The position numbers were made by a program, and so were the translations under genes. From an uncultured Flavobacteriales bacterium (GTDB lineage Bacteria > Bacteroidota > Bacteroidia > Flavobacteriales > UBA7430), in assembly GCA_943789355.1 (NCBI GenBank), contig CALSTU010000001.1, forward strand, positions 107,118 to 171,117: a stretch of 64,000 nt of DNA. Direction: 5' to 3'. Positions 1 to 64,000 of this stretch are shown here, piece after piece; the stretch's first letter is position 1, and each line of letters begins with the position of its first letter. The notes under the pieces are model-generated. The model saw only the letters and a list, made by a program, of their open reading frames with translations, was not told the DNA's origin and ran no database searches.

Positions 1-65
1 AGCACCGGAACTACAAGCAGTAAATAAAGTAGTTCTGGATTCAAAAATTCAATATTCTCAAACAT
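1..65 (-). CDS. 5' end of a BatA-like (vWA-type) aerotolerance-operon protein; continues past the window start
   Basis: The minus-strand ATG at 65-63 overlaps the stop of the upstream ORF. The translation MFENIEFLNPELLYLLLVVPV resembles the N-terminal TM helix of BatA-type proteins that follow MoxR/DUF58 in Bacteroidota. Only 21 codons are visible. Confidence 0.3.
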   Translation of the reverse strand, partial: MFENIEFLNPELLYLLLVVPV

Positions 66-966
66 CCAACACCTCCTCATTCATATTGTGACAGCATTCC
101 ACGATTCGGTAAGAAGATTCCATAAATCGTTTGTTTGTGAAATTATCGGGATTGCTTTTGGCGAATTTAACGAGGTCAGCTTCTTCTAACAAACGCGTTA
201 TATCAGTCAACAATGAAATTTCAATTTTCTTCGTTCTTAATCGTTCAACAATCTCATCCGTGGTAGACTCTATGGTTTCAAGTTCAAATTGCCGATCAAA
301 ATAACATCTGAGTATTTCCGTGAGTTGTACGTAATGATTTTTAATTTCACCCATTTCACACAAACCTTGAGACTCCAAATTCTTTAGTGCTTCAAGAGCT
401 TCTATCTCACATGGAATTGAAGGAGCAATTTCTTCTTCAATCACACCCTTTTTGATCTTTATTTTTTGAATCAAATAGTAAATAAGTAAGATCAATACAA
501 GAATAATAAACGATCCGTAGACGATAGGCTTAGCCTCAGAAAAATTAAACGGAACATCTTCAGGTCCTTTGATATCAAAAACGACATTCGTTGTATCTAA
601 AAGTACAGGGACAAATGAAATATTTAAGGAATCTGTGTAAAAAGTATCACCCTCACTACTCACAAAAGGAAGCTGAGGCAAAACAAAATCACCGGTATCA
701 AATAACTGAATGGATAAATTCTGATGATAACGGTTAAGATTCGACTTTAATACGGAATCAATTTCACTAAAACTCTGAACTTCAATAGGCGCAATTAGCA
801 CCTCTATGTCTGGCCATATAACCTGAACGTTACTATTAACATTGATGTCCATTTGAATGACATCTCCTACGAGAGCTCTATTGGTGTCTAAAGAAATATC
901 AACCTTAGTTTGAGCAAAGGTTAATGTCGATAGAAACAGAATGCTTGTGTATAAAAATGAATTCAA
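58..966 (-). CDS. Membrane protein of the Bat/MoxR operon: signal peptide, BatD-like N-terminal region, one TM helix, DUF4381-like C-terminal region
   Basis: Signal peptide MNSFLYTSILFLSTLTFAQ and a central TM helix (IVYGSFIILVLILLIYYLI). The C-terminal helical part ends in ...EEADLVKFAKSNP, as in DUF4381. TTG start 2 nt after the DUF58 stop. Confidence 0.55.
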   Translation of the reverse strand: MNSFLYTSILFLSTLTFAQTKVDISLDTNRALVGDVIQMDINVNSNVQVIWPDIEVLIAPIEVQSFSEIDSVLKSNLNRYHQNLSIQLFDTGDFVLPQLPFVSSEGDTFYTDSLNISFVPVLLDTTNVVFDIKGPEDVPFNFSEAKPIVYGSFIILVLILLIYYLIQKIKIKKGVIEEEIAPSIPCEIEALEALKNLESQGLCEMGEIKNHYVQLTEILRCYFDRQFELETIESTTDEIVERLRTKKIEISLLTDITRLLEEADLVKFAKSNPDNFTNKRFMESSYRIVECCHNMNEEVLDV

Positions 967-968
967 AT

Positions 969-1832
969 TTATCTTCTTTTAAAAAATTCTAACAATTGTT
1001 TGGTGTAAGGCCGATCTACTCTTAACTCAAGAAAATCGGTACCTGAATGTGAACAATTGGATTTAAAGTTAACAATGAGATTGTTGTAAGCTGCTTCGTA
1101 ATCTGAACGAACAGCTTCTGAACTTGTATCTACCCAACCAACAGTTCCTGTTTCAGGATTTTGGAATTGAACCAATCCGATATCAGGAAGCTTTTCTTCC
1201 GCAGAATCAAATATACGCAGAGCCGTCAGGTCGTGTTTACTTGATGCAATTTTTAAATTTTTTTCATACTCTTGATCTTGAAAATCGGAAAGCGCAAAAA
1301 CGATACTTCTTTTCTTGATGACCGAACTTAAGAACTTTAAGGCCTCTGAAATATTGGTGCCTGCTCCTTTGGGCTTAAATTCAATCAACTCACGAATAAT
1401 TCTAAGAACATGAGATTTTCCTTTTTTTGGAGGAATAAACAACTCAATTTGATCCGTAAAAAATATAACGCCAACCTTATCATTATTTTGCATGGCAGAA
1501 AAAGCTAAAACGGCACAGAGCTCTGTAATCATTTCTCTTTTTTGTTGTGTTCTAGTACCGAAAGATTCAGACTTAGATACATCCACCAACAGCATCATGG
1601 TTAACTCTCTTTCTTCCTCAAATATTTTAATGTGAGGTTCATTAAGCTTTGCCGTTACATTCCAATCAATATCACGTATATCATCACCAAACTGATATTT
1701 TCGGACTTCTGAAAATGTCATACCTCTTCCTTTAAAATGCGAGTGATATTCACCAGAAAATATATGATTGGATAATCGACGTGTTTTGATTTCGATCTTC
1801 CGAACCTTTTTTAAAAGTTCTTTGGTCTCCAT
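969..1832 (-). CDS. DUF58 domain protein (vWA-like partner of MoxR)
   Basis: Contains the typical DUF58 core (YQFGDDIRDIDWNVTAKLNEPHIKIFEEERE). Lies directly downstream of, and coupled to, the MoxR ATPase gene. Confidence 0.85.
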   Translation of the reverse strand: METKELLKKVRKIEIKTRRLSNHIFSGEYHSHFKGRGMTFSEVRKYQFGDDIRDIDWNVTAKLNEPHIKIFEEERELTMMLLVDVSKSESFGTRTQQKREMITELCAVLAFSAMQNNDKVGVIFFTDQIELFIPPKKGKSHVLRIIRELIEFKPKGAGTNISEALKFLSSVIKKRSIVFALSDFQDQEYEKNLKIASSKHDLTALRIFDSAEEKLPDIGLVQFQNPETGTVGWVDTSSEAVRSDYEAAYNNLIVNFKSNCSHSGTDFLELRVDRPYTKQLLEFFKRR

Positions 1833-1833
1833 A

Positions 1834-2826
1834 CTAAGGCACTTCTACTTTATTCAATATTTGATTGATGATGTCTTCAGAGCTAACATCTTCTGCTTCT
1901 GCTTCATAGGTAATACCTATTCGGTGTCTGAGGACATCATGACATACGGCTCTTACATCTTCTGGGACTACATACCCTCTTCGTTTGATAAAAGCATAAA
2001 CTTTGGCCGCGGTAGCCAAATTAATAGATCCTCTAGGAGAGGACCCAAAAGAAATGAGTGCAGAGAGGTGGTCCAATCCAAAACGTTCAGGATATCGTGT
2101 TGCAAAGATGATGTCGAGAATGTAATTCTCAATCTTTTCATCCATATAAACAGTTTTGATGACGCTGCGAGCATTCATGATTTCTTCAAGAGAGACTACA
2201 GCATTAACCGCCTGATGTGAGTCTGTTAAACTGTTTCGCATGATGATTCTTTCGTCTTCTTGCTTAGGGTAATCAATAACTGTTTTGAGCATAAAACGGT
2301 CAACTTGAGCTTCTGGCAATGGGTAAGTACCTTCTTGTTCTACGGGGTTTTGAGTTGCTAAAACCAAAAAAGGTTCATCCATAGCAAATGTTTCATCACC
2401 GATAGTAACTTGTCGCTCCTGCATCGCCTCTAATAATGCAGATTGAACTTTGGCGGGCGCTCTATTGATTTCGTCAGCTAATATGAAATTCCCAAAAATA
2501 GGCCCCTTCTTAATACTGAATTCATTTTTAGGCATGTTGTAAACAGTCGTCCCTATAACGTCTGAAGGAAGAAGATCAGGCGTAAACTGAATACGACTAA
2601 ATTTACCGCTTATAGCCTTAGATAAGGTGTTGATGGCTAACGTCTTTGCTAAACCGGGGACACCCTCCAACAAGATGTGTCCATTACCTAGCAAAGCAAT
2701 GAGTAAGCGTTCAATCATATACTTTTGGCCAATAATAACCTTATTCATTTCCAAACTCAAGAGGTCTACAAAAGCGCTTTCTTGTTTGATTTTTTCGTTA
2801 ATTTCTTTAATCTCTAATGAATCCAT
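1834..2826 (-). CDS. MoxR-family AAA+ ATPase
   Basis: Walker A LEGVPGLAKT and Walker B ILADEINRAPAKVQSALLEAMQERQVT. Length of 330 aa and operon context with DUF58 fit the family. Confidence 0.95.
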   Translation of the reverse strand: MDSLEIKEINEKIKQESAFVDLLSLEMNKVIIGQKYMIERLLIALLGNGHILLEGVPGLAKTLAINTLSKAISGKFSRIQFTPDLLPSDVIGTTVYNMPKNEFSIKKGPIFGNFILADEINRAPAKVQSALLEAMQERQVTIGDETFAMDEPFLVLATQNPVEQEGTYPLPEAQVDRFMLKTVIDYPKQEDERIIMRNSLTDSHQAVNAVVSLEEIMNARSVIKTVYMDEKIENYILDIIFATRYPERFGLDHLSALISFGSSPRGSINLATAAKVYAFIKRRGYVVPEDVRAVCHDVLRHRIGITYEAEAEDVSSEDIINQILNKVEVP

Positions 2827-2978
2827 TCTATTGTGTTTATATTTGTTGTAAAATTAAAAAACAATCTCATTTCCTCAACATAAAACCCGGGGTTAACGCA
2901 ATATTAACGTAATATCTTACAACATATTTTAGAACACCTAAATTAACCATAAGAAGGCAATAAAATAGATTCTATTCC

Positions 2979-3833
2979 ATGAAACTTTTCAACAACAAAT
3001 TCATCTTATTTTTCAACTTAAATCTACTTTTCTTTACACCTATCTATTCCCAAGAAAGACGTAATCCAATTGTTGATCCGCTTAAATATATACCCACACT
3101 CACCTTTCAAGAAGGAGGATTCTTAAAGACCTCTGAAAAAAACTTCCCTATTTCAATAAATTTCAACACCCATCAGGATGCCAATGGAGATGGAAATTTG
3201 GATCCTGAAGACAATATAGAGAACATGATTCTGTATGCTATTGGAGAAGCTGTTAAAGGAAACGGAAGAACAGGTTTAAGTAATAGAGGTCCTAACAACC
3301 AGTCTCCAGCTGTTTATTTTAATTATGCCGAAACATTTAGCCACAACGTATACCAATATTGGTATTACTACGGAGAAAATTCTCATTTAGAAAATCATGA
3401 ACACGATTGGGAGTCTGTTTTTGTTTTTGAAAGAGATACACTTCCCGTCATGGTTCAAATGACCTCTTTTGGAAAATTAACCAATCTTCAATGGAATGCA
3501 TTTCAAAAAGATGAAGAACATCTAGTTTTGGGTGTTCGACGAGGTGATCACTCTTTCACCACCTCCCCAAAAAATGGAGTTGTCATCAGGTACAACGGTG
3601 AGATTCATGCGCAACAAGGTGTTTTAAACGAAGGGCACGGCAAAATGATACCTTGGACGGTATATAGCTCTAAAGATTTCACAACAAACACCACTGTATT
3701 TGATGAAGGTAAGACCACAAAATTTTATTACGGTGATGTTGCTTATCCGAGAAGTGGTAAAGAGTTTGATTCGGAAAGAAAAGCCCCTTGGCGAAGAAGG
3801 CGTTGGAGAAGACCTAGAAAAAATGATGAATAA
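2979..3833 (+). CDS. Secreted NPP1/NLP-like (necrosis-inducing protein family) protein with an Arg/Trp-rich C-terminal tail
   Basis: Signal peptide MKLFNNKFILFFNLNLLFFTPIYSQ. The stretch YQYWYYYGENSHLENHEHDWESVFVF matches the NLP pattern of an aromatic-rich strand followed by the GHRHDWE heptapeptide (here HEHDWE at nt 3396-3413). The tail is KAPWRRRRWRRPRKNDE. Confidence 0.55.
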   Translation: MKLFNNKFILFFNLNLLFFTPIYSQERRNPIVDPLKYIPTLTFQEGGFLKTSEKNFPISINFNTHQDANGDGNLDPEDNIENMILYAIGEAVKGNGRTGLSNRGPNNQSPAVYFNYAETFSHNVYQYWYYYGENSHLENHEHDWESVFVFERDTLPVMVQMTSFGKLTNLQWNAFQKDEEHLVLGVRRGDHSFTTSPKNGVVIRYNGEIHAQQGVLNEGHGKMIPWTVYSSKDFTTNTTVFDEGKTTKFYYGDVAYPRSGKEFDSERKAPWRRRRWRRPRKNDE

Positions 3834-3875
3834 AATTGCTCTCAAAGGGAGCATTTGCTCAGTAATAAATTGTGA

Positions 3876-4772
3876 TTAACTGAGTACCGACTGCTGATGG
3901 TACTCTAGCAAATCTTTCAACTTTTCATATCTAGGCCTAGAAATTTGCACCAGTGGCAAACGCAAATACTCTTCACAAATTCCCATAATTTTCAAACATG
4001 CTTTCACCCCTGAAGGGCTCCCTTCGGCGAATAAATGGTCGATGATTTCGAGTTGAGGATAATGCAAAGCTCTAGCCTTTTCGACCTGTCCTGAAACTCC
4101 AAAATTGACCATTTCGGAAAATTCTTTAGGACAAACCATTGCTTGAACTGAAATAACACCTTCTGCCCCCATAAGAAGCATTGGTAAGGTAAAGGCATCA
4201 TCTCCTGAAAGAACTTTAAAATCGGCTGGTTTGTCTCTAAGAATATGCATGATTTGATCCATATCTCTAGATGCCTCTTTGATAGCAACAATGTGATCGA
4301 AATCTTTAGCGAGTCTTAGTGTCGTATCTGCTGATATATTTACGGAAGTTCTACCGGGAACATTGTATAAAATAATGGCTATGGGACAAGCTTCGGCAAT
4401 TGATTTGAAGTGAAGATAAATACCCTCTTGGCTAGGCTTGTTGTATGCAGGAGAAACAGACAGGACAGCACTAACACCGGTGAAGTCTGTTGACTTTATT
4501 TCCTCCACAACGGCTTTGGTATTGTTACCACCCAAACCAAGTACTAGAGGAACCCTTCCATTAATTTTCTTTTTCGTGAAAGCAACCACTTCCATCTTTT
4601 CCTGCTTGGATAAAACAGCGCTTTCTCCGGTTGTGCCCATAGAAACTAAAAAATCAGCACCTTCTCGGATTAAGTAATCAATCAAGTTTGATAGACCGTC
4701 ATAATCAACGTCTCTATCCTCCTTGAAGGGAGTTATCAACGCAACTCCTGTTCTTCCTATATCTATTTTCAT
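3876..4772 (-). CDS. dapA: 4-hydroxy-tetrahydrodipicolinate synthase
   Basis: GVALITPF, MGTTGES, and the active-site Lys context VAIKEAS. 298 aa. Confidence 0.95.
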   Translation of the reverse strand: MKIDIGRTGVALITPFKEDRDVDYDGLSNLIDYLIREGADFLVSMGTTGESAVLSKQEKMEVVAFTKKKINGRVPLVLGLGGNNTKAVVEEIKSTDFTGVSAVLSVSPAYNKPSQEGIYLHFKSIAEACPIAIILYNVPGRTSVNISADTTLRLAKDFDHIVAIKEASRDMDQIMHILRDKPADFKVLSGDDAFTLPMLLMGAEGVISVQAMVCPKEFSEMVNFGVSGQVEKARALHYPQLEIIDHLFAEGSPSGVKACLKIMGICEEYLRLPLVQISRPRYEKLKDLLEYHQQSVLS

Positions 4773-5295
4773 GTCCCTCTGTAGGAATTAAACAATGTGT
4801 AACTTCTTTTATCAGAGAATCTAAACTCTGAAAATCGCTCATCTTAATTTCGTGGTCAAATATACAGATATCTTTTCTAAATCTTCCTAATTTAAAGACT
4901 GCAGATGATGCCAATGTCAAATAAGTTAACGGATAATGTGATTTTAAACTCAGATCAATAAGTACATCGTAATTCTCTTCAAGATAATTATCAATGATCA
5001 TCCCCTTTGGTTTTCCATACCAATTCAGTTGCGCATTTGAAAAATAATCAAAATTTAAAGTGGAAAGATGTTCAAGGGATTTGTTCGGTTCATTTACGAA
5101 ACCTAATGCATAAACATCATACTTAGCGTGCACAAACATTCTTACAAGTGATTTCACAAGGCGAATAGAGGCGGGATCAGTAGCTTCGAACAAAACAGCA
5201 AGTCGTCTTGCACCTTTCAAGTCTATATCAGATCTTTGAACGTGAAGGTTTTCCAACCTTTTAAGCACCCTATTAGAAAACCAACTCACTAACAT
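4714..5295 (-). CDS. Hypothetical protein; its 3' end overlaps dapA by 59 nt
   Basis: ATG-initiated 193-aa ORF with no motif I recognise. Same strand as dapA and immediately upstream of it. Confidence 0.5.
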   Translation of the reverse strand: MLVSWFSNRVLKRLENLHVQRSDIDLKGARRLAVLFEATDPASIRLVKSLVRMFVHAKYDVYALGFVNEPNKSLEHLSTLNFDYFSNAQLNWYGKPKGMIIDNYLEENYDVLIDLSLKSHYPLTYLTLASSAVFKLGRFRKDICIFDHEIKMSDFQSLDSLIKEVTHCLIPTEGHENRYRKNRSCVDNSLQGG

Positions 5296-5460
5296 ATCGA
5301 GTAATTATTATATAATATATATTTATTTCAAGGTAATTCTATTTCTAAAACTGGACTAATTAGAGGAGTAGGTGTGTGAAATCATTGGTTACAATTTACC
5401 TAACTGATTGGTATTGTAGACATTTCAGTATTACATTTACAAATACCAGACCAAAAACCA

Positions 5461-6945
5461 TCAGTTATGATATATTAATAAATTCCGGTGAATGGATAAA
5501 TGAACACTTACGGGGTCATAATTTCCATCAAGCATGTCCAACCTACCGACTGAAAAACTTAATTGTGTGTTTTCGGATAGCATATAATTTAGTGATAGAT
5601 TAAGCTGTATTCCAACTCCCTTACCGACATCAATGCCTCCACCTCCTGCTATGACGGTGTGAATAGGTATCTTAATCTTAAATTTCTTATCATCGAATAT
5701 GATACTTGATATTCCAAAAACTCCTTCCGCATAAGCACCATAATCTCCCCCCATAGCCCATCGCGTTTCTCCAAGCAATTCAAAATGAGATCCGATAGGG
5801 TAAGACAATCCAAAATACATCAGTGTCATGTCAGTGTAAAGTAGTCCATTTTTATCAGTAGCATTTGGAGCTTTATGAAGGTTAAGACCCGTCCTCAAAC
5901 CCAAGAATCTAGACCTTAGTTCGTCTAGTGGCCTACGAAATTGACCTTTTGCTCCTATTAAAAAAGAACTTTCGAAATCATACTTAAGTCCAATGTTTAT
6001 ATAATTTGCGGCAAATGAACCAGCGTGAGATGTGTTAAAACCTCTTGAAATACTCACAGCTTTTCTGGGAAACTTAAAATCTACTCCCGTCTCCAAAATA
6101 TAAGCGAGCCCACCGGAAGTATTCATGCCTCCACCCCCACAGCTCCCAATTAGGGTTTTAGCATTCCAAGTAACAGCATCTATACTGATTATTTTCATTG
6201 AAAATCCTGTGTAATAGGCCATAAAACCGTCAATCTTTCTGGAAATTGCCCCTTGTAAGCGAATTAGACCTGCAAAGCGTTTGTTGTAATGAGCCGCATA
6301 TTCAACACCTACAAGTTTAGCATGATAACGAGAGCGTATTGAAGCCGCGTCGTTTGCATCTAGTAGCATAAAGGTGTTTTGAATAGAAGCTGACTGCTTT
6401 GCCATTAATACATCAAGAGGGTATTGCTTGGTTGAAGGAGAAACTTTATATGAAAGTCCCCATTGAATCTGCTTGCCACCTATGGAACCGGTAGGGAAAT
6501 TATAATTCGAATACCGCAGCAAAAAGTTGATGTTTGGGTTTAGAATGAATTTTATTCCACATCCATACCTGTAAGCTAAGCCAGAACCATCAGGAGCACC
6601 AGCGCCTCCTCCTCCTCCTATAAAAGTATTTACATTCAAGGCTATGGGCAGTATACTTAAATCGTAATCAAATTCCGTCGTTAGTCCAAAAACATACAAA
6701 CCACCGAACTGTCCGAGAAGAGCTTCTTGTATTTCCAAGCCATATGAATACGTGTATTGGGTATGGTCGTGAGTCAGTAAAAACATTGAATTGCCCAGGA
6801 CAAAGTCCTCATGGTTTTTCATATCAACACTCTCAAAGGTTCTTTGTAATTCAAAACCCACAGAATTTTGCCCCAAAGAATCATAAACCTTGAAAAAAAA
6901 TAAAGCAAGTATTAAAATCGTAAACCTTAACTTAAATCTTGACAT
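5461..6945 (-). CDS. Secreted glycine-rich protein with a three-fold internal repeat (putative outer-membrane beta-barrel)
   Basis: Signal peptide MSRFKLRFTILILALFFFKVYDSLGQ. Alternating beta-strand-like sequence throughout. Three copies of a poly-Gly-containing module (IGGGGGAGAPDGSGLAY..., IGSCGGGGMNTSGGLAY..., IAGGGGIDVGKGVG...). Confidence 0.6.
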   Translation of the reverse strand: MSRFKLRFTILILALFFFKVYDSLGQNSVGFELQRTFESVDMKNHEDFVLGNSMFLLTHDHTQYTYSYGLEIQEALLGQFGGLYVFGLTTEFDYDLSILPIALNVNTFIGGGGGAGAPDGSGLAYRYGCGIKFILNPNINFLLRYSNYNFPTGSIGGKQIQWGLSYKVSPSTKQYPLDVLMAKQSASIQNTFMLLDANDAASIRSRYHAKLVGVEYAAHYNKRFAGLIRLQGAISRKIDGFMAYYTGFSMKIISIDAVTWNAKTLIGSCGGGGMNTSGGLAYILETGVDFKFPRKAVSISRGFNTSHAGSFAANYINIGLKYDFESSFLIGAKGQFRRPLDELRSRFLGLRTGLNLHKAPNATDKNGLLYTDMTLMYFGLSYPIGSHFELLGETRWAMGGDYGAYAEGVFGISSIIFDDKKFKIKIPIHTVIAGGGGIDVGKGVGIQLNLSLNYMLSENTQLSFSVGRLDMLDGNYDPVSVHLSIHRNLLIYHN

Positions 6946-7095
6946 TCTTAAACATAAATTACAACAAAGTAAAATCCATATGGTATCTTTGTAAAGATAG
7001 TTGATTATATAATGTCAACAAGAATTATGATGGGGTGTGCTCAAGCATACAAAAGTTCATTTAGAGCTTGTTAACCTAACAAAATAAATCAAAAA

Positions 7096-7536
7096 ATGGA
7101 TGAAATATTAAATTGGCACTGGTGGATGTATGCAGGTATCATCCTTTTGATTCTTGAGGTTTTTACACCAGGCTTTATTATTGCTTGCCTGGGATTAGGA
7201 GCACTGTGCGCATCAGCTATAGCATATCTTGAGTTTAATCTTGATTCTCAACTCATTGTTTTTGCCATCAGCACTCTCATAAGTTTATTCATCATTCGCC
7301 CGATATTCTTAAAAAAGAGCAGCCCAGAGCATGTTATAAAAACAAACACGGATGCTTTAATTGGAAGGATCGGAACGGTTACTGACACCATAGACAATTC
7401 GATACAAAAAGGTAGAGTTGTCATTGATGGAGACCACTGGAAAGCCAATTCATTTAGCAACGAAATACTCACAGAAAACACCAAGGTAATCGTAACATCT
7501 ATTGACAGTACAATCCTAACCGTAAAAAAATTATAA
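7096..7536 (+). CDS. NfeD-family membrane protein
   Basis: N-terminal TM helices plus a C-terminal OB-fold-like motif (GRVVIDGDHWKA). Directly coupled to the downstream SPFH gene, which is the classic NfeD-SPFH pairing. Confidence 0.85.
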   Translation: MDEILNWHWWMYAGIILLILEVFTPGFIIACLGLGALCASAIAYLEFNLDSQLIVFAISTLISLFIIRPIFLKKSSPEHVIKTNTDALIGRIGTVTDTIDNSIQKGRVVIDGDHWKANSFSNEILTENTKVIVTSIDSTILTVKKL

Positions 7537-7537
7537 T

Positions 7538-8491
7538 ATGGGACTCACAATAATCGCATCACTAATTGCCATTTTAGCCATTGCCTTTGCCATTAAAGGT
7601 CTTAAAATTGTTCAACAATCCGAAACAATAATCATTGAAAGACTAGGGAGGTATCACAAAACACTTAAGTCCGGATTAAACATCATCATTCCTTTCGTGG
7701 ACAAGCCCAGAATCATCATATGGAGGTATTCAACAGAAGGCCCCATGGGAAATACTTTGGTTAAATATGTGAAAGAAAGCAGAATTGATTTGCGTGAAAC
7801 TGTTTATGATTTCCCAAAACAGAATGTAATTACAAGAGACAATATTGTAACTGAAATCAATGCTCTTATTTATTTCCAAGTGATGGATCCCATAAGAGCC
7901 GTTTATGAAATAGCGAATCTTCCTCAAGCCATTGAAAAACTAACTCAAACCTCACTAAGAAACGTTATTGGTGAAATGGATCTTGATGACACCTTATCCT
8001 CCAGAGATACGATCAATACTAAGTTACAAGAAATTCTAGATGATGCGACCAACAAATGGGGTGTTAAAGTAAATAGGGTTGAATTGCAAGATATTAATCC
8101 GCCTATGGACATCAGAGAGGCCATGGAGAAACAGATGCGTGCTGAAAGAGATAAACGCGCAACGATTCTTGAAGCGGAGGGATTCAAACAATCCGAAGTT
8201 TTAAAAGCAGAAGGTGATCGACAAGCAGAGATTAATCGTGCAGAAGGTGAAGCTTCAGCCAGAATAACCATTGCTAATGCTGAAGCAGAAGCCTTAAAAG
8301 TAGTTACAGAGGCGATCAAAGAATCAAGTGGAGATCCTGTCAATTACCTGATTGCTATGAAGTACCTTGACACATTAAAAGAGATGACATCAGGGGAAGA
8401 CAATAAAGTCGTTTACATTCCTTACGAAGCCACAGGGATTTTGAGCTCTGTGGGTGGAATTAAAGATTTACTCCTTTCCAAAGGGAATTAG
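7538..8491 (+). CDS. SPFH/band 7 (stomatin/QmcA-like) protein
   Basis: N-terminal TM helix and a band-7 core (IVQQSETIIIERLGRYHKTL...VITRDNIVTEINALIYFQV). Followed by a Glu/Ala-rich coiled coil. Confidence 0.95.
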   Translation: MGLTIIASLIAILAIAFAIKGLKIVQQSETIIIERLGRYHKTLKSGLNIIIPFVDKPRIIIWRYSTEGPMGNTLVKYVKESRIDLRETVYDFPKQNVITRDNIVTEINALIYFQVMDPIRAVYEIANLPQAIEKLTQTSLRNVIGEMDLDDTLSSRDTINTKLQEILDDATNKWGVKVNRVELQDINPPMDIREAMEKQMRAERDKRATILEAEGFKQSEVLKAEGDRQAEINRAEGEASARITIANAEAEALKVVTEAIKESSGDPVNYLIAMKYLDTLKEMTSGEDNKVVYIPYEATGILSSVGGIKDLLLSKGN

Positions 8492-8569
8492 TGGCAGACT
8501 CATAAACAAAATAAATCTAATTAGTTTCAATAGATGAACTGATTGATCGTCAGTTAATTCAAAAAATTC

Positions 8570-9841
8570 ATGAACAAAATCGTTTATAATTTAGTTTTTT
8601 TCTGTTTGTTTTTCCTGCTTCTTGACCTCTATTTCTGGCAGGCGCTGAAGAGTAATTTTTTACTCAACTTTAAATCAAACCAACTCGCTAAATTCATCTA
8701 CTGGGTCCTCTCCTTTTCGGCTTTATCCATCTTGATTTATGCGATGATAAATTACCAAAATCCGGAATCCTCAAAACATCTAATTCTCATAAGAGCCTTT
8801 ATATTTAGCCTTTACATGGCTAAATTCTTAGCCTGCTTCCCGCTTCTCATAGACGATTTGATTCGGTTGTTTAAATGGATTGCCTCTTTCATTCAAATTT
8901 CTAACACATCCACGCCACAAAAAGAATCCCAAGGGATTTCAAGATCGAGTTTTTTAAAAAACACAAGCTTTATCATCGCTTCATTTGTGTTTGGGGTAAT
9001 GTCTTGGGGTATTATTTACGGGAGGTTTAATTTTAAAAAACATAAAGTAGCGATTAAATTGGACAAGTGGCCAAAGGCATTAAGTGGATTGAAAATCATT
9101 CAAATATCTGACTTACACTTGGGTAGTTTCGACTCAACCAAACCCATAGAAGATGTTGTAGAAATCATCAATAATGAGCAGGCTGATATCATCGTATTTA
9201 CAGGAGATCTTGTTAATAACGCCTATTGGGAAGCGGATGAATTTATCCCGTACTTAAATAAACTGAAAGCTAAGTACGGTAAATATGCAGTCCTTGGTAA
9301 TCACGATTACGGTGATTATTTAGGGATTGATAAAAACTCCGTCAAAGGATTGAGTTTGTGGAAATCAAACTTCAACAAAATATTGAATGTTTATAAAAAA
9401 ATTGGCTTCGATTTACTTCTAAATGAAAACAGAGAAATTGAAATTATGGGCAGCAGTTTCAATCTTATCGGAGTAGAAAACTGGGGTGCTGGAAGCTTTT
9501 CCAAATATGGTGATTTTAATAAGTCTATTGAAGGGTTAAATGCTGACAAGTGTAATATACTTCTTTCACACGACCCCTCCCATTGGGATAATGAGGTCAT
9601 GAAACATCCTTACCCAATTGAATTGCAACTCTCTGGACACACTCATGGTATGCAGTTTGGGATAGAGCTCAAAAATTTCAAGTGGAGTCCGGCTCAATTA
9701 AGGTACCCTCAGTGGGCAGGTTTGTATTCTAAGGGAAACAAACACGTATACGTAAATCGAGGTTTAGGACACATTGGATATGCGGGACGAATTGGAATTT
9801 ACCCAGAGATATCCATCTTGAAAATTTACAACAAAGCCTAA
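8570..9841 (+). CDS. Membrane-anchored metallophosphoesterase
   Basis: Several N-terminal TM helices. Calcineurin-like motifs are present: QISDLHLG, TGDLVNN, GNHDYG, SGHTHG. Confidence 0.9.
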   Translation: MNKIVYNLVFFCLFFLLLDLYFWQALKSNFLLNFKSNQLAKFIYWVLSFSALSILIYAMINYQNPESSKHLILIRAFIFSLYMAKFLACFPLLIDDLIRLFKWIASFIQISNTSTPQKESQGISRSSFLKNTSFIIASFVFGVMSWGIIYGRFNFKKHKVAIKLDKWPKALSGLKIIQISDLHLGSFDSTKPIEDVVEIINNEQADIIVFTGDLVNNAYWEADEFIPYLNKLKAKYGKYAVLGNHDYGDYLGIDKNSVKGLSLWKSNFNKILNVYKKIGFDLLLNENREIEIMGSSFNLIGVENWGAGSFSKYGDFNKSIEGLNADKCNILLSHDPSHWDNEVMKHPYPIELQLSGHTHGMQFGIELKNFKWSPAQLRYPQWAGLYSKGNKHVYVNRGLGHIGYAGRIGIYPEISILKIYNKA

Positions 9842-10966
9842 ATGACCTCATTTAAAAGCTATCATCGATTCAAAGACATTCCACATGGTGAATGGAGTGA
9901 GCTACTGAATGATGAGGATTTCTTTCTTTCTGAGGACTTTCTGAGCGTCATAGAATCATCGCATAGAGATGAAATTATACCCACATACACCATCATAAAG
10001 AATCAAAATAATGTTTTAGGGATCGTGTATTCTCAAGTATATGATTTTAAAAATTCCAAACTAAAAAACTACATAAACACCTCAAAGTTTAACATCATCA
10101 CAAGACTGAAAAGTCAAATTGGCCGATTACTAAAAGTGAGAGTGACTTTTTTAGGGAACATCTTTTTATCAAATGAATCTGGATTTAAGTTCAAGGAAGG
10201 GTCTTTCAATAAAACTGACCTAGAAGACCTACTTAAATTCATTCAAAAGTCCAGTGGTACAAAATTTCTATTGATTCCTGAGCATTATGAAGGTTTGTTA
10301 GATGTCAATAGCTCAAAGATAAAGGAAGTCAATGTAGAGCCTGACATGCAATTGGAGGTATCCAAAGACTGGCATACGTTTGATGATTATTTAAATGCAA
10401 TCCGTTCAAAATATAAAAAAAGGTATCGGAATATAGTTTCCAAAAGTAAAATCATTTACAGGCGGAAGTTAGACTCCGAAGAATTGAAAAAAAATGCACC
10501 CCATCTAAAAAAACTCTTTGGTCAAGTTTATGAAAAATCTGACTTTAACTCTGCAAAATTTAATACCGATATTTTCCAAGAATTAGTTAAACAAGATCAG
10601 GCCATATCCGTTTATGGCTACTACAATCAGAAGGGACTCGTAGGCTTTTCATCAGTCATCAAAAAAAACAAAATATTATATGCTCACTTTGTTGGCATCG
10701 ATTACAAGATCAACGAGACCCACTATCTGTACGCAAAAATGCTGTTTGACCATATTGAATATGCCATTGAAAAAAATCTTAAACTCATAAAGTTTGGGAG
10801 AACAGCATGTGAGTTCAAAAGTAATTTTGGTGCCGAACCGTATTTAGGTAAAGGCTTTGTTTATGACAAAACAGGAAGATACTTATACACCCTTACCCCC
10901 TTTCTTGAAATGCTAAAACCAAAAACATGGGTACAGAGAAAGCCATTTAAAATGAGTAAAGTTTAA
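9842..10966 (+). CDS. FemAB-like / GNAT-fold acyltransferase family protein (DUF482-like)
   Basis: The N-terminal pattern W..LL.....FFLSEDFLSVIESS and the ~370-aa length resemble the FemAB-like/BioF2-like family. The ATG directly abuts the upstream stop (TAAATG). Confidence 0.45.
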   Translation: MTSFKSYHRFKDIPHGEWSELLNDEDFFLSEDFLSVIESSHRDEIIPTYTIIKNQNNVLGIVYSQVYDFKNSKLKNYINTSKFNIITRLKSQIGRLLKVRVTFLGNIFLSNESGFKFKEGSFNKTDLEDLLKFIQKSSGTKFLLIPEHYEGLLDVNSSKIKEVNVEPDMQLEVSKDWHTFDDYLNAIRSKYKKRYRNIVSKSKIIYRRKLDSEELKKNAPHLKKLFGQVYEKSDFNSAKFNTDIFQELVKQDQAISVYGYYNQKGLVGFSSVIKKNKILYAHFVGIDYKINETHYLYAKMLFDHIEYAIEKNLKLIKFGRTACEFKSNFGAEPYLGKGFVYDKTGRYLYTLTPFLEMLKPKTWVQRKPFKMSKV

Positions 10967-12400
10967 TTATTTTTGACGGATGAAAACCATACCTAAAAAA
11001 CAAAGCAAGCCGTTAACCACAAGAAGTTCAAACCCAAATTCAAAGCCCCACCATACCGGAGCCTTAAGTTGCAAATAATAACATATAATTGGTGATGATA
11101 AAACAACCGGCAGAATCCACTTATCTCTGATTCTCCAGGGAGTTAACAAACCAAAAGCATACATGCCAAGCAAGGGTCCATAGGTGTAACCAGCAACTTT
11201 AAATAAAGCAGCAACCACACTCTCATCATTAATCCATTTAAACACTAAAATCACGATAAATAAAACTGCTGAAAAGAAAAGATGGCTTTGTTTTCGAATT
11301 CGTATTTGTTGTGTTATAGGCTTATTTTCAATACCTAAAATATCAATACAGAATGAGGTAGTGAGCGATGTCAATGCCGAGTCTGCACTAGAATAGGCTG
11401 CAGCAATTAATCCCAGTAAAAAGAATAAACCAACCACTACTGGCATACTCTCATGCATCGCGACAGCAGCAAATAAGTCATCGCCTGAGGCTTGAATGTT
11501 AAAATGATCTGCATGAATATAGAGTAATGCTCCTAATCCTAAAAACAATAGATTCACAAGAACCAATACAATGCTAAACCAAAACATGTTTTTCTGTGCA
11601 TCTTTTAAACTTCTACAGGATAAGTTTTTCTGCATCATATCTTGATCAAGTCCAGTCATTACAATCGCTATAAATGCCCCTGCAAGGAATTGTTTGGGGA
11701 AAAATAAAGAGCTGTTTGAATCTTCCAAAAAGAAAATCTTTGAATATTCTGAAAGAGAAATTTGATTTATGGCATCACTCATTGTAAAATTCAATGCATT
11801 AGAAATATGATAAAAGCATAAAACTACTGCCAATATCATGAATAATGTCTGTAAAGTATCCGTCCAAATGATTGTTTTGAGACCTGCTTTGTGCGTGTAC
11901 ACCCAAATAAATGAAATGGTTAAAACTACCGTTAGTGCGAAGGGGATGCCCCAGGAGTCAAAAACAAGGATTTGTAAAATGTTGGCTACTAAAAACAACC
12001 GAAACGATGCACCTACAATTCTTGACAGTAAAAAGTAAAAGGCGCCAGACTTGTAGGACCAAAAACCAAAACGTTCTTCCAAATAACCGTATATTGATGT
12101 TAGGTTTAAACGATAATACAAGGGCAATAACACCGTAGCAATAACCGTGTAACCAACCAAATAACCCAAAACCATTTGAAAATAAGAAAACTGACTGGTT
12201 GCGACCCACCCAGGAACAGAAACAAAAGTAACACCCGACAAACTTGCTCCTATCATTCCAAATGCAACAACATACCATGGAGATTGTCTTTTTCCAGTAA
12301 AAAAACTGTCGTTACCATCATCATTAGATGTTAATTTTGAAATAAAAATTAACACGATGAAATATACAACGAGAACCGCAATCATAATTGTTGGTGTCAT
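10967..12400 (-). CDS. Sodium:solute symporter family transporter
   Basis: 477 aa with about 12-13 hydrophobic helices and an SSF-like N-terminus (FFTGKRQSPWYVVAFGMIGASLSGVTFVSVPG). Confidence 0.85.
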   Translation of the reverse strand: MTPTIMIAVLVVYFIVLIFISKLTSNDDGNDSFFTGKRQSPWYVVAFGMIGASLSGVTFVSVPGWVATSQFSYFQMVLGYLVGYTVIATVLLPLYYRLNLTSIYGYLEERFGFWSYKSGAFYFLLSRIVGASFRLFLVANILQILVFDSWGIPFALTVVLTISFIWVYTHKAGLKTIIWTDTLQTLFMILAVVLCFYHISNALNFTMSDAINQISLSEYSKIFFLEDSNSSLFFPKQFLAGAFIAIVMTGLDQDMMQKNLSCRSLKDAQKNMFWFSIVLVLVNLLFLGLGALLYIHADHFNIQASGDDLFAAVAMHESMPVVVGLFFLLGLIAAAYSSADSALTSLTTSFCIDILGIENKPITQQIRIRKQSHLFFSAVLFIVILVFKWINDESVVAALFKVAGYTYGPLLGMYAFGLLTPWRIRDKWILPVVLSSPIICYYLQLKAPVWWGFEFGFELLVVNGLLCFLGMVFIRQK

Positions 12401-12458
12401 AAGCGTATTTTAAAAAATCTAATATAGGATTTACCCTTGATACTTGCTGTTAAAAAAC

Positions 12459-12466
12459 TATTTTTG
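12459..12466 (+). promoter_or_regulatory. Bacteroidota -7 promoter box (TATTTTTG) abutting the recR start codon
   Basis: Exact TAnnTTTG match. Its last G lies 4 nt before the recR ATG at 12471. Confidence 0.4.
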
Positions 12467-12470
12467 AGCT

Positions 12471-13088
12471 ATGAATTACTCTTCAAAGTTACTGGAGCAA
12501 GCCGTAGAAGAATTCTCAAAACTACCAGGTATTGGAAAAAAGACTGCCCTGCGTTTGGTGCTGAATCTCTTAAAACGTGAAAAGGATGAGGTCAATCGAT
12601 TTGCATTGGCCTTGAAAAATCTACGTGATGAAATTCGTTACTGCAAAGAATGTCATAACATTTCTGATATCGAAACATGTCAGCTCTGTTCTAACCTGAA
12701 TCGTGACGGTGCAACCCTTTGTGTTGTTGAGGACATACGCGATGTTATGGCTGTAGAAAATACACAACAATACAAAGGCCTGTACCACGTTCTTGGAGGG
12801 GTGATTTCTCCCATGGATGGAATTGGTCCGCAACACCTTACCATCGAATCACTTTTGCAAAAAGTTGAATCGGGTAAAGTAAAAGAAATCATCTTTGCAC
12901 TAAGTACAACCATGGAAGGAGATACGACCAACTTTTACATATTCAAAAAACTCAAAAATTACCCAGTAAAAGTCTCAACCATAGCGCGCGGCATCGCTTT
13001 TGGAGATGAGCTTGAATATGCCGATGAAATCACCCTAGGGCGTTCCATTGCCAACAGGTTGCCCTATGAGAGCTCTATAAATAGTTAA
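12471..13088 (+). CDS. recR: Recombination protein RecR
   Basis: HhH motif [12 protein letters not shown], a Cys4 zinc finger ([16 protein letters not shown]), and a Toprim region. Confidence 0.97.
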
Positions 13089-13095
13089 TTCTGTC

Positions 13096-14532
13096 ATGAA
13101 ACTATCCATCGTCATTGTCAACTACAATGTAAAACACTTTCTCGAACAATGCTTGAGGTCTGTTCATAAAGCTGTTCTAAACATAGATGCTGAGATATAT
13201 GTCGTAGACAATAATTCTGTTGATCAATCCATGGAAATGGTAGCAGAAAAATTTCCCGACGTTAAACGAATTACCAATTCAATAAATACAGGATTTTCGG
13301 TTGCCAACAACCAAGCAATTAAAATTTCCAAAGGAGAATATATACTTCTTTTAAATCCTGACACACTTGTAGAAGAAGATACCTTTGAAAAGTGTATCAG
13401 CTTCATGGACAACAAACATGATGTTGGAGGTTTGGGAGTCAAAATGGTAGACGGCAAAGGTAAATTCTTACCTGAATCTAAACGTAGCCTACCAACGCCA
13501 AAAGTTGCATTTTACAAAATATTTGGACTTTCCAATTTATTCCCAAAATCCAAACAGTTTGGTGCTTACCATTTGGGACATCTTCCAGAAGATGAAACAA
13601 ATGAAGTTGAAATATTAGCCGGCGCCTTCATGCTCCTTAGGAAGAAAGCTCTGGATGACATTGGTTTACTCGATGAAACTTTTTTCATGTACGGAGAAGA
13701 CATTGACCTGTCTTACAGACTAATCAAAGGAGGGTACAAAAACTATTACTTCCCAGAAACCAGAATCATCCACTACAAGGGAGAAAGCACTAAAAAGGGG
13801 AGCTTGAATTATGTGTTTCTTTTTTACAAAGCTATGATTGTTTTTGCTAAAAAGCATTTTTCAAATCAAAATGCTAAACTGTTCAGTCTACTCATAAACA
13901 TGGCTATCTACCTGAGAGCTGGATTGTCAATAATCCGTCGGTTTTTAAGTAAAAGCATACTGCCCATATTTGATTTTTCATTTATTTTTTCTGGAATGAT
14001 TTATCTTAAAATGTATTGGGAAATAAACCATAGATATGTTGCCGGCGGAACGTACCCTGAAATTTTAACACTCGGATTAATCCCAATGTATATTACAGTT
14101 TGGCTTACTGTATTTAAATTAAGTGGGGTATACGACAAACCTTTTAAGCTTGATAAACTCATACGAGGTAGTTTGTACGGTGTTGCTTCACTTTTGGTTA
14201 TTTATGCACTCTTACCAGAACCTTTACGATTTTCAAGAGCCATTATTTTACTCGGATCTGCATGGGCAGGAGTTTCAGTACTCATCAGTAGGATTTTATT
14301 CAGAATTATTGGTCTAAAATCTTTTCAATGGGGCGAAAGCTTGAGTAAACGTTTTCTAATTGTAGGTTCTGAAAAAGAATCTGTGCGAATACACGACCTA
14401 CTCAATCAAACCGAAATAAAAATGGGTTTCGTTGGTTTTATCCACTCGGAAAAACCAAACCAGCCAAGTCAACCAATATGTTGGCCTAAGCCATCAATTA
14501 GAGGAAGCTGTGTTACTATACGCTATCGATGA
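13096..14532 (+). CDS. Family 2 glycosyltransferase with a C-terminal multi-pass membrane region; the 3' end appears frameshifted
   Basis: GT2 N-terminus (LSIVIVNYN...YVVDNNSVD...LLLNPDT...YGEDIDL) followed by TM helices. The last ~25 codons look non-native, and the sequence logic continues in the +1 frame. Confidence 0.8.
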   Translation: MKLSIVIVNYNVKHFLEQCLRSVHKAVLNIDAEIYVVDNNSVDQSMEMVAEKFPDVKRITNSINTGFSVANNQAIKISKGEYILLLNPDTLVEEDTFEKCISFMDNKHDVGGLGVKMVDGKGKFLPESKRSLPTPKVAFYKIFGLSNLFPKSKQFGAYHLGHLPEDETNEVEILAGAFMLLRKKALDDIGLLDETFFMYGEDIDLSYRLIKGGYKNYYFPETRIIHYKGESTKKGSLNYVFLFYKAMIVFAKKHFSNQNAKLFSLLINMAIYLRAGLSIIRRFLSKSILPIFDFSFIFSGMIYLKMYWEINHRYVAGGTYPEILTLGLIPMYITVWLTVFKLSGVYDKPFKLDKLIRGSLYGVASLLVIYALLPEPLRFSRAIILLGSAWAGVSVLISRILFRIIGLKSFQWGESLSKRFLIVGSEKESVRIHDLLNQTEIKMGFVGFIHSEKPNQPSQPICWPKPSIRGSCVTIRYR

Positions 14533-15115
14533 AGTAGTTTTTTGTTCGAAAAATTTATCTGCGCAAGAGATTATTGAACACATGTCCAAGCTTGATAAAC
14601 ATTCTCTTGATTTTAAAATTGCTCCTGAAGAAAGTATGTATGTCATTGGGTCTAACTCCATCAATACAAAAGGAGAGTTTTACGGTTATGACCTCAGTAG
14701 TATAAACAAAATTGAAAACCGAAGAAATAAAAGAACCTTTGACATCTTTTCAGCGCTCATCATAATATCAATTTCTCCAATTTTTATGTTATTAGGAGCC
14801 AGCCCTAAAGCCTTACTCAAAAATACGATGAGCGTTCTTTTGGGGTTCAAAACCTGGGTGTCCTATTGCGGAACGATTGATGTAAATCATCTACCCACCC
14901 TAAAGGAGGGCATCATCAGTCCTCTGTCGCATTTAAAATCCGAACAATCTAAAAACACAGCATCAAAACTCAACATGCTGTATGCTAAGGATTATAGAGT
15001 AAAGAATGATGTGAATTTTTTATTGAAAGAATTTAAAACGTTTGGCACGCTATTAGGAGTATATGCAACTTTGTTCAAAAGGTCAATTATTGTATCTTCG
15101 TCGGACAAATGTTAA
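14432..15115 (+). CDS. Continuation fragment: linker plus degenerate bacterial sugar-transferase-like C-terminal domain (probably the 3' part of the preceding gene)
   Basis: No ATG start (TTG). It carries YVGLSHQLEEAVLLYAIDEVVFC (nucleotide-binding-linker style), then KRTFDIFSALIIISISPIFML, then a shortened sugar-transferase tail. Confidence 0.5.
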   Translation: MVLSTRKNQTSQVNQYVGLSHQLEEAVLLYAIDEVVFCSKNLSAQEIIEHMSKLDKHSLDFKIAPEESMYVIGSNSINTKGEFYGYDLSSINKIENRRNKRTFDIFSALIIISISPIFMLLGASPKALLKNTMSVLLGFKTWVSYCGTIDVNHLPTLKEGIISPLSHLKSEQSKNTASKLNMLYAKDYRVKNDVNFLLKEFKTFGTLLGVYATLFKRSIIVSSSDKC

Positions 15116-15139
15116 ATTTTAGAAAATCAAAATATTTTT

Positions 15140-16438
15140 ATGGCTCAGGTGGAATTGATAATGCCAAAAATGGGAGAAAGCGTTGCAGAAGCAACGGTAA
15201 TCAAGTGGCTCAAAAATGTTGGGGACCCGATCGAAATTGATGAATCCATTATTGAAATTGCAACCGATAAAGTAGATTCTGAAATACCTTCAACCGTTGA
15301 TGGCATCTTAACCAAACAACTTTACAAAGAAGATGAAGTTGTGCAAATAGGTCAAGCAATAGCAATCATTGAGACAAATGCTAAGGTAGAAGTGCGTACA
15401 GAAACAAAAAAAACAGAAGTACCTCCTGCTGAAACCTTAAAAAAAGAAGTTAAAATTGCTGAACAAATTGTTGAGAAAGCAATAGAAACAAATACAATAC
15501 CCGATGTAAAGTCTACAAATAAATTCTTTTCCCCACTCGTTCGATCAATTGCTCAAGAAGAAGGGATTGAGACCCAAGAGTTGGAAACTCTTTCAGGATC
15601 TGGGAAAGACGGTAGGATTACAAAAAATGACATTTTAGAACACGTTGCCAAAAAATCAATAATACCCTCGATAGCTCAAACATCTTCAAACACGAATGCT
15701 ACAAAAACTGTAGGTATCCCAAGTATGCAAGGGGATGAAATTATTGAAATGGACCGAATGCGCAAAATGATTGCCAATCACATGGTTCTATCTAAGCAAG
15801 TTGCTCCACATGTAACCTCCTTTGTAGAAGCAGATGTAACCAATCTTGTTCATTGGAGAAATAAAGTCAAAGATGAGTTCCTCAGCAGTCAAGGAGAGAA
15901 AATCACATTTACACCAATATTTGTTGAGGCTATCGTTAAAGCCATAAAAGATTTTCCGATGATTAACATCTCGGTAGATGGTACTAACATCATCAAAAGA
16001 AAACACATAAACATCGGTATGGCCGCAGCACTCCCTTCCGGAAACCTTATCGTTCCGGTAATAAAAGATGCGGATCAGATAAATCTCATTGGATTAACGA
16101 AAAAAGTGAATGACTTGGCTAGAAGAGCCCGATCTAACGATCTAAAACCTGATGAAATTTCTGGAGGTACCTTCACGCTAACCAATGTAGGTGGATTTGG
16201 CAACGTTATGGGTACACCCATCATCAATCAACCTCAAGTTGCTATTATGGCCGTTGGTGCAATCGTAAAGAAGCCAGCAGTGATAGAAACTGAACACGGT
16301 GATGTCATTGCCATTCGCCATAAGATGTTTTGTTCGTTGTCCTACGATCACAGAGTCGTTGACGGCTCTTTAGGAGGAATGTTCTTAAAAAGATTTTCAG
16401 ATTATCTAGAAGGATTTGATCCTAAAACAAGCATATAA
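15140..16438 (+). CDS. 2-oxoacid dehydrogenase E2 component (dihydrolipoamide acyltransferase)
   Basis: Lipoyl domain (IEIATDKVDSEIPS), an E3-binding domain (SPLVRSIAQEEGI), and the catalytic motif SYDHRVVDGSLGG. Confidence 0.95.
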   Translation: MAQVELIMPKMGESVAEATVIKWLKNVGDPIEIDESIIEIATDKVDSEIPSTVDGILTKQLYKEDEVVQIGQAIAIIETNAKVEVRTETKKTEVPPAETLKKEVKIAEQIVEKAIETNTIPDVKSTNKFFSPLVRSIAQEEGIETQELETLSGSGKDGRITKNDILEHVAKKSIIPSIAQTSSNTNATKTVGIPSMQGDEIIEMDRMRKMIANHMVLSKQVAPHVTSFVEADVTNLVHWRNKVKDEFLSSQGEKITFTPIFVEAIVKAIKDFPMINISVDGTNIIKRKHINIGMAAALPSGNLIVPVIKDADQINLIGLTKKVNDLARRARSNDLKPDEISGGTFTLTNVGGFGNVMGTPIINQPQVAIMAVGAIVKKPAVIETEHGDVIAIRHKMFCSLSYDHRVVDGSLGGMFLKRFSDYLEGFDPKTSI

Positions 16439-16445
16439 ATATTAG

Positions 16446-16478
16446 AAAGCATCAACTTCTGTTGATGCTTTGCTTTTT
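16446..16478 (+). terminator. Intrinsic terminator after the E2 gene
   Basis: aaagcatcaac-ttct-gttgatgcttt stem-loop followed by a T-rich tract (gcttttt). Confidence 0.75.
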
Positions 16479-16488
16479 ATCAAAAGTT

Positions 16489-17262
16489 ATGAATTTACAA
16501 CTAAGCAGACCCCTAGCCTTTTTTGATCTTGAAACAACGGGTATTCAAATTGGAAAAGACAAAATCGTAGAAATATGCATCCTAAAAGTACAAATGGATG
16601 GCACAGAAGAATGTAAAACCTGGAGAGTAAATCCAGGCATGCCAATTCCAAAAGAATCATCTGATGTTCATGGAATTACTGATGAAATGGTTAAAGATTC
16701 GCCGCTTTTCCCACAAATTGCAAATGAAGTTCACAATTTCATCAAAGACGCAGATCTTTCGGGGTACAACTCAAATCGATTTGACCTACCCTTGTTGGCT
16801 GAAGAGTTTTTAAGATCAGATGTGGATTTTGAAATGAAAAACAGACGATCAATAGATGTACAATCTGTATTTTTCAAAATGGAACCAAGAACTCTGACGG
16901 CTGCCTATCGTTTTTACTGCAATAAAGAGCTTCTCGGAGCTCATGGCGCCGAAGCCGACACCAGAGCAACCTACGAAATTTTAAAAGCACAAGTAGAACG
17001 ATACAATGAGTTGGATGGAGACTCTGAGTCCATGGCAGAATTTACAAAACCTGCACAACCAAATGCTGACCTTGCGGGGATGATAAAATTTAACGCAAAG
17101 GGGCAAGAAATCTTTAATTTTGGAAAACACAAGGGCAAAGCAGTATCTGAAGTGTTAGATCGAGAACCCGGTTATTATTCCTGGATGCAAAATGCAGACT
17201 TTCCCGTATACACCAAGAAAGTGTTGACAGCCATCAAACTCAGAAATTTCAACAACCAATGA
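16489..17262 (+). CDS. DEDDh 3'-5' exonuclease (DnaQ-like) with a C-terminal accessory domain
   Basis: Exo I motif FFDLETTG, Exo II GYNSNRFDLPLL, Exo III HGAEADT. I chose the ATG at 16489 because the longer ORF-track start lies inside the upstream terminator. Confidence 0.9.
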   Translation: MNLQLSRPLAFFDLETTGIQIGKDKIVEICILKVQMDGTEECKTWRVNPGMPIPKESSDVHGITDEMVKDSPLFPQIANEVHNFIKDADLSGYNSNRFDLPLLAEEFLRSDVDFEMKNRRSIDVQSVFFKMEPRTLTAAYRFYCNKELLGAHGAEADTRATYEILKAQVERYNELDGDSESMAEFTKPAQPNADLAGMIKFNAKGQEIFNFGKHKGKAVSEVLDREPGYYSWMQNADFPVYTKKVLTAIKLRNFNNQ

Positions 17263-17858
17263 AAATCATTTGTATTGGCAGAAACTACGGTGGACAGGAT
17301 AAAGGATTTAAAAGTCCACTTCCTGAAGTACCCCTATTTTTTGTAAAGCCTGATACGGCACTTCTGAGAACCAACACTTTTTATTTACCACCTTACAGCA
17401 GCAACATTCATTATGAAATCGAGTTGGCTGTAAAAATCAAAAAGGTAGGAAAGTGTATATCCAAAAAATTTGCACCCAACTATTACGATGAAATTAGCCT
17501 AGGTCTTGACTTTACGGCTAGAGACTTACTCGATGAATGCATTAAAAAAGGAATGCCTTGGGAAATCGCAAAAGGATTTGACAGTTCTGCTCCTATAGGT
17601 CAATGGTACCAGAAAAAGGACCTTACAAATCTCGATTTTTATTTATTGAAAAATGGAGAAAAAGTACAGCAAGGAAACCCCTCTCAAATGCTCTTTGATG
17701 TGGATACCATTATTGAGTATGTTTCAAAATTTTTAACCTTAAAAAAAGGGGACTTAATTTTTACTGGAACACCTTCGGGAGTGGGTGAAATAAAGTCTGG
17801 GGATCTGTTTCAGGGATTTCTCAACCAGAAAAAAACTATAGAACTCAAAGTAAGATGA
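17259..17858 (+). CDS. Fumarylacetoacetate hydrolase (FAH) family protein
   Basis: 199 aa with the typical short FAH-family layout (IICIGRNY...HYEIELAV...GDLIFTGTPSGVG). Overlaps the upstream stop by 4 nt. Confidence 0.85.
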   Translation: MKIICIGRNYGGQDKGFKSPLPEVPLFFVKPDTALLRTNTFYLPPYSSNIHYEIELAVKIKKVGKCISKKFAPNYYDEISLGLDFTARDLLDECIKKGMPWEIAKGFDSSAPIGQWYQKKDLTNLDFYLLKNGEKVQQGNPSQMLFDVDTIIEYVSKFLTLKKGDLIFTGTPSGVGEIKSGDLFQGFLNQKKTIELKVR

Positions 17859-17924
17859 TTCTTTACGATGTCTTATGACAACAATCATAACAAGGAGTGT
17901 AGACAAATCTGAAACAAAAAACCG

Positions 17925-19454
17925 TCAGCTTTTTTCCTTGATAATTTCGGAAATTGGCCTTTCCTCAATGTGACTCTCCAACCATGAAAGAATATCCAAA
18001 TACAAAAAGGCTCTTTTTTCATAAGGATGGTCCTCATAAAGCTTTAGAGTCTTATAAAGCTTTTTCAACTCCTCTTTAACTTGATTTGGGAAAATATACC
18101 CCAACTTTCTTACAAACTTAATTAGTTCCTTCTGGACCTCATACAAGTCATCCATTTTGATTAAGAACTTATAGGTCTCTTTAATTTGTTTGTCAAGATG
18201 TAAATCAACACCTGATTCATAGTGAGCAATCAGACTTAAAACACGTGAAAAGCACATTAAATCCTCACGAACCTTAAGATCTTTGTTGTCTATAATCTGG
18301 CTGAGGTATGCTATGCAATTTTTATAATCGGCGGAGCCAAAATAGAGACATGAAATCTTGTAATAGAGCACCATAATATGATGGTTATCCAATCGATCTT
18401 TATACTTACGGATGCCCTTAATAATTTCATCGACAGAGGAAATACCTTCTTGAAAGTTACCTTTTAAAAAATGTAAATTGAGTTTGTTGTTGTGCAAGTA
18501 TAAAAACCTCAACACCTCAATATTGTCATTATTCGGGAATTTATCTGAGCTTATGGATTTTTCAAAATCAAGCAATGATTGCTCTAATTTGTTTGTATTT
18601 CTAATCAGGTATAAAGATTCCATCAGATAATGATTTCCTCGAATATAAAAAACCGGATTGAATGCAATCATCGATCTATTGTCGTGAAATAACTCCACCC
18701 ATTTTTTTGAATACTTGTAACAAGATAAAAAATCTTGAACCGTAAAAGCATACCAAAGGAACGTTTTATACAACCAAAGTTTTTCACGAAAGCCCATGAC
18801 CTCCCATTCGTACGTTGGTAACTCTTGCTCGAAAAAAGATGTCACTTGGTTGTGCTCATTTTCATTTTTCACATAACCTGTTTTAAGCATCTTACCGTAC
18901 AATTTAAGTGATAAGTTTGACAGCTTGCTAGTGAGTGAGTTTTTGTTGGTTAATTCTGTTGCTTCACGGGTCAACTCATCAGACCTTGAACTTATGCTTC
19001 TTGTTATGTATTGTGATTCGATAATCTTCTCGAACTCAACAATTTCTACAGCACTGTTGTTCTCGTTATATTCAACAGCCAAGGACTTTGCCTTTTCCAA
19101 CACTTTAAGGCTTTGTTTGTAAAGTCCTTTGTGATATAAAATGGTAGCAAAATCCAATTGCTCTCTTATTTGTGTTCGAATGTTTTGATGTAAAGGATTC
19201 AGTCGTAAACTGATTAATATCTGCTTGTATAAATGTGCTTTTAAATTGGAAAATTGAGCTTTTGTAACGATTCCCTTCCTGATGATAAGATCCTCGTCAA
19301 GTCCTTCGCACTTGTTTATATGATCAAACAACGCGATAAACTTAGAGTCCGTATTTACCCCTACCCGACCAACATAAACCTTAAATTGTCGTTTTTCAGA
19401 TTTTGAGAGTGACTTTATTAAAATAAATAAAGGATCTTTTTGGTTATTGATCAT
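17925..19454 (-). CDS. Hypothetical all-helical (TPR-like) protein, 509 aa
   Basis: Long ATG-initiated ORF with helical-repeat-like composition. No signal peptide or catalytic motif recognised. Confidence 0.6.
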   Translation of the reverse strand: MINNQKDPLFILIKSLSKSEKRQFKVYVGRVGVNTDSKFIALFDHINKCEGLDEDLIIRKGIVTKAQFSNLKAHLYKQILISLRLNPLHQNIRTQIREQLDFATILYHKGLYKQSLKVLEKAKSLAVEYNENNSAVEIVEFEKIIESQYITRSISSRSDELTREATELTNKNSLTSKLSNLSLKLYGKMLKTGYVKNENEHNQVTSFFEQELPTYEWEVMGFREKLWLYKTFLWYAFTVQDFLSCYKYSKKWVELFHDNRSMIAFNPVFYIRGNHYLMESLYLIRNTNKLEQSLLDFEKSISSDKFPNNDNIEVLRFLYLHNNKLNLHFLKGNFQEGISSVDEIIKGIRKYKDRLDNHHIMVLYYKISCLYFGSADYKNCIAYLSQIIDNKDLKVREDLMCFSRVLSLIAHYESGVDLHLDKQIKETYKFLIKMDDLYEVQKELIKFVRKLGYIFPNQVKEELKKLYKTLKLYEDHPYEKRAFLYLDILSWLESHIEERPISEIIKEKS

Positions 19455-19599
19455 CGTAATTATTTAGACTTTAAATACTTAATTATCAACTACAAACACT
19501 CACAACCAAGGAGTTAAACATTGTAATTAATTAAAAACCTGATTCCCTATTAAAAGACCAAATTATAAATTCGTATTAGATTTAAAAAACGAAAGAGGA

Positions 19600-19638
19600 A
19601 GATATTTTTTCAGAGCCCTATTTTTCTGAGAAATATCT
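19600..19638 (+). promoter_or_regulatory. Imperfect ~14-bp stem-loop in the leuA 5' region, function unknown
   Basis: agatattttttcaga ... tctgagaaatatct, located 29 nt upstream of the leuA ATG. There is no downstream U-tract and no leader-peptide ATG anywhere in 19455-19666. Confidence 0.25.
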
Positions 19639-19666
19639 AAAATTGGTAATTTATTTAAGCCCCAAA

Positions 19667-20827
19667 ATGAGCGGTAAAAATGTACAAATTTTCGACACAA
19701 CCCTAAGAGATGGAGAACAAGTTCCAGGTTGTAAGCTTAATACACAGCAAAAGTTAGTCATAGCAGAGCGACTTGACCAACTTGGTGTTGATATTATGGA
19801 AGCAGGTTTCCCTATTTCCAGCCCCGGTGACTTCACCTCGGTAGAAGAAATCTCTAAAATAGTAAAAAATGCATCGGTATGTGCCCTCTCAAGATCTGTT
19901 GAGAAAGACATAAAAATCGCTGCAGAGGCATTGAAGTATGCAAAACGCCCACGAATACACACGGGAATTGGTACCTCTGATCTTCACATCAAACATAAAT
20001 TCAATTCGACCCAAGAAAAAATCATTGAACGAGGGGTTTCTGCTGTAAAGTATGCGAAATCGTTTGTAGAAGATGTTGAATTCTATGCAGAAGATGCTGG
20101 TCGAACGGACAACGAATATTTAGCACGAGTTTGTGAGGCTGTCATCAAAGCCGGTGCAACAGTTCTAAACATGCCCGATACAACAGGTTACTGTCTTCCT
20201 GAGGAATACGGTGCAAAGATCAAGTATTTAATGGAAAATGTTAAGGGCATAGAAAACGTGATTATTTCTTGTCATTGCCACAATGATTTGGGGCTTGCAA
20301 CAGCAAATTCCATATCAGGTGTTCTTAACGGTGCGAGACAGATTGAATGCACCATCAATGGAATTGGTGAACGAGCAGGAAATACAGCATTGGAAGAAGT
20401 CGTCATGATCATGAGGCAACATGCTTCATTAGACCTTCACACAAACATCAACCCAAAGCTTTTATTTGATACGAGTAGAATGGTATCTGAAAGTATGGGT
20501 ATTTATGTTCAGCCGAACAAAGCTATTGTAGGTGTAAATGCATTTGCACATAGTTCTGGAATCCATCAAGATGGTGTTATTAAAAATCGTAAGACCTACG
20601 AGATTATTGATCCGGACGAAGTTGGAGCATCCGAGTCAGCCATCATACTTACTGCAAGGAGCGGACGAGCAGCTCTTGCATACAGAGCAAACAAGATTGG
20701 CTACAACTTGAGTAAAATCGAGTTGGATCATGCCTACAAAACCTTTCTTGATTATGCAGATGAGAAGAAAGAGATTGTCGATGAAGACATTCACGAAATC
20801 ATTAAAAAATCAGTTCATTTAGCGTAA
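19667..20827 (+). CDS. leuA: 2-isopropylmalate synthase, short form (no C-terminal regulatory domain)
   Basis: [11 protein letters not shown] and [12 protein letters not shown]. 386 aa from the first ATG. First gene of the leuACDB block. Confidence 0.85.
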
Positions 20828-20872
20828 ATTGTGCTTCTATAATTAAGCACAAACAACCTTAAAAAAAAAGTT

Positions 20873-22255
20873 GTGAAAAAAACCTTATTTGATAAAGTAT
20901 GGGATGCTCATGTTGTCAAAGAAATGAAGGATAAACAACAAATCCTTTACATTGACAAACACTTAATTCATGAAGTAACAAGCCCACAAGCGTTTAATGA
21001 ACTTGAACAGCGTGGCATACCTGTTTTTAGACCCAAGCAAATAGTTGCAACAGCTGATCATAACACGCCTACCATTGACCAACACTTGCCGGTTAAGGAT
21101 GAGATGTCGAGAAACCAGTTGAACCAGTTGAGTAAAAATTGCTCAAAAAATAACATTACACTTTACGACCTTGGACACAAGTACAACGGTATCGCTCATG
21201 TAATGTCTCCTGAGCTCGGTATTACTCAACCCGGAATGACTATGGTTTGTGGAGACAGTCATACGTCAACCCACGGAGCCTTTGGTACGATTGCTTTTGG
21301 AATTGGAACCAGTCAGGTAGCTCAAGTTTTTGCGAGTCAAAGTCTACTCTTACAAAAACCAAAAAGTCTAAGAATTACAGTTGATGGCGATCTTAAGCCG
21401 GGAGTACTTCCAAAGGATGTCATCTTATACATCATCGCCAAATTAGGAACCAATTCAGGTACAGGGTATTTCTGTGAATATGCGGGAACAGTATTCCAAG
21501 AGATGTCTATGGAGGGTCGTATGACTGTTTGTAATATGAGTATTGAAATGGGTGCTCGTGGTGGAATGATAGCTCCAGATGAAACAACCTTCAATTACAT
21601 TAAAGGTCGTGAGTTTGCTCCTAAAGGAAACGACTTTGATAAAAAAGTAGCTTATTGGAAAACGTTACCAACAGATCCAGGTGCCTCTTTTGATCAAGAA
21701 TACCACTTAGATGCTCAGGACATCGAGCCTATGATTACCTTCGGTACAAATCCAGGTATGGGAATTAAGATAAACGAAAGCATTCCTTCAGAGGACAACG
21801 CATCGTTTGAAAAGTCTTTAGCCTACATGAACTTTGAGAAAGGACAGTCTTTAATTGACCAACAAGTAAACTATGTTTTTATAGGTAGTTGTACAAACGG
21901 ACGTATAGAAGACTTTAGAGCTGCTGCAAAATTTATTGAAGGAAAGGTTAAAGCTGATCACGTAACCGCATGGTTTGTTCCAGGATCTCAACAAGTTGCA
22001 AAACAAATTGAAGAAGAAGGTTTGAAAGAAATTTTTGAACAAGCTGGTTTTCAACTTAGACAACCTGGCTGCTCTGCATGTTTAGCTATGAATGACGATA
22101 AGATACCAGAAGGAGAATATTGTGTATCTACTTCGAACAGAAACTTTGAAGGAAGGCAAGGCCAAGGAGCTAGAACCATTCTTGCTAGCCCACTTGTAGC
22201 AGCTGCTACGGCAATAAACGGAAAAATTATTGACATCACTAAACAATTCGTTTGA
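20873..22255 (+). CDS. leuC: 3-isopropylmalate dehydratase large subunit
   Basis: [21 protein letters not shown], and NRNFEGRQG aconitase-family motifs. GTG start. Confidence 0.95.
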
Positions 22256-22256
22256 T

Positions 22257-22847
22257 ATGGATAAGTTTACAAAAATAACATCTTCTGCCATTCCTTTGGC
22301 AATCGAAAATATCGACACCGATCAGATTATACCTGCGCGTTTCCTTAAGGCTACTGATAAAAAAGGTTTTGGTGAAAATCTTTTCAGAGACTGGCGTTTC
22401 GATAAAAATGGAAAAATCAACAACGATTTCCCATTAAACGACAAAAGATTTTCGGGAAGTATATTAGTGGCTGGAGACAACTTTGGATGTGGATCTAGTA
22501 GAGAACACGCTGCATGGGCTGTTCATGGTTATGGAATCAAAGTCGTTGTATCCAGTTTTTTTGCTGACATTTTTAAAGGTAATGCACTTAACAATGGTGT
22601 ATTACCCGTACAAGTGTCCCCTTCTTTTTTGAAAAATATTTTTGAGGCTATTCAGAATGATTCGGATACAGAAATTGAAGTTGATCTAGAAAATCAAGAG
22701 ATCACGATACTTTCAAACCAAAATTTCGAAAGCTTTGAAATAAATAGCTACAAGAAAACATGCCTCATAAACGGTTATGACGATATTGACTTCTTGGTGA
22801 GCATGAAAGAAGACATTCAAGCATTTGAAAAAGCCAGAGTAGAATAA
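22257..22847 (+). CDS. leuD: 3-isopropylmalate dehydratase small subunit
   Basis: The ATG lies 1 nt after the leuC stop. Contains [13 protein letters not shown]. Confidence 0.93.
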
Positions 22848-22902
22848 AAAACTAAAAACCTTTTTTGAGTAAACCTCAAATACAGTACGTAAATTACAAG
22901 AA

Positions 22903-24021
22903 ATGAAACTAGATATTGCCGTATTATCAGGAGATGGAATTGGTCCTGAAGTAACCGACCAAGCCATAAAAACATTAAATGCTATTGAAAATCGTTTTGA
23001 TCACAATTTCAATTTTCAAGAGGGTCTTGTTGGCGCAATAGCAATTGACGAAACGGGTGACCCACTTCCAAAAGAAACTTTAGATCTGTGTAAAAATACA
23101 GATGCTGTTCTCTTTGGTTCTATTGGCGCACCCAAGTATGATAATGACCCAAGTGCTCCAGTTCGTCCCGAGCAGGGACTTCTGAAGTTAAGAAAAGAAC
23201 TTGGCCTGTACGCCAACATTCGTCCACTAAAAGCTTACACGACACTATTGGATCAATCACCTCTAAAAAGAGAGATTATTGAAGGTACTGACATTACAAT
23301 TTACAGAGAATTAACGGGCGGAATCTACTTTGGTGAGAAGAAAATTAGTGAAGATGGCAATGTAGCTTCTGATCTTTGTGAATATTCTAGACCAGAAATT
23401 GAACGTATTAGTCACTTGGCATTCCAAGCAGCACGTAAAAGAAGAAACAAGGTAACCTTGGTGGATAAGGCTAACGTATTAGAATCTTCACGACTATGGA
23501 GAAAAGTAGTTACGGAATTGGCAGCGTCTACCTACCCGGATGTTGAGTTGCATTTCTTGTTTGTAGACAATGCAGCAATGCAAATGATTCTAAATCCAAG
23601 TCAGTTTGATGTCATTTTAACCAACAACATCTTTGGTGATATTATTTCTGATGAAGCAAGTGTCATCGGAGGGTCAATTGGACTTTTAGCTTCTGCCTCT
23701 GCAGGTACTAAATACGCTATGTTTGAACCGATTCACGGATCTTTCCCACAAGCTACGGGTAAAGGAATTGCAAATCCAATTGCTGCAGTATTGTCTGCGG
23801 CTATGTTGCTTGAACATTTTAATCTTTTAGAGGAATCAAAATTGATCAATGAAGCTGTCGAAAAAGCTCTTGAATTTAATCTGACAACTCCCGATTTAAA
23901 TGAAACAAATCCACTAACTACCGACAACGTAGGTGATTTTATTGCGCATTACATTGTAAGTCCTAACGAAGCTTTGGAGAAATTCAAAAATGTAAATCTT
24001 GGCCAATCTACCGTCATCTAA
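22903..24021 (+). CDS. leuB: 3-isopropylmalate dehydrogenase
   Basis: AVLSGDGIGPEV, NIFGDIISDEAS, and EPIHGS. Confidence 0.95.
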   Translation: MKLDIAVLSGDGIGPEVTDQAIKTLNAIENRFDHNFNFQEGLVGAIAIDETGDPLPKETLDLCKNTDAVLFGSIGAPKYDNDPSAPVRPEQGLLKLRKELGLYANIRPLKAYTTLLDQSPLKREIIEGTDITIYRELTGGIYFGEKKISEDGNVASDLCEYSRPEIERISHLAFQAARKRRNKVTLVDKANVLESSRLWRKVVTELAASTYPDVELHFLFVDNAAMQMILNPSQFDVILTNNIFGDIISDEASVIGGSIGLLASASAGTKYAMFEPIHGSFPQATGKGIANPIAAVLSAAMLLEHFNLLEESKLINEAVEKALEFNLTTPDLNETNPLTTDNVGDFIAHYIVSPNEALEKFKNVNLGQSTVI

Positions 24022-24036
24022 TCGTCTGAAAAGGCT

Positions 24037-24044
24037 TACTTTTG
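24037..24044 (+). promoter_or_regulatory. Candidate internal -7 box (TACTTTTG) ahead of ilvD
   Basis: Exact TAnnTTTG match in the 76-nt leuB-ilvD gap, 54 nt upstream of the ilvD ATG. Confidence 0.35.
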
Positions 24045-24097
24045 TCGAAGTAACAATTGTTTACTGAAAACTATTAACAAAACATCACCTTAGAGGT

Positions 24098-25774
24098 ATG
24101 AAATTAAATAAATACAGCTGTCGAATAACGCAAGATGACTCTCAGCCTGCTGCCAAAGCGATGCTTCACGCCATCGGATTGACTAAAGAAGATTTTGAGA
24201 AGCCATTTATCGGAATAGCAAGTACAGGTTATGAGGGTAACCCTTGTAACATGCATCTGAATGACTTGGCAAAAAAGGTTAAAGAAGGAACTAAAAATGC
24301 CAATCTTGTTGGTTTAATTTTCAACACCATTGGTGTAAGTGATGGTATTTCTATGGGAACACCGGGAATGAGGTTTTCTTTACCATCAAGGGACCTGATC
24401 GCAGACTCGATGGAAACAGTCGTTAGCGCCATGTCTTATGACGGTTTGGTTACAGTGGTGGGTTGTGACAAAAACATGCCGGGAGCACTCATCGCTATGT
24501 TGCGATTAAACAGACCTAGTGTACTTGTTTATGGAGGTACTATAGCTTCTGGATGTCATGAAGGGAAAAAATTAGACGTTGTTTCTGCCTTTGAAGCATG
24601 GGGCGAAAAGACAGCTGGAATTATAGATGAAAACACTTACGAAAACATTATTGAAAAAGCTTGCCCAGGCGCAGGAGCTTGTGGAGGAATGTATACAGCA
24701 AATACAATGGCAGCTGCCATTGAAGCACTAGGTATGTCGTTACCCTTCAACTCATCTAACCCTGCATTAAGCGCTGACAAACAAGACGAAAGTGTTCGTG
24801 CGGGTGAAGCCCTGTCACTTCTCATTGAAAAAGATCTAAAACCGAAAGATATTGTTACTAAAGCAGCTCTTGAGAATGCCATTCGCTTAGTGACTGTTCT
24901 TGGTGGTTCGACAAATGCAGTTCTTCACTTTTTAGCCATCGCCTATGCCGCTGATGTAGATTTTACATTAAGTGATTTTCAAAGAATATCGGACAACACA
25001 CCATTCTTAGCCGACTTAAAACCGAGTGGAAAGTACCTGATGGAAGATGTTCATACCATTGGAGGTATACCTGCTGTAATGAAATACATGCTTAATGAAG
25101 GCATGCTAAACGGAGATTGTATGACCGTTACTGGTAAGACTCTAGCTGAAAACTTAGAATCTATCCCTTCGCTGTCAGAAGATCAGGATGTAATTCGTCC
25201 AATCTCAGCTCCGATAAAACCAACAGGACATCTAAGAATATTGTACGGTAACCTTTCTGAAAATGGTGCCGTTGCTAAAATCACGGGAAAAGAAGGTTTA
25301 AAGTTTGTCGGTACTGCAAAAGTCTTTGATTCAGAATATGATGCAAACGACGGAATACGAGACGGTTTGGTCAAAAAAGGTGATGTCGTTGTCATACGAT
25401 ACGAAGGTCCAAAAGGAGGTCCTGGAATGCCTGAAATGCTCAAACCTACTGCTGCCATCATTGGTGCAGGACTTGGTAAAGATGTCGCATTAATTACAGA
25501 TGGGCGATTCTCAGGAGGTACTCACGGATTCGTGGTTGGACACATTTCTCCGGAAGCTCACGAAGGTGGACTGATAGCGTTAATCAAAGACGGTGATATA
25601 ATTACCATAGATGCAAACACAAACACGATAAACGCAGATCTCTCTGAGAAAGAAATAACATTACGAAAAGCCGATTGGAAGAAACCGGACTTGAAATTCA
25701 AAAAAGGTATCTTATATAAATACGCTAGAAATGTATCATGTGCTTCTGAAGGATGTGTTACTGATAAATCATAA
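24098..25774 (+). CDS. ilvD: Dihydroxy-acid dehydratase
   Basis: [24 protein letters not shown], and [11 protein letters not shown]. Confidence 0.96.
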
Positions 25775-25789
25775 AAATCAATACTGATT

Positions 25790-27511
25790 ATGGAAACAAA
25801 TCAAAACAAACCGACTAAACAAAAGGGTTTGATGACAGGTGCCGAAGCAGTAGTTCAGTCATTGATAGCCGAGAATGTAGAATTATTATTCGGCTATCCA
25901 GGTGGCGCAATCATGCCTGTTTATGATGCTCTTTATGATGTAGAAGATCAACTTCAACATGTACTGACTCGACACGAGCAGGGTGCTACTCACGCAGCTC
26001 AGGGATACGCAAGAGCAACAGGTAAAGTTGGAGTATGTATTGCTACTTCTGGCCCCGGAGCCACCAACCTAATTACAGGTATTGCCGATGCACAGATTGA
26101 CTCTACACCCATGGTATGTATTACCGGTCAAGTGATGAGTTCGCTTTTAGGTACTGATGCTTTCCAAGAAACAGACATCATCGGAATCTCTATGCCCGTA
26201 ACCAAATGGAATGTTCAAGTTACAAGAGCAGAAGACATTCCAGGAGCAATTGCTAAAGCATTCTACATAGCTCGATCAGGAAAACCAGGACCTGTACTGG
26301 TTGACATCACCAAAAATGCGCAATTTGATCAAGTGGATTTTAACTACGTTCCTTTTCAAGGAATGCGAAGTTATAAACCCGTACCTGTTGCTCCTATCGA
26401 TAAGATTAAAGAAGCTGCTGAACTAATCAATACTGCCAAACGTCCATTTATACTTTTTGGTCAAGGTATTATTTTATCTCAAGCAGAGGAAGAATTCAAA
26501 ACGTTCATCGAAAAAACCGGAATTCCTTCTGCTTGGACCATCATGGGACTGTCTGCACTAGATACAGACCACGAATTGAATGTAGGTATGTTGGGGATGC
26601 ATGGAAACTATGCACCTAATAAATTAACGAATGAATGTGATGTACTTATCGCTATAGGAATGCGTTTTGATGACCGAGTTACCGGTGATTTATCAAAATA
26701 CGCAAAACAAGCCAAAGTCATACATATTGAAATTGATGCAGCTGAAATAAACAAAAATGTAACAGCCAACATACCCGTTCTTGGAGATGCAAAAGAAGTT
26801 TTAACTAAACTTACTCCCCTAGTTGATGAGAAGTCTCATGAGACTTGGTTAGAGCGTTTCAAAGCTTTCGAAAAAGAAGAGATTGATGAAGTCATCAAGG
26901 AAGAGCTAAATCCATCTAAGGACATCATCAGTATGGGTGAGGTAATCTCACAAATCAACGATCTATCGAATGGAGATAACGTAATTGTAACCGATGTAGG
27001 CCAACACCAGATGGTCGCTTGTCGTTATGCGCATTTTAAACAAACAAAGTCCATGATTACATCCGGAGGCTTAGGGACAATGGGTTTCTGCTTACCTGCT
27101 GCAATTGGAGCTAAAATGGGTGTGCCTGACAAACAAGTAATTGCGGTTATCGGAGATGGTGGTTTTCAAATGACAATCCAAGAATTAGGAACCATATTGG
27201 AAACAAAGGCTCCCGTAAAAATCTTGTTATTAAACAATGAATTTTTAGGCATGGTACGTCAATGGCAAGAATTGTTTTTCGAGAAAAGATATGCTTCCAC
27301 AATCATGGTAAATCCCGATTTCCAGATGATTGCAAAAAGCTACAGCATTGAAACGTGCTTAGTACAAGATCGAAAAGACTTAAAACAAGGCGTACAAGAT
27401 ATGTTAGACCACGATGGAGCATACTTTTTAGAAGTTCGTGTAGGAAAAGAAAACAATGTATTTCCTATGATTCCATCAGGTGTGGCTGTATCAGACATAC
27501 GATTAAAATAA
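25790..27511 (+). CDS. ilvB: Acetolactate synthase large subunit
   Basis: ThDP-enzyme motifs GYPGGAIMP, TSGPGATN, IGDGGFQM. Confidence 0.95.
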   Translation: METNQNKPTKQKGLMTGAEAVVQSLIAENVELLFGYPGGAIMPVYDALYDVEDQLQHVLTRHEQGATHAAQGYARATGKVGVCIATSGPGATNLITGIADAQIDSTPMVCITGQVMSSLLGTDAFQETDIIGISMPVTKWNVQVTRAEDIPGAIAKAFYIARSGKPGPVLVDITKNAQFDQVDFNYVPFQGMRSYKPVPVAPIDKIKEAAELINTAKRPFILFGQGIILSQAEEEFKTFIEKTGIPSAWTIMGLSALDTDHELNVGMLGMHGNYAPNKLTNECDVLIAIGMRFDDRVTGDLSKYAKQAKVIHIEIDAAEINKNVTANIPVLGDAKEVLTKLTPLVDEKSHETWLERFKAFEKEEIDEVIKEELNPSKDIISMGEVISQINDLSNGDNVIVTDVGQHQMVACRYAHFKQTKSMITSGGLGTMGFCLPAAIGAKMGVPDKQVIAVIGDGGFQMTIQELGTILETKAPVKILLLNNEFLGMVRQWQELFFEKRYASTIMVNPDFQMIAKSYSIETCLVQDRKDLKQGVQDMLDHDGAYFLEVRVGKENNVFPMIPSGVAVSDIRLK

Positions 27512-27517
27512 AAAAAA

Positions 27518-28030
27518 ATGAAAAAAAGATTTACACTCTCTATTTTCACAGAAAATATCGTAGGTATACTAAATCAAGTAACCATCATTTTTACACGTAG
27601 ACACATCAATATCGAAAGTATTGTAGTCTCTGAAAGTGAAATAGATGGTATACACCGCTATACACTTGTTATCTCAGAAACTGAAGAAGTTGTGAGGAAA
27701 CTTGTATTACAACTGGAAAAACAAGTAGACATCATCAAAGCACTATTTCACGAAGATAAAGATGTTATTTATCAAGAAATCGCACTTTTTAAGATGCCAA
27801 CTGATGTACTTTCTAAAGGTGGAGAGGCCGAAAAAATTGTTCGAAATCACTTTGCAAGAATCATTTCTGTTGAAAAAGAATTCATTATTCTTGAAAAAAC
27901 AGGACATAAAGAAGAAACACAAAAATTGTTTAACGAATTAAAACCCTATGGTGTTTTAGAATTCGTTAGATCTGGCAGAATTGCCATCACCAAACCAATG
28001 GATACATTGGAAAATATACTTAAGAACTAG
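27518..28030 (+). CDS. ilvN: Acetolactate synthase small (regulatory) subunit
   Basis: ACT-domain start (LSIFTENIVGILNQVTIIFTRRHINIES). 170 aa, directly after ilvB. Confidence 0.9.
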   Translation: MKKRFTLSIFTENIVGILNQVTIIFTRRHINIESIVVSESEIDGIHRYTLVISETEEVVRKLVLQLEKQVDIIKALFHEDKDVIYQEIALFKMPTDVLSKGGEAEKIVRNHFARIISVEKEFIILEKTGHKEETQKLFNELKPYGVLEFVRSGRIAITKPMDTLENILKN

Positions 28031-28063
28031 AATAAACTCAAACAGAAGAAAACAGTAGAAAAC

Positions 28064-29536
28064 ATGACAAATTACTTTAACACACTATCTCTAAGATCCC
28101 AACTAGACCAATTAGGTAAATGTGATCTAATGAACCCTTCCGAATTCGATGGTGGCGTAGACGTATTGCTTGGTAAAAAAGTAGTTATCGTTGGGTGTGG
28201 AGCTCAAGGATTAAATCAAGGTCTAAACATGCGCGATTCAAAGTTGGATGTTTCTTTTGCCTTGAGAACATCTGCCATAACTGAAAAAAGACAGTCTTAC
28301 TTGAATGCAGCTGAAAATAATTTCAAGGTAGGTGACTATAATGAAATGATTCCAGACGCTGATCTAGTGATCAACCTTACACCAGATAAGCAACATACAG
28401 ATGTAGTATCTAAAGTAATGCCTTTGATGAAAAAAGGTGCGACACTATCCTACTCTCACGGATTCAATGTTGTTGAGGAAGGAATGGAGATTAGAAAAGA
28501 TCTTACTGTTATCATGATGGCTCCTAAGTCACCAGGTTCAGAGGTTCGTGAAGAATACAAACGAGGATTTGGTGTTCCTACCTTAATTGCTGTTCACGCT
28601 GAAAATGATCCTGAAGGAAAAGGTGCTGCTTATGCTAAAGCTTATGCTGTAGCTACGGGAGGTCACAAAGCAGGAGTGTTGAATTCATCCTTTGTTGCCG
28701 AAGTGAAATCAGATCTAATGGGAGAGCAAACCATTTTATGTGGTGTGTTACAAACTGCTTCTATCCTAGGATTCGATAAAATGGTTGCTTCTGGAATTGA
28801 TGCAAAATACGCTTCAAAATTAATACAATACGGATGGGAGGTTATAACAGAAGCCATGAAGTATGGTGGACTAACCAACATGATGGATCGTTTGTCAAAT
28901 CCAGCAAAAGTTGAAGCTTTTAAATTATCTGAAGAATTGAAAACAATCATGAGACCATTGTTTAGAAAGCATATGGATGATATCATGTCTGGTAAATTTT
29001 CTTCAGACATGATGACGGACTGGTCTAATGACGATGTCAACTTGTTAACATGGAGACAACAAACAGGCGAAACAGCCTTTGAAAAAACTAATGCTACAGA
29101 ACAAGAAATTACAGAGCAAGAATTCTTCGACCACGGGACGTTGATGGTTGCCTTTGTTAAGTCCGGTGTAGAATTAGCCTACGAAACCATGACGGCTTCT
29201 GGTATCAAAGCTGAATCAGCATACTACGAATCGTTACATGAAACGCCACTTATCGCAAATACCATTGCGCGCAAGAAATTATTTGAAATGAACAGAATCA
29301 TTTCTGATACGGCTGAATACGGATGTTATTTATTCGACCACGCATGTCGTCCGTTGGTAAAAGATTTCGTAAACAGCAAGGATACAAGCGTAATCGGTGC
29401 AGCTTTCTCAACTTCAAATCAAGTAGATAACAAAGAGCTAATCGAAATAAACAAAGCCATCAGAAACCATCCGATTGAAGAAGTAGGTGCTAAATTACGT
29501 ACTGAAATGACAAGCATGAAAAAAATCGTTCACTAA
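28064..29536 (+). CDS. ilvC: Ketol-acid reductoisomerase, long (class II) form
   Basis: Rossmann motif [19 protein letters not shown]. At 490 aa it has the duplicated knotted domain length. Confidence 0.95.
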
Positions 29537-29537
29537 A

Positions 29538-30785
29538 ATGAACAATGTAGACATAAGTAAGGTTAAAGAAGCAGCATCACGATTGAGTGATGTTGCTTCC
29601 TTGACACCGCTTACTTTAAATTTTAACAAAACGAAGGAATTTGACGCTAAGATTTATTTCAAGCGTGAAGACCTTCAACAAGTGCGATCATACAAAATTC
29701 GAGGTGCATACAACAAAATATCATCACTCAGTGCAGATGAGTTGGTGAATGGTGTGGTGTGTGCAAGTGCAGGAAATCATGCGCAAGGAGTTGCATATTC
29801 CTGCTACAAAGAAAATATTAAAGGAGTTATATTCATGCCTACTCCTACGCCAAAACAAAAAATTGAACAAGTAAAAATGTTTGGTGGTGAATTCATTGAG
29901 ATTGTTCTTACCGGAGACACCTTTGATGATGCATACAATGAATCCATAACCTTCTGCGAGAAGAATAAAATGTGCTTCATCCCTCCTTTTGACGACATGA
30001 AAGTTATTGAAGGTCAAGCAACTGTAGGGTTGGAATTGTTAGAGCAGTCTTCTGAACCGATTGACTACATCTTTCTACCTGTTGGAGGAGGAGGACTCAT
30101 ATCGGGTATTTCAGGTGTTTTCAAACAACTGTCTCCAAAAACGAAAATAATTGGAGTTGAACCTTTAGGCGCTGCATCCATGACAAAAGCATTGGAAGAA
30201 GGGCAACCAACACGACTCGAACATATCAATAAGTTTATTGACGGTGCTTCCGTTCAAAAAGTAGGTGCGTTAAATTTTCAAATCTGTCACGATAAAATCG
30301 ATCGAATGACAACTGTACCTGAAGGTAAAGTATGTCAATCCATATTGGATTTATACAACAAGGATGCAATTGTTGTTGAGCCTGCTGGGGCCCTATCTAT
30401 TGCTGTTCTAGATCAATTTAGAGATGAAATAAAAGGTAAAAATGTCGTTTGTATCATCAGTGGTAGTAATAATGACATTACACGTACCGAGGAAATTAAA
30501 GAACTTGCATTGTTGCATGCTGGACTAAAGCATTACTTCATCATACGTTTCCCTCAAAGAGCTGGAGCGCTGAAAGAGTTTATCTCGGAAGTGCTAGGGC
30601 CTGAAGATGATATCACTCATTTTGAATATTCCAAGAAACACAACCGTAATCAAGGTCCTGCTGTAATTGGTATTGAACTGAAACATGCAGATTCATTGGA
30701 AGAACTCAAACAACGAATGATTGATCGTAAATTCTTTGGTGAATATTTGAACGACAAACCTGATTTGTTTCAATATCTGGTTTAA
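29538..30785 (+). CDS. ilvA: Threonine ammonia-lyase (biosynthetic threonine dehydratase, single regulatory domain form)
   Basis: PLP-Lys context FKREDLQQVRSYKIRGAYN, and GNHAQGVA. 415 aa. The start lies 1 nt after the ilvC stop. Confidence 0.92.
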   Translation: MNNVDISKVKEAASRLSDVASLTPLTLNFNKTKEFDAKIYFKREDLQQVRSYKIRGAYNKISSLSADELVNGVVCASAGNHAQGVAYSCYKENIKGVIFMPTPTPKQKIEQVKMFGGEFIEIVLTGDTFDDAYNESITFCEKNKMCFIPPFDDMKVIEGQATVGLELLEQSSEPIDYIFLPVGGGGLISGISGVFKQLSPKTKIIGVEPLGAASMTKALEEGQPTRLEHINKFIDGASVQKVGALNFQICHDKIDRMTTVPEGKVCQSILDLYNKDAIVVEPAGALSIAVLDQFRDEIKGKNVVCIISGSNNDITRTEEIKELALLHAGLKHYFIIRFPQRAGALKEFISEVLGPEDDITHFEYSKKHNRNQGPAVIGIELKHADSLEELKQRMIDRKFFGEYLNDKPDLFQYLV

Positions 30786-30853
30786 CAGTTAACAAATGTG
30801 CAATAAATAAGATCCTAGAAGTGAAGAAGAAATCACTCAAAATCTGAAGTATC

Positions 30854-31705
30854 TTATGCCATTTGGTAAACGAGAGCTACCCAACTGTTTCTTTCACTTT
30901 GACGCAACAAACGCATGCCCATAGATCGTGCTTTCTGATCTATATGATTGATGTCGGAGCTGTAGAAGCCACTGAACACAATAACAGAACCAGAACGCAT
31001 CGAATCGCAGTAGATCGACATATCATTGAGTAATATATTGCGATTGATGTTGGCTAAAATAAGGTCATACTCATGTTTGTTTAGAAGTTCTGCCCCACCC
31101 TTTTTAACAATGATTTGCGAACATTGATTGTTTCTGACATTTTCTAAGGTATTTTGAAAGGCCCAATCATCAATATCAATGCCTGTAATCATAGATGCAC
31201 CTTTCATACATGCCAATATGGCTAATATGCCGGTACCACATCCCATATCTAAAACACGCTTACCCCGAACGTCAATGTTCAATAAGTGTGAAATCATTTG
31301 ATGAGTGGTTTCGTGATGTCCGGTACCAAAAGACATTTTAGGTTCAATGACAATGTCATATTCTACTTGTTTATTCTCATGAAAAGGGGCTCTAACCATA
31401 CAACGTCCATCCACTTCAATAGGAGTGAAATTTTTCTCCCATTCAGCATTCCAATTTTGTTGTTCAATGGTTTTAACTTCCATCTTGATATCAAAATCAG
31501 GATTGTCTAAAATGTAAAGATCTCTCAGGGATTCTTCATCAAAAGAACCTTGTTGAACGTATGCCTCAAGACCGTCTTTGGTATTAACGAAACTTTCAAA
31601 ATCTAAAGCACCTAGTTCTGCAATCAGAATTTCTCTCACCATATCCGCATTTATTTCAGCAGACTTCAGTGTCTTAATAACAAAACAAACTTCAATATAG
31701 TTCAT
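30854..31705 (-). CDS. prmA: Ribosomal protein L11 methyltransferase
   Basis: SAM motif VLDMGCGTGILAI, the PrmA-type motif FGTGHHETT, and LANI. Confidence 0.92.
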   Translation of the reverse strand: MNYIEVCFVIKTLKSAEINADMVREILIAELGALDFESFVNTKDGLEAYVQQGSFDEESLRDLYILDNPDFDIKMEVKTIEQQNWNAEWEKNFTPIEVDGRCMVRAPFHENKQVEYDIVIEPKMSFGTGHHETTHQMISHLLNIDVRGKRVLDMGCGTGILAILACMKGASMITGIDIDDWAFQNTLENVRNNQCSQIIVKKGGAELLNKHEYDLILANINRNILLNDMSIYCDSMRSGSVIVFSGFYSSDINHIDQKARSMGMRLLRQSERNSWVALVYQMA

Positions 31706-31708
31706 GAT

Positions 31709-32455
31709 TTATGCATTTATGATGGCAATAAAGTCATCAGCATTAAGAGATGCGCCACCGATCAAACCTCCATCGACGTCTTTTTGTACAAACAATTCTT
31801 TTGCATTTGATGGTGTGCAGGAACCCCCATATAAAATAGAAATTTGATTGGCAATGACATCCCCATATTTATTGGAGACAACACTTCTAATGTGAGCATG
31901 CATTTCTTGAGCCTGAATACTTGTGGCAGTCACACCGGTACCTACAGCCCAAATAGGTTCATAACCAATAACTATGTTTTTCAAGTCCTTAACGGGAAGG
32001 TGAAATAATCCTTCGGTAAGTTGTTTGGTTATTCGTGTAAGATGTGCTCCCGAACTTCTTTGCTCTAGCGTTTCTCCACAACAATAAATAACCTTTAATC
32101 CTTGAGAGAGTACTGAAATGACCTTCTTTGCTAACAAATCATTGTCTTCAGCATTGTAAAGTCTTCGTTCTGAATGACCCAATATGACATAATCCAAGCC
32201 CAAATCAGCAAGCATAGAAGCTGAGACCTCTCCAGTGAATGCTCCTGAAAGTTCCTGGTGACAATTTTGTGCGGCAACCTTAATGATACTATCCCCTGTC
32301 GATTCCACAACAGTACTCAAGCATAAGTGAGAAGGAGCTAAAATAACTTCTTTATCTGTAGCACTCATTTTACTGAGAATGGAAGAACATAGTTGCCTAG
32401 ACTGTTCAGGGCTGTTGTTCATTTTCCAGTTTGCTACAACCATTTGTTTTCTCAT
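31709..32455 (-). CDS. tpiA: Triose-phosphate isomerase
   Basis: ANWKMN, GHSERR, and YEPIWAVGTG. Confidence 0.97.
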   Translation of the reverse strand: MRKQMVVANWKMNNSPEQSRQLCSSILSKMSATDKEVILAPSHLCLSTVVESTGDSIIKVAAQNCHQELSGAFTGEVSASMLADLGLDYVILGHSERRLYNAEDNDLLAKKVISVLSQGLKVIYCCGETLEQRSSGAHLTRITKQLTEGLFHLPVKDLKNIVIGYEPIWAVGTGVTATSIQAQEMHAHIRSVVSNKYGDVIANQISILYGGSCTPSNAKELFVQKDVDGGLIGGASLNADDFIAIINA

Positions 32456-32473
32456 TTATAGTATCTTTTTTGC

Positions 32474-32481
32474 AAATATAT
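32474..32481 (-). promoter_or_regulatory. -7 box (TATATTTG on the minus strand) for the tpiA-prmA operon
   Basis: Exact TAnnTTTG match on the minus strand, 18 nt upstream of the tpiA ATG. Confidence 0.5.
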
Positions 32482-32582
32482 ATTAACTATTAAGTAATGC
32501 GAGAAAAGTGAAAAAAAATCACACAACTGGCAAAACAAGAATTATTTATATTCTGTAAACGAGAACTTAAAGACTTTTATTA

Positions 32583-34667
32583 TTAACCCTGGGTTACTTT
32601 CTCCAACTTTTCGAAATTGACTTCTAATTTTGCGAAACCGATTTGTAACAATGCTGCATGAGATTTAAGCTCTAAGATTTCTCCTTCTTGATTGGTTCCT
32701 AAAATACGGACCTGCTCACCAATAATAAAGTCTATTTTGATCGGGGAGTTTTTTCGTGTGGCTTTGAGCCGATTTACGTGTATCTCCTCTTTCCTGTTAG
32801 ATTCCTTTTCAATGATTTTTCTGATTTTCGGTAAAATTGATTTCATCGTTGAACCGTCACGATACAATTCTATAATCTTATTAATACGCTTACCCAATTG
32901 TAAGTATTTGGATTGAAAATCCATGATAAATCTTTGAGACTCTAACTTTTCCTCGACAGATTTAAGCTTAAGCTCATACGCTTCTTTTTGGGCATCCACC
33001 ACTGATGACTTTTCCATCATTGCTTCTTGACTTAACTGCAACTCGGTCGTTAATCGTTGGTAGTGGTGAATTGTGTCTTCAAAACGAACCGTGCCATTTT
33101 TCAAACCTGCACGAGCCTTATCAATTAAGGATTTAGGTAATCCAACATTTTTAGCGACTTCAAAGGTGTAGGAACTTCCTGGTTGACCCACTTTTAATTT
33201 GTACAAGGGTTTCAGTTGGTCATCGTCAAACAACATACATGCATTTTCAGCATAATCTGTTTGATCGGCCAATACTTTGATATTTCCGTAATGCGTAGTC
33301 AAAACACCTATAGAGCCACTTTTAACAATTTCTTTAAAAAACACACCCGCTAACTCACCCCCTAACGCAGGATCTGATCCCGAACCAAATTCATCAATTA
33401 ATATGAAGGATGACTTGCCAGAATGAGTAAGAATTTCTTTCATACGTGTTAGTCGATAGGAATAGGTGCTCAACTCGTTCTCGATAGACTGGTTGTCACC
33501 AATATCTGTAAAAATATCATGAAAAACACTCAAGGTTGAATTCGGATGAACGGGAATAAATAAACCTGCTTGCAACATCAACTGATTTAAACCAAACGTT
33601 TTCAGCGTGATTGACTTACCCCCTGCATTGGGTCCAGAAATCACCAAAACACGATGAGCATCATCAAAGTAGATGTCTTGCGGTATCGTTTTTATTCCTT
33701 TGTTGTTATTTTCAATAAATAGCAAAGGATGGTAAGCCTTTTTAATATTTATAGCTTGTGATTTTGAAACTTTTGGCCGGTTGGCACCCATCAATTCTGC
33801 CAACTTAATCTTGGCATTTAAAAAATCGAACTCTTCAATTAAATCCTTGTAAACTTTTATAAGATCTATGTGTTCAGCTAGTTCTGATGTAAGTTCCTTC
33901 AGTATTCTTCGAACCTCTTCTTTTTCGTCTTGATACAAATGTCTCAATTCACGATTAAGAGATATGCATCTCTCAGGTTCTATAAAAGTAATACTCTTTG
34001 TTTTGGATTGCCCTCGAACTTGTCCTTTAACTTTACGTTTAAATTCAGACGCAACAGCTAATAGTGATACTTCATCTTCAAAAGATTCTTTGATATCAGC
34101 TAGATATCCCAGTTGTAAATAGTGGCTCTTGGAATCTTGAAATGATTTATCTACATGTGCTCTTTTTCTATGGATATTTTCACGAATTTCAGTAAGGTTT
34201 TTTGAAGCATTGGGCCGAATAAAACGTCGAGGAGAGAAAACCTTTTCAATCCTTTTTTTTATCGTCTGGCTCTTTTTCAAGTCACCTAAAAATCCAGCTA
34301 TCCTGGGAATAACATATTCGTTATTGGTAATAAAATGTATCAAAGAATTAACCCAGATGGAGGCATGGTAAATATCGAAAAACTGATCCTCAGTGAGTAC
34401 TGAATTTTGAATATTCAAGTATTGTATTACCTCTCTCAAGTCTAAGTATTCGAATCTAGGGAAATCCGAATCGGACTGGAGCATCTGAAATTCTTGCAAG
34501 CGATCTAGATACTCGTTCAAAACTTTGGGGTTATGCAAAATAGACAAATGACGAATACGCTCCTTGTTGGAAGTGCTTTGAGCAAAATTCTCTAACAAGT
34601 CGATAACCTTTCCAAACTCTAATTCTCTGCGAACGGATTCGCTTATATTTGATTGTCTACTTTTCAC
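32583..34667 (-). CDS. MutS2-family ATPase (MutS domain V); no recognisable C-terminal Smr domain
   Basis: Walker A ISGPNAGGKSITLKT, Walker B ILIDEFGSGSDP, and TTHY. 694 aa with a GTG start. The C-terminal end lacks an LDLHG/LDLRG-type Smr motif. Confidence 0.85.
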   Translation of the reverse strand: MKSRQSNISESVRRELEFGKVIDLLENFAQSTSNKERIRHLSILHNPKVLNEYLDRLQEFQMLQSDSDFPRFEYLDLREVIQYLNIQNSVLTEDQFFDIYHASIWVNSLIHFITNNEYVIPRIAGFLGDLKKSQTIKKRIEKVFSPRRFIRPNASKNLTEIRENIHRKRAHVDKSFQDSKSHYLQLGYLADIKESFEDEVSLLAVASEFKRKVKGQVRGQSKTKSITFIEPERCISLNRELRHLYQDEKEEVRRILKELTSELAEHIDLIKVYKDLIEEFDFLNAKIKLAELMGANRPKVSKSQAINIKKAYHPLLFIENNNKGIKTIPQDIYFDDAHRVLVISGPNAGGKSITLKTFGLNQLMLQAGLFIPVHPNSTLSVFHDIFTDIGDNQSIENELSTYSYRLTRMKEILTHSGKSSFILIDEFGSGSDPALGGELAGVFFKEIVKSGSIGVLTTHYGNIKVLADQTDYAENACMLFDDDQLKPLYKLKVGQPGSSYTFEVAKNVGLPKSLIDKARAGLKNGTVRFEDTIHHYQRLTTELQLSQEAMMEKSSVVDAQKEAYELKLKSVEEKLESQRFIMDFQSKYLQLGKRINKIIELYRDGSTMKSILPKIRKIIEKESNRKEEIHVNRLKATRKNSPIKIDFIIGEQVRILGTNQEGEILELKSHAALLQIGFAKLEVNFEKLEKVTQG

Positions 34668-34672
34668 TAATG

Positions 34673-34680
34673 CAAAAATA
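34673..34680 (-). promoter_or_regulatory. -7 box (TATTTTTG on the minus strand) abutting the MutS2-family start codon
   Basis: Exact TAnnTTTG match. Its last G is 5 nt before the GTG at 34667. Confidence 0.35.
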
Positions 34681-34940
34681 CCAATTATAAGACGATTTTA
34701 ACACGCATTTAAAAAAAGTCCCTCTCAAAAAATGATTTCCAAACTCTAAGAATAAATTGTAAAAAAGCTCAGTAGAAGTAACTCAAAAAATAACTTGTTG
34801 CCCATTATAGTTCAACACATTTAGAAACTTTCAAAATGCTTTAGATCGAACCAGCCAAAGTATTAACCGAGCAGAGCGAAAAGTAGAAAACAAATTCTTA
34901 AATTCGCAATCTATTTAATACCACAGAAAATTATTAAAAT

Positions 34941-36329
34941 ATGAATTTTGATCTTATTGTAGTAGGAAGTGGCCCTGGAGGGTACGTAACCGCGATACGG
35001 GCTTCTCAATTGGGCTTAAAAACAGCCATTGTTGAAAAAGAAAACCTAGGTGGTGTATGTTTAAATTGGGGATGTATCCCTACAAAAGCGCTTCTTAAAA
35101 GTGCACAAGTGTTTGAATACATCAACCATGCCGATGATTACGGCATCAAAGTTTCTGATGCTAAAACTGATTTCTCTGCTGTTGTCAAAAGAAGTCGAGA
35201 TGTCGCTGGTGGAATGAGTAAGGGTATCGAATTTCTGATGAAAAAGAATAAAATCGAAGTACTTACTGGTATGGGAAAAGTTGCCCCTGGTAAAAAAGTC
35301 ATCGTAACCGACGAAAAAGGAACAGATACGGAACATACTGCCAAAAACATCATTATTGCTACGGGGGCACGTTCTAGAAGTTTACCTAACCTCCCTCAAG
35401 ACGGTGAGAAAATCATTGGCTACCGAGACGCTATGACGCTCAAGAAAATGCCTAAGAAGCTACTTGTTGTTGGTTCTGGAGCTATCGGTGTTGAGTTTGC
35501 CTACTTCTACAATGCCATGGGTGCTGAAGTAACTGTTGTTGAATACATGCCAAACATTGTACCTGTTGAAGATGTAGACATCTCCAAACAACTTGAACGT
35601 TCGTTCAAGAAAAGTGGAATCAAGGTGATGACCAATGCTTCGGTAGAAAAGGTAGATACCTCTGGTAAAACTTGTAAGGCTACCATAAAGACAAAAAAAG
35701 GCGAAGAAATTATAGAAGCAGACATCGTTCTTTCTGCTGTAGGAATTACGGCTAATATTGAAAACATAGGTCTTGAGGATGTAGGAATAGCTACCGATAA
35801 AGGAAGAATTCTAGTCAACGACTACTATCAAACAAACATACCCGGATACCATGCCATTGGAGATGTAATTCCGGGCCCAGCTCTAGCACACGTTGCTTCA
35901 GCTGAAGGAATTAACTGTGTAGAGAAAATTGCTGGATTACACGTAGAGCCTATGGATATGAATAACATTCCTGGCTGTACATATGCTTCTCCAGAAATAT
36001 CATCTGTAGGATATACCGAACAAGCAGCAAAAGATGCTGGATTTGAAGTGAAAGTTGGTAAATTTCCATTCTCAGCTTCAGGAAAAGCTAGTGCTGCAGG
36101 GCACAAGGATGGTTTTGTGAAAGTTATTTTTGATGCAAAGTACGGTGAGTGGCTCGGTTGCCACATGATTGGTGCGAACGTTACTGAAATGATTGCCGAA
36201 GCTGTTGTTGCTCGAAAACTTGAAACTACAGGACATGAGATCTTGAAATCTGTCCATCCTCACCCAACTATGAGTGAAGCTGTCATGGAAGCTGTTGCTG
36301 ATGCATATGACGAAGTAATTCATATGTAA
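34941..36329 (+). CDS. lpdA: Dihydrolipoyl dehydrogenase (E3)
   Basis: GSGPGGY, the redox disulfide motif GGVCLNWGCIPTK, and C-terminal HPHPTMSE. Confidence 0.96.
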   Translation: MNFDLIVVGSGPGGYVTAIRASQLGLKTAIVEKENLGGVCLNWGCIPTKALLKSAQVFEYINHADDYGIKVSDAKTDFSAVVKRSRDVAGGMSKGIEFLMKKNKIEVLTGMGKVAPGKKVIVTDEKGTDTEHTAKNIIIATGARSRSLPNLPQDGEKIIGYRDAMTLKKMPKKLLVVGSGAIGVEFAYFYNAMGAEVTVVEYMPNIVPVEDVDISKQLERSFKKSGIKVMTNASVEKVDTSGKTCKATIKTKKGEEIIEADIVLSAVGITANIENIGLEDVGIATDKGRILVNDYYQTNIPGYHAIGDVIPGPALAHVASAEGINCVEKIAGLHVEPMDMNNIPGCTYASPEISSVGYTEQAAKDAGFEVKVGKFPFSASGKASAAGHKDGFVKVIFDAKYGEWLGCHMIGANVTEMIAEAVVARKLETTGHEILKSVHPHPTMSEAVMEAVADAYDEVIHM

Positions 36330-36345
36330 TCTTGATATAAACATC

Positions 36346-36377
36346 AAAAAAAAACCTCTTTAAAGAGGTTTTTTTTT
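36346..36377. terminator. Bidirectional intrinsic terminator between lpdA and the convergent T9SS-substrate gene
   Basis: A9-cctcttt/aaagagg-T9. The GC-containing palindrome is flanked by an A-run and a T-run. Confidence 0.85.
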
Positions 36378-36392
36378 GTGCGTAAAACTCCT

Positions 36393-38627
36393 TTAACGAA
36401 ATAAATTAATCGTTCCTGACTCCTGAAAACGGAGACCTGTAGCAAACTCAGAAGCATAAATCATATACACGTAAATGCCAGATTTTAAGTACTTTGACCC
36501 TGCCCTACCGTCCCAAACAACATCCAGTTGATTGGAATAAAAAACTTGTCTTCCCCAACGATCGTAAATAAATAATTCATAATCCTTATGACCAATCATG
36601 TAAGGATTAAATGTGTCGTTTAATCCATCTCCATTGGGCGTAAAAGATTGTGGCGCATAAAATTGATATGATGGAGCTACACGCACCCACTTCCCTGATT
36701 CTTGATCACACGAATTCGTAATGTTATTCACATTCAACCGAATGAAATAAGCACCTGCATCATCAAAATAATGTGTTGAGGGTTGATGGTCCTCTGAACC
36801 ATTTGAATCACCAAAATCCCATGAATATTGCAAATCTTTCAATTTTGGTGTAAGGTTAATCAAACGGACTCCCAAACTGTCAGAAATAACCTTCGAGATT
36901 ACGAAATTTGGATCCGGAATACTATCGATGACAAGTTGAGCATAAGCAGTGTCTACATGACCACACTTATCTTGCACAACAACAGGGTAAAGACCCGGAT
37001 ATACCTGTGTACATGAATCCAAATAACCAGTAGGCCATTTGTAAGTATAATCGCCACTACCTGAAAGTATGTTAACACACAAAACATCCTTATGATCAGA
37101 GCAAATAGTTTTACGTTCAGAAGTTAATCTTAATTCTCTAGCAGGGAGGACATCAATAAAAGTAGAATCTAATACGTTTTGATTGCACAAATCGCTGACA
37201 CGTACGTAATATGTTTTTGGTTCATGTACACTTACCATCTGACTGGAACCCGACTCTTCTTCTCCCAACCATTGATATTCGTAGCCTGAGTATGACTCCG
37301 AAGAAGCTAGAAGTCCGGACATACCTCCTTTAGCATTTACCCAAAGATTAACCGAATCATCCGAACATTCAAGTAAGGTATCTTCTAATGTATTGATAAA
37401 TAAATCCGGTTGATCATAAATTTTAAACGTAATCGAATCGTACGAAATCTCAAAGCAATCATCTATTGAAGGATAAATCTTTAGGGTAAACTCTTCAACT
37501 CCCTCTTTGATTGAATCGTTTAGAACAGAAATCATGACCGTCGAGATTGAATCCTCTTCGGGAATAGTAACAACACCATTTGTAATGTTTGTTAAATTAA
37601 AATCGAGCTTATTGGTTGCAGCTCCACTAACTAAAATTTTTCGAGCTAGTGAACCGCTAATGGAGTCGGGCCTTTTAAAAGTAATCGATGCATTCCCACA
37701 ACCTTCATATAAGTGTTTTGGATTCTCCCAGGGCGTTTCAAATACATCAAACATATTTGATTTTATGGTGTAGTTAATCTTGGCGCTTGAATTGAACGAG
37801 TTTTTTTTCAAAAAAACGGCAGAATTAAGCAAGCCATCTCCACAATCTGCCAGAGCTATTTTAATGTGATACGTCTTACATGGGATTAAGTTTGCAATAG
37901 AAGCTATAGGTGTAGTGTGACCAAAAAATGAAATTGAAGTCATCGCTGAATTATCTACATAAAACTTAGAATACGATCTCCAATTTATATCAATACTATC
38001 ACAAAGTGATGCATCAAAACTAGATGGTCTTCCGGAATTGATGGTGTTTATAATTACAGGGCTGTTCGTAAATAGTGTGGAATCGTTTGGGTTCGGAACC
38101 AAAGCTATATTTTTTGCTTTATTTTCAAATGGTCCATCAATTCCGGGACCCGAAAGAAAAAACCCAAAAATGTCATTGTATCTTGAGCAAGTAAAACTGC
38201 CATACTCATTGGATGCGAAAATATAATCAAACTGAAGTTGATTTGATTTTGGTATGAAGTCGAACTCTAGAGTGATTACATTGAACAAATTGATCGTTTT
38301 TGCACCAATCATCTCTAGTTGTTTAGACAAATCCGATTCCTCACCAGGAATTCTGTAAGAATGGACATCATTCCCAGGAATCACAGAAGAAATACCCCCT
38401 GTACACAAGACCAATCCGGAATCAAATCCACGATTGAAAGTCCCATTGAATAGACCCATTGAATACTCATTTCCATGGTAAATTACGTTTGAAAACTCAA
38501 CACCTTCTCCCAAAATCATTTCTACGATATCATCAGGCGAATTGAACGAACTGCTATATGCTGTTCGTATTTGAGCGTTTACAGCAAAAGACAACCACAA
38601 AAGCATCTGGGGGATTAAGTATTTCAT
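36393..38627 (-). CDS. T9SS type-B C-terminal sorting domain protein with a choice-of-anchor-L-like N-terminus and a PKD-like domain
   Basis: Signal peptide. The N-terminal stretch DDIVEMILGEGVEFSNVIYHG...GLVLCTGG resembles choice-of-anchor L. YSWDFGDSNGS...H.F..AG.Y is PKD-like. The C-terminal FTPNGDGLNDTF...FIYDRWGRQVF is a gliding-motility-associated C-terminal domain. Confidence 0.85.
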   Translation of the reverse strand: MKYLIPQMLLWLSFAVNAQIRTAYSSSFNSPDDIVEMILGEGVEFSNVIYHGNEYSMGLFNGTFNRGFDSGLVLCTGGISSVIPGNDVHSYRIPGEESDLSKQLEMIGAKTINLFNVITLEFDFIPKSNQLQFDYIFASNEYGSFTCSRYNDIFGFFLSGPGIDGPFENKAKNIALVPNPNDSTLFTNSPVIINTINSGRPSSFDASLCDSIDINWRSYSKFYVDNSAMTSISFFGHTTPIASIANLIPCKTYHIKIALADCGDGLLNSAVFLKKNSFNSSAKINYTIKSNMFDVFETPWENPKHLYEGCGNASITFKRPDSISGSLARKILVSGAATNKLDFNLTNITNGVVTIPEEDSISTVMISVLNDSIKEGVEEFTLKIYPSIDDCFEISYDSITFKIYDQPDLFINTLEDTLLECSDDSVNLWVNAKGGMSGLLASSESYSGYEYQWLGEEESGSSQMVSVHEPKTYYVRVSDLCNQNVLDSTFIDVLPARELRLTSERKTICSDHKDVLCVNILSGSGDYTYKWPTGYLDSCTQVYPGLYPVVVQDKCGHVDTAYAQLVIDSIPDPNFVISKVISDSLGVRLINLTPKLKDLQYSWDFGDSNGSEDHQPSTHYFDDAGAYFIRLNVNNITNSCDQESGKWVRVAPSYQFYAPQSFTPNGDGLNDTFNPYMIGHKDYELFIYDRWGRQVFYSNQLDVVWDGRAGSKYLKSGIYVYMIYASEFATGLRFQESGTINLFR

Positions 38628-38737
38628 TCGAGGGGGGAATTAGTTCTTGCATTTAAACATTAAATACATTGCAATATACTAAAATACTTTTCTAGATACT
38701 TAATTATGTTGTATAAATTATATGATTGGTTTAGTAT

Positions 38738-38766
38738 AAAAAAAACCACCTTAAAAAAGGTGGTTT
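38738..38766 (-). terminator. Intrinsic terminator after icmF
   Basis: On the minus strand: ccacc-ttttttaa-ggtgg followed by T8. Confidence 0.8.
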
Positions 38767-38785
38767 AGGAAAGTCTAGAATACAA

Positions 38786-41700
38786 TTACATATTACGGCG
38801 ATACTGCCCTCCCACATCAAATAAGGCTGAAGTCATCTGTCCTAAAGAACAAGATTTAGCAACTTCCATCATTTCAGAAAATATATTTTTATTTTGTAAG
38901 GCATTAGCTTGTAGGTTTTTGAGTGATTTGGAACTCGATGTTTGGTGAGCACTCAATAGATCATTAAGCATGTCGATCTGATACTCCTTTTCCTGCTTGG
39001 TTGCTCGAATTACTTCTGTAGGTATTATTGTCGGCGAACCCTTGGAACTTAAAAAGGTGTTTACTCCAATAATTGGGTAGGCTCCAGAATGTTTTAAAGT
39101 CTCGTAGTGAAGACTCTCTTCTTGAATTTTTCCTCGCTGATACATCGTCTCCATAGACCCCAAAACACCGCCTCTTTCGTTTATACGATCGAACTCTTCT
39201 AATACCGAGGCCTCTACAAGATCTGTAAGCTCCTCTATAATAAAAGAACCCTGAATTGGATTTTCATTTTTTGCAAGTCCCAACTCCCGATTGATGATCA
39301 ACTGTATGGCCATCGCTCTACGCACAGAATCTTCTGTAGGTGTTGTAATCGCCTCATCATATGCATTGGTATGAAGAGAGTTGCAATTGTCGTAAATCGC
39401 GTACAAAGCCTGTAGCGTGGTACGTATGTCGTTAAAATCAATTTCTTGTGCATGTAAAGATCGGCCTGAGGTTTGTATGTGGTACTTTAATTTTTGAGCT
39501 CGAGGTCCTGCTCCATATTTATTCTTCATTGCTTTTGACCAAATTTTTCGAGCAACCCTTCCGATGACAGAATATTCTGGATCGATACCGTTGGAGAAAA
39601 AGAAAGATAAATTGGGCCCAAAGTCATCAATATCCATCCCACGGCTCAAATAATACTCAACATAAGTAAAACCATTACTCAATGTAAAGGCTAATTGCGT
39701 TATGGGGTTTGCACCTGCTTCTGCAATGTGGTAACCAGAGATAGATACTGAATAAAAATTACGAATGGCATGCTGAATAAAATACTCTTGAACATCTCCC
39801 ATCAAACGCAATGCGAATTCTGTTGAAAATATACAGGTGTTTTGTGCCTGATCCTCTTTTAATATATCAGCTTGAACGGTACCTCTAACCTGAGACAAAG
39901 TACGTTTCTTGATGTCATTGTACACATTCTTCGGAAGAACTAAATCTCCCGTAACTCCCAGTAACATTAAACCTAACCCATCATTACCTTCCGGTAAATC
40001 TCCTTGATAGACGGGCCTTGAAACACCTCTATTTTTGAATATCTCACCTATTTTAGTTTCAACATCTTCATCTAAGCCCTCTGCCTTAATATACAGCTCA
40101 CATTGCTGATCAATGGCAGCATTCATAAAAAAAGCCAACAGCATCGGTGCGGGACCGTTGATGGTCATCGAAACTGAAGTACTTGAAGCACACAAGTCAA
40201 AACCGGAATACAATTTTTTAGCATCATCCAAACAACAAATAGAAACTCCAGCATTACCAATCTTCCCATAAATATCAGGACGATAGTCAGGATCATTACC
40301 ATACAAAGTAACCGAATCAAAAGCTGTAGAAAGACGCTTTGCTGGCAATCCTAAACTGACGTAATGAAATCGACGATTGGTTCTTTCAGGGCCCCCTTCG
40401 CCCGCAAACATTCGAGTTGGATCTTCTCCTTCCCTTTTGAAAGGAAACAAGCCCGAAGTAAACGGAAATTCTCCAGGTACATTTTCCTGAAGTGACCAAC
40501 GAAGGATATCACCCCATCCGCTGTACTTAGGTAATGAAATTTTAGGGATTTGAATATGAGACAATGATTCTGTGTGTGTGTTAACATTCAATACTTTATT
40601 TCTTACGTTGAAGGAATAAACTGGAGCTTTGTATTTTTCAACCTTATCCTTCCACCTTTTTATGGTGAGCATATTCTTAGGGTCCAAATTCAAGACGAGT
40701 TTATCGAATGCTTCTTGTAGACCATCAACAAGTAAATCTTGATTTTTTGAATCCGTATTTCTAATCGTCACCAAAGACTCATTGAGTGCGTATAATTTTT
40801 GAGCTACTTCAACTTGCTGATCAACCCACGTATCATATGCTCGATTGTTATCTGCGATTTCAGAAAGATAGCGTACTCGTTGGGGTGGGATAATAAACAT
40901 TTTCTCAGAAACTTCTTTCGTTGGTGAAAAATTGGAACTCAAATGTGCACCAGTCTTCTCCTGTAACTTAACAATAAGAGCGCGATATAGAGAATTCATG
41001 CCCGGATCATTAAACTGAGATGCTATGGTACCATACACCGGGAGACTTGCATCATCCGTTTCCCATAAATTATGATTGCGCTTGTATTGTTTCTTTACAT
41101 CACGAAGGGCATCTAAAGCGCCACGTTTATCAAATTTATTCAAAGCGATTACGTCAGCAAAATCTAACATATCGATCTTCTCCAACTGAGTTGCTGCTCC
41201 GTATTCAGGAGTCATTACATACAAACTCACATCCGAAAACTCTTCAATTTCTGTGTCGGACTGACCAATACCTGAAGTCTCAAGAATAATCATATCAAAA
41301 TTCGCAGCTTTTAAAACTTCTAAAGCTTCAGATACATGCTTTGACAGTGACAAATTAGATTGACGTGTTGCCAAAGAACGCATGTAAACACGATCGTCAT
41401 TAATGGCATTCATGCGAATACGATCACCCAACAATGCACCCCCAGTCTTTCTTTTAGATGGATCTATTGATATGATGGCAATTTGTTTATCCCTAAAGTC
41501 AATTAAAAAACGACGAACCAACTCATCAACAAGAGAAGATTTTCCGGCGCCTCCCGTTCCGGTAATTCCCAAAACAGGAACACTATTTTTTGTAGAAAGT
41601 TTTCGAATTTGACTTAATATATCGTGATGTTTATCCGGAAAATTTTCTGCTGCTGATATGGTCTGTGCTATCGTTCTTTTGTCCTTTTTACGTATCATTT

Positions 41701-42169
41701 TGATAGACTCCTTAGGAAGAAACTCTCCGGTTGCAAAGTCACTCTTTTTTACAAGATCATTAATCATACCTTGTAATCCCATCTCACGTCCATCATCTGG
41801 AGAATATATTCTTGTGATGCCATAATCCATTAAGTCTTTAATCTCATTCGGTAGAATCACACCCCCACCGCCGGCAAATATGCGAATGTGTCCAGCACCT
41901 TTTTCCTGAAGTAATTCATACATGTACTTGAAATATTCAATATGCCCTCCCTGATAGGAGGTCATCGCTATCGAATTAACATCTTCCTGAATGGCTGTAT
42001 TAACTACTTCTTCAACAGAACGATCATGACCAAGGTGAATAACTTCAACACCAGTAGCTTGAATGATTCTACGCATGATGTTGATCGCCGCATCGTGACC
42101 ATCAAACAAGGAAGCAGCAGTAACAATTCTAATTTTATTTTTTGATGTATAGGCGCGTATTGTCTCCAT
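38786..42169 (-). CDS. icmF: Fused isobutyryl-CoA mutase (B12-binding domain, MeaB-like GTPase, mutase TIM barrel)
   Basis: N-terminal B12 motif [10 protein letters not shown], central P-loop [12 protein letters not shown] with NKFD, and a C-terminal mutase core with [18 protein letters not shown] and [11 protein letters not shown] (the IcmF type rather than the MCM RQYAGF type). 1127 aa. Confidence 0.85.
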
Positions 42170-42253
42170 AATTGAAAAATTATTTTATTATATGTATATT
42201 ATAATCCATGTAAAAATACAAAATAGAAATGAAAAGCAATTTACAAAATTGTA

Positions 42254-42261
42254 TACCTTTG
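42254..42261 (+). promoter_or_regulatory. -7 box (TACCTTTG) abutting the start codon of the YqaA-like gene
   Basis: Exact TAnnTTTG match ending 5 nt before the ATG at 42267. Confidence 0.4.
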
Positions 42262-42266
42262 TGCGC

Positions 42267-42716
42267 ATGGAATCATGGGCTTCATATGGGTATTGGGGGT
42301 TGTTTACTGCAGCTTTTTTAGCCGGTTCGGTCATCCCTTTTGGAGCCGAAATATTACTTGGCATTCTCTTATACCAGGGTTTCCCTCTCATTCCTTTGGT
42401 CCTTGTTGCTACGTTCGGAAATTGGCTTGGAGGTTATACGGCTTTCTTCATGGGCTATTATACAAGATGGGACTTGATTGAGAAATACCTGAAGATAAAC
42501 CCCGTCAAATTCAAAAAATTTGCATGGAAAGATAAACTCCCAAGTGAACTACTGGCACTGTTTTGTTGGATCCCTATTTTAGGGTCAATCATATTGATTA
42601 GTTTAGGTATTATGAGGAGTTCCATCTTAAAAACAGGCATTTTCATGTTTGTTGGGCGACTCATTAGATACTTCGTATGGGCGCTCTTGAGTACAGAAAT
42701 AATAGACGCTCTCTAA
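42267..42716 (+). CDS. YqaA/DedA-like small membrane protein
   Basis: MESWASYGYWGLFTAAFLAGSVIPFGAEILL... is a typical YqaA-family N-terminus. Four hydrophobic helices. I chose the ATG at 42267 because the upstream part of the ORF track would include the promoter box. Confidence 0.75.
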   Translation: MESWASYGYWGLFTAAFLAGSVIPFGAEILLGILLYQGFPLIPLVLVATFGNWLGGYTAFFMGYYTRWDLIEKYLKINPVKFKKFAWKDKLPSELLALFCWIPILGSIILISLGIMRSSILKTGIFMFVGRLIRYFVWALLSTEIIDAL

Positions 42717-42835
42717 AGCAAATAATAAGGTAAATTAAATCAAACAACACAAGCCTTTTTAGGCAAGTTTTAGATTTGATTGGTGGAGGGCACAAAATCG
42801 TATTATCTAAAACTTCCATATCTTCTTTTTTATTG

Positions 42836-42843
42836 TATTTTTG
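42836..42843 (+). promoter_or_regulatory. -7 box (TATTTTTG) for the split transketolase operon
   Basis: Exact TAnnTTTG match 24 nt upstream of the ATG at 42868. It overlaps the alternative TTG start at 42841, which argues against that start. Confidence 0.45.
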
Positions 42844-42867
42844 GTTCGAAAATTTTCTAAAAAGCTC

Positions 42868-43713
42868 ATGGCAAACATCCAAAAACTCGAACAAACTGTA
42901 AGTCAAGTCCGCAGAGACATTGTACGCATGGTTCATGCAAATAATTCCGGACATCCTGGTGGATCATTAGGTTGTACTGAATTTCTAGTCGCTCTGTACT
43001 TCGAAATTATGAAACACGATTCCTCCTTCAACATGGATGGAAAAGGCGAAGATTTATTTTTCTTGTCTAACGGTCACATATCCCCTGTATTTTATAGTGT
43101 TTTGGCACATTCAGGATATTTTAATGTCTCTGAGTTAGCTACATTCCGAAAAATCGACTCCCGACTGCAAGGTCATCCTACGACTCATGAGGGACTTCCG
43201 GGGGTGCGAATAGCTTCCGGTTCTCTTGGACAAGGTATGTCTGTTGCTGCAGGTGCAGCGGTAACCAAAAAGTTGAATGACGATGACCGTATTGTTTACT
43301 CTCTTCATGGAGATGGTGAATTGCAAGAAGGTCAAATTTGGGAAGCAGCTATGTACGCTTCTGCAAAAAAAGTTGACAACTTAATTTGTACGATTGATCT
43401 TAATGGACAACAAATAGATGGAAGTACTGATGAAGTATTGAATATGGGGAGTCTAGAAGCTAAATTTTTAGCATTTGGCTTCGACGTATTGATTGTAAAA
43501 GAAGGAAACAACATGACAAAGGTTGTTGCCGCTTTAGAAGAAGCAAAATCTAGAACTGGGAAAGGAAAACCCGTTTGTATTTTACTTCATACCGAAATGG
43601 GAAATGGAGTCGATTATATGATGGGCTCACACAAATGGCACGGTGTAGCTCCTAATGACGAAGAACTAGCTGTTGCATTAGCACAAAATAAAGAAACATT
43701 AGGAGACTACTAA
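42868..43713 (+). CDS. Transketolase, N-terminal (ThDP pyrophosphate-binding) subunit
   Basis: SGHPGGSLG, HGDGELQEGQIWEA, and the ~280-aa length of split transketolases. Confidence 0.92.
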   Translation: MANIQKLEQTVSQVRRDIVRMVHANNSGHPGGSLGCTEFLVALYFEIMKHDSSFNMDGKGEDLFFLSNGHISPVFYSVLAHSGYFNVSELATFRKIDSRLQGHPTTHEGLPGVRIASGSLGQGMSVAAGAAVTKKLNDDDRIVYSLHGDGELQEGQIWEAAMYASAKKVDNLICTIDLNGQQIDGSTDEVLNMGSLEAKFLAFGFDVLIVKEGNNMTKVVAALEEAKSRTGKGKPVCILLHTEMGNGVDYMMGSHKWHGVAPNDEELAVALAQNKETLGDY

Positions 43714-43725
43714 AAAGCCCCTCAG

Positions 43726-44679
43726 ATGAAAAAATATACATACACAGAAACAAAAGATACGCGTTCGGGATTTGGCGCTGGACTCCTAGAAGCTGCTCAA
43801 AAAAATGAAAATGTAATTGGCTTATGTGCCGATCTTACGGGTTCATTAAAGATGAATGCTTTCGAAAATGAATTCCCAGAGCGATTTTTCCAAGTTGGAA
43901 TTTCCGAAGCCAATATGATGAGTATGGCTGCGGGTATGACAATTGGTGGAAAGATTCCTTTTACTGGAACCTTTGCAAATTTTGCAACATCAAGAGTTTA
44001 TGATCAAGTAAGGCAATCGATAGCATACTCCAATAAGAATGTTAAAATATGTGCTTCTCATGCCGGGTTAACTCTTGGTGAAGATGGTGCTACACATCAA
44101 GTACTGGAAGATATCGGTATGATGAAAATGTTACCTGGAATGGTTGTTATCAATCCATGTGACTACAATCAAACAAAGGCTGCTACTTTGGCCATAGCAG
44201 AATATGAAGGGCCAGTTTACCTACGTTTTGGACGTCCTAAAATGCCGGTCTTCACTCCTGCTGATCAAGAATTTAAAATTGGTGAAGCAGTAATGCTTAA
44301 TGAAGGTGCAGATGTAACCATCATTGCCACTGGTCACCTAGTTTGGGAAGCTATTGAAGCAGGCCATATCCTTGCTGACATGGGTATTGATGCAGAAATA
44401 ATTAACATTCATACCATTAAACCTTTAGATGCAGAAGCTATTTTAAAATCTGCAGAAAAGACAGGGTGCGTGGTAACTGCTGAGGAACACCAAATGAATG
44501 GCGGGTTAGGTGATGGTGTGGCTCAATTATTGGCTCGCAAAAACCCTACCCCTCTGGAAATGGTTGCAGTAAACGACAGCTTTGGTGAATCAGGTATTCC
44601 TGCGCTTCTTATGGAGAAGTACGGATTAACTCGTACAGACATTGTTAAATCCGTTGAAAAAGTAATCAAACGTAAGTAA
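43726..44679 (+). CDS. Transketolase, C-terminal (pyrimidine-binding) subunit
   Basis: FQVGISEANMMSMAAGM and GEDGATHQ. 317 aa, directly after the N-terminal subunit. Confidence 0.92.
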   Translation: MKKYTYTETKDTRSGFGAGLLEAAQKNENVIGLCADLTGSLKMNAFENEFPERFFQVGISEANMMSMAAGMTIGGKIPFTGTFANFATSRVYDQVRQSIAYSNKNVKICASHAGLTLGEDGATHQVLEDIGMMKMLPGMVVINPCDYNQTKAATLAIAEYEGPVYLRFGRPKMPVFTPADQEFKIGEAVMLNEGADVTIIATGHLVWEAIEAGHILADMGIDAEIINIHTIKPLDAEAILKSAEKTGCVVTAEEHQMNGGLGDGVAQLLARKNPTPLEMVAVNDSFGESGIPALLMEKYGLTRTDIVKSVEKVIKRK

Positions 44680-44700
44680 AACATTGCATTAAAAGATTTC

Positions 44701-44736
44701 AAAAAAAAGAGAGGTTCTAGCCTCTCTTTTTTTTTT
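44701..44736. terminator. Bidirectional intrinsic terminator between transketolase and the convergent thioesterase gene
   Basis: A8-gagagg-ttctag-cctctc-T10. Confidence 0.85.
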
Positions 44737-44782
44737 ACAAACAACCACTTTTAAAGCGAAGTAATATCAAAGTTTACACCCC

Positions 44783-45208
44783 CTAATTCTCACCTAAATG
44801 TTCGTCAAAATAAAGAGTAACTTTTTGATTGAAATCATCGGGAATTAAACAAGGTTTTCTAGTGTCTCTATCAACAAAAACCAAAGTTGTTTCAGCCTTA
44901 GTGGTTAACATTCCTTCAGGGTTAATCAACTCATATTCAAAGTGAATTCTGGAGCTTGGTCTTTTCGTTACTTTGGTCTTTAGGATTATTTCCTCATCGT
45001 AATACAGCGGCTTAATGTACTTTAACTTTAAGTCTAACACAGGCATTATCAAACCGTTATCTTCCATAAGCTTGTAAGATAAGCCCAAAGTTCTTAAGAG
45101 CTCTACTCTACCCATTTCCAAGTACTTAGCGTACCTGCCGTAATACATATACCCCATCTTATCTGTATCTGAATACAAAACTCTAAAGGTTAATTCATGT
45201 TCTAACAT
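44783..45208 (-). CDS. YbgC/4HBT-family acyl-CoA thioesterase
   Basis: 141 aa with a hotdog-fold N-terminus (HELTFRVLYSDTDKMGYMYYGRYAKYLEMGRVELLR). Confidence 0.85.
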   Translation of the reverse strand: MLEHELTFRVLYSDTDKMGYMYYGRYAKYLEMGRVELLRTLGLSYKLMEDNGLIMPVLDLKLKYIKPLYYDEEIILKTKVTKRPSSRIHFEYELINPEGMLTTKAETTLVFVDRDTRKPCLIPDDFNQKVTLYFDEHLGEN

Positions 45209-45481
45209 AATTTAAACTGGCATGATGATTTAATTTAACAAACAAAAATGAAGTCGTAAAAGATTCAAAAATAAGGCATCAAATTCAAAAAGTAAAAATC
45301 TCAAATTATCTAACTTCTTTAATACAACAACAAACTCTAGTTATGAAAAAGAAAGTTAATTATCAATAGCAATTTCATTTTTTTCTTAACTTTTTTGTTC
45401 ACACATTTGTCTCAGCGTAAAGCACTAAAAATAGGACCAAATTAAACACGGTACGAAACCCTTTAAATTGTCAACTCATAA

Positions 45482-46918
45482 ATGAAAAATACACCTGAAC
45501 TCGTATGGGGAAATTGCTTGACTTTTATAAAGGATAACATCTCTGAACAAAGTTTTAAAACTTGGTTTTTACCAATTCAGCCGATCAAACTTAAAGGGCG
45601 TACGCTCAACATCCAAGTTCCAAGTAAATTTTTCTACGAATGGATTGAGGAACACTACATCAAATTACTAAAAACTGCAGTAGGAAAAGAGCTTGGAGAA
45701 GAAGCTAAATTAGTGTACACCATCGTAATGGAAAACACGTACGGAAATAGCAATCCTTATACAGTAAAGATACCCAGCAACAACAGACCTCCTATAAACA
45801 ACCCCAAAGTAGCAGTTCCAGTTGAAATTGCAGCTGCCGGTGTGAAAAACCCATTTGTAATTCCTGGGCTAAAGAAGGTTAATATAGAATCGCAATTAAA
45901 CCCTAATTACAGCTTTGAAAACTTTATTGAGGGAGATTGCAATCGATTGGCTCGCTCAGCAAGTTACGCTGTAGGTAACAATCCTGGAGGTACCTCCTTC
46001 AATCCATTGCTATTATATGGAGGAGTTGGACTGGGAAAAACTCACTTGGCCCATGCGATAGGTATTGAAATTAAAGACAGTTACCCTGACAAAACGGTGC
46101 TTTATGTTTCTGCCGAAAAATTTACACAACAATTTATTGACTCTATAAGAAACAACACCAGAAATGACTTTGTTCATTTCTATCAAATGATTGATGTCTT
46201 GATTATTGATGATGTCCAATTTTTTGCTGGAAAAGAAAAAACACAAGACGTTTTCTTCCACATATTCAATCACCTTCATCAGCAAGGCAAGCAGCTTATT
46301 CTTACATCGGACAGAGCGCCTGTTGACCTTCAAGGTATGGAGCAAAGGTTGCTTTCTCGATTTAAATGGGGCCTCTCAGCAGACCTACAAACACCAAGTC
46401 TGCAAACAAGAATAACCATTCTAAAGAAAAAACTATACACTGACGGCATTGAAATGCCAGAAGATGTTATTGAGTATCTTGCGTATAGCATTACATCAAA
46501 TGTTCGCGAACTAGAGGGCGCTCTAATATCTCTTCTAGCTCAATCTTCATTGAACAAGAGAGATATTAATTTGAGTCTTGCAAAAGAAATGATTGACCGC
46601 TTTGTGAAAAACACAACTCGAGAAGTTTCTATAGACTACATTCAGAAAGTTATTTGCGATTACTTTGACCTAAGCTTAGAAGTTTTAAACTCGAAAACAA
46701 GAAAGAGACGTATCGTTCAAGCAAGACAACTGGCTATGTTCTTCTCTAAGAAACTAACCAAATCTTCATTGGCTAGCATAGGAGCTCAGTGTGGAGGAAA
46801 AGATCACGCTACAGTACTTCATGCCTGTAAAACGGTAAACAATCTTGTAGACACTGATAAACAATTTCGATCCTACGTTGACGATCTTAGTAAAAAATTA
46901 GAACTACAACAACTCTAA
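45482..46918 (+). CDS. dnaA: Chromosomal replication initiator DnaA
   Basis: Walker A GGVGLGKTHL, the box VII and sensor region, and a C-terminal DNA-binding region (GGKDHATVLHA). Confidence 0.98.
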   Translation: MKNTPELVWGNCLTFIKDNISEQSFKTWFLPIQPIKLKGRTLNIQVPSKFFYEWIEEHYIKLLKTAVGKELGEEAKLVYTIVMENTYGNSNPYTVKIPSNNRPPINNPKVAVPVEIAAAGVKNPFVIPGLKKVNIESQLNPNYSFENFIEGDCNRLARSASYAVGNNPGGTSFNPLLLYGGVGLGKTHLAHAIGIEIKDSYPDKTVLYVSAEKFTQQFIDSIRNNTRNDFVHFYQMIDVLIIDDVQFFAGKEKTQDVFFHIFNHLHQQGKQLILTSDRAPVDLQGMEQRLLSRFKWGLSADLQTPSLQTRITILKKKLYTDGIEMPEDVIEYLAYSITSNVRELEGALISLLAQSSLNKRDINLSLAKEMIDRFVKNTTREVSIDYIQKVICDYFDLSLEVLNSKTRKRRIVQARQLAMFFSKKLTKSSLASIGAQCGGKDHATVLHACKTVNNLVDTDKQFRSYVDDLSKKLELQQL

Positions 46919-46926
46919 TACATACA

Positions 46927-46953
46927 AGCAGGAATTTATTCCTGCTTTTTTTT
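46927..46953 (+). terminator. Intrinsic terminator after dnaA
   Basis: agcaggaat-tt-attcctgct followed by T8. Confidence 0.85.
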
Positions 46954-46954
46954 C

Positions 46955-47434
46955 ATGAAAAAAAAGAAAATCTTAATGGTATGCCTCGGGAACATATGCA
47001 GATCTCCGTTGGCCGAAGGAATACTATCCAACAAATGTAAATCCTTAGCAGTAGATGTAGATTCAGCAGGAACTGCTGCATACCATATAGGCAAAGCCCC
47101 TGACCCAAGGTCACAAAATATCGCAAGTATTAATCGAATAGAAATTAAAAATCAAAAAGCTAGAGCTCTAAAGCAAAGTGATTTGATTGAATTTGACACG
47201 ATTTACGTCATGGATCAATCCAACTACGAAAACACGCTAAAGTTGGCCGTAAACGATGCGCAAAGGGGTAAGGTTAAAATGATATTAAATGCATCCAAGC
47301 CCGGAAGCAACAAAGATGTTCCCGACCCATACTACGGAGGAGATGATGGGTTTAAGCAAGTATTTGACCTGCTAAACGAAGCTTGTGAAATCATTAAGAA
47401 TCAACTTGAATTAGAATTAAATGGCACAAGGTAG
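46955..47434 (+). CDS. Low-molecular-weight protein-tyrosine phosphatase
   Basis: CLGNICRSP P-loop and a DPYYG motif near the C-terminus. Confidence 0.93.
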   Translation: MKKKKILMVCLGNICRSPLAEGILSNKCKSLAVDVDSAGTAAYHIGKAPDPRSQNIASINRIEIKNQKARALKQSDLIEFDTIYVMDQSNYENTLKLAVNDAQRGKVKMILNASKPGSNKDVPDPYYGGDDGFKQVFDLLNEACEIIKNQLELELNGTR

Positions 47435-48134
47435 ATTGTACATGATTCCCACAACCCTAGGAGACTGCGACCCTCTAAAAGTTTTACCAAAATCCGTAAA
47501 AGAAACGATCGGCATGCTGGATGAGTTTATCGTTGAGAACAGCAAAACAGCAAGAGCTTTTTTAAAGTTAATGGAAATTCCCACGCCACAAAGCTCCTTA
47601 AAAATTCATGTGTTGAATAAACATACTGATGTTCATGAACTTTTTGGATTTTTAAACAGTTGCAGAGATGGTAAAGATATTGGACTGATTTCGGAAGCTG
47701 GATGCCCAGGTATTGCAGACCCAGGAGCTGAAATCACAAATATTGCACATAAAGAAGATATTCAAATCATTCCACTGGTAGGCCCATCATCAATCCTTTT
47801 ATCTTTGATGGCAAGCGGAATGAATGGGCAATCATTTACGTTTCATGGCTACCTGCCCATAGATAAACAGGATGTTAAAAAAAGACTTAAGGATCTGGAG
47901 CAAACTTCTAAAATAAATCATCAAACTCAGCTATTCATTGAAACTCCATACAGGAATAATAAACTCCTAGAAGCACTCCTTCAAAACCTCCACAATCAAA
48001 CCAAACTCTGCATCGCTTGTGACATGAGTCTAAATTCTGAGTACATCAAAACAAAGACAATTGACGAATGGAGAAAAAGCAAAAAACCAGACCTACATAA
48101 AAGACCTTGCATCTTTCTTCTCGAAGCACAATAA
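47421..48134 (+). CDS. SAM-dependent methyltransferase, tetrapyrrole-methylase (RsmI-like) fold
   Basis: LYMIPTTLGD, SEAGCPGIADPG, and GPSS. Confidence 0.8.
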   Translation: MAQGRLYMIPTTLGDCDPLKVLPKSVKETIGMLDEFIVENSKTARAFLKLMEIPTPQSSLKIHVLNKHTDVHELFGFLNSCRDGKDIGLISEAGCPGIADPGAEITNIAHKEDIQIIPLVGPSSILLSLMASGMNGQSFTFHGYLPIDKQDVKKRLKDLEQTSKINHQTQLFIETPYRNNKLLEALLQNLHNQTKLCIACDMSLNSEYIKTKTIDEWRKSKKPDLHKRPCIFLLEAQ

Positions 48135-48194
48135 GGACCCATTTTGTTTTTAATCCTTGAGTTATAATCTGTAACTTGCAACATTTATCAAAAT

Positions 48195-48731
48195 ATGCAA
48201 ATACAAGAAACAGGATTTGAAGGATTAATCGTTCTTCAACCCAAGCTTTACAAGGATGAAAGGGGTACTTTCTTAGAAAGCTGGAATCAAGATGCATTCA
48301 AAAGATTGAACCTTGACATTTCATTTGTTCAAGATAATCAATCCGTTTCTCATGAAAATGTGCTCAGAGGCTTGCATTTTCAGAGAGATCCACACGGTCA
48401 GGGCAAGCTTGTTCGAGTTACACGAGGGAGTGCATTGGATGTCGTTGTTGACTTGCGATCACAATCGAAAACTTTCGGTAAGCATTTCAAACTAAAACTC
48501 AGTAGCGAGCAAGGCAACATGCTCTGGATACCCGCAGGGTTTGCACATGGGTTTTTATCCCTCGAAAATCAAACCGTATTTCAATACAAATGTGACGCTT
48601 TGTACCATCCTAAATCTGAAGAGTGCCTCCTATGGAATGATCCGAAATTAAAAATTGATTGGGGAGTGAAAAATCCAATGGTTTCTTCAAAGGATTTACA
48701 GGGCAAATTATTCCAACACCTCAGTATATAG
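48195..48731 (+). CDS. rfbC: dTDP-4-dehydrorhamnose 3,5-epimerase
   Basis: DERG.F.E, RGLHFQ, and GFAHGF cupin motifs. 178 aa. Confidence 0.92.
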   Translation: MQIQETGFEGLIVLQPKLYKDERGTFLESWNQDAFKRLNLDISFVQDNQSVSHENVLRGLHFQRDPHGQGKLVRVTRGSALDVVVDLRSQSKTFGKHFKLKLSSEQGNMLWIPAGFAHGFLSLENQTVFQYKCDALYHPKSEECLLWNDPKLKIDWGVKNPMVSSKDLQGKLFQHLSI

Positions 48732-48775
48732 ATGCTTCAATATTTTAAGTAACCTTAATAGAAAGTACATCGTAA

Positions 48776-51601
48776 ATGTCAAACCAGCAAGAGTACATTA
48801 AAGTTGAAGGAGCAAAAGTTCACAACCTTAAAAACATTGATGTCAAAATACCTAGAGACAAACTTGTAGTCATCACTGGACTCAGTGGTAGTGGTAAATC
48901 ATCTCTTGCATTTGACACTATTTACGCAGAAGGGCAGCGCAGATACATAGAAACCTTCTCTGCGTATGCTCGACAATTTCTTGGGGGCCTAGAACGACCT
49001 GATGTAGATAAGATTGATGGACTTAGCCCAGTCATCTCCATAGAACAGAAAACCACAAATAAAAACCCACGTTCCACCGTAGGCACAATCACTGAAATTT
49101 ACGACTTTCTTCGCCTACTGTTTGCTCGCATATCTTATGCATACTCCTATAAGTCAGGAGAAAAAATGATCAGTTATACCCTAGAGCAAATTAAAAACCT
49201 CATTCTTGAATCCTACTCCAACCAAAAAATTCTTCTTTTGGCTCCAGTCGTAAAAGCACGAAAAGGTCATTACAGAGATTTGTTGGAACAAATCCAAAAA
49301 CAAGGGTTCATTAAAGTTCGAATTGATGGAGAAATCCAAAACATCATGCCGAACATGAAGCTAGACCGATACAAAAATCACGATATAGAAATTGTAATTG
49401 ATCGTTTACACATCAAAGGAGATGTCGAAAAAAGACTCAAAGAATCTCTGGAGGTAGCCTTAAAATATGGCAAGGGCATTATGCAAGTATTCGCTCCTGA
49501 ACAAGATGAAATTAGATACTTCAGTAAAAATTTAATGTGCCCTACAAGTGGGATTGCATACGATGACCCTGAACCGAATAACTTCTCATTCAATTCTCCA
49601 AAGGGAGCATGTAAAACGTGTAATGGCCTGGGAATCGAAATGAAAATTGATGAAGACAAAATATTTCCAGATCGAAATCTATCTATTGAAAGAGGAGGTT
49701 TGGCACCTTTAGCAGACCGCAAAAGTCCTTGGATTCACAAACAACTCACACTGATTTCAAAGCGGTATAAGTTTGACCTGAAAGACCCTATAAAATCTAT
49801 TCCATCCACAGCAATGGATGTCATCTTAAACGGATCTGAAGAGAGTTTCAAGATCTCAAACAAAACACTTGGAATTACTCAAGACTATAAAATTAATTTC
49901 GAGGGCATATCAAACTTCATCAGCTACCAATACCACCATGCAGATTCGAACAGCCTGAAACGGTGGGCTAAAAATTACATGCTTCAGAAGAAATGCTCGA
50001 AATGTTCTGGGAATCGATTAAAAAAGGAGTCTCTTCATTTTAAAATCGATGGTAAAAATATTTCTGATTTAGCTCACATGGACGTTTCGGAACTCTATGA
50101 GTTTTTCGATCGTTTTGAAAACACATTGGACGAACGTCAAAGAACCATTGGCCATGAAATTATAAAAGAACTAAAGACGCGATTGAAATTTCTTCTTGAT
50201 GTTGGCCTAGACTATCTTAACCTCAATAGGAGCTCAAAATCATTATCAGGGGGAGAAGCGCAAAGAATTCGTTTGGCTACTCAAATTGGTTCACAATTGG
50301 TTGGTGTTCTCTACATCTTGGATGAACCTAGTATTGGCCTTCATCAAAAAGACAATACTCGACTTATTAAATCACTCCAAAACTTACGAGATATCGGAAA
50401 CTCTGTTTTGGTGGTAGAACACGATAAAGAAATGATTGAATGTGCCGATCACGTCCTTGACATTGGCCCAGGCGCTGGTAGGTACGGAGGAGAAGTTGTT
50501 TGTGAGGGAACACCCCTTGAAATTATGAAAAAACAAACACTTACCACCCAATACCTCAATGGCGAAAAAGAAATTAGCATTCCAAAAATACGAAGAGAAG
50601 GAAACGGGAAATCCATTCTTTTAAAAGGAGCGGAAGGCAACAATCTTAAAAATGTAGACTTAGTCCTCCCTCTGGGTAAACTGGTTTGTGTTACGGGAGT
50701 TTCGGGGAGTGGTAAATCAACTTTAATTAACGAAACCCTCTACCCTATTTTAAATACTCATTTTTTTAGGGCTTTAAAAAAACCTTTACCCTATAAGAGC
50801 GTAAGCGGTCTTGAGCACATTGACAAAGTGATTGACATTGATCAATCACCAATTGGACGAACACCCAGATCTAACCCAGCCACCTACACTGGGGTGTTGA
50901 GTGAAATTCGTAAAATATTTTCCGAAGTTCCTGAAGCTAAGATAAGAGCTTACAAACCGGGTAGGTTTTCTTTCAATGTAAAAGGAGGACGCTGTGAAAC
51001 TTGTGAAGGTGGTGGTATGCGTGTAATCGAAATGAATTTCTTACCCGACGTTCACGTGTTATGTGAAACGTGTAATGGAAAACGTTTCAATAGAGAAACA
51101 CTAGAAATCCGATACAAAGGGAAGTCTATCTCTGACGTTCTTATGATGACCATCAATCAAGCTGTTGTTTTTTTTGAACCCATACCTAAAATCTTCAGAA
51201 AGATTAAAACTCTTCAAGATGTTGGTCTTGGCTACATTACTTTGGGACAACAATCCACAACTTTATCTGGTGGTGAAGCACAACGCGTAAAACTCGCTAC
51301 TGAGTTGAGTAAACGAGATACCGGAAATACGCTTTTCATTTTAGATGAGCCTACTACAGGGCTTCATTTTGAAGATATTCGTGTTTTGATGGAAGTCCTA
51401 AACAAGCTGGTAGAAAAAGGAAACACAGTACTCATCATTGAACACAATATGGATGTAATAAAATTAGCCGATCACATCATTGATTTAGGACCAGAGGGTG
51501 GGAAAAAAGGAGGTATGATATTGTGTGAAGGAAAACCTGAAGAACTCCTAGAAAACAAGAACAGCCACACAATAAGATACCTTAAATCAGAATTTAATTA
51601 A
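48776..51601 (+). CDS. uvrA: Excinuclease ABC subunit A
   Basis: Two ABC modules (GLSGSGKSS and GVSGSGKST; LSGGEAQR twice) and zinc-finger cysteines. 941 aa. Confidence 0.98.
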
Positions 51602-51621
51602 CACAACATTATTCGATTTTA

Positions 51622-52008
51622 CTACTTCTGTTCTAAAAGCCAATGTTTAGCTTTCTCAATATCTGCAAATGAACGGATCTCAAAATTGGGTTTATTTATG
51701 CCTAAAAAGAAATTTGCTATCAATTGAGACAAGGAACTATGTACCAGCATGGCACACGCCTTATGTGCATCAACCATACGACTTGTGTTTACAAATTTTC
51801 TTGAAGCCTTATCCATTCCTACCAAGTTTTTAAAATGCACCAAGAGCAAAACTCCTTCTCCACTTACATTCATCTCCTCCACCCCTTCTAAATGCTCTAT
51901 GATACTTTCTATCGTATGTCTTGTCTTCACTGGGAATCTTAAGTGTAAGATTCCATCATCCTCTAAAGTTAACAATTCATTACTTGTACTAACTTCTCTA
52001 TTCATCAT
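51622..52008 (-). CDS. Small SpoIIAA-like/STAS-fold-like protein (DUF-type), downstream of a PAS histidine kinase
   Basis: 128 aa. The pattern ...LHLRF...LLLVHFKNLVGMDKASRKF...ACAMLVHSSLSQLIANFFLGINKP..EIRSFADIEKAKHWL resembles STAS/SEC14-like DUF proteins. Assignment made by eye only. Confidence 0.4.
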   Translation of the reverse strand: MMNREVSTSNELLTLEDDGILHLRFPVKTRHTIESIIEHLEGVEEMNVSGEGVLLLVHFKNLVGMDKASRKFVNTSRMVDAHKACAMLVHSSLSQLIANFFLGINKPNFEIRSFADIEKAKHWLLEQK

Positions 52009-52017
52009 CTTGGTTGT

Positions 52018-53100
52018 TTAATTGATTGGAAAAAACATTTGAACAAGGGTCCCCTCGTTCTCCTTTGAAAAAACATCTATTGTACCGTTATGAAGCTCTA
52101 TCAATCTTTTTGATATGGAGAGCCCGAGACCTGTAGATTTCTCCCCTTCAGTCCCTGGTCTTTTCGATGAGGTAAATACATCAAATACAAAGGGCAATGA
52201 TTCTTCAGAAATCCCAACTCCCTGATCAGAGATGCATATGATCAAGCCCTTATCCGTTCTCTCTAGATAGACCGTTATGCTACCTCCGGAATTACTGAAC
52301 TTTATTGAATTCGATATGAGGTTCGTTAGAATTTGAGAAAACCTCAACGAATCCATTGAAAATAAAGTCTGTGTATGGGGTGTCTGAATCGTGATATTTT
52401 TAATTGCTATTTCGGTAGAAAATGATTCGGCAACAAAATGCACGCGCTCCTCTACAATAAACTCGGTAATATGAAGCTTAATATATGCCACATCTGTTTG
52501 GATATAAGACAACAAATCCTCCATAAGTATTAATGTTTCTTGACAATGGCTAACGATTCGATTCATATCCATAACAGGTAGTTCCTTTTTCTTAGATCTG
52601 AGAAAAGACTCCACAAGAATCTTAACTCCAGAAATCGGAGTTCGTAAATCATGTGCCAACATCTTCACCACATCACCTTGAACTTTATATAAATTATTGA
52701 GTCTCAATTCCTCCTCCTTTCTCTGAGTCACATCAGCAGAGATCCCTACCATGTGAGTAACGACACCATCATTATTGATTACTGGAATAAATTTCCCATA
52801 CAACCAACAAATGTGCTCATTCGACTTGAGAATTCTAAAATCAAAATCTGTGGGGATTTTTTTATTTAATGAGGTTACAAATGCTCTAATAAGCATCCTC
52901 TTATCTTTGGGATGGATTACCTTTTTAAAAAACAAATATGGATCTGATGACAGAAATTCTTTATGTACGCCAAAGGTCTCATAAGTATCATTGATGTGTA
53001 AGATTTTCAAATCCATTCCATCAACATTGGTAACAAAAACAACATGGTCAATGTTATCAAAAATAACATCAAGCATTTGGTAAGTACTTATCTGTCTCAT
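52018..53100 (-). CDS. Cytoplasmic PAS-domain sensor histidine kinase
   Basis: PAS region, H-box MLAHDLRTPISG, N-box NLISNSIKFS, and G-boxes DQGVGI and GLGLSISKRLIELHNG. No TM helix. I preferred the ATG at 53100 over the upstream TTG at 53133. Confidence 0.85.
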   Translation of the reverse strand: MRQISTYQMLDVIFDNIDHVVFVTNVDGMDLKILHINDTYETFGVHKEFLSSDPYLFFKKVIHPKDKRMLIRAFVTSLNKKIPTDFDFRILKSNEHICWLYGKFIPVINNDGVVTHMVGISADVTQRKEEELRLNNLYKVQGDVVKMLAHDLRTPISGVKILVESFLRSKKKELPVMDMNRIVSHCQETLILMEDLLSYIQTDVAYIKLHITEFIVEERVHFVAESFSTEIAIKNITIQTPHTQTLFSMDSLRFSQILTNLISNSIKFSNSGGSITVYLERTDKGLIICISDQGVGISEESLPFVFDVFTSSKRPGTEGEKSTGLGLSISKRLIELHNGTIDVFSKENEGTLVQMFFPIN

Positions 53101-53511
53101 TCTATATATTATTAAATTACAAGAGCTGATCAACCAACAAAAACCCCATGGATTTATATACCACCCATTACTAGATCACCCATTCAAATATTAAAAAAGT
53201 GCATCAGATTTCGACAATGCTTATACACCAGCAAGCCGGGGTTTATTAATCATAAAAAATAATGAGGGAGAACAACATATTGAATCCATCATACTAACAT
53301 TAAAAATAATTTATTAAAATAATCAATAACACATTACATTACAGTCACTTGTAAATATATAAATTCTTTCGAGAGCAAAAAGGATTCACAAGTCAAATCC
53401 CATACAATAAATTCAAAATCAAGAATTTCCTGCTAAAAATATAGCGGGTTTGATCTCATCTTTAGTACATATTTAAGAACATTCCAAAACGTAACCCTGA
53501 GACATTGGAAC

Positions 53512-53519
53512 TTATTTTT
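53512..53519 (+). promoter_or_regulatory. Candidate -7 box (TATTTTTG) for plsY
   Basis: Exact TAnnTTTG match 57 nt upstream of the plsY ATG at 53577. Confidence 0.35.
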
Positions 53520-53576
53520 GGTGTCATATCACAAAATTATAGAATAAAGTATAAATTGCGAGCCTTAAGAAATTAC

Positions 53577-54212
53577 ATGGATTACTTGTTTTTTTTATGT
53601 GCCTATTTAATTGGATCAATTCCCAGTTCAGTGTGGATAGGGAAAAAATTCTACGACATTGATGTGCGCGAACACGGAAGTGGTAATGCCGGTGCAACAA
53701 ATAGTTTTAGAATTTTAGGTAAACGTGTTGGCAGCATCGTTTTATTCATAGACATTTTCAAAGCCTGGTTCTCAACCTATGCATTGAGCTACATAGCAAA
53801 CGACCAATCGATTGAAAACATGTTAGGACTCGGAATGGTTGCTGTACTTGGACATATCTTCCCGGTATACATTGGCTTTAGAGGAGGCAAAGGAATTGCA
53901 AGTTTGCTTGGCGTGATCATTGCCGTACAACCAGTGGCAGCACTTTTTTCCATCATTGCATTTCTTACATCACTTGTTTTAAGTCGATATGTATCTTTAA
54001 GTTCCATCCTTGCTGCTTGTACATTTCCTTCCACCATCATCTTTTATATAAACAGTGACAACAATGCGCTCATATCATTTTCTATCATGGTGTGTATTCT
54101 TGTTCTTTTTACTCACAAAAAGAATATTGATCGACTCTTTAAAAGAGAAGAATCTAAAGTAAATCTTCCGAAGAAAATTTTCAAAAGAAAATTAAAAAGA
54201 AAGCGAAATTAA
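53577..54212 (+). CDS. plsY: Glycerol-3-phosphate acyltransferase PlsY
   Basis: YLIGSIPSS, GSGNAGATN, and FRGGKG. The start is set at MDYLFF...; the upstream part of the ORF-track ORF has no PlsY-like sequence. The C-terminal tail is Lys/Arg-rich. Confidence 0.92.
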   Translation: MDYLFFLCAYLIGSIPSSVWIGKKFYDIDVREHGSGNAGATNSFRILGKRVGSIVLFIDIFKAWFSTYALSYIANDQSIENMLGLGMVAVLGHIFPVYIGFRGGKGIASLLGVIIAVQPVAALFSIIAFLTSLVLSRYVSLSSILAACTFPSTIIFYINSDNNALISFSIMVCILVLFTHKKNIDRLFKREESKVNLPKKIFKRKLKRKRN

Positions 54213-54246
54213 ATTTTACTTACCCTGTAAATTTCAAAAGCTTTCC

Positions 54247-54254
54247 TATATTTG
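54247..54254 (+). promoter_or_regulatory. -7 box (TATATTTG) for tRNA-Arg
   Basis: Exact TAnnTTTG match ending 15 nt before the mature tRNA 5' end. Confidence 0.55.
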
Positions 54255-54269
54255 CATCCGTATTAAAAT

Positions 54270-54343
54270 GGCCCCGTAGCTCAACTGGATAGAGTATCAC
54301 ACTACGAATGTGACGGTTGCAGGTTCGAATCTTGCCGGGGTCA
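54270..54343 (+). tRNA. tRNA-Arg (anticodon ACG)
   Basis: Hand-folded cloverleaf: acceptor ggccccg/cggggtc, D arm gctc-aactggata-gagt, anticodon arm tcaca-ctACGaa-tgtga, variable loop cggtt, T arm gcagg-ttcgaat-cttgc, discriminator A. No encoded CCA. Confidence 0.93.
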
Positions 54344-54349
54344 CTCAAG

Positions 54350-54389
54350 CGGAGAATTGGTTAACAAAAACCAAATCTCCGTTTTTTTT
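54350..54389 (+). terminator. Intrinsic terminator after tRNA-Arg
   Basis: cggagaattggtt / aaccaaatctccg stem with one mismatch, followed by T8. Confidence 0.85.
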
Positions 54390-54683
54390 ATTCCCCTCAA
54401 CTTATTTACTATTTCACATACAAGAAAAGACAGAATTCAAGCTTCTGATACGAATTTATCATTTGACTGTCTTGAACAAATCCAGACGGAAATACTAAAT
54501 TTTGAATTTTCATTTATTGACCTAAATCCTAAAAAGACTATGTCTTATTGAGATTTGATGATTATAACAAATTTAGTTTTGATTAAATTGGTTTGTTGTT
54601 GGGAATGAGCAACACATAAACCAAACAAATATTATTTTTCTAGATAACTATTGTGACTTTTCTTTAGGTTGAGCATTTTCATT

Positions 54684-55415
54684 TTAATGAGGCTTAACAT
54701 TTACGTATAATGTGTCAGCATTTATACCGGTAAATATTCCAAACGCATTTTCAAGCTCAGTCGGTGGGTTCGTAATATTTTGTGAAGTGTCATCACTATC
54801 TTCATAAAGTACTGCTAAATCAGGATTTATATGAAATAATATGATTCGATGTTTACCATAATATGAAAAACGCCTAGTATTCATTGAATAATAATCTGAT
54901 TGAGTTGGCGCTAAATTAAACGATTGATTAATAGATGACACATTGCTGTTATCATAAATTGAAGTAGGGTTTGACTCCATGTTTTCTATCAATAAAAAGT
55001 AGTATGAGCCATCTGTATTATCCCAGGAAAGTTCTAATGCATCGGGATCATTGCCTGTAAAGACATCATCGCTAACTTTAACAATAGAATCAGATAAATA
55101 TAAGTTCACTGGTTTTTCAGGCACAGTTGTTATGGATGAAACTAGCAAATTGTTGTAGAAGAATTCAAGTTCAAAAGTACTATATTCAGTAATATCAATA
55201 TTAGAGTGTGTATATTTACCATCACCTATTGAAATAAGGTCATAATAGAAATTTCCATCAAAAACTCTCACAGATAACGAATCTAAATTATCTGACGAAT
55301 TTACCGCATTGTTTGAGTAAAGAACCTGCCGTGAAATTTTAATTTCTAGTGGTTGACCAGCAAAAAGATATCCTTCAACAACCGGTATATCTTCAAAATC
55401 TGGGTTGATATTTTC
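54684..55415 (-). pseudogene. DUF4249-like lipoprotein gene lacking its 5' end (no signal peptide, no ATG)
   Basis: The frame stays open upstream of the ORF-track GTG (55271): ...ENINPDFEDIPVVEGYLFAGQPLEIKISRQVLYS...SLSVRVFDGNFYYDL..GDGKYTH. It runs back to an in-frame stop at 55416-55418. The VVEG...P..I.IS / V.V.D....Y.L...GDG.Y pattern is typical of DUF4249. Confidence 0.5.
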
Positions 55416-56066
55416 TTAAGTACGATTATTACCTTCTCAACGATCAGGCGTAAAAGAGAACAAGCCGAGGCAGAGGCGAAAATTGCAAGACATGAAGCTG
55501 AATCTAAGTTTCTTCGGTCACAGATTAATCCTCATTTTATGTTCAATAATCTCAATAACATTTACACCTTGGCTCAGCTAAAATCAGATAAAACTCCTGA
55601 TGCAATACTTCGCTTGTCTGACTTATTGAGGTATGTACTTTACGATTCTGAGAGGAAAATTGTGAATCTATCGCAAGAATTAGATTATTTAAGTCAGTTC
55701 ATAGACTTAAGTCTACTCAAAGATGAAGATCGAACGAATGTCAAAGTCGATCTAAAGCCATGTCAATCAGATTTACAAATTGCACCTTTAATTCTCATTC
55801 CCTTTGTGGAAAATGCATTTAAACACAGTAACGTTGAGGACAAGCAAGATGGGTTTATTCATATCTCCTCATCTTGTCATGAAACCCGAATTACTTTGGT
55901 CATCGAAAATTCCGTATCGAAAGAAGAACAAAAAAACCATATATCAGGAGTAGGCCTCGAAAATGTAAAACGTAGATTGGATTTAATATACCCTAATAAA
56001 CATGTATTAAATGTGATTAAATCGGAAGATAAATACCATGTTTCACTTGAAATTGAATTGGTATGA
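55353..56066 (+). CDS. LytS/YehU-type histidine kinase, cytoplasmic part only (apparently 5'-truncated; only a TTG start)
   Basis: QINPHFMFNNLNNIY (His_kinase domain) plus a GHKL ATPase region (IPFVENAFKHS ... GVGLENVKRRL). The usual N-terminal multi-TM sensor is absent. The first ~64 nt are antisense to the DUF4249-like frame. Confidence 0.6.
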   Translation: MTSKKISFNNRYIFKIWVDIFLSTIITFSTIRRKREQAEAEAKIARHEAESKFLRSQINPHFMFNNLNNIYTLAQLKSDKTPDAILRLSDLLRYVLYDSERKIVNLSQELDYLSQFIDLSLLKDEDRTNVKVDLKPCQSDLQIAPLILIPFVENAFKHSNVEDKQDGFIHISSSCHETRITLVIENSVSKEEQKNHISGVGLENVKRRLDLIYPNKHVLNVIKSEDKYHVSLEIELV

Positions 56067-56737
56067 AATTTCGATGCCTAATTGTAGATGACGAACAGTT
56101 AGCCCGGGAGCTAATTGAAATGTACTGTAATAAAACGCCAGGATTAGAGGTGGTTGGATTATGCAAAAACACTCAAGAAGCCATGGCAGTGATGAGCAAA
56201 GAGAAAATTGACATTCTCTTTTTAGACATCCAAATGCCTGACTTAAGTGGTGTTGATTTCGCTAAAACACTGATAGATAGTCCAAATATCATTTTCACCA
56301 CAGCATATAATAACTACGCGATAGATGGATTTGAACTAGATGCAGTTGACTATCTGTTAAAACCAATTGCATACAATCGATTTTTAAAGGCAATTCAAAA
56401 GGTAAGCCTTCGATCTCCAAAAAAAACCTCAAATACTCACATACATATAAAAGCTGATCACAAAGTTCATAGGATAAAATTCAACGATATATTATACATT
56501 GAAGGTTTAAGGGAATATGTGACTATTTACACCAAAGAGAAAAAATTAATTACCCTCGAATCATTAAAAAAACTTGAAGAGATTTTACCATCAAGTTTCA
56601 AAAGAGTTCATAAATCATTCATTGTAAATACCAAATTCATAGACTCTATATGGGGCAACCAGCTGGAGGTAGGTAAGACCAAAATACCTATTGGTAAAAG
56701 TTATAAGAAAGTAGTTTTAAAATTATTCGAAAATTAA
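56063..56737 (+). CDS. LytTR-family response regulator
   Basis: Receiver domain (LIVDDE, LFLDIQMPDLSG, KP) plus a LytTR DNA-binding domain. ATGA overlap with the kinase stop. Confidence 0.93.
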   Translation: MKFRCLIVDDEQLARELIEMYCNKTPGLEVVGLCKNTQEAMAVMSKEKIDILFLDIQMPDLSGVDFAKTLIDSPNIIFTTAYNNYAIDGFELDAVDYLLKPIAYNRFLKAIQKVSLRSPKKTSNTHIHIKADHKVHRIKFNDILYIEGLREYVTIYTKEKKLITLESLKKLEEILPSSFKRVHKSFIVNTKFIDSIWGNQLEVGKTKIPIGKSYKKVVLKLFEN

Positions 56738-56972
56738 TAAGTTCGAAAAAATCATTTTTTTTGAAAAAGTTCAAACCGATAATTTCAAAAAAGTATTGTT
56801 CCATGTTCTATTATTAAATAGATGAAGTATTAAACATGACAATTTAACACAAGGCTACCTTGATGATCTCAAACAATCACATGTATTTAATGCCATGAAG
56901 TGTTACATATAAATTGGTGCTTTTTCAACACAGTCTTTACCCTTTCAATACCAAATATCCAAACTCATACGA

Positions 56973-59900
56973 TTAATCATTTGGTAAATATTTCAGAACA
57001 TCTTCATTTAAAACCTTTATTTGATACCCGCGACTCGGATGCATATCACCAATACCATTAAAGCCCATTGACGGAAGATATGCAGAACCTGAATAATCTT
57101 TAACAATCACTAAGTTTCCTAAGTCATTAATGTCTGAGAATACAGATGCAGCATCAGATGGCCCCAATTTTAAGTAACCTATCAAATTCCAGCCCGGACT
57201 TAATGTTATTGGATAATCATTTGGGATGGCGTAATCTCCAAATATCTCTAGAGATGCTTCAGTAGTAGTTTTTATCTGGTAGCCTTGACCCACTTGAAGA
57301 TCACCCACACCATTAAAGTTCCACTCTTTCAAATAAGCAGCCCCATTGAAGTCCTTAATGATGATTACATCATCAACTATTGGAGATACTACAGATGCCA
57401 GATCCATGTCTTCTGCAATCATGTAGGTAGAAAACATAGACCAACCAATTGGAATAGCAATCATCTGTCTCGTGGGACTGAGCTGATCGAAACCCTGATC
57501 GTTTGCAGCATTAGGACTTCCATTCACATTGATACAAGCCCAACTTTCGGGCAAATCGTTGTCTAAGTCGGGTGAAACTAATTCTAATGTGTAACCTGTT
57601 TCGTCTGCACAGATTGGCCAAGGATTTACAGATTGATAGTCTACAATGTCTTGTAAGGTTCCATTTTGATTATAAAGCCGAACAGCATCGGAGCCTCCAT
57701 AACCAAAGTTCAAATCTCCTACATACGGAATACCTGGTAAAACAGACCTGAAATCAGTTTCTTTTTTAACAATCACAAGGTAGCCTTCAGCATCAATTTT
57801 CGTTCCATCAGGAATTACAAAAACATGCGTATCGTCATCATCTTTTATTTGCCAGTTAGAAACGTCTATTGAAGATGTATTTGGGTTATAGAGTTCAATC
57901 CAATCGTCTGCGTCAAATGTGGCAATAGATTTGTAATTGATCTCGTTAATTACAAGAGGATATGTTGTTTCTGTGGGAGTGAAATTGGGAATGACTTCAA
58001 AAGATTCCGTAAGTAATACTTCTATGGTTTTATCGATGGAATATAAGTCCCCGCTCCAATGAGAAAATTCGTATCCAAACGCTGCTGTTGCCATTAACTT
58101 TACAGGTACGGTTTCAAAATAATCACCCGTCCAGGTTTCATCTTGAATATTCAGATTTTCATTAACCTCAACGAAACCTTGTTTGATGTCAGGGTTTGTA
58201 ATGGCAAGTGGATGGAAGTTTGGGAGATTAAATTGCTGCTTGATATGTTCTTTAGCAATGGGATGCCTGTTAGTCCCAAAACTTTTCATGTTGGTTACAT
58301 AATAATCAACATGCGCGTTGATGTCGGTTATTTCATAACCTAACAAAGGATCATCTTTCCAGCGAGTGTAATGCGTAAGCACTTCGGGTTCAATCGTTGA
58401 GTAAATTTGATCAATATGATTGATCACATTGTCTGGTAAAAACCGAGTATTTAATTCATCAGCATAGCGATTAATGAACTGATTTCTAAACCCATTATTT
58501 GCAATCAGCTTTCTAAATAATAACGTTGACCAAGGTGGGTTTGGCCATCCTGGCCCATTGGGATTTAAAGCGAAGCTAAGGGTGTTATCATAATGGTTGG
58601 AAATATTCCAAAACGGCCCAAAACCAAAATCAGTATCGTACATAATCCAACGCCATTTGGTGTCTGGGTGTTTCCAAAACTTAATATTGTTTCCTGGCCA
58701 ATCCTGATTGTTTATAAATATATTCGTTGCTTGGTAAAGTGTGTAATTTTTAAGATCTATTCTATCCTTGATGAATTCAAAATTAGAATCCTCTGATAAA
58801 TCTGTATTTTCAATGTAGGCGATTAGCTCATTATATTCATCATTACTCCCCTCTATAACTTCTGCATTATTGGTCAAAAGTGTAATACTTTCAGCATCAA
58901 CATTGTGTTTAGAGGCCAACATATGCTCGTTAATCTTTTCACGCATGTTGTACATTCCCCAATAGGCTCCATTAATGTATGTGGCAACAGGATTGTGGTC
59001 TTGAAAATCCAAATCCGACCCGCGCATTAGGCTGGTGATCATGATATCCTTCATGCTCGACCTCATCCAATCTTGACCAGAATTCCTAAGGGTAAACGCC
59101 TCAAAGTCGTTGTAAGCTACGTTATCAAAAAAAGAGTGTTCAAATTTTGAATCGCCGTATTGTCCCCTTGCAAAAAATGAAAGTGAGCGTTGACTGTTTT
59201 GACCCCTACTCCAGCCTCCAAAAATCTTAACTCCTGCATTAAACTCAACAAATTCATCATTGTCATTTTCATAAAACGAAAAGTGAACTGGACGCTCCCA
59301 ATCTTCCCAGAAATTTGCACCAAAATAAGGTACGTCGGTCTGATAAGTTCCCTCGGGACCAAAAACATAAATTCCAGAATCTTCGTCAAAAAAATCAATC
59401 GGATCAACACTTAACAGCAAAACATCAATCTCATGATTAGAATCAAAAATGTAGGACTCAGTGAAAACTGGTGAGGGCAGATAATTATCTGAATATATTT
59501 GGGCTCTAACGCTTAGATTGGTTGAAATTTGAATCGGAGATGTATAAATCTGTGACAATGCGTTAGGGGCACTTCCATCTGTCGTGTAACGAATTAGCTG
59601 AGAAAAATCATTTCCTGAAAGAGAAAGATTTACAGGGGCATCTTTAAAACCTCCATTTTCAGAAAAAACAAGCTCATTTTGAACTGTTCCCAAGAATTCT
59701 TCGTCAGCATTTTGATCGGCGGGGGTCGTTTCTATATAATTAACCATGTTTCCAGAAGTGTTTGACACTCCAATTGATACATCTGGTGGTAATCCTTCAA
59801 TTAATAATTGATCAATAATGTTTCCTAAATTATCTGAAAGCGTTAGGGTTTCTGCATTCTTTGAAATTTTAAAATTTGTATGAAAGGTGTTTTTTTCGTT

Positions 59901-64000: not shown

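Follow-up and report, generated by a model that had tools for sequence, protein, structure and literature searches.

Lipoproteins of the DUF4249 family are putative lids of TonB-dependent transporters, or TBDTs, with which they are cofit (Price et al., bioRxiv 10.1101/2023.03.17.533168; PMC11003636). The described module is BT2172/BT2173 of Bacteroides thetaiotaomicron, in which a DUF4249 "lid" lipoprotein accompanies a TonB-dependent transporter of non-SusC type (bioRxiv 10.1101/2023.03.17.533168; PMC11003636). The same arrangement is found in relatives of the DNA considered here, where a DUF4249-like gene with a lipoprotein signal lies directly downstream of a TBDT gene with CarboxypepD_reg and Plug domains. 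The window, i.e., the whole 64-kb stretch of uncultured Flavobacteriales DNA that was analyzed, differs: only codons 24–266 of the lid gene are left, the transporter is gone, and the lid fragment has no Pfam DUF4249 match.

A second comparison is with the LytS/YehU(BtsS)–LytR/BtsR systems. As in those systems, a PF06580 kinase with an NPHF motif is followed by an overlapping regulator with Response_reg and LytTR domains, for which BtsR is the best NCBIfam match (141.6 bits, below the cut-off of 246). The difference lies in the sensor. The kinase of the intact relative has an N-terminus of ~130 residues with four transmembrane (TM) segments and no 5TMR_LYT or GAF match. That is, it is of a compact Bacteroidota type, not LytS/BtsS proper, and the window has lost even that sensor.

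The third comparison is with bacterial deletions at short homologies. In the classic lacI deletion studies, spontaneous deletions reportedly fell between direct repeats of a few bases and were ascribed to RecA-independent slippage or illegitimate recombination. The anatomy at the present locus is the same: 7-nt same-strand repeats kilobases apart, one copy left, no filler, and collinear flanks. There is no anatomical difference, and slippage and break repair are not separable by sequence alone. The best explanation of the locus is, with high confidence, a single recent microhomology-mediated deletion of ~5.2 kb, to which we attribute two dead stumps and an orphaned regulator. It is a real but ordinary gene loss, by an ordinary microhomology-mediated deletion.

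Two truncated genes and their intact relatives

The DUF4249-like lipoprotein remnant occupies 54684–55417 on the minus strand, as defined by translation and comparison with relatives (the end of the frame can also be given as 55415/17). It keeps codons 24–266 and the stop codon. The lost codons, 1–23, include the start, the signal peptide, and the lipobox Cys; in P0254, the closest intact relative, they encode MMKNMKAFQIIAIALLMITGCSK. The minus-strand frame reads ...NNRT*ENINPDFEDIPVVEGYLFAGQPLEIKISRQ..., and translation bears out the claim of an earlier note that it runs into an in-frame TAA at 55416–55418 without a start codon, signal peptide, or lipobox. For this gene, the ORF list gives only a GTG ORF at 54684–55271 (195 aa). 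P0254 (locus L071), a DUF4249 protein of 266 aa, has a lipobox, and L071 is 89.6% identical to the window over 1,105 nt. Since the alignment of this ~90% relative extends from window position 55417 to 54313, the relative also has the conserved left flank, a tRNA-Arg (ACG) gene placed by ARAGORN at 54270–54344 on the plus strand, convergent with the remnant.

The DUF4249-like label used in the earlier note stands through a relative and not through the fragment itself. A Pfam DUF4249 (PF14054) search of the window fragment gave no match even at E ≤ 10, nor did one of P0254, an intact 90% relative. P0001, which is 78% identical to the fragment, reaches 40.9 bits, above the cut-off of 28.5, and many homologues are precomputed as PF14054 or carry the DUF4249 name. 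As far as sequence goes, then, the fragment belongs to DUF4249 by transitive homology only, via P0001, and the gene product is a putative lid of a TonB-dependent transporter.

On the plus strand, the kinase ORF extends from a TTG at 55353 to 56066 (237 aa) and lacks an N-terminal sensor. PF06580 His_kinase matches residues 49–125 of the ORF (78.1 bits, cut-off 25.2), and the QINPHFMFN motif with the conserved His is retained. The GHKL ATPase model, HATPase_c_5, scores 17.4 bits, below the cut-off of 22; the intact relatives P0122 and P0249 score just as weakly, so this is a trait of the subfamily rather than decay. P0249, encoded at locus L065, is an intact kinase of 341 aa with hydrophobic segments at residues 13–31, 41–59, 69–87, and 113–131. 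From 55411 onward, L065 is 98.9% identical to the window in DNA, and P0249 and the window agree in all 217 C-terminal residues. The PF06580 remnant proper is therefore 55411–56066, i.e., residues 125–341 of the intact allele. The 124 missing codons cover TM1–3 and two thirds of TM4, and the promoter and the GTG start are gone too. What is retained is the final 7 residues of TM4 as predicted (113–131), the His dimerization domain, and the putative GHKL ATPase region.

These comparisons agree with the earlier description of a kinase that has only a TTG and no N-terminal multi-TM sensor, and they adjust three of its details. Native kinase sequence does begin inside the ORF, not at ~55419 but already at 55411, where nucleotide homology to the intact kinases of L065, L012, and L066 starts (also given as 55411/13). 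The beginning of the ORF is indeed antisense to the DUF4249-like gene, over 58 nt (55353–55410) rather than ~64, and this spurious 5′ extension is not native kinase. The LytS/YehU-type assignment holds for the PF06580 core; the N-terminus is a 4-TM one instead of the 5TMR_LYT sensor of that type, as P0249 has no such Pfam match.

Could both genes be complete as they stand, with DUF4249-like proteins that start at ENINPDF and kinases that are soluble and sensor-less? A few PF06580 matches of 224–254 aa are listed, on contigs of 1.7–2.2 kb, the ends of which may cut them. The 100–120 closest kinases are mostly 327–390 aa long. The closest have TM segments, the 98.9%-identical allele with its four predicted TM helices among them. 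Twenty DUF4249-like relatives, 260–289 aa in length, all have the N-terminus M..(signal)..GCSK|ENINPDF. Among 19 aligned close relatives, a signal peptide and lipobox precede ENINPDF, typically as ...LLIISGC|SKENINPDF, with Cys at the lipobox position in at least 90%. Together with the antisense origin of the first 58 nt of the kinase ORF, this leaves natural short forms with almost no credibility.

The junction and the direct repeat

The two remnants meet at 55411–55417, where the window has a single copy of TTTTCTT that is homologous to both parental sequences. The junction was compared base by base with L013, L066, L006, and L004 on the DUF4249 side and with L065, L066, and L012 on the kinase side. 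Nucleotide homology of the DUF4249 side to L013, L006, L004, L066, and L071 stops at 55417/18. The relative L066 has TTTTCTT at both ends of the deletion, at 3768–3774 and 9008–9014; the word is also present in L013, L071, L006, and L004 on the DUF4249 side and in L065 and L012 on the kinase side. There is no filler DNA, and the lack of any intergenic or promoter space between the stumps, which had been noted earlier, is confirmed. The probability of an overlap of 7 nt or more at a random junction is 0.0012.

The TAA at 55416–55418 is explained most simply as the Leu codon TTA of the kinase read in antisense. L013 has a TAA at the same codon behind an intact signal peptide, and if an L013-type TAA allele was ancestral, the repeat is 8 nt long (TTTTCTTA, to 55418). 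A nonsense mutation inherited with L013 was considered and rejected, as follows. L071, 99.8% identical to L013, has AAA at that codon; a dN/dS of 0.12 indicates that selection acted on the gene during most of the divergence; and the kinase natively reads TTC TTA AGT at the junction point.

A clean cut of two genes at exactly one point, with intergenic DNA absent and a short, low-complexity, T-rich word at the join, could also be expected of an assembler that joined two unrelated contig ends. The 237-aa junction ORF is found exactly in 33 contigs and with 1–2 substitutions in ~40 more (~73 in all, from NCBI, ENA, Logan, and JGI). The three junction contigs examined, 84–210 kb in length, are named in the style of SPAdes (NODE_) and MEGAHIT (k141_); the longest contig listed is 1.1 Mb. 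At the nucleotide level, loci L001–L003 are 99.96–100% identical to the window over 54201–56800, across the junction. In addition, a 7-nt repeat is far smaller than assembler k-mer sizes. With four sources, two naming schemes, and three loci matched in DNA, the assembly join that the earlier note had offered as an alternative is refuted, and we regard a chimera as practically out of the question.

Undeleted relatives and the proposed deletion

The locus was aligned with relatives, as the earlier note had proposed, and the probable ancestral arrangement is seen in L066, L068, and L069. In L066, a 75–80% relative, both flanks are collinear and co-oriented with the window (L066 3063–3774 corresponds to window 54706–55417, and L066 9008–10341 to window 55411–56744), with 5,240 bp extra between them. 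The genes of L066 are those for a DUF4249 protein (261 aa), a TBDT (971 aa), a DUF4890 protein (121 aa), a Por_Secre_tail protein (350 aa), and the kinase (340 aa). The extra 5,240 bp hold the 5′ end of the lipoprotein gene, the TBDT gene, the DUF4890 gene, the gene with the T9SS tail, a divergent promoter region, and kinase codons 1–124. The layout of L068 and L069 is the same. This collinearity, the single 7-nt repeat copy, and the intact kinase allele at 98.9% identity bear out the deletion-scar reading of the earlier note.

We propose the following event. In the orientation of the window, the ancestral order would have been tRNA-Arg (+), the DUF4249 lid lipoprotein (−), a BT2172-type TBDT (−), the DUF4890 gene (−), another gene for an exported protein (−), a divergent promoter region, the 4-TM PF06580 kinase (+), and the LytTR regulator (+). 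Illegitimate recombination or replication slippage would have acted between two same-strand copies of TTTTCTT, one at lipoprotein codon 23/24, in antisense, and the other at kinase codon 124/125, removing all DNA between them. As read from the sequence, the lipoprotein gene is left without a start, signal peptide, lipobox, or transporter partner, and the kinase gene without a promoter, start codon, or membrane sensor. We infer that both stumps are pseudogenes.

The earlier observation that the DUF4249-like gene lacks an adjacent TonB-dependent receptor is confirmed: tblastn with the TBDT of the module found no homologue in the 64-kb window. A homologue of the partner transporter is found in L004, L013, L066, and nearly all of 47 GTDB loci, and in L013 the C-terminus of the transporter lies directly upstream of the DUF4249 gene. 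Judging from these relatives, the missing transporter would have lain inside the deleted segment. An 822-aa TonB receptor at 60947–63415 was considered as a displaced partner and set aside, as tblastn shows no similarity to the transporters of the module.

The undeleted layout is seen in one piece only in the 75–80% relatives. In the nearest lineages, each side has its own short contigs (L013 and L071, 1.4–2.1 kb; L065, 1.45 kb), and the linkage between the DUF4249 side of L013/L071 and the kinase side of L065 is inferred. L013 and L065 come from the same sample; that they are one genome is doubtful, given a dS from the window of 0.36 vs 0.045, and this unequal distance suggests that they may be different genomes or have been affected by recombination. 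The gene that diverges from the kinase in L065 starts with MKKNVFIKREFLNV... and is unlike the Por_Secre_tail gene of L066, so L066 does not give the exact content and size of the segment deleted from the ancestor. A long contig of the intact allele was sought by scanning JGI metagenomes with the kinase N-terminus and with a 30-nt DNA word of the intact allele, and neither scan returned anything. A protein search with the L013 transporter fragment gave no close full-length relative, and the species of the window is not among the genomes of the GTDB scan.

The separation of the two sides in the closest lineages leaves some room for a more complex rearrangement (an inversion, a translocation, or two steps) that would have left the missing halves at other places in the genome. 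Among relatives, the kinase/regulator pair lies upstream of, downstream of, or divergent from the transporter/DUF4249 pair, and the genes beyond the module are not alike in L066 and the window. As the flanks are collinear and co-oriented with L066, L068, and L069, a single deletion suffices, and one repeat copy without filler is what marks a deletion. Nothing of the transporter, the DUF4890 gene, or the kinase N-terminus turned up in the 64-kb window, although a reciprocal inversion junction could lie outside it. We consider a complex rearrangement very unlikely.

Recency, the kinase stump, and the probably orphaned regulator

The single deletion appears to be young. With an intact 341-aa kinase allele at 98.9% DNA identity, the loss is recent (dS below 0.05; for the kinase, window vs L065, dS is 0.045 and dN is 0), and carriers of the deletion are at least 99.9% identical over 8.7 kb. 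The DUF4249 comparison of the window with L013 gives the dN/dS of 0.12 cited above at the dS of 0.36, and the 21 changes on the window branch are split 4/2/15 by codon position, which indicates that the gene was under selection until recently. The transporter/lid module seems to have undergone three other independent inactivations in close relatives. The present loss is probably one of several such inactivations in the clade, and their repetition makes the module look dispensable in this habitat. L072, considered as an independently decayed kinase, was discarded: every gene is fragmented in that pilon-polished contig, which is thus probably an error-rich long-read assembly.

The LytTR-type response regulator at 56063–56737 on the plus strand is intact, as the earlier note had stated. 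It is full-length, with Response_reg at residues 6–112 (79.8 bits) and LytTR at 134–221 (67.8 bits), its start overlaps the kinase stop (ATGA), and it is 76% identical to the regulator at the same position in L066. It is probably orphaned, having lost the input of its cognate kinase. Its likely target operon has probably been lost as well, since kinase/regulator pairs often adjoin transporter/DUF4249 pairs across Bacteroidota. Among the 47 GTDB loci that pair a TBDT with DUF4249, a PF06580 kinase and a LytTR regulator both occur within 10 kb in 17, and the regulator alone in another 3. By gene neighborhood alone, this suggests that the kinase/regulator pair controls the transporter operon.

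Given a real deletion, the kinase stump might nevertheless be alive. Translation could begin at the TTG at 55353 or elsewhere, and the product, sensor-less and possibly membrane-anchored, could constitutively phosphorylate the LytTR regulator. Isolated cytoplasmic histidine kinase cores are often active in vitro. The ORF keeps the QINPHF motif with the phospho-acceptor His and the putative ATPase region, and its stop still overlaps the start of the regulator. The chimeric N-terminus, IFKIWVDIFLSTIITFSTI, reaches a 19-residue hydropathy of 1.65, which would suffice for a single TM helix. Compared with the intact allele, the stump shows 0 nonsynonymous and 6 synonymous changes, a count that recency explains equally well. 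Against translation of a live stump, the stump has lost its native promoter region and start codon, and the likely target operon of the regulator is gone. The plus strand has no TAnnTTTG (the Bacteroidota-type −7 box) at 54582–56063, and sigma-70-like sites are no commoner than in shuffles (9 vs 13.3 expected); with the −7 box at chance frequency overall, both counts are uninformative on transcription. Finally, L66I, S87Y, and R100S segregate in the 217-codon stump in a population that is at least 99.9% identical, though these are few counts from uneven sampling. A live stump is, on balance, unlikely.

In its fullest form, this alternative is that the deletion made a new working gene, the TTG 55353 product of which has a new single membrane anchor and keeps the regulator constitutively phosphorylated. 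The anchor may consist of 20 antisense-lipoprotein residues and 11 residues that survive from the TM4 region (FLSTIITFSTI). We think this quite unlikely; if true, a sensor-less kinase would rewire whatever else the LytTR regulator controls.

Under the preferred reading, a single recent deletion with dead stumps, the segments at 54684–55271 and 55353–56066 are to be annotated as pseudogene fragments of one deletion rather than as a 195-aa hypothetical protein and a 237-aa kinase, and the LytTR regulator is to be flagged as orphaned. The deletion removed an outer-membrane uptake system and left the stumps of a headless lid lipoprotein and a sensor kinase. The gene loss is recent, nearly fixed, and cleanly resolved, in an abundant uncultured Flavobacteriales population where the undeleted kinase allele is still detectable. 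The most useful by-product is the neighborhood tie between compact PF06580/LytTR systems and BT2172/DUF4249-type transporters. It suggests a candidate regulator for this transporter family.

The junction and the deletion

The minus-strand DUF4249 gene and the plus-strand kinase gene meet at 55411–55417, a join that the earlier note had read either as the scar of a deletion or rearrangement or as an assembly artefact. The artefact is contradicted by the records: the 237-aa ORF spanning the junction recurs as an exact copy on 33 contigs, and its one- or two-substitution variants on 14, 8, 6, 6, 5 and 1 further contigs, from NCBI, ENA, Logan and JGI and reaching 1.1 Mb in length. The three contigs fetched with this ORF include both NODE_ and k141_ names. 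L001–L003, loci carrying the same deletion, match the window through the junction, at 99.96–100% identity over 54201–56800 and 99.92–99.99% over 8.7 kb.

Nucleotide homology on the DUF4249 side stops at 55417/18 (L013, 90.7%; L071, 89.6%; L006, 83%; L004, 81%; L066, 76%), and that on the kinase side starts at 55411 (L065, 98.9%; L066, 80%; L012, 79%). In the window's orientation, DUF4249 relatives read ...GGGTTGATATTTTCTT[T/A]TGAACAC..., kinase relatives ...CAC[T/C]CTTTTCTTAAG..., and the window ...GGGTTGATATTTTCTTAAGTACG.... TTTTCTT (55411–55417) is common to both parental sequences, and filler DNA is absent. At least 7 shared bases occurred in 0.12% of random junctions simulated between both gene regions of L066.

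Three undeleted relatives, L066, L068 and L069, have kinases about 75% identical to the window's and a common layout: minus-strand genes for a DUF4249-like protein (261 aa), a TonB-dependent transporter (971 aa), a DUF4890 protein (121 aa) and a Por_Secre_tail protein (350 aa), followed by a plus-strand kinase (340 aa) and LytTR response regulator (225 aa). The window's population also occurs in the sample behind one of these three contigs. Both flanks of L066 are collinear and co-oriented with the window's, and 5,240 bp separate its two repeat copies; a single deletion between the repeats of an L066-like layout would yield the window arrangement exactly. With collinear flanks, the shared TTTTCTT and no filler, the scar is borne out as a deletion: the finding is real and, as the alignments read, its interpretation right. 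The event is a textbook short-repeat deletion, an ordinary gene loss that will not surprise a specialist.

Closer relatives fill in each side. The transporter's C-terminus adjoins the DUF4249 gene on the upstream side in L013, and L071 has an intact 266-aa DUF4249 gene with the window's tRNA-Arg flank after it. In L065, 227 nt of upstream sequence separate the intact kinase gene from a divergent gene beginning MKKNVFIKREFLNV...; this gene bears no likeness to L066's Por_Secre_tail gene, so that L066 is not an exact guide to what the direct ancestor lost.

Directly downstream of the regulator, the window carries a gene for a 1,258-aa secreted protein (56973–60749, minus strand; CotH kinase, two Lamin-tail (LTD), CHB_HEX_C and Fn3-associated domains), whereas L066 has a NERD-domain gene there, so that the six-gene module alone is shared and the surroundings differ. 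On the other side, a Bacteroidota-type -7 promoter box, TATATTTG (54247–54254), lies 16 nt upstream of tRNA-Arg (54270–54344), which is followed by a hairpin and T-run (about 54346–54390) that the terminator scan did not list. The window lies near the probable replication origin, given dnaA at 45482–46918 (plus strand; 90% cluster named chromosomal replication initiator protein DnaA). Among the NCBI members of this DnaA cluster are entries labelled Flavobacteriales bacterium, in line with an uncultured member of that order as the source.

The two remnants and the regulator

The DUF4249 frame reads ...NNRT*ENINPDFEDIPVVEGYLFAGQPLEIKISRQ..., with an in-frame TAA at 55416–55418, and, as the earlier note had stated, translating the window's minus strand reveals neither start codon nor signal peptide nor lipobox ahead of it. 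Its sole ORF-list entry is a GTG ORF at 54684–55271. Close homologues (260–289 aa) all have M..(hydrophobic)..GCSK directly before ENINPDF, so 23 codons are gone from the window, comprising the start, signal peptide and lipobox Cys. PF14054 does not match the window's fragment itself, which is assigned to DUF4249 because of a 78%-identical relative. Since the stump can be neither exported nor lipidated and is without its partner, it is, judged by sequence, a pseudogene. The TAA is most simply read as the kinase's Leu codon TTA (F-L-S = TTC TTA AGT) on the other strand. The DUF4249 gene of L013 (1234–2031; about 90% identity) retains signal peptide and lipobox and then has a TAA at codon 23, the very codon that forms the window's "stop"; L071, 99.8% identical to L013, has AAA. 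The L013 TAA looks like an independent nonsense mutation, but its position coincides with that of the window's.

The kinase ORF (55353–56066, plus strand) has only a TTG start and carries PF06580 (His_kinase) at residues 49–125, and the domain search found no sensor domain in it; the regulator (56063–56737, plus strand), whose start overlaps the kinase stop, is intact, with both Response_reg and LytTR domains. ORF list and domain search thus agree with what had been claimed. The closest kinase homologues are mostly 327–390 aa. P0249, the 341-aa kinase of L065, shares the window ORF's 90% cluster and is identical to it over the final 217 residues; it has four hydrophobic segments (13–31, 41–59, 69–87 and 113–131), and the window kinase opens at its residue 125, within the fourth. 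The earlier label "LytS/YehU-type" holds for the catalytic core (PF06580, paired with a LytTR regulator whose top NCBIfam match, BtsR, scores under its cut-off) but not for the sensor, which in the intact relative is a compact 4-TM region with no Pfam match to 5TMR_LYT.

The kinase stump is without its native promoter and start codon. No Bacteroidota-type -7 box occurs on the plus strand at 54582–56063, and sigma-70-like matches near the stump are no more frequent than chance. We rate the stump a pseudogene; translation from the TTG is a much less likely reading. In hydropathy, the chimeric N-terminus would suffice for a single TM helix. Within the population the stump carries three amino-acid variants, too few for relaxed selection to be diagnosed. 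In one assembly from JGI that represents this population (P0282/P0255; 59,531-nt contig), the regulator has a frameshifted tail (187 aa, ...LKNLKRFYHQVSKEFINHSL) and the DUF4249 stump, too, differs near its end; this is either sequencing error or the first sign that the orphaned regulator is decaying.

Timing and independent damage

Between the window and L013, the DUF4249 remnant has dS 0.36, dN 0.044 and dN/dS 0.12, with no indels, and of the 21 changes placed on the window branch, 4, 2 and 15 are at first, second and third codon positions; purifying selection therefore acted during nearly all of this divergence. The kinase differs from that of L065 by six synonymous and no nonsynonymous changes (dS 0.045), and thus the deletion is younger than this split of about 1%. 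It predates the diversification of the present population (differences at most 0.1%).

The module is damaged in other close relatives too, independently of the window. In L006 (3010–4816) and L007, the transporter is cut to its C-terminal 335 residues beside a DUF4249 gene that is intact, and a gene for a group II intron reverse transcriptase lies downstream. In L014–L017, a frameshift near codon 95 disrupts the DUF4249 gene, and the transporter survives only as degraded fragments.

The lost module and its possible regulation

A role as lids for non-SusC TonB-dependent transporters has been proposed for DUF4249 lipoproteins; BT2173 shows cofitness with BT2172, and conservation of this pair extends across genera (bioRxiv 10.1101/2023.03.17.533168; PMC11003636). 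Our GTDB scan (L018–L064) covered representatives only, the window's species not being among them, and found a DUF4249 relative at 47 loci, nearly all adjoined by a BT2172-type transporter. A PF06580 kinase and LytTR regulator lie within 10 kb in 17 of the 47, across Bacteroidota, and a regulator only in 3 more; the pairs stand upstream, downstream or divergent. Such proximity makes the two-component system a likely candidate for control of the transporter operon. In the literature, we found no statement linking compact PF06580/LytTR pairs to BT2172-type transporters.

The finding is useful for annotation and a tidy case of recent module loss. If this control holds, one deletion took out sensor, shared promoter region and regulated operon together, and the surviving LytTR regulator is a leftover. 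More broadly, the compact 4-TM PF06580 kinase and its LytTR partner may be an unrecognised regulator of the BT2172-type transporter family.
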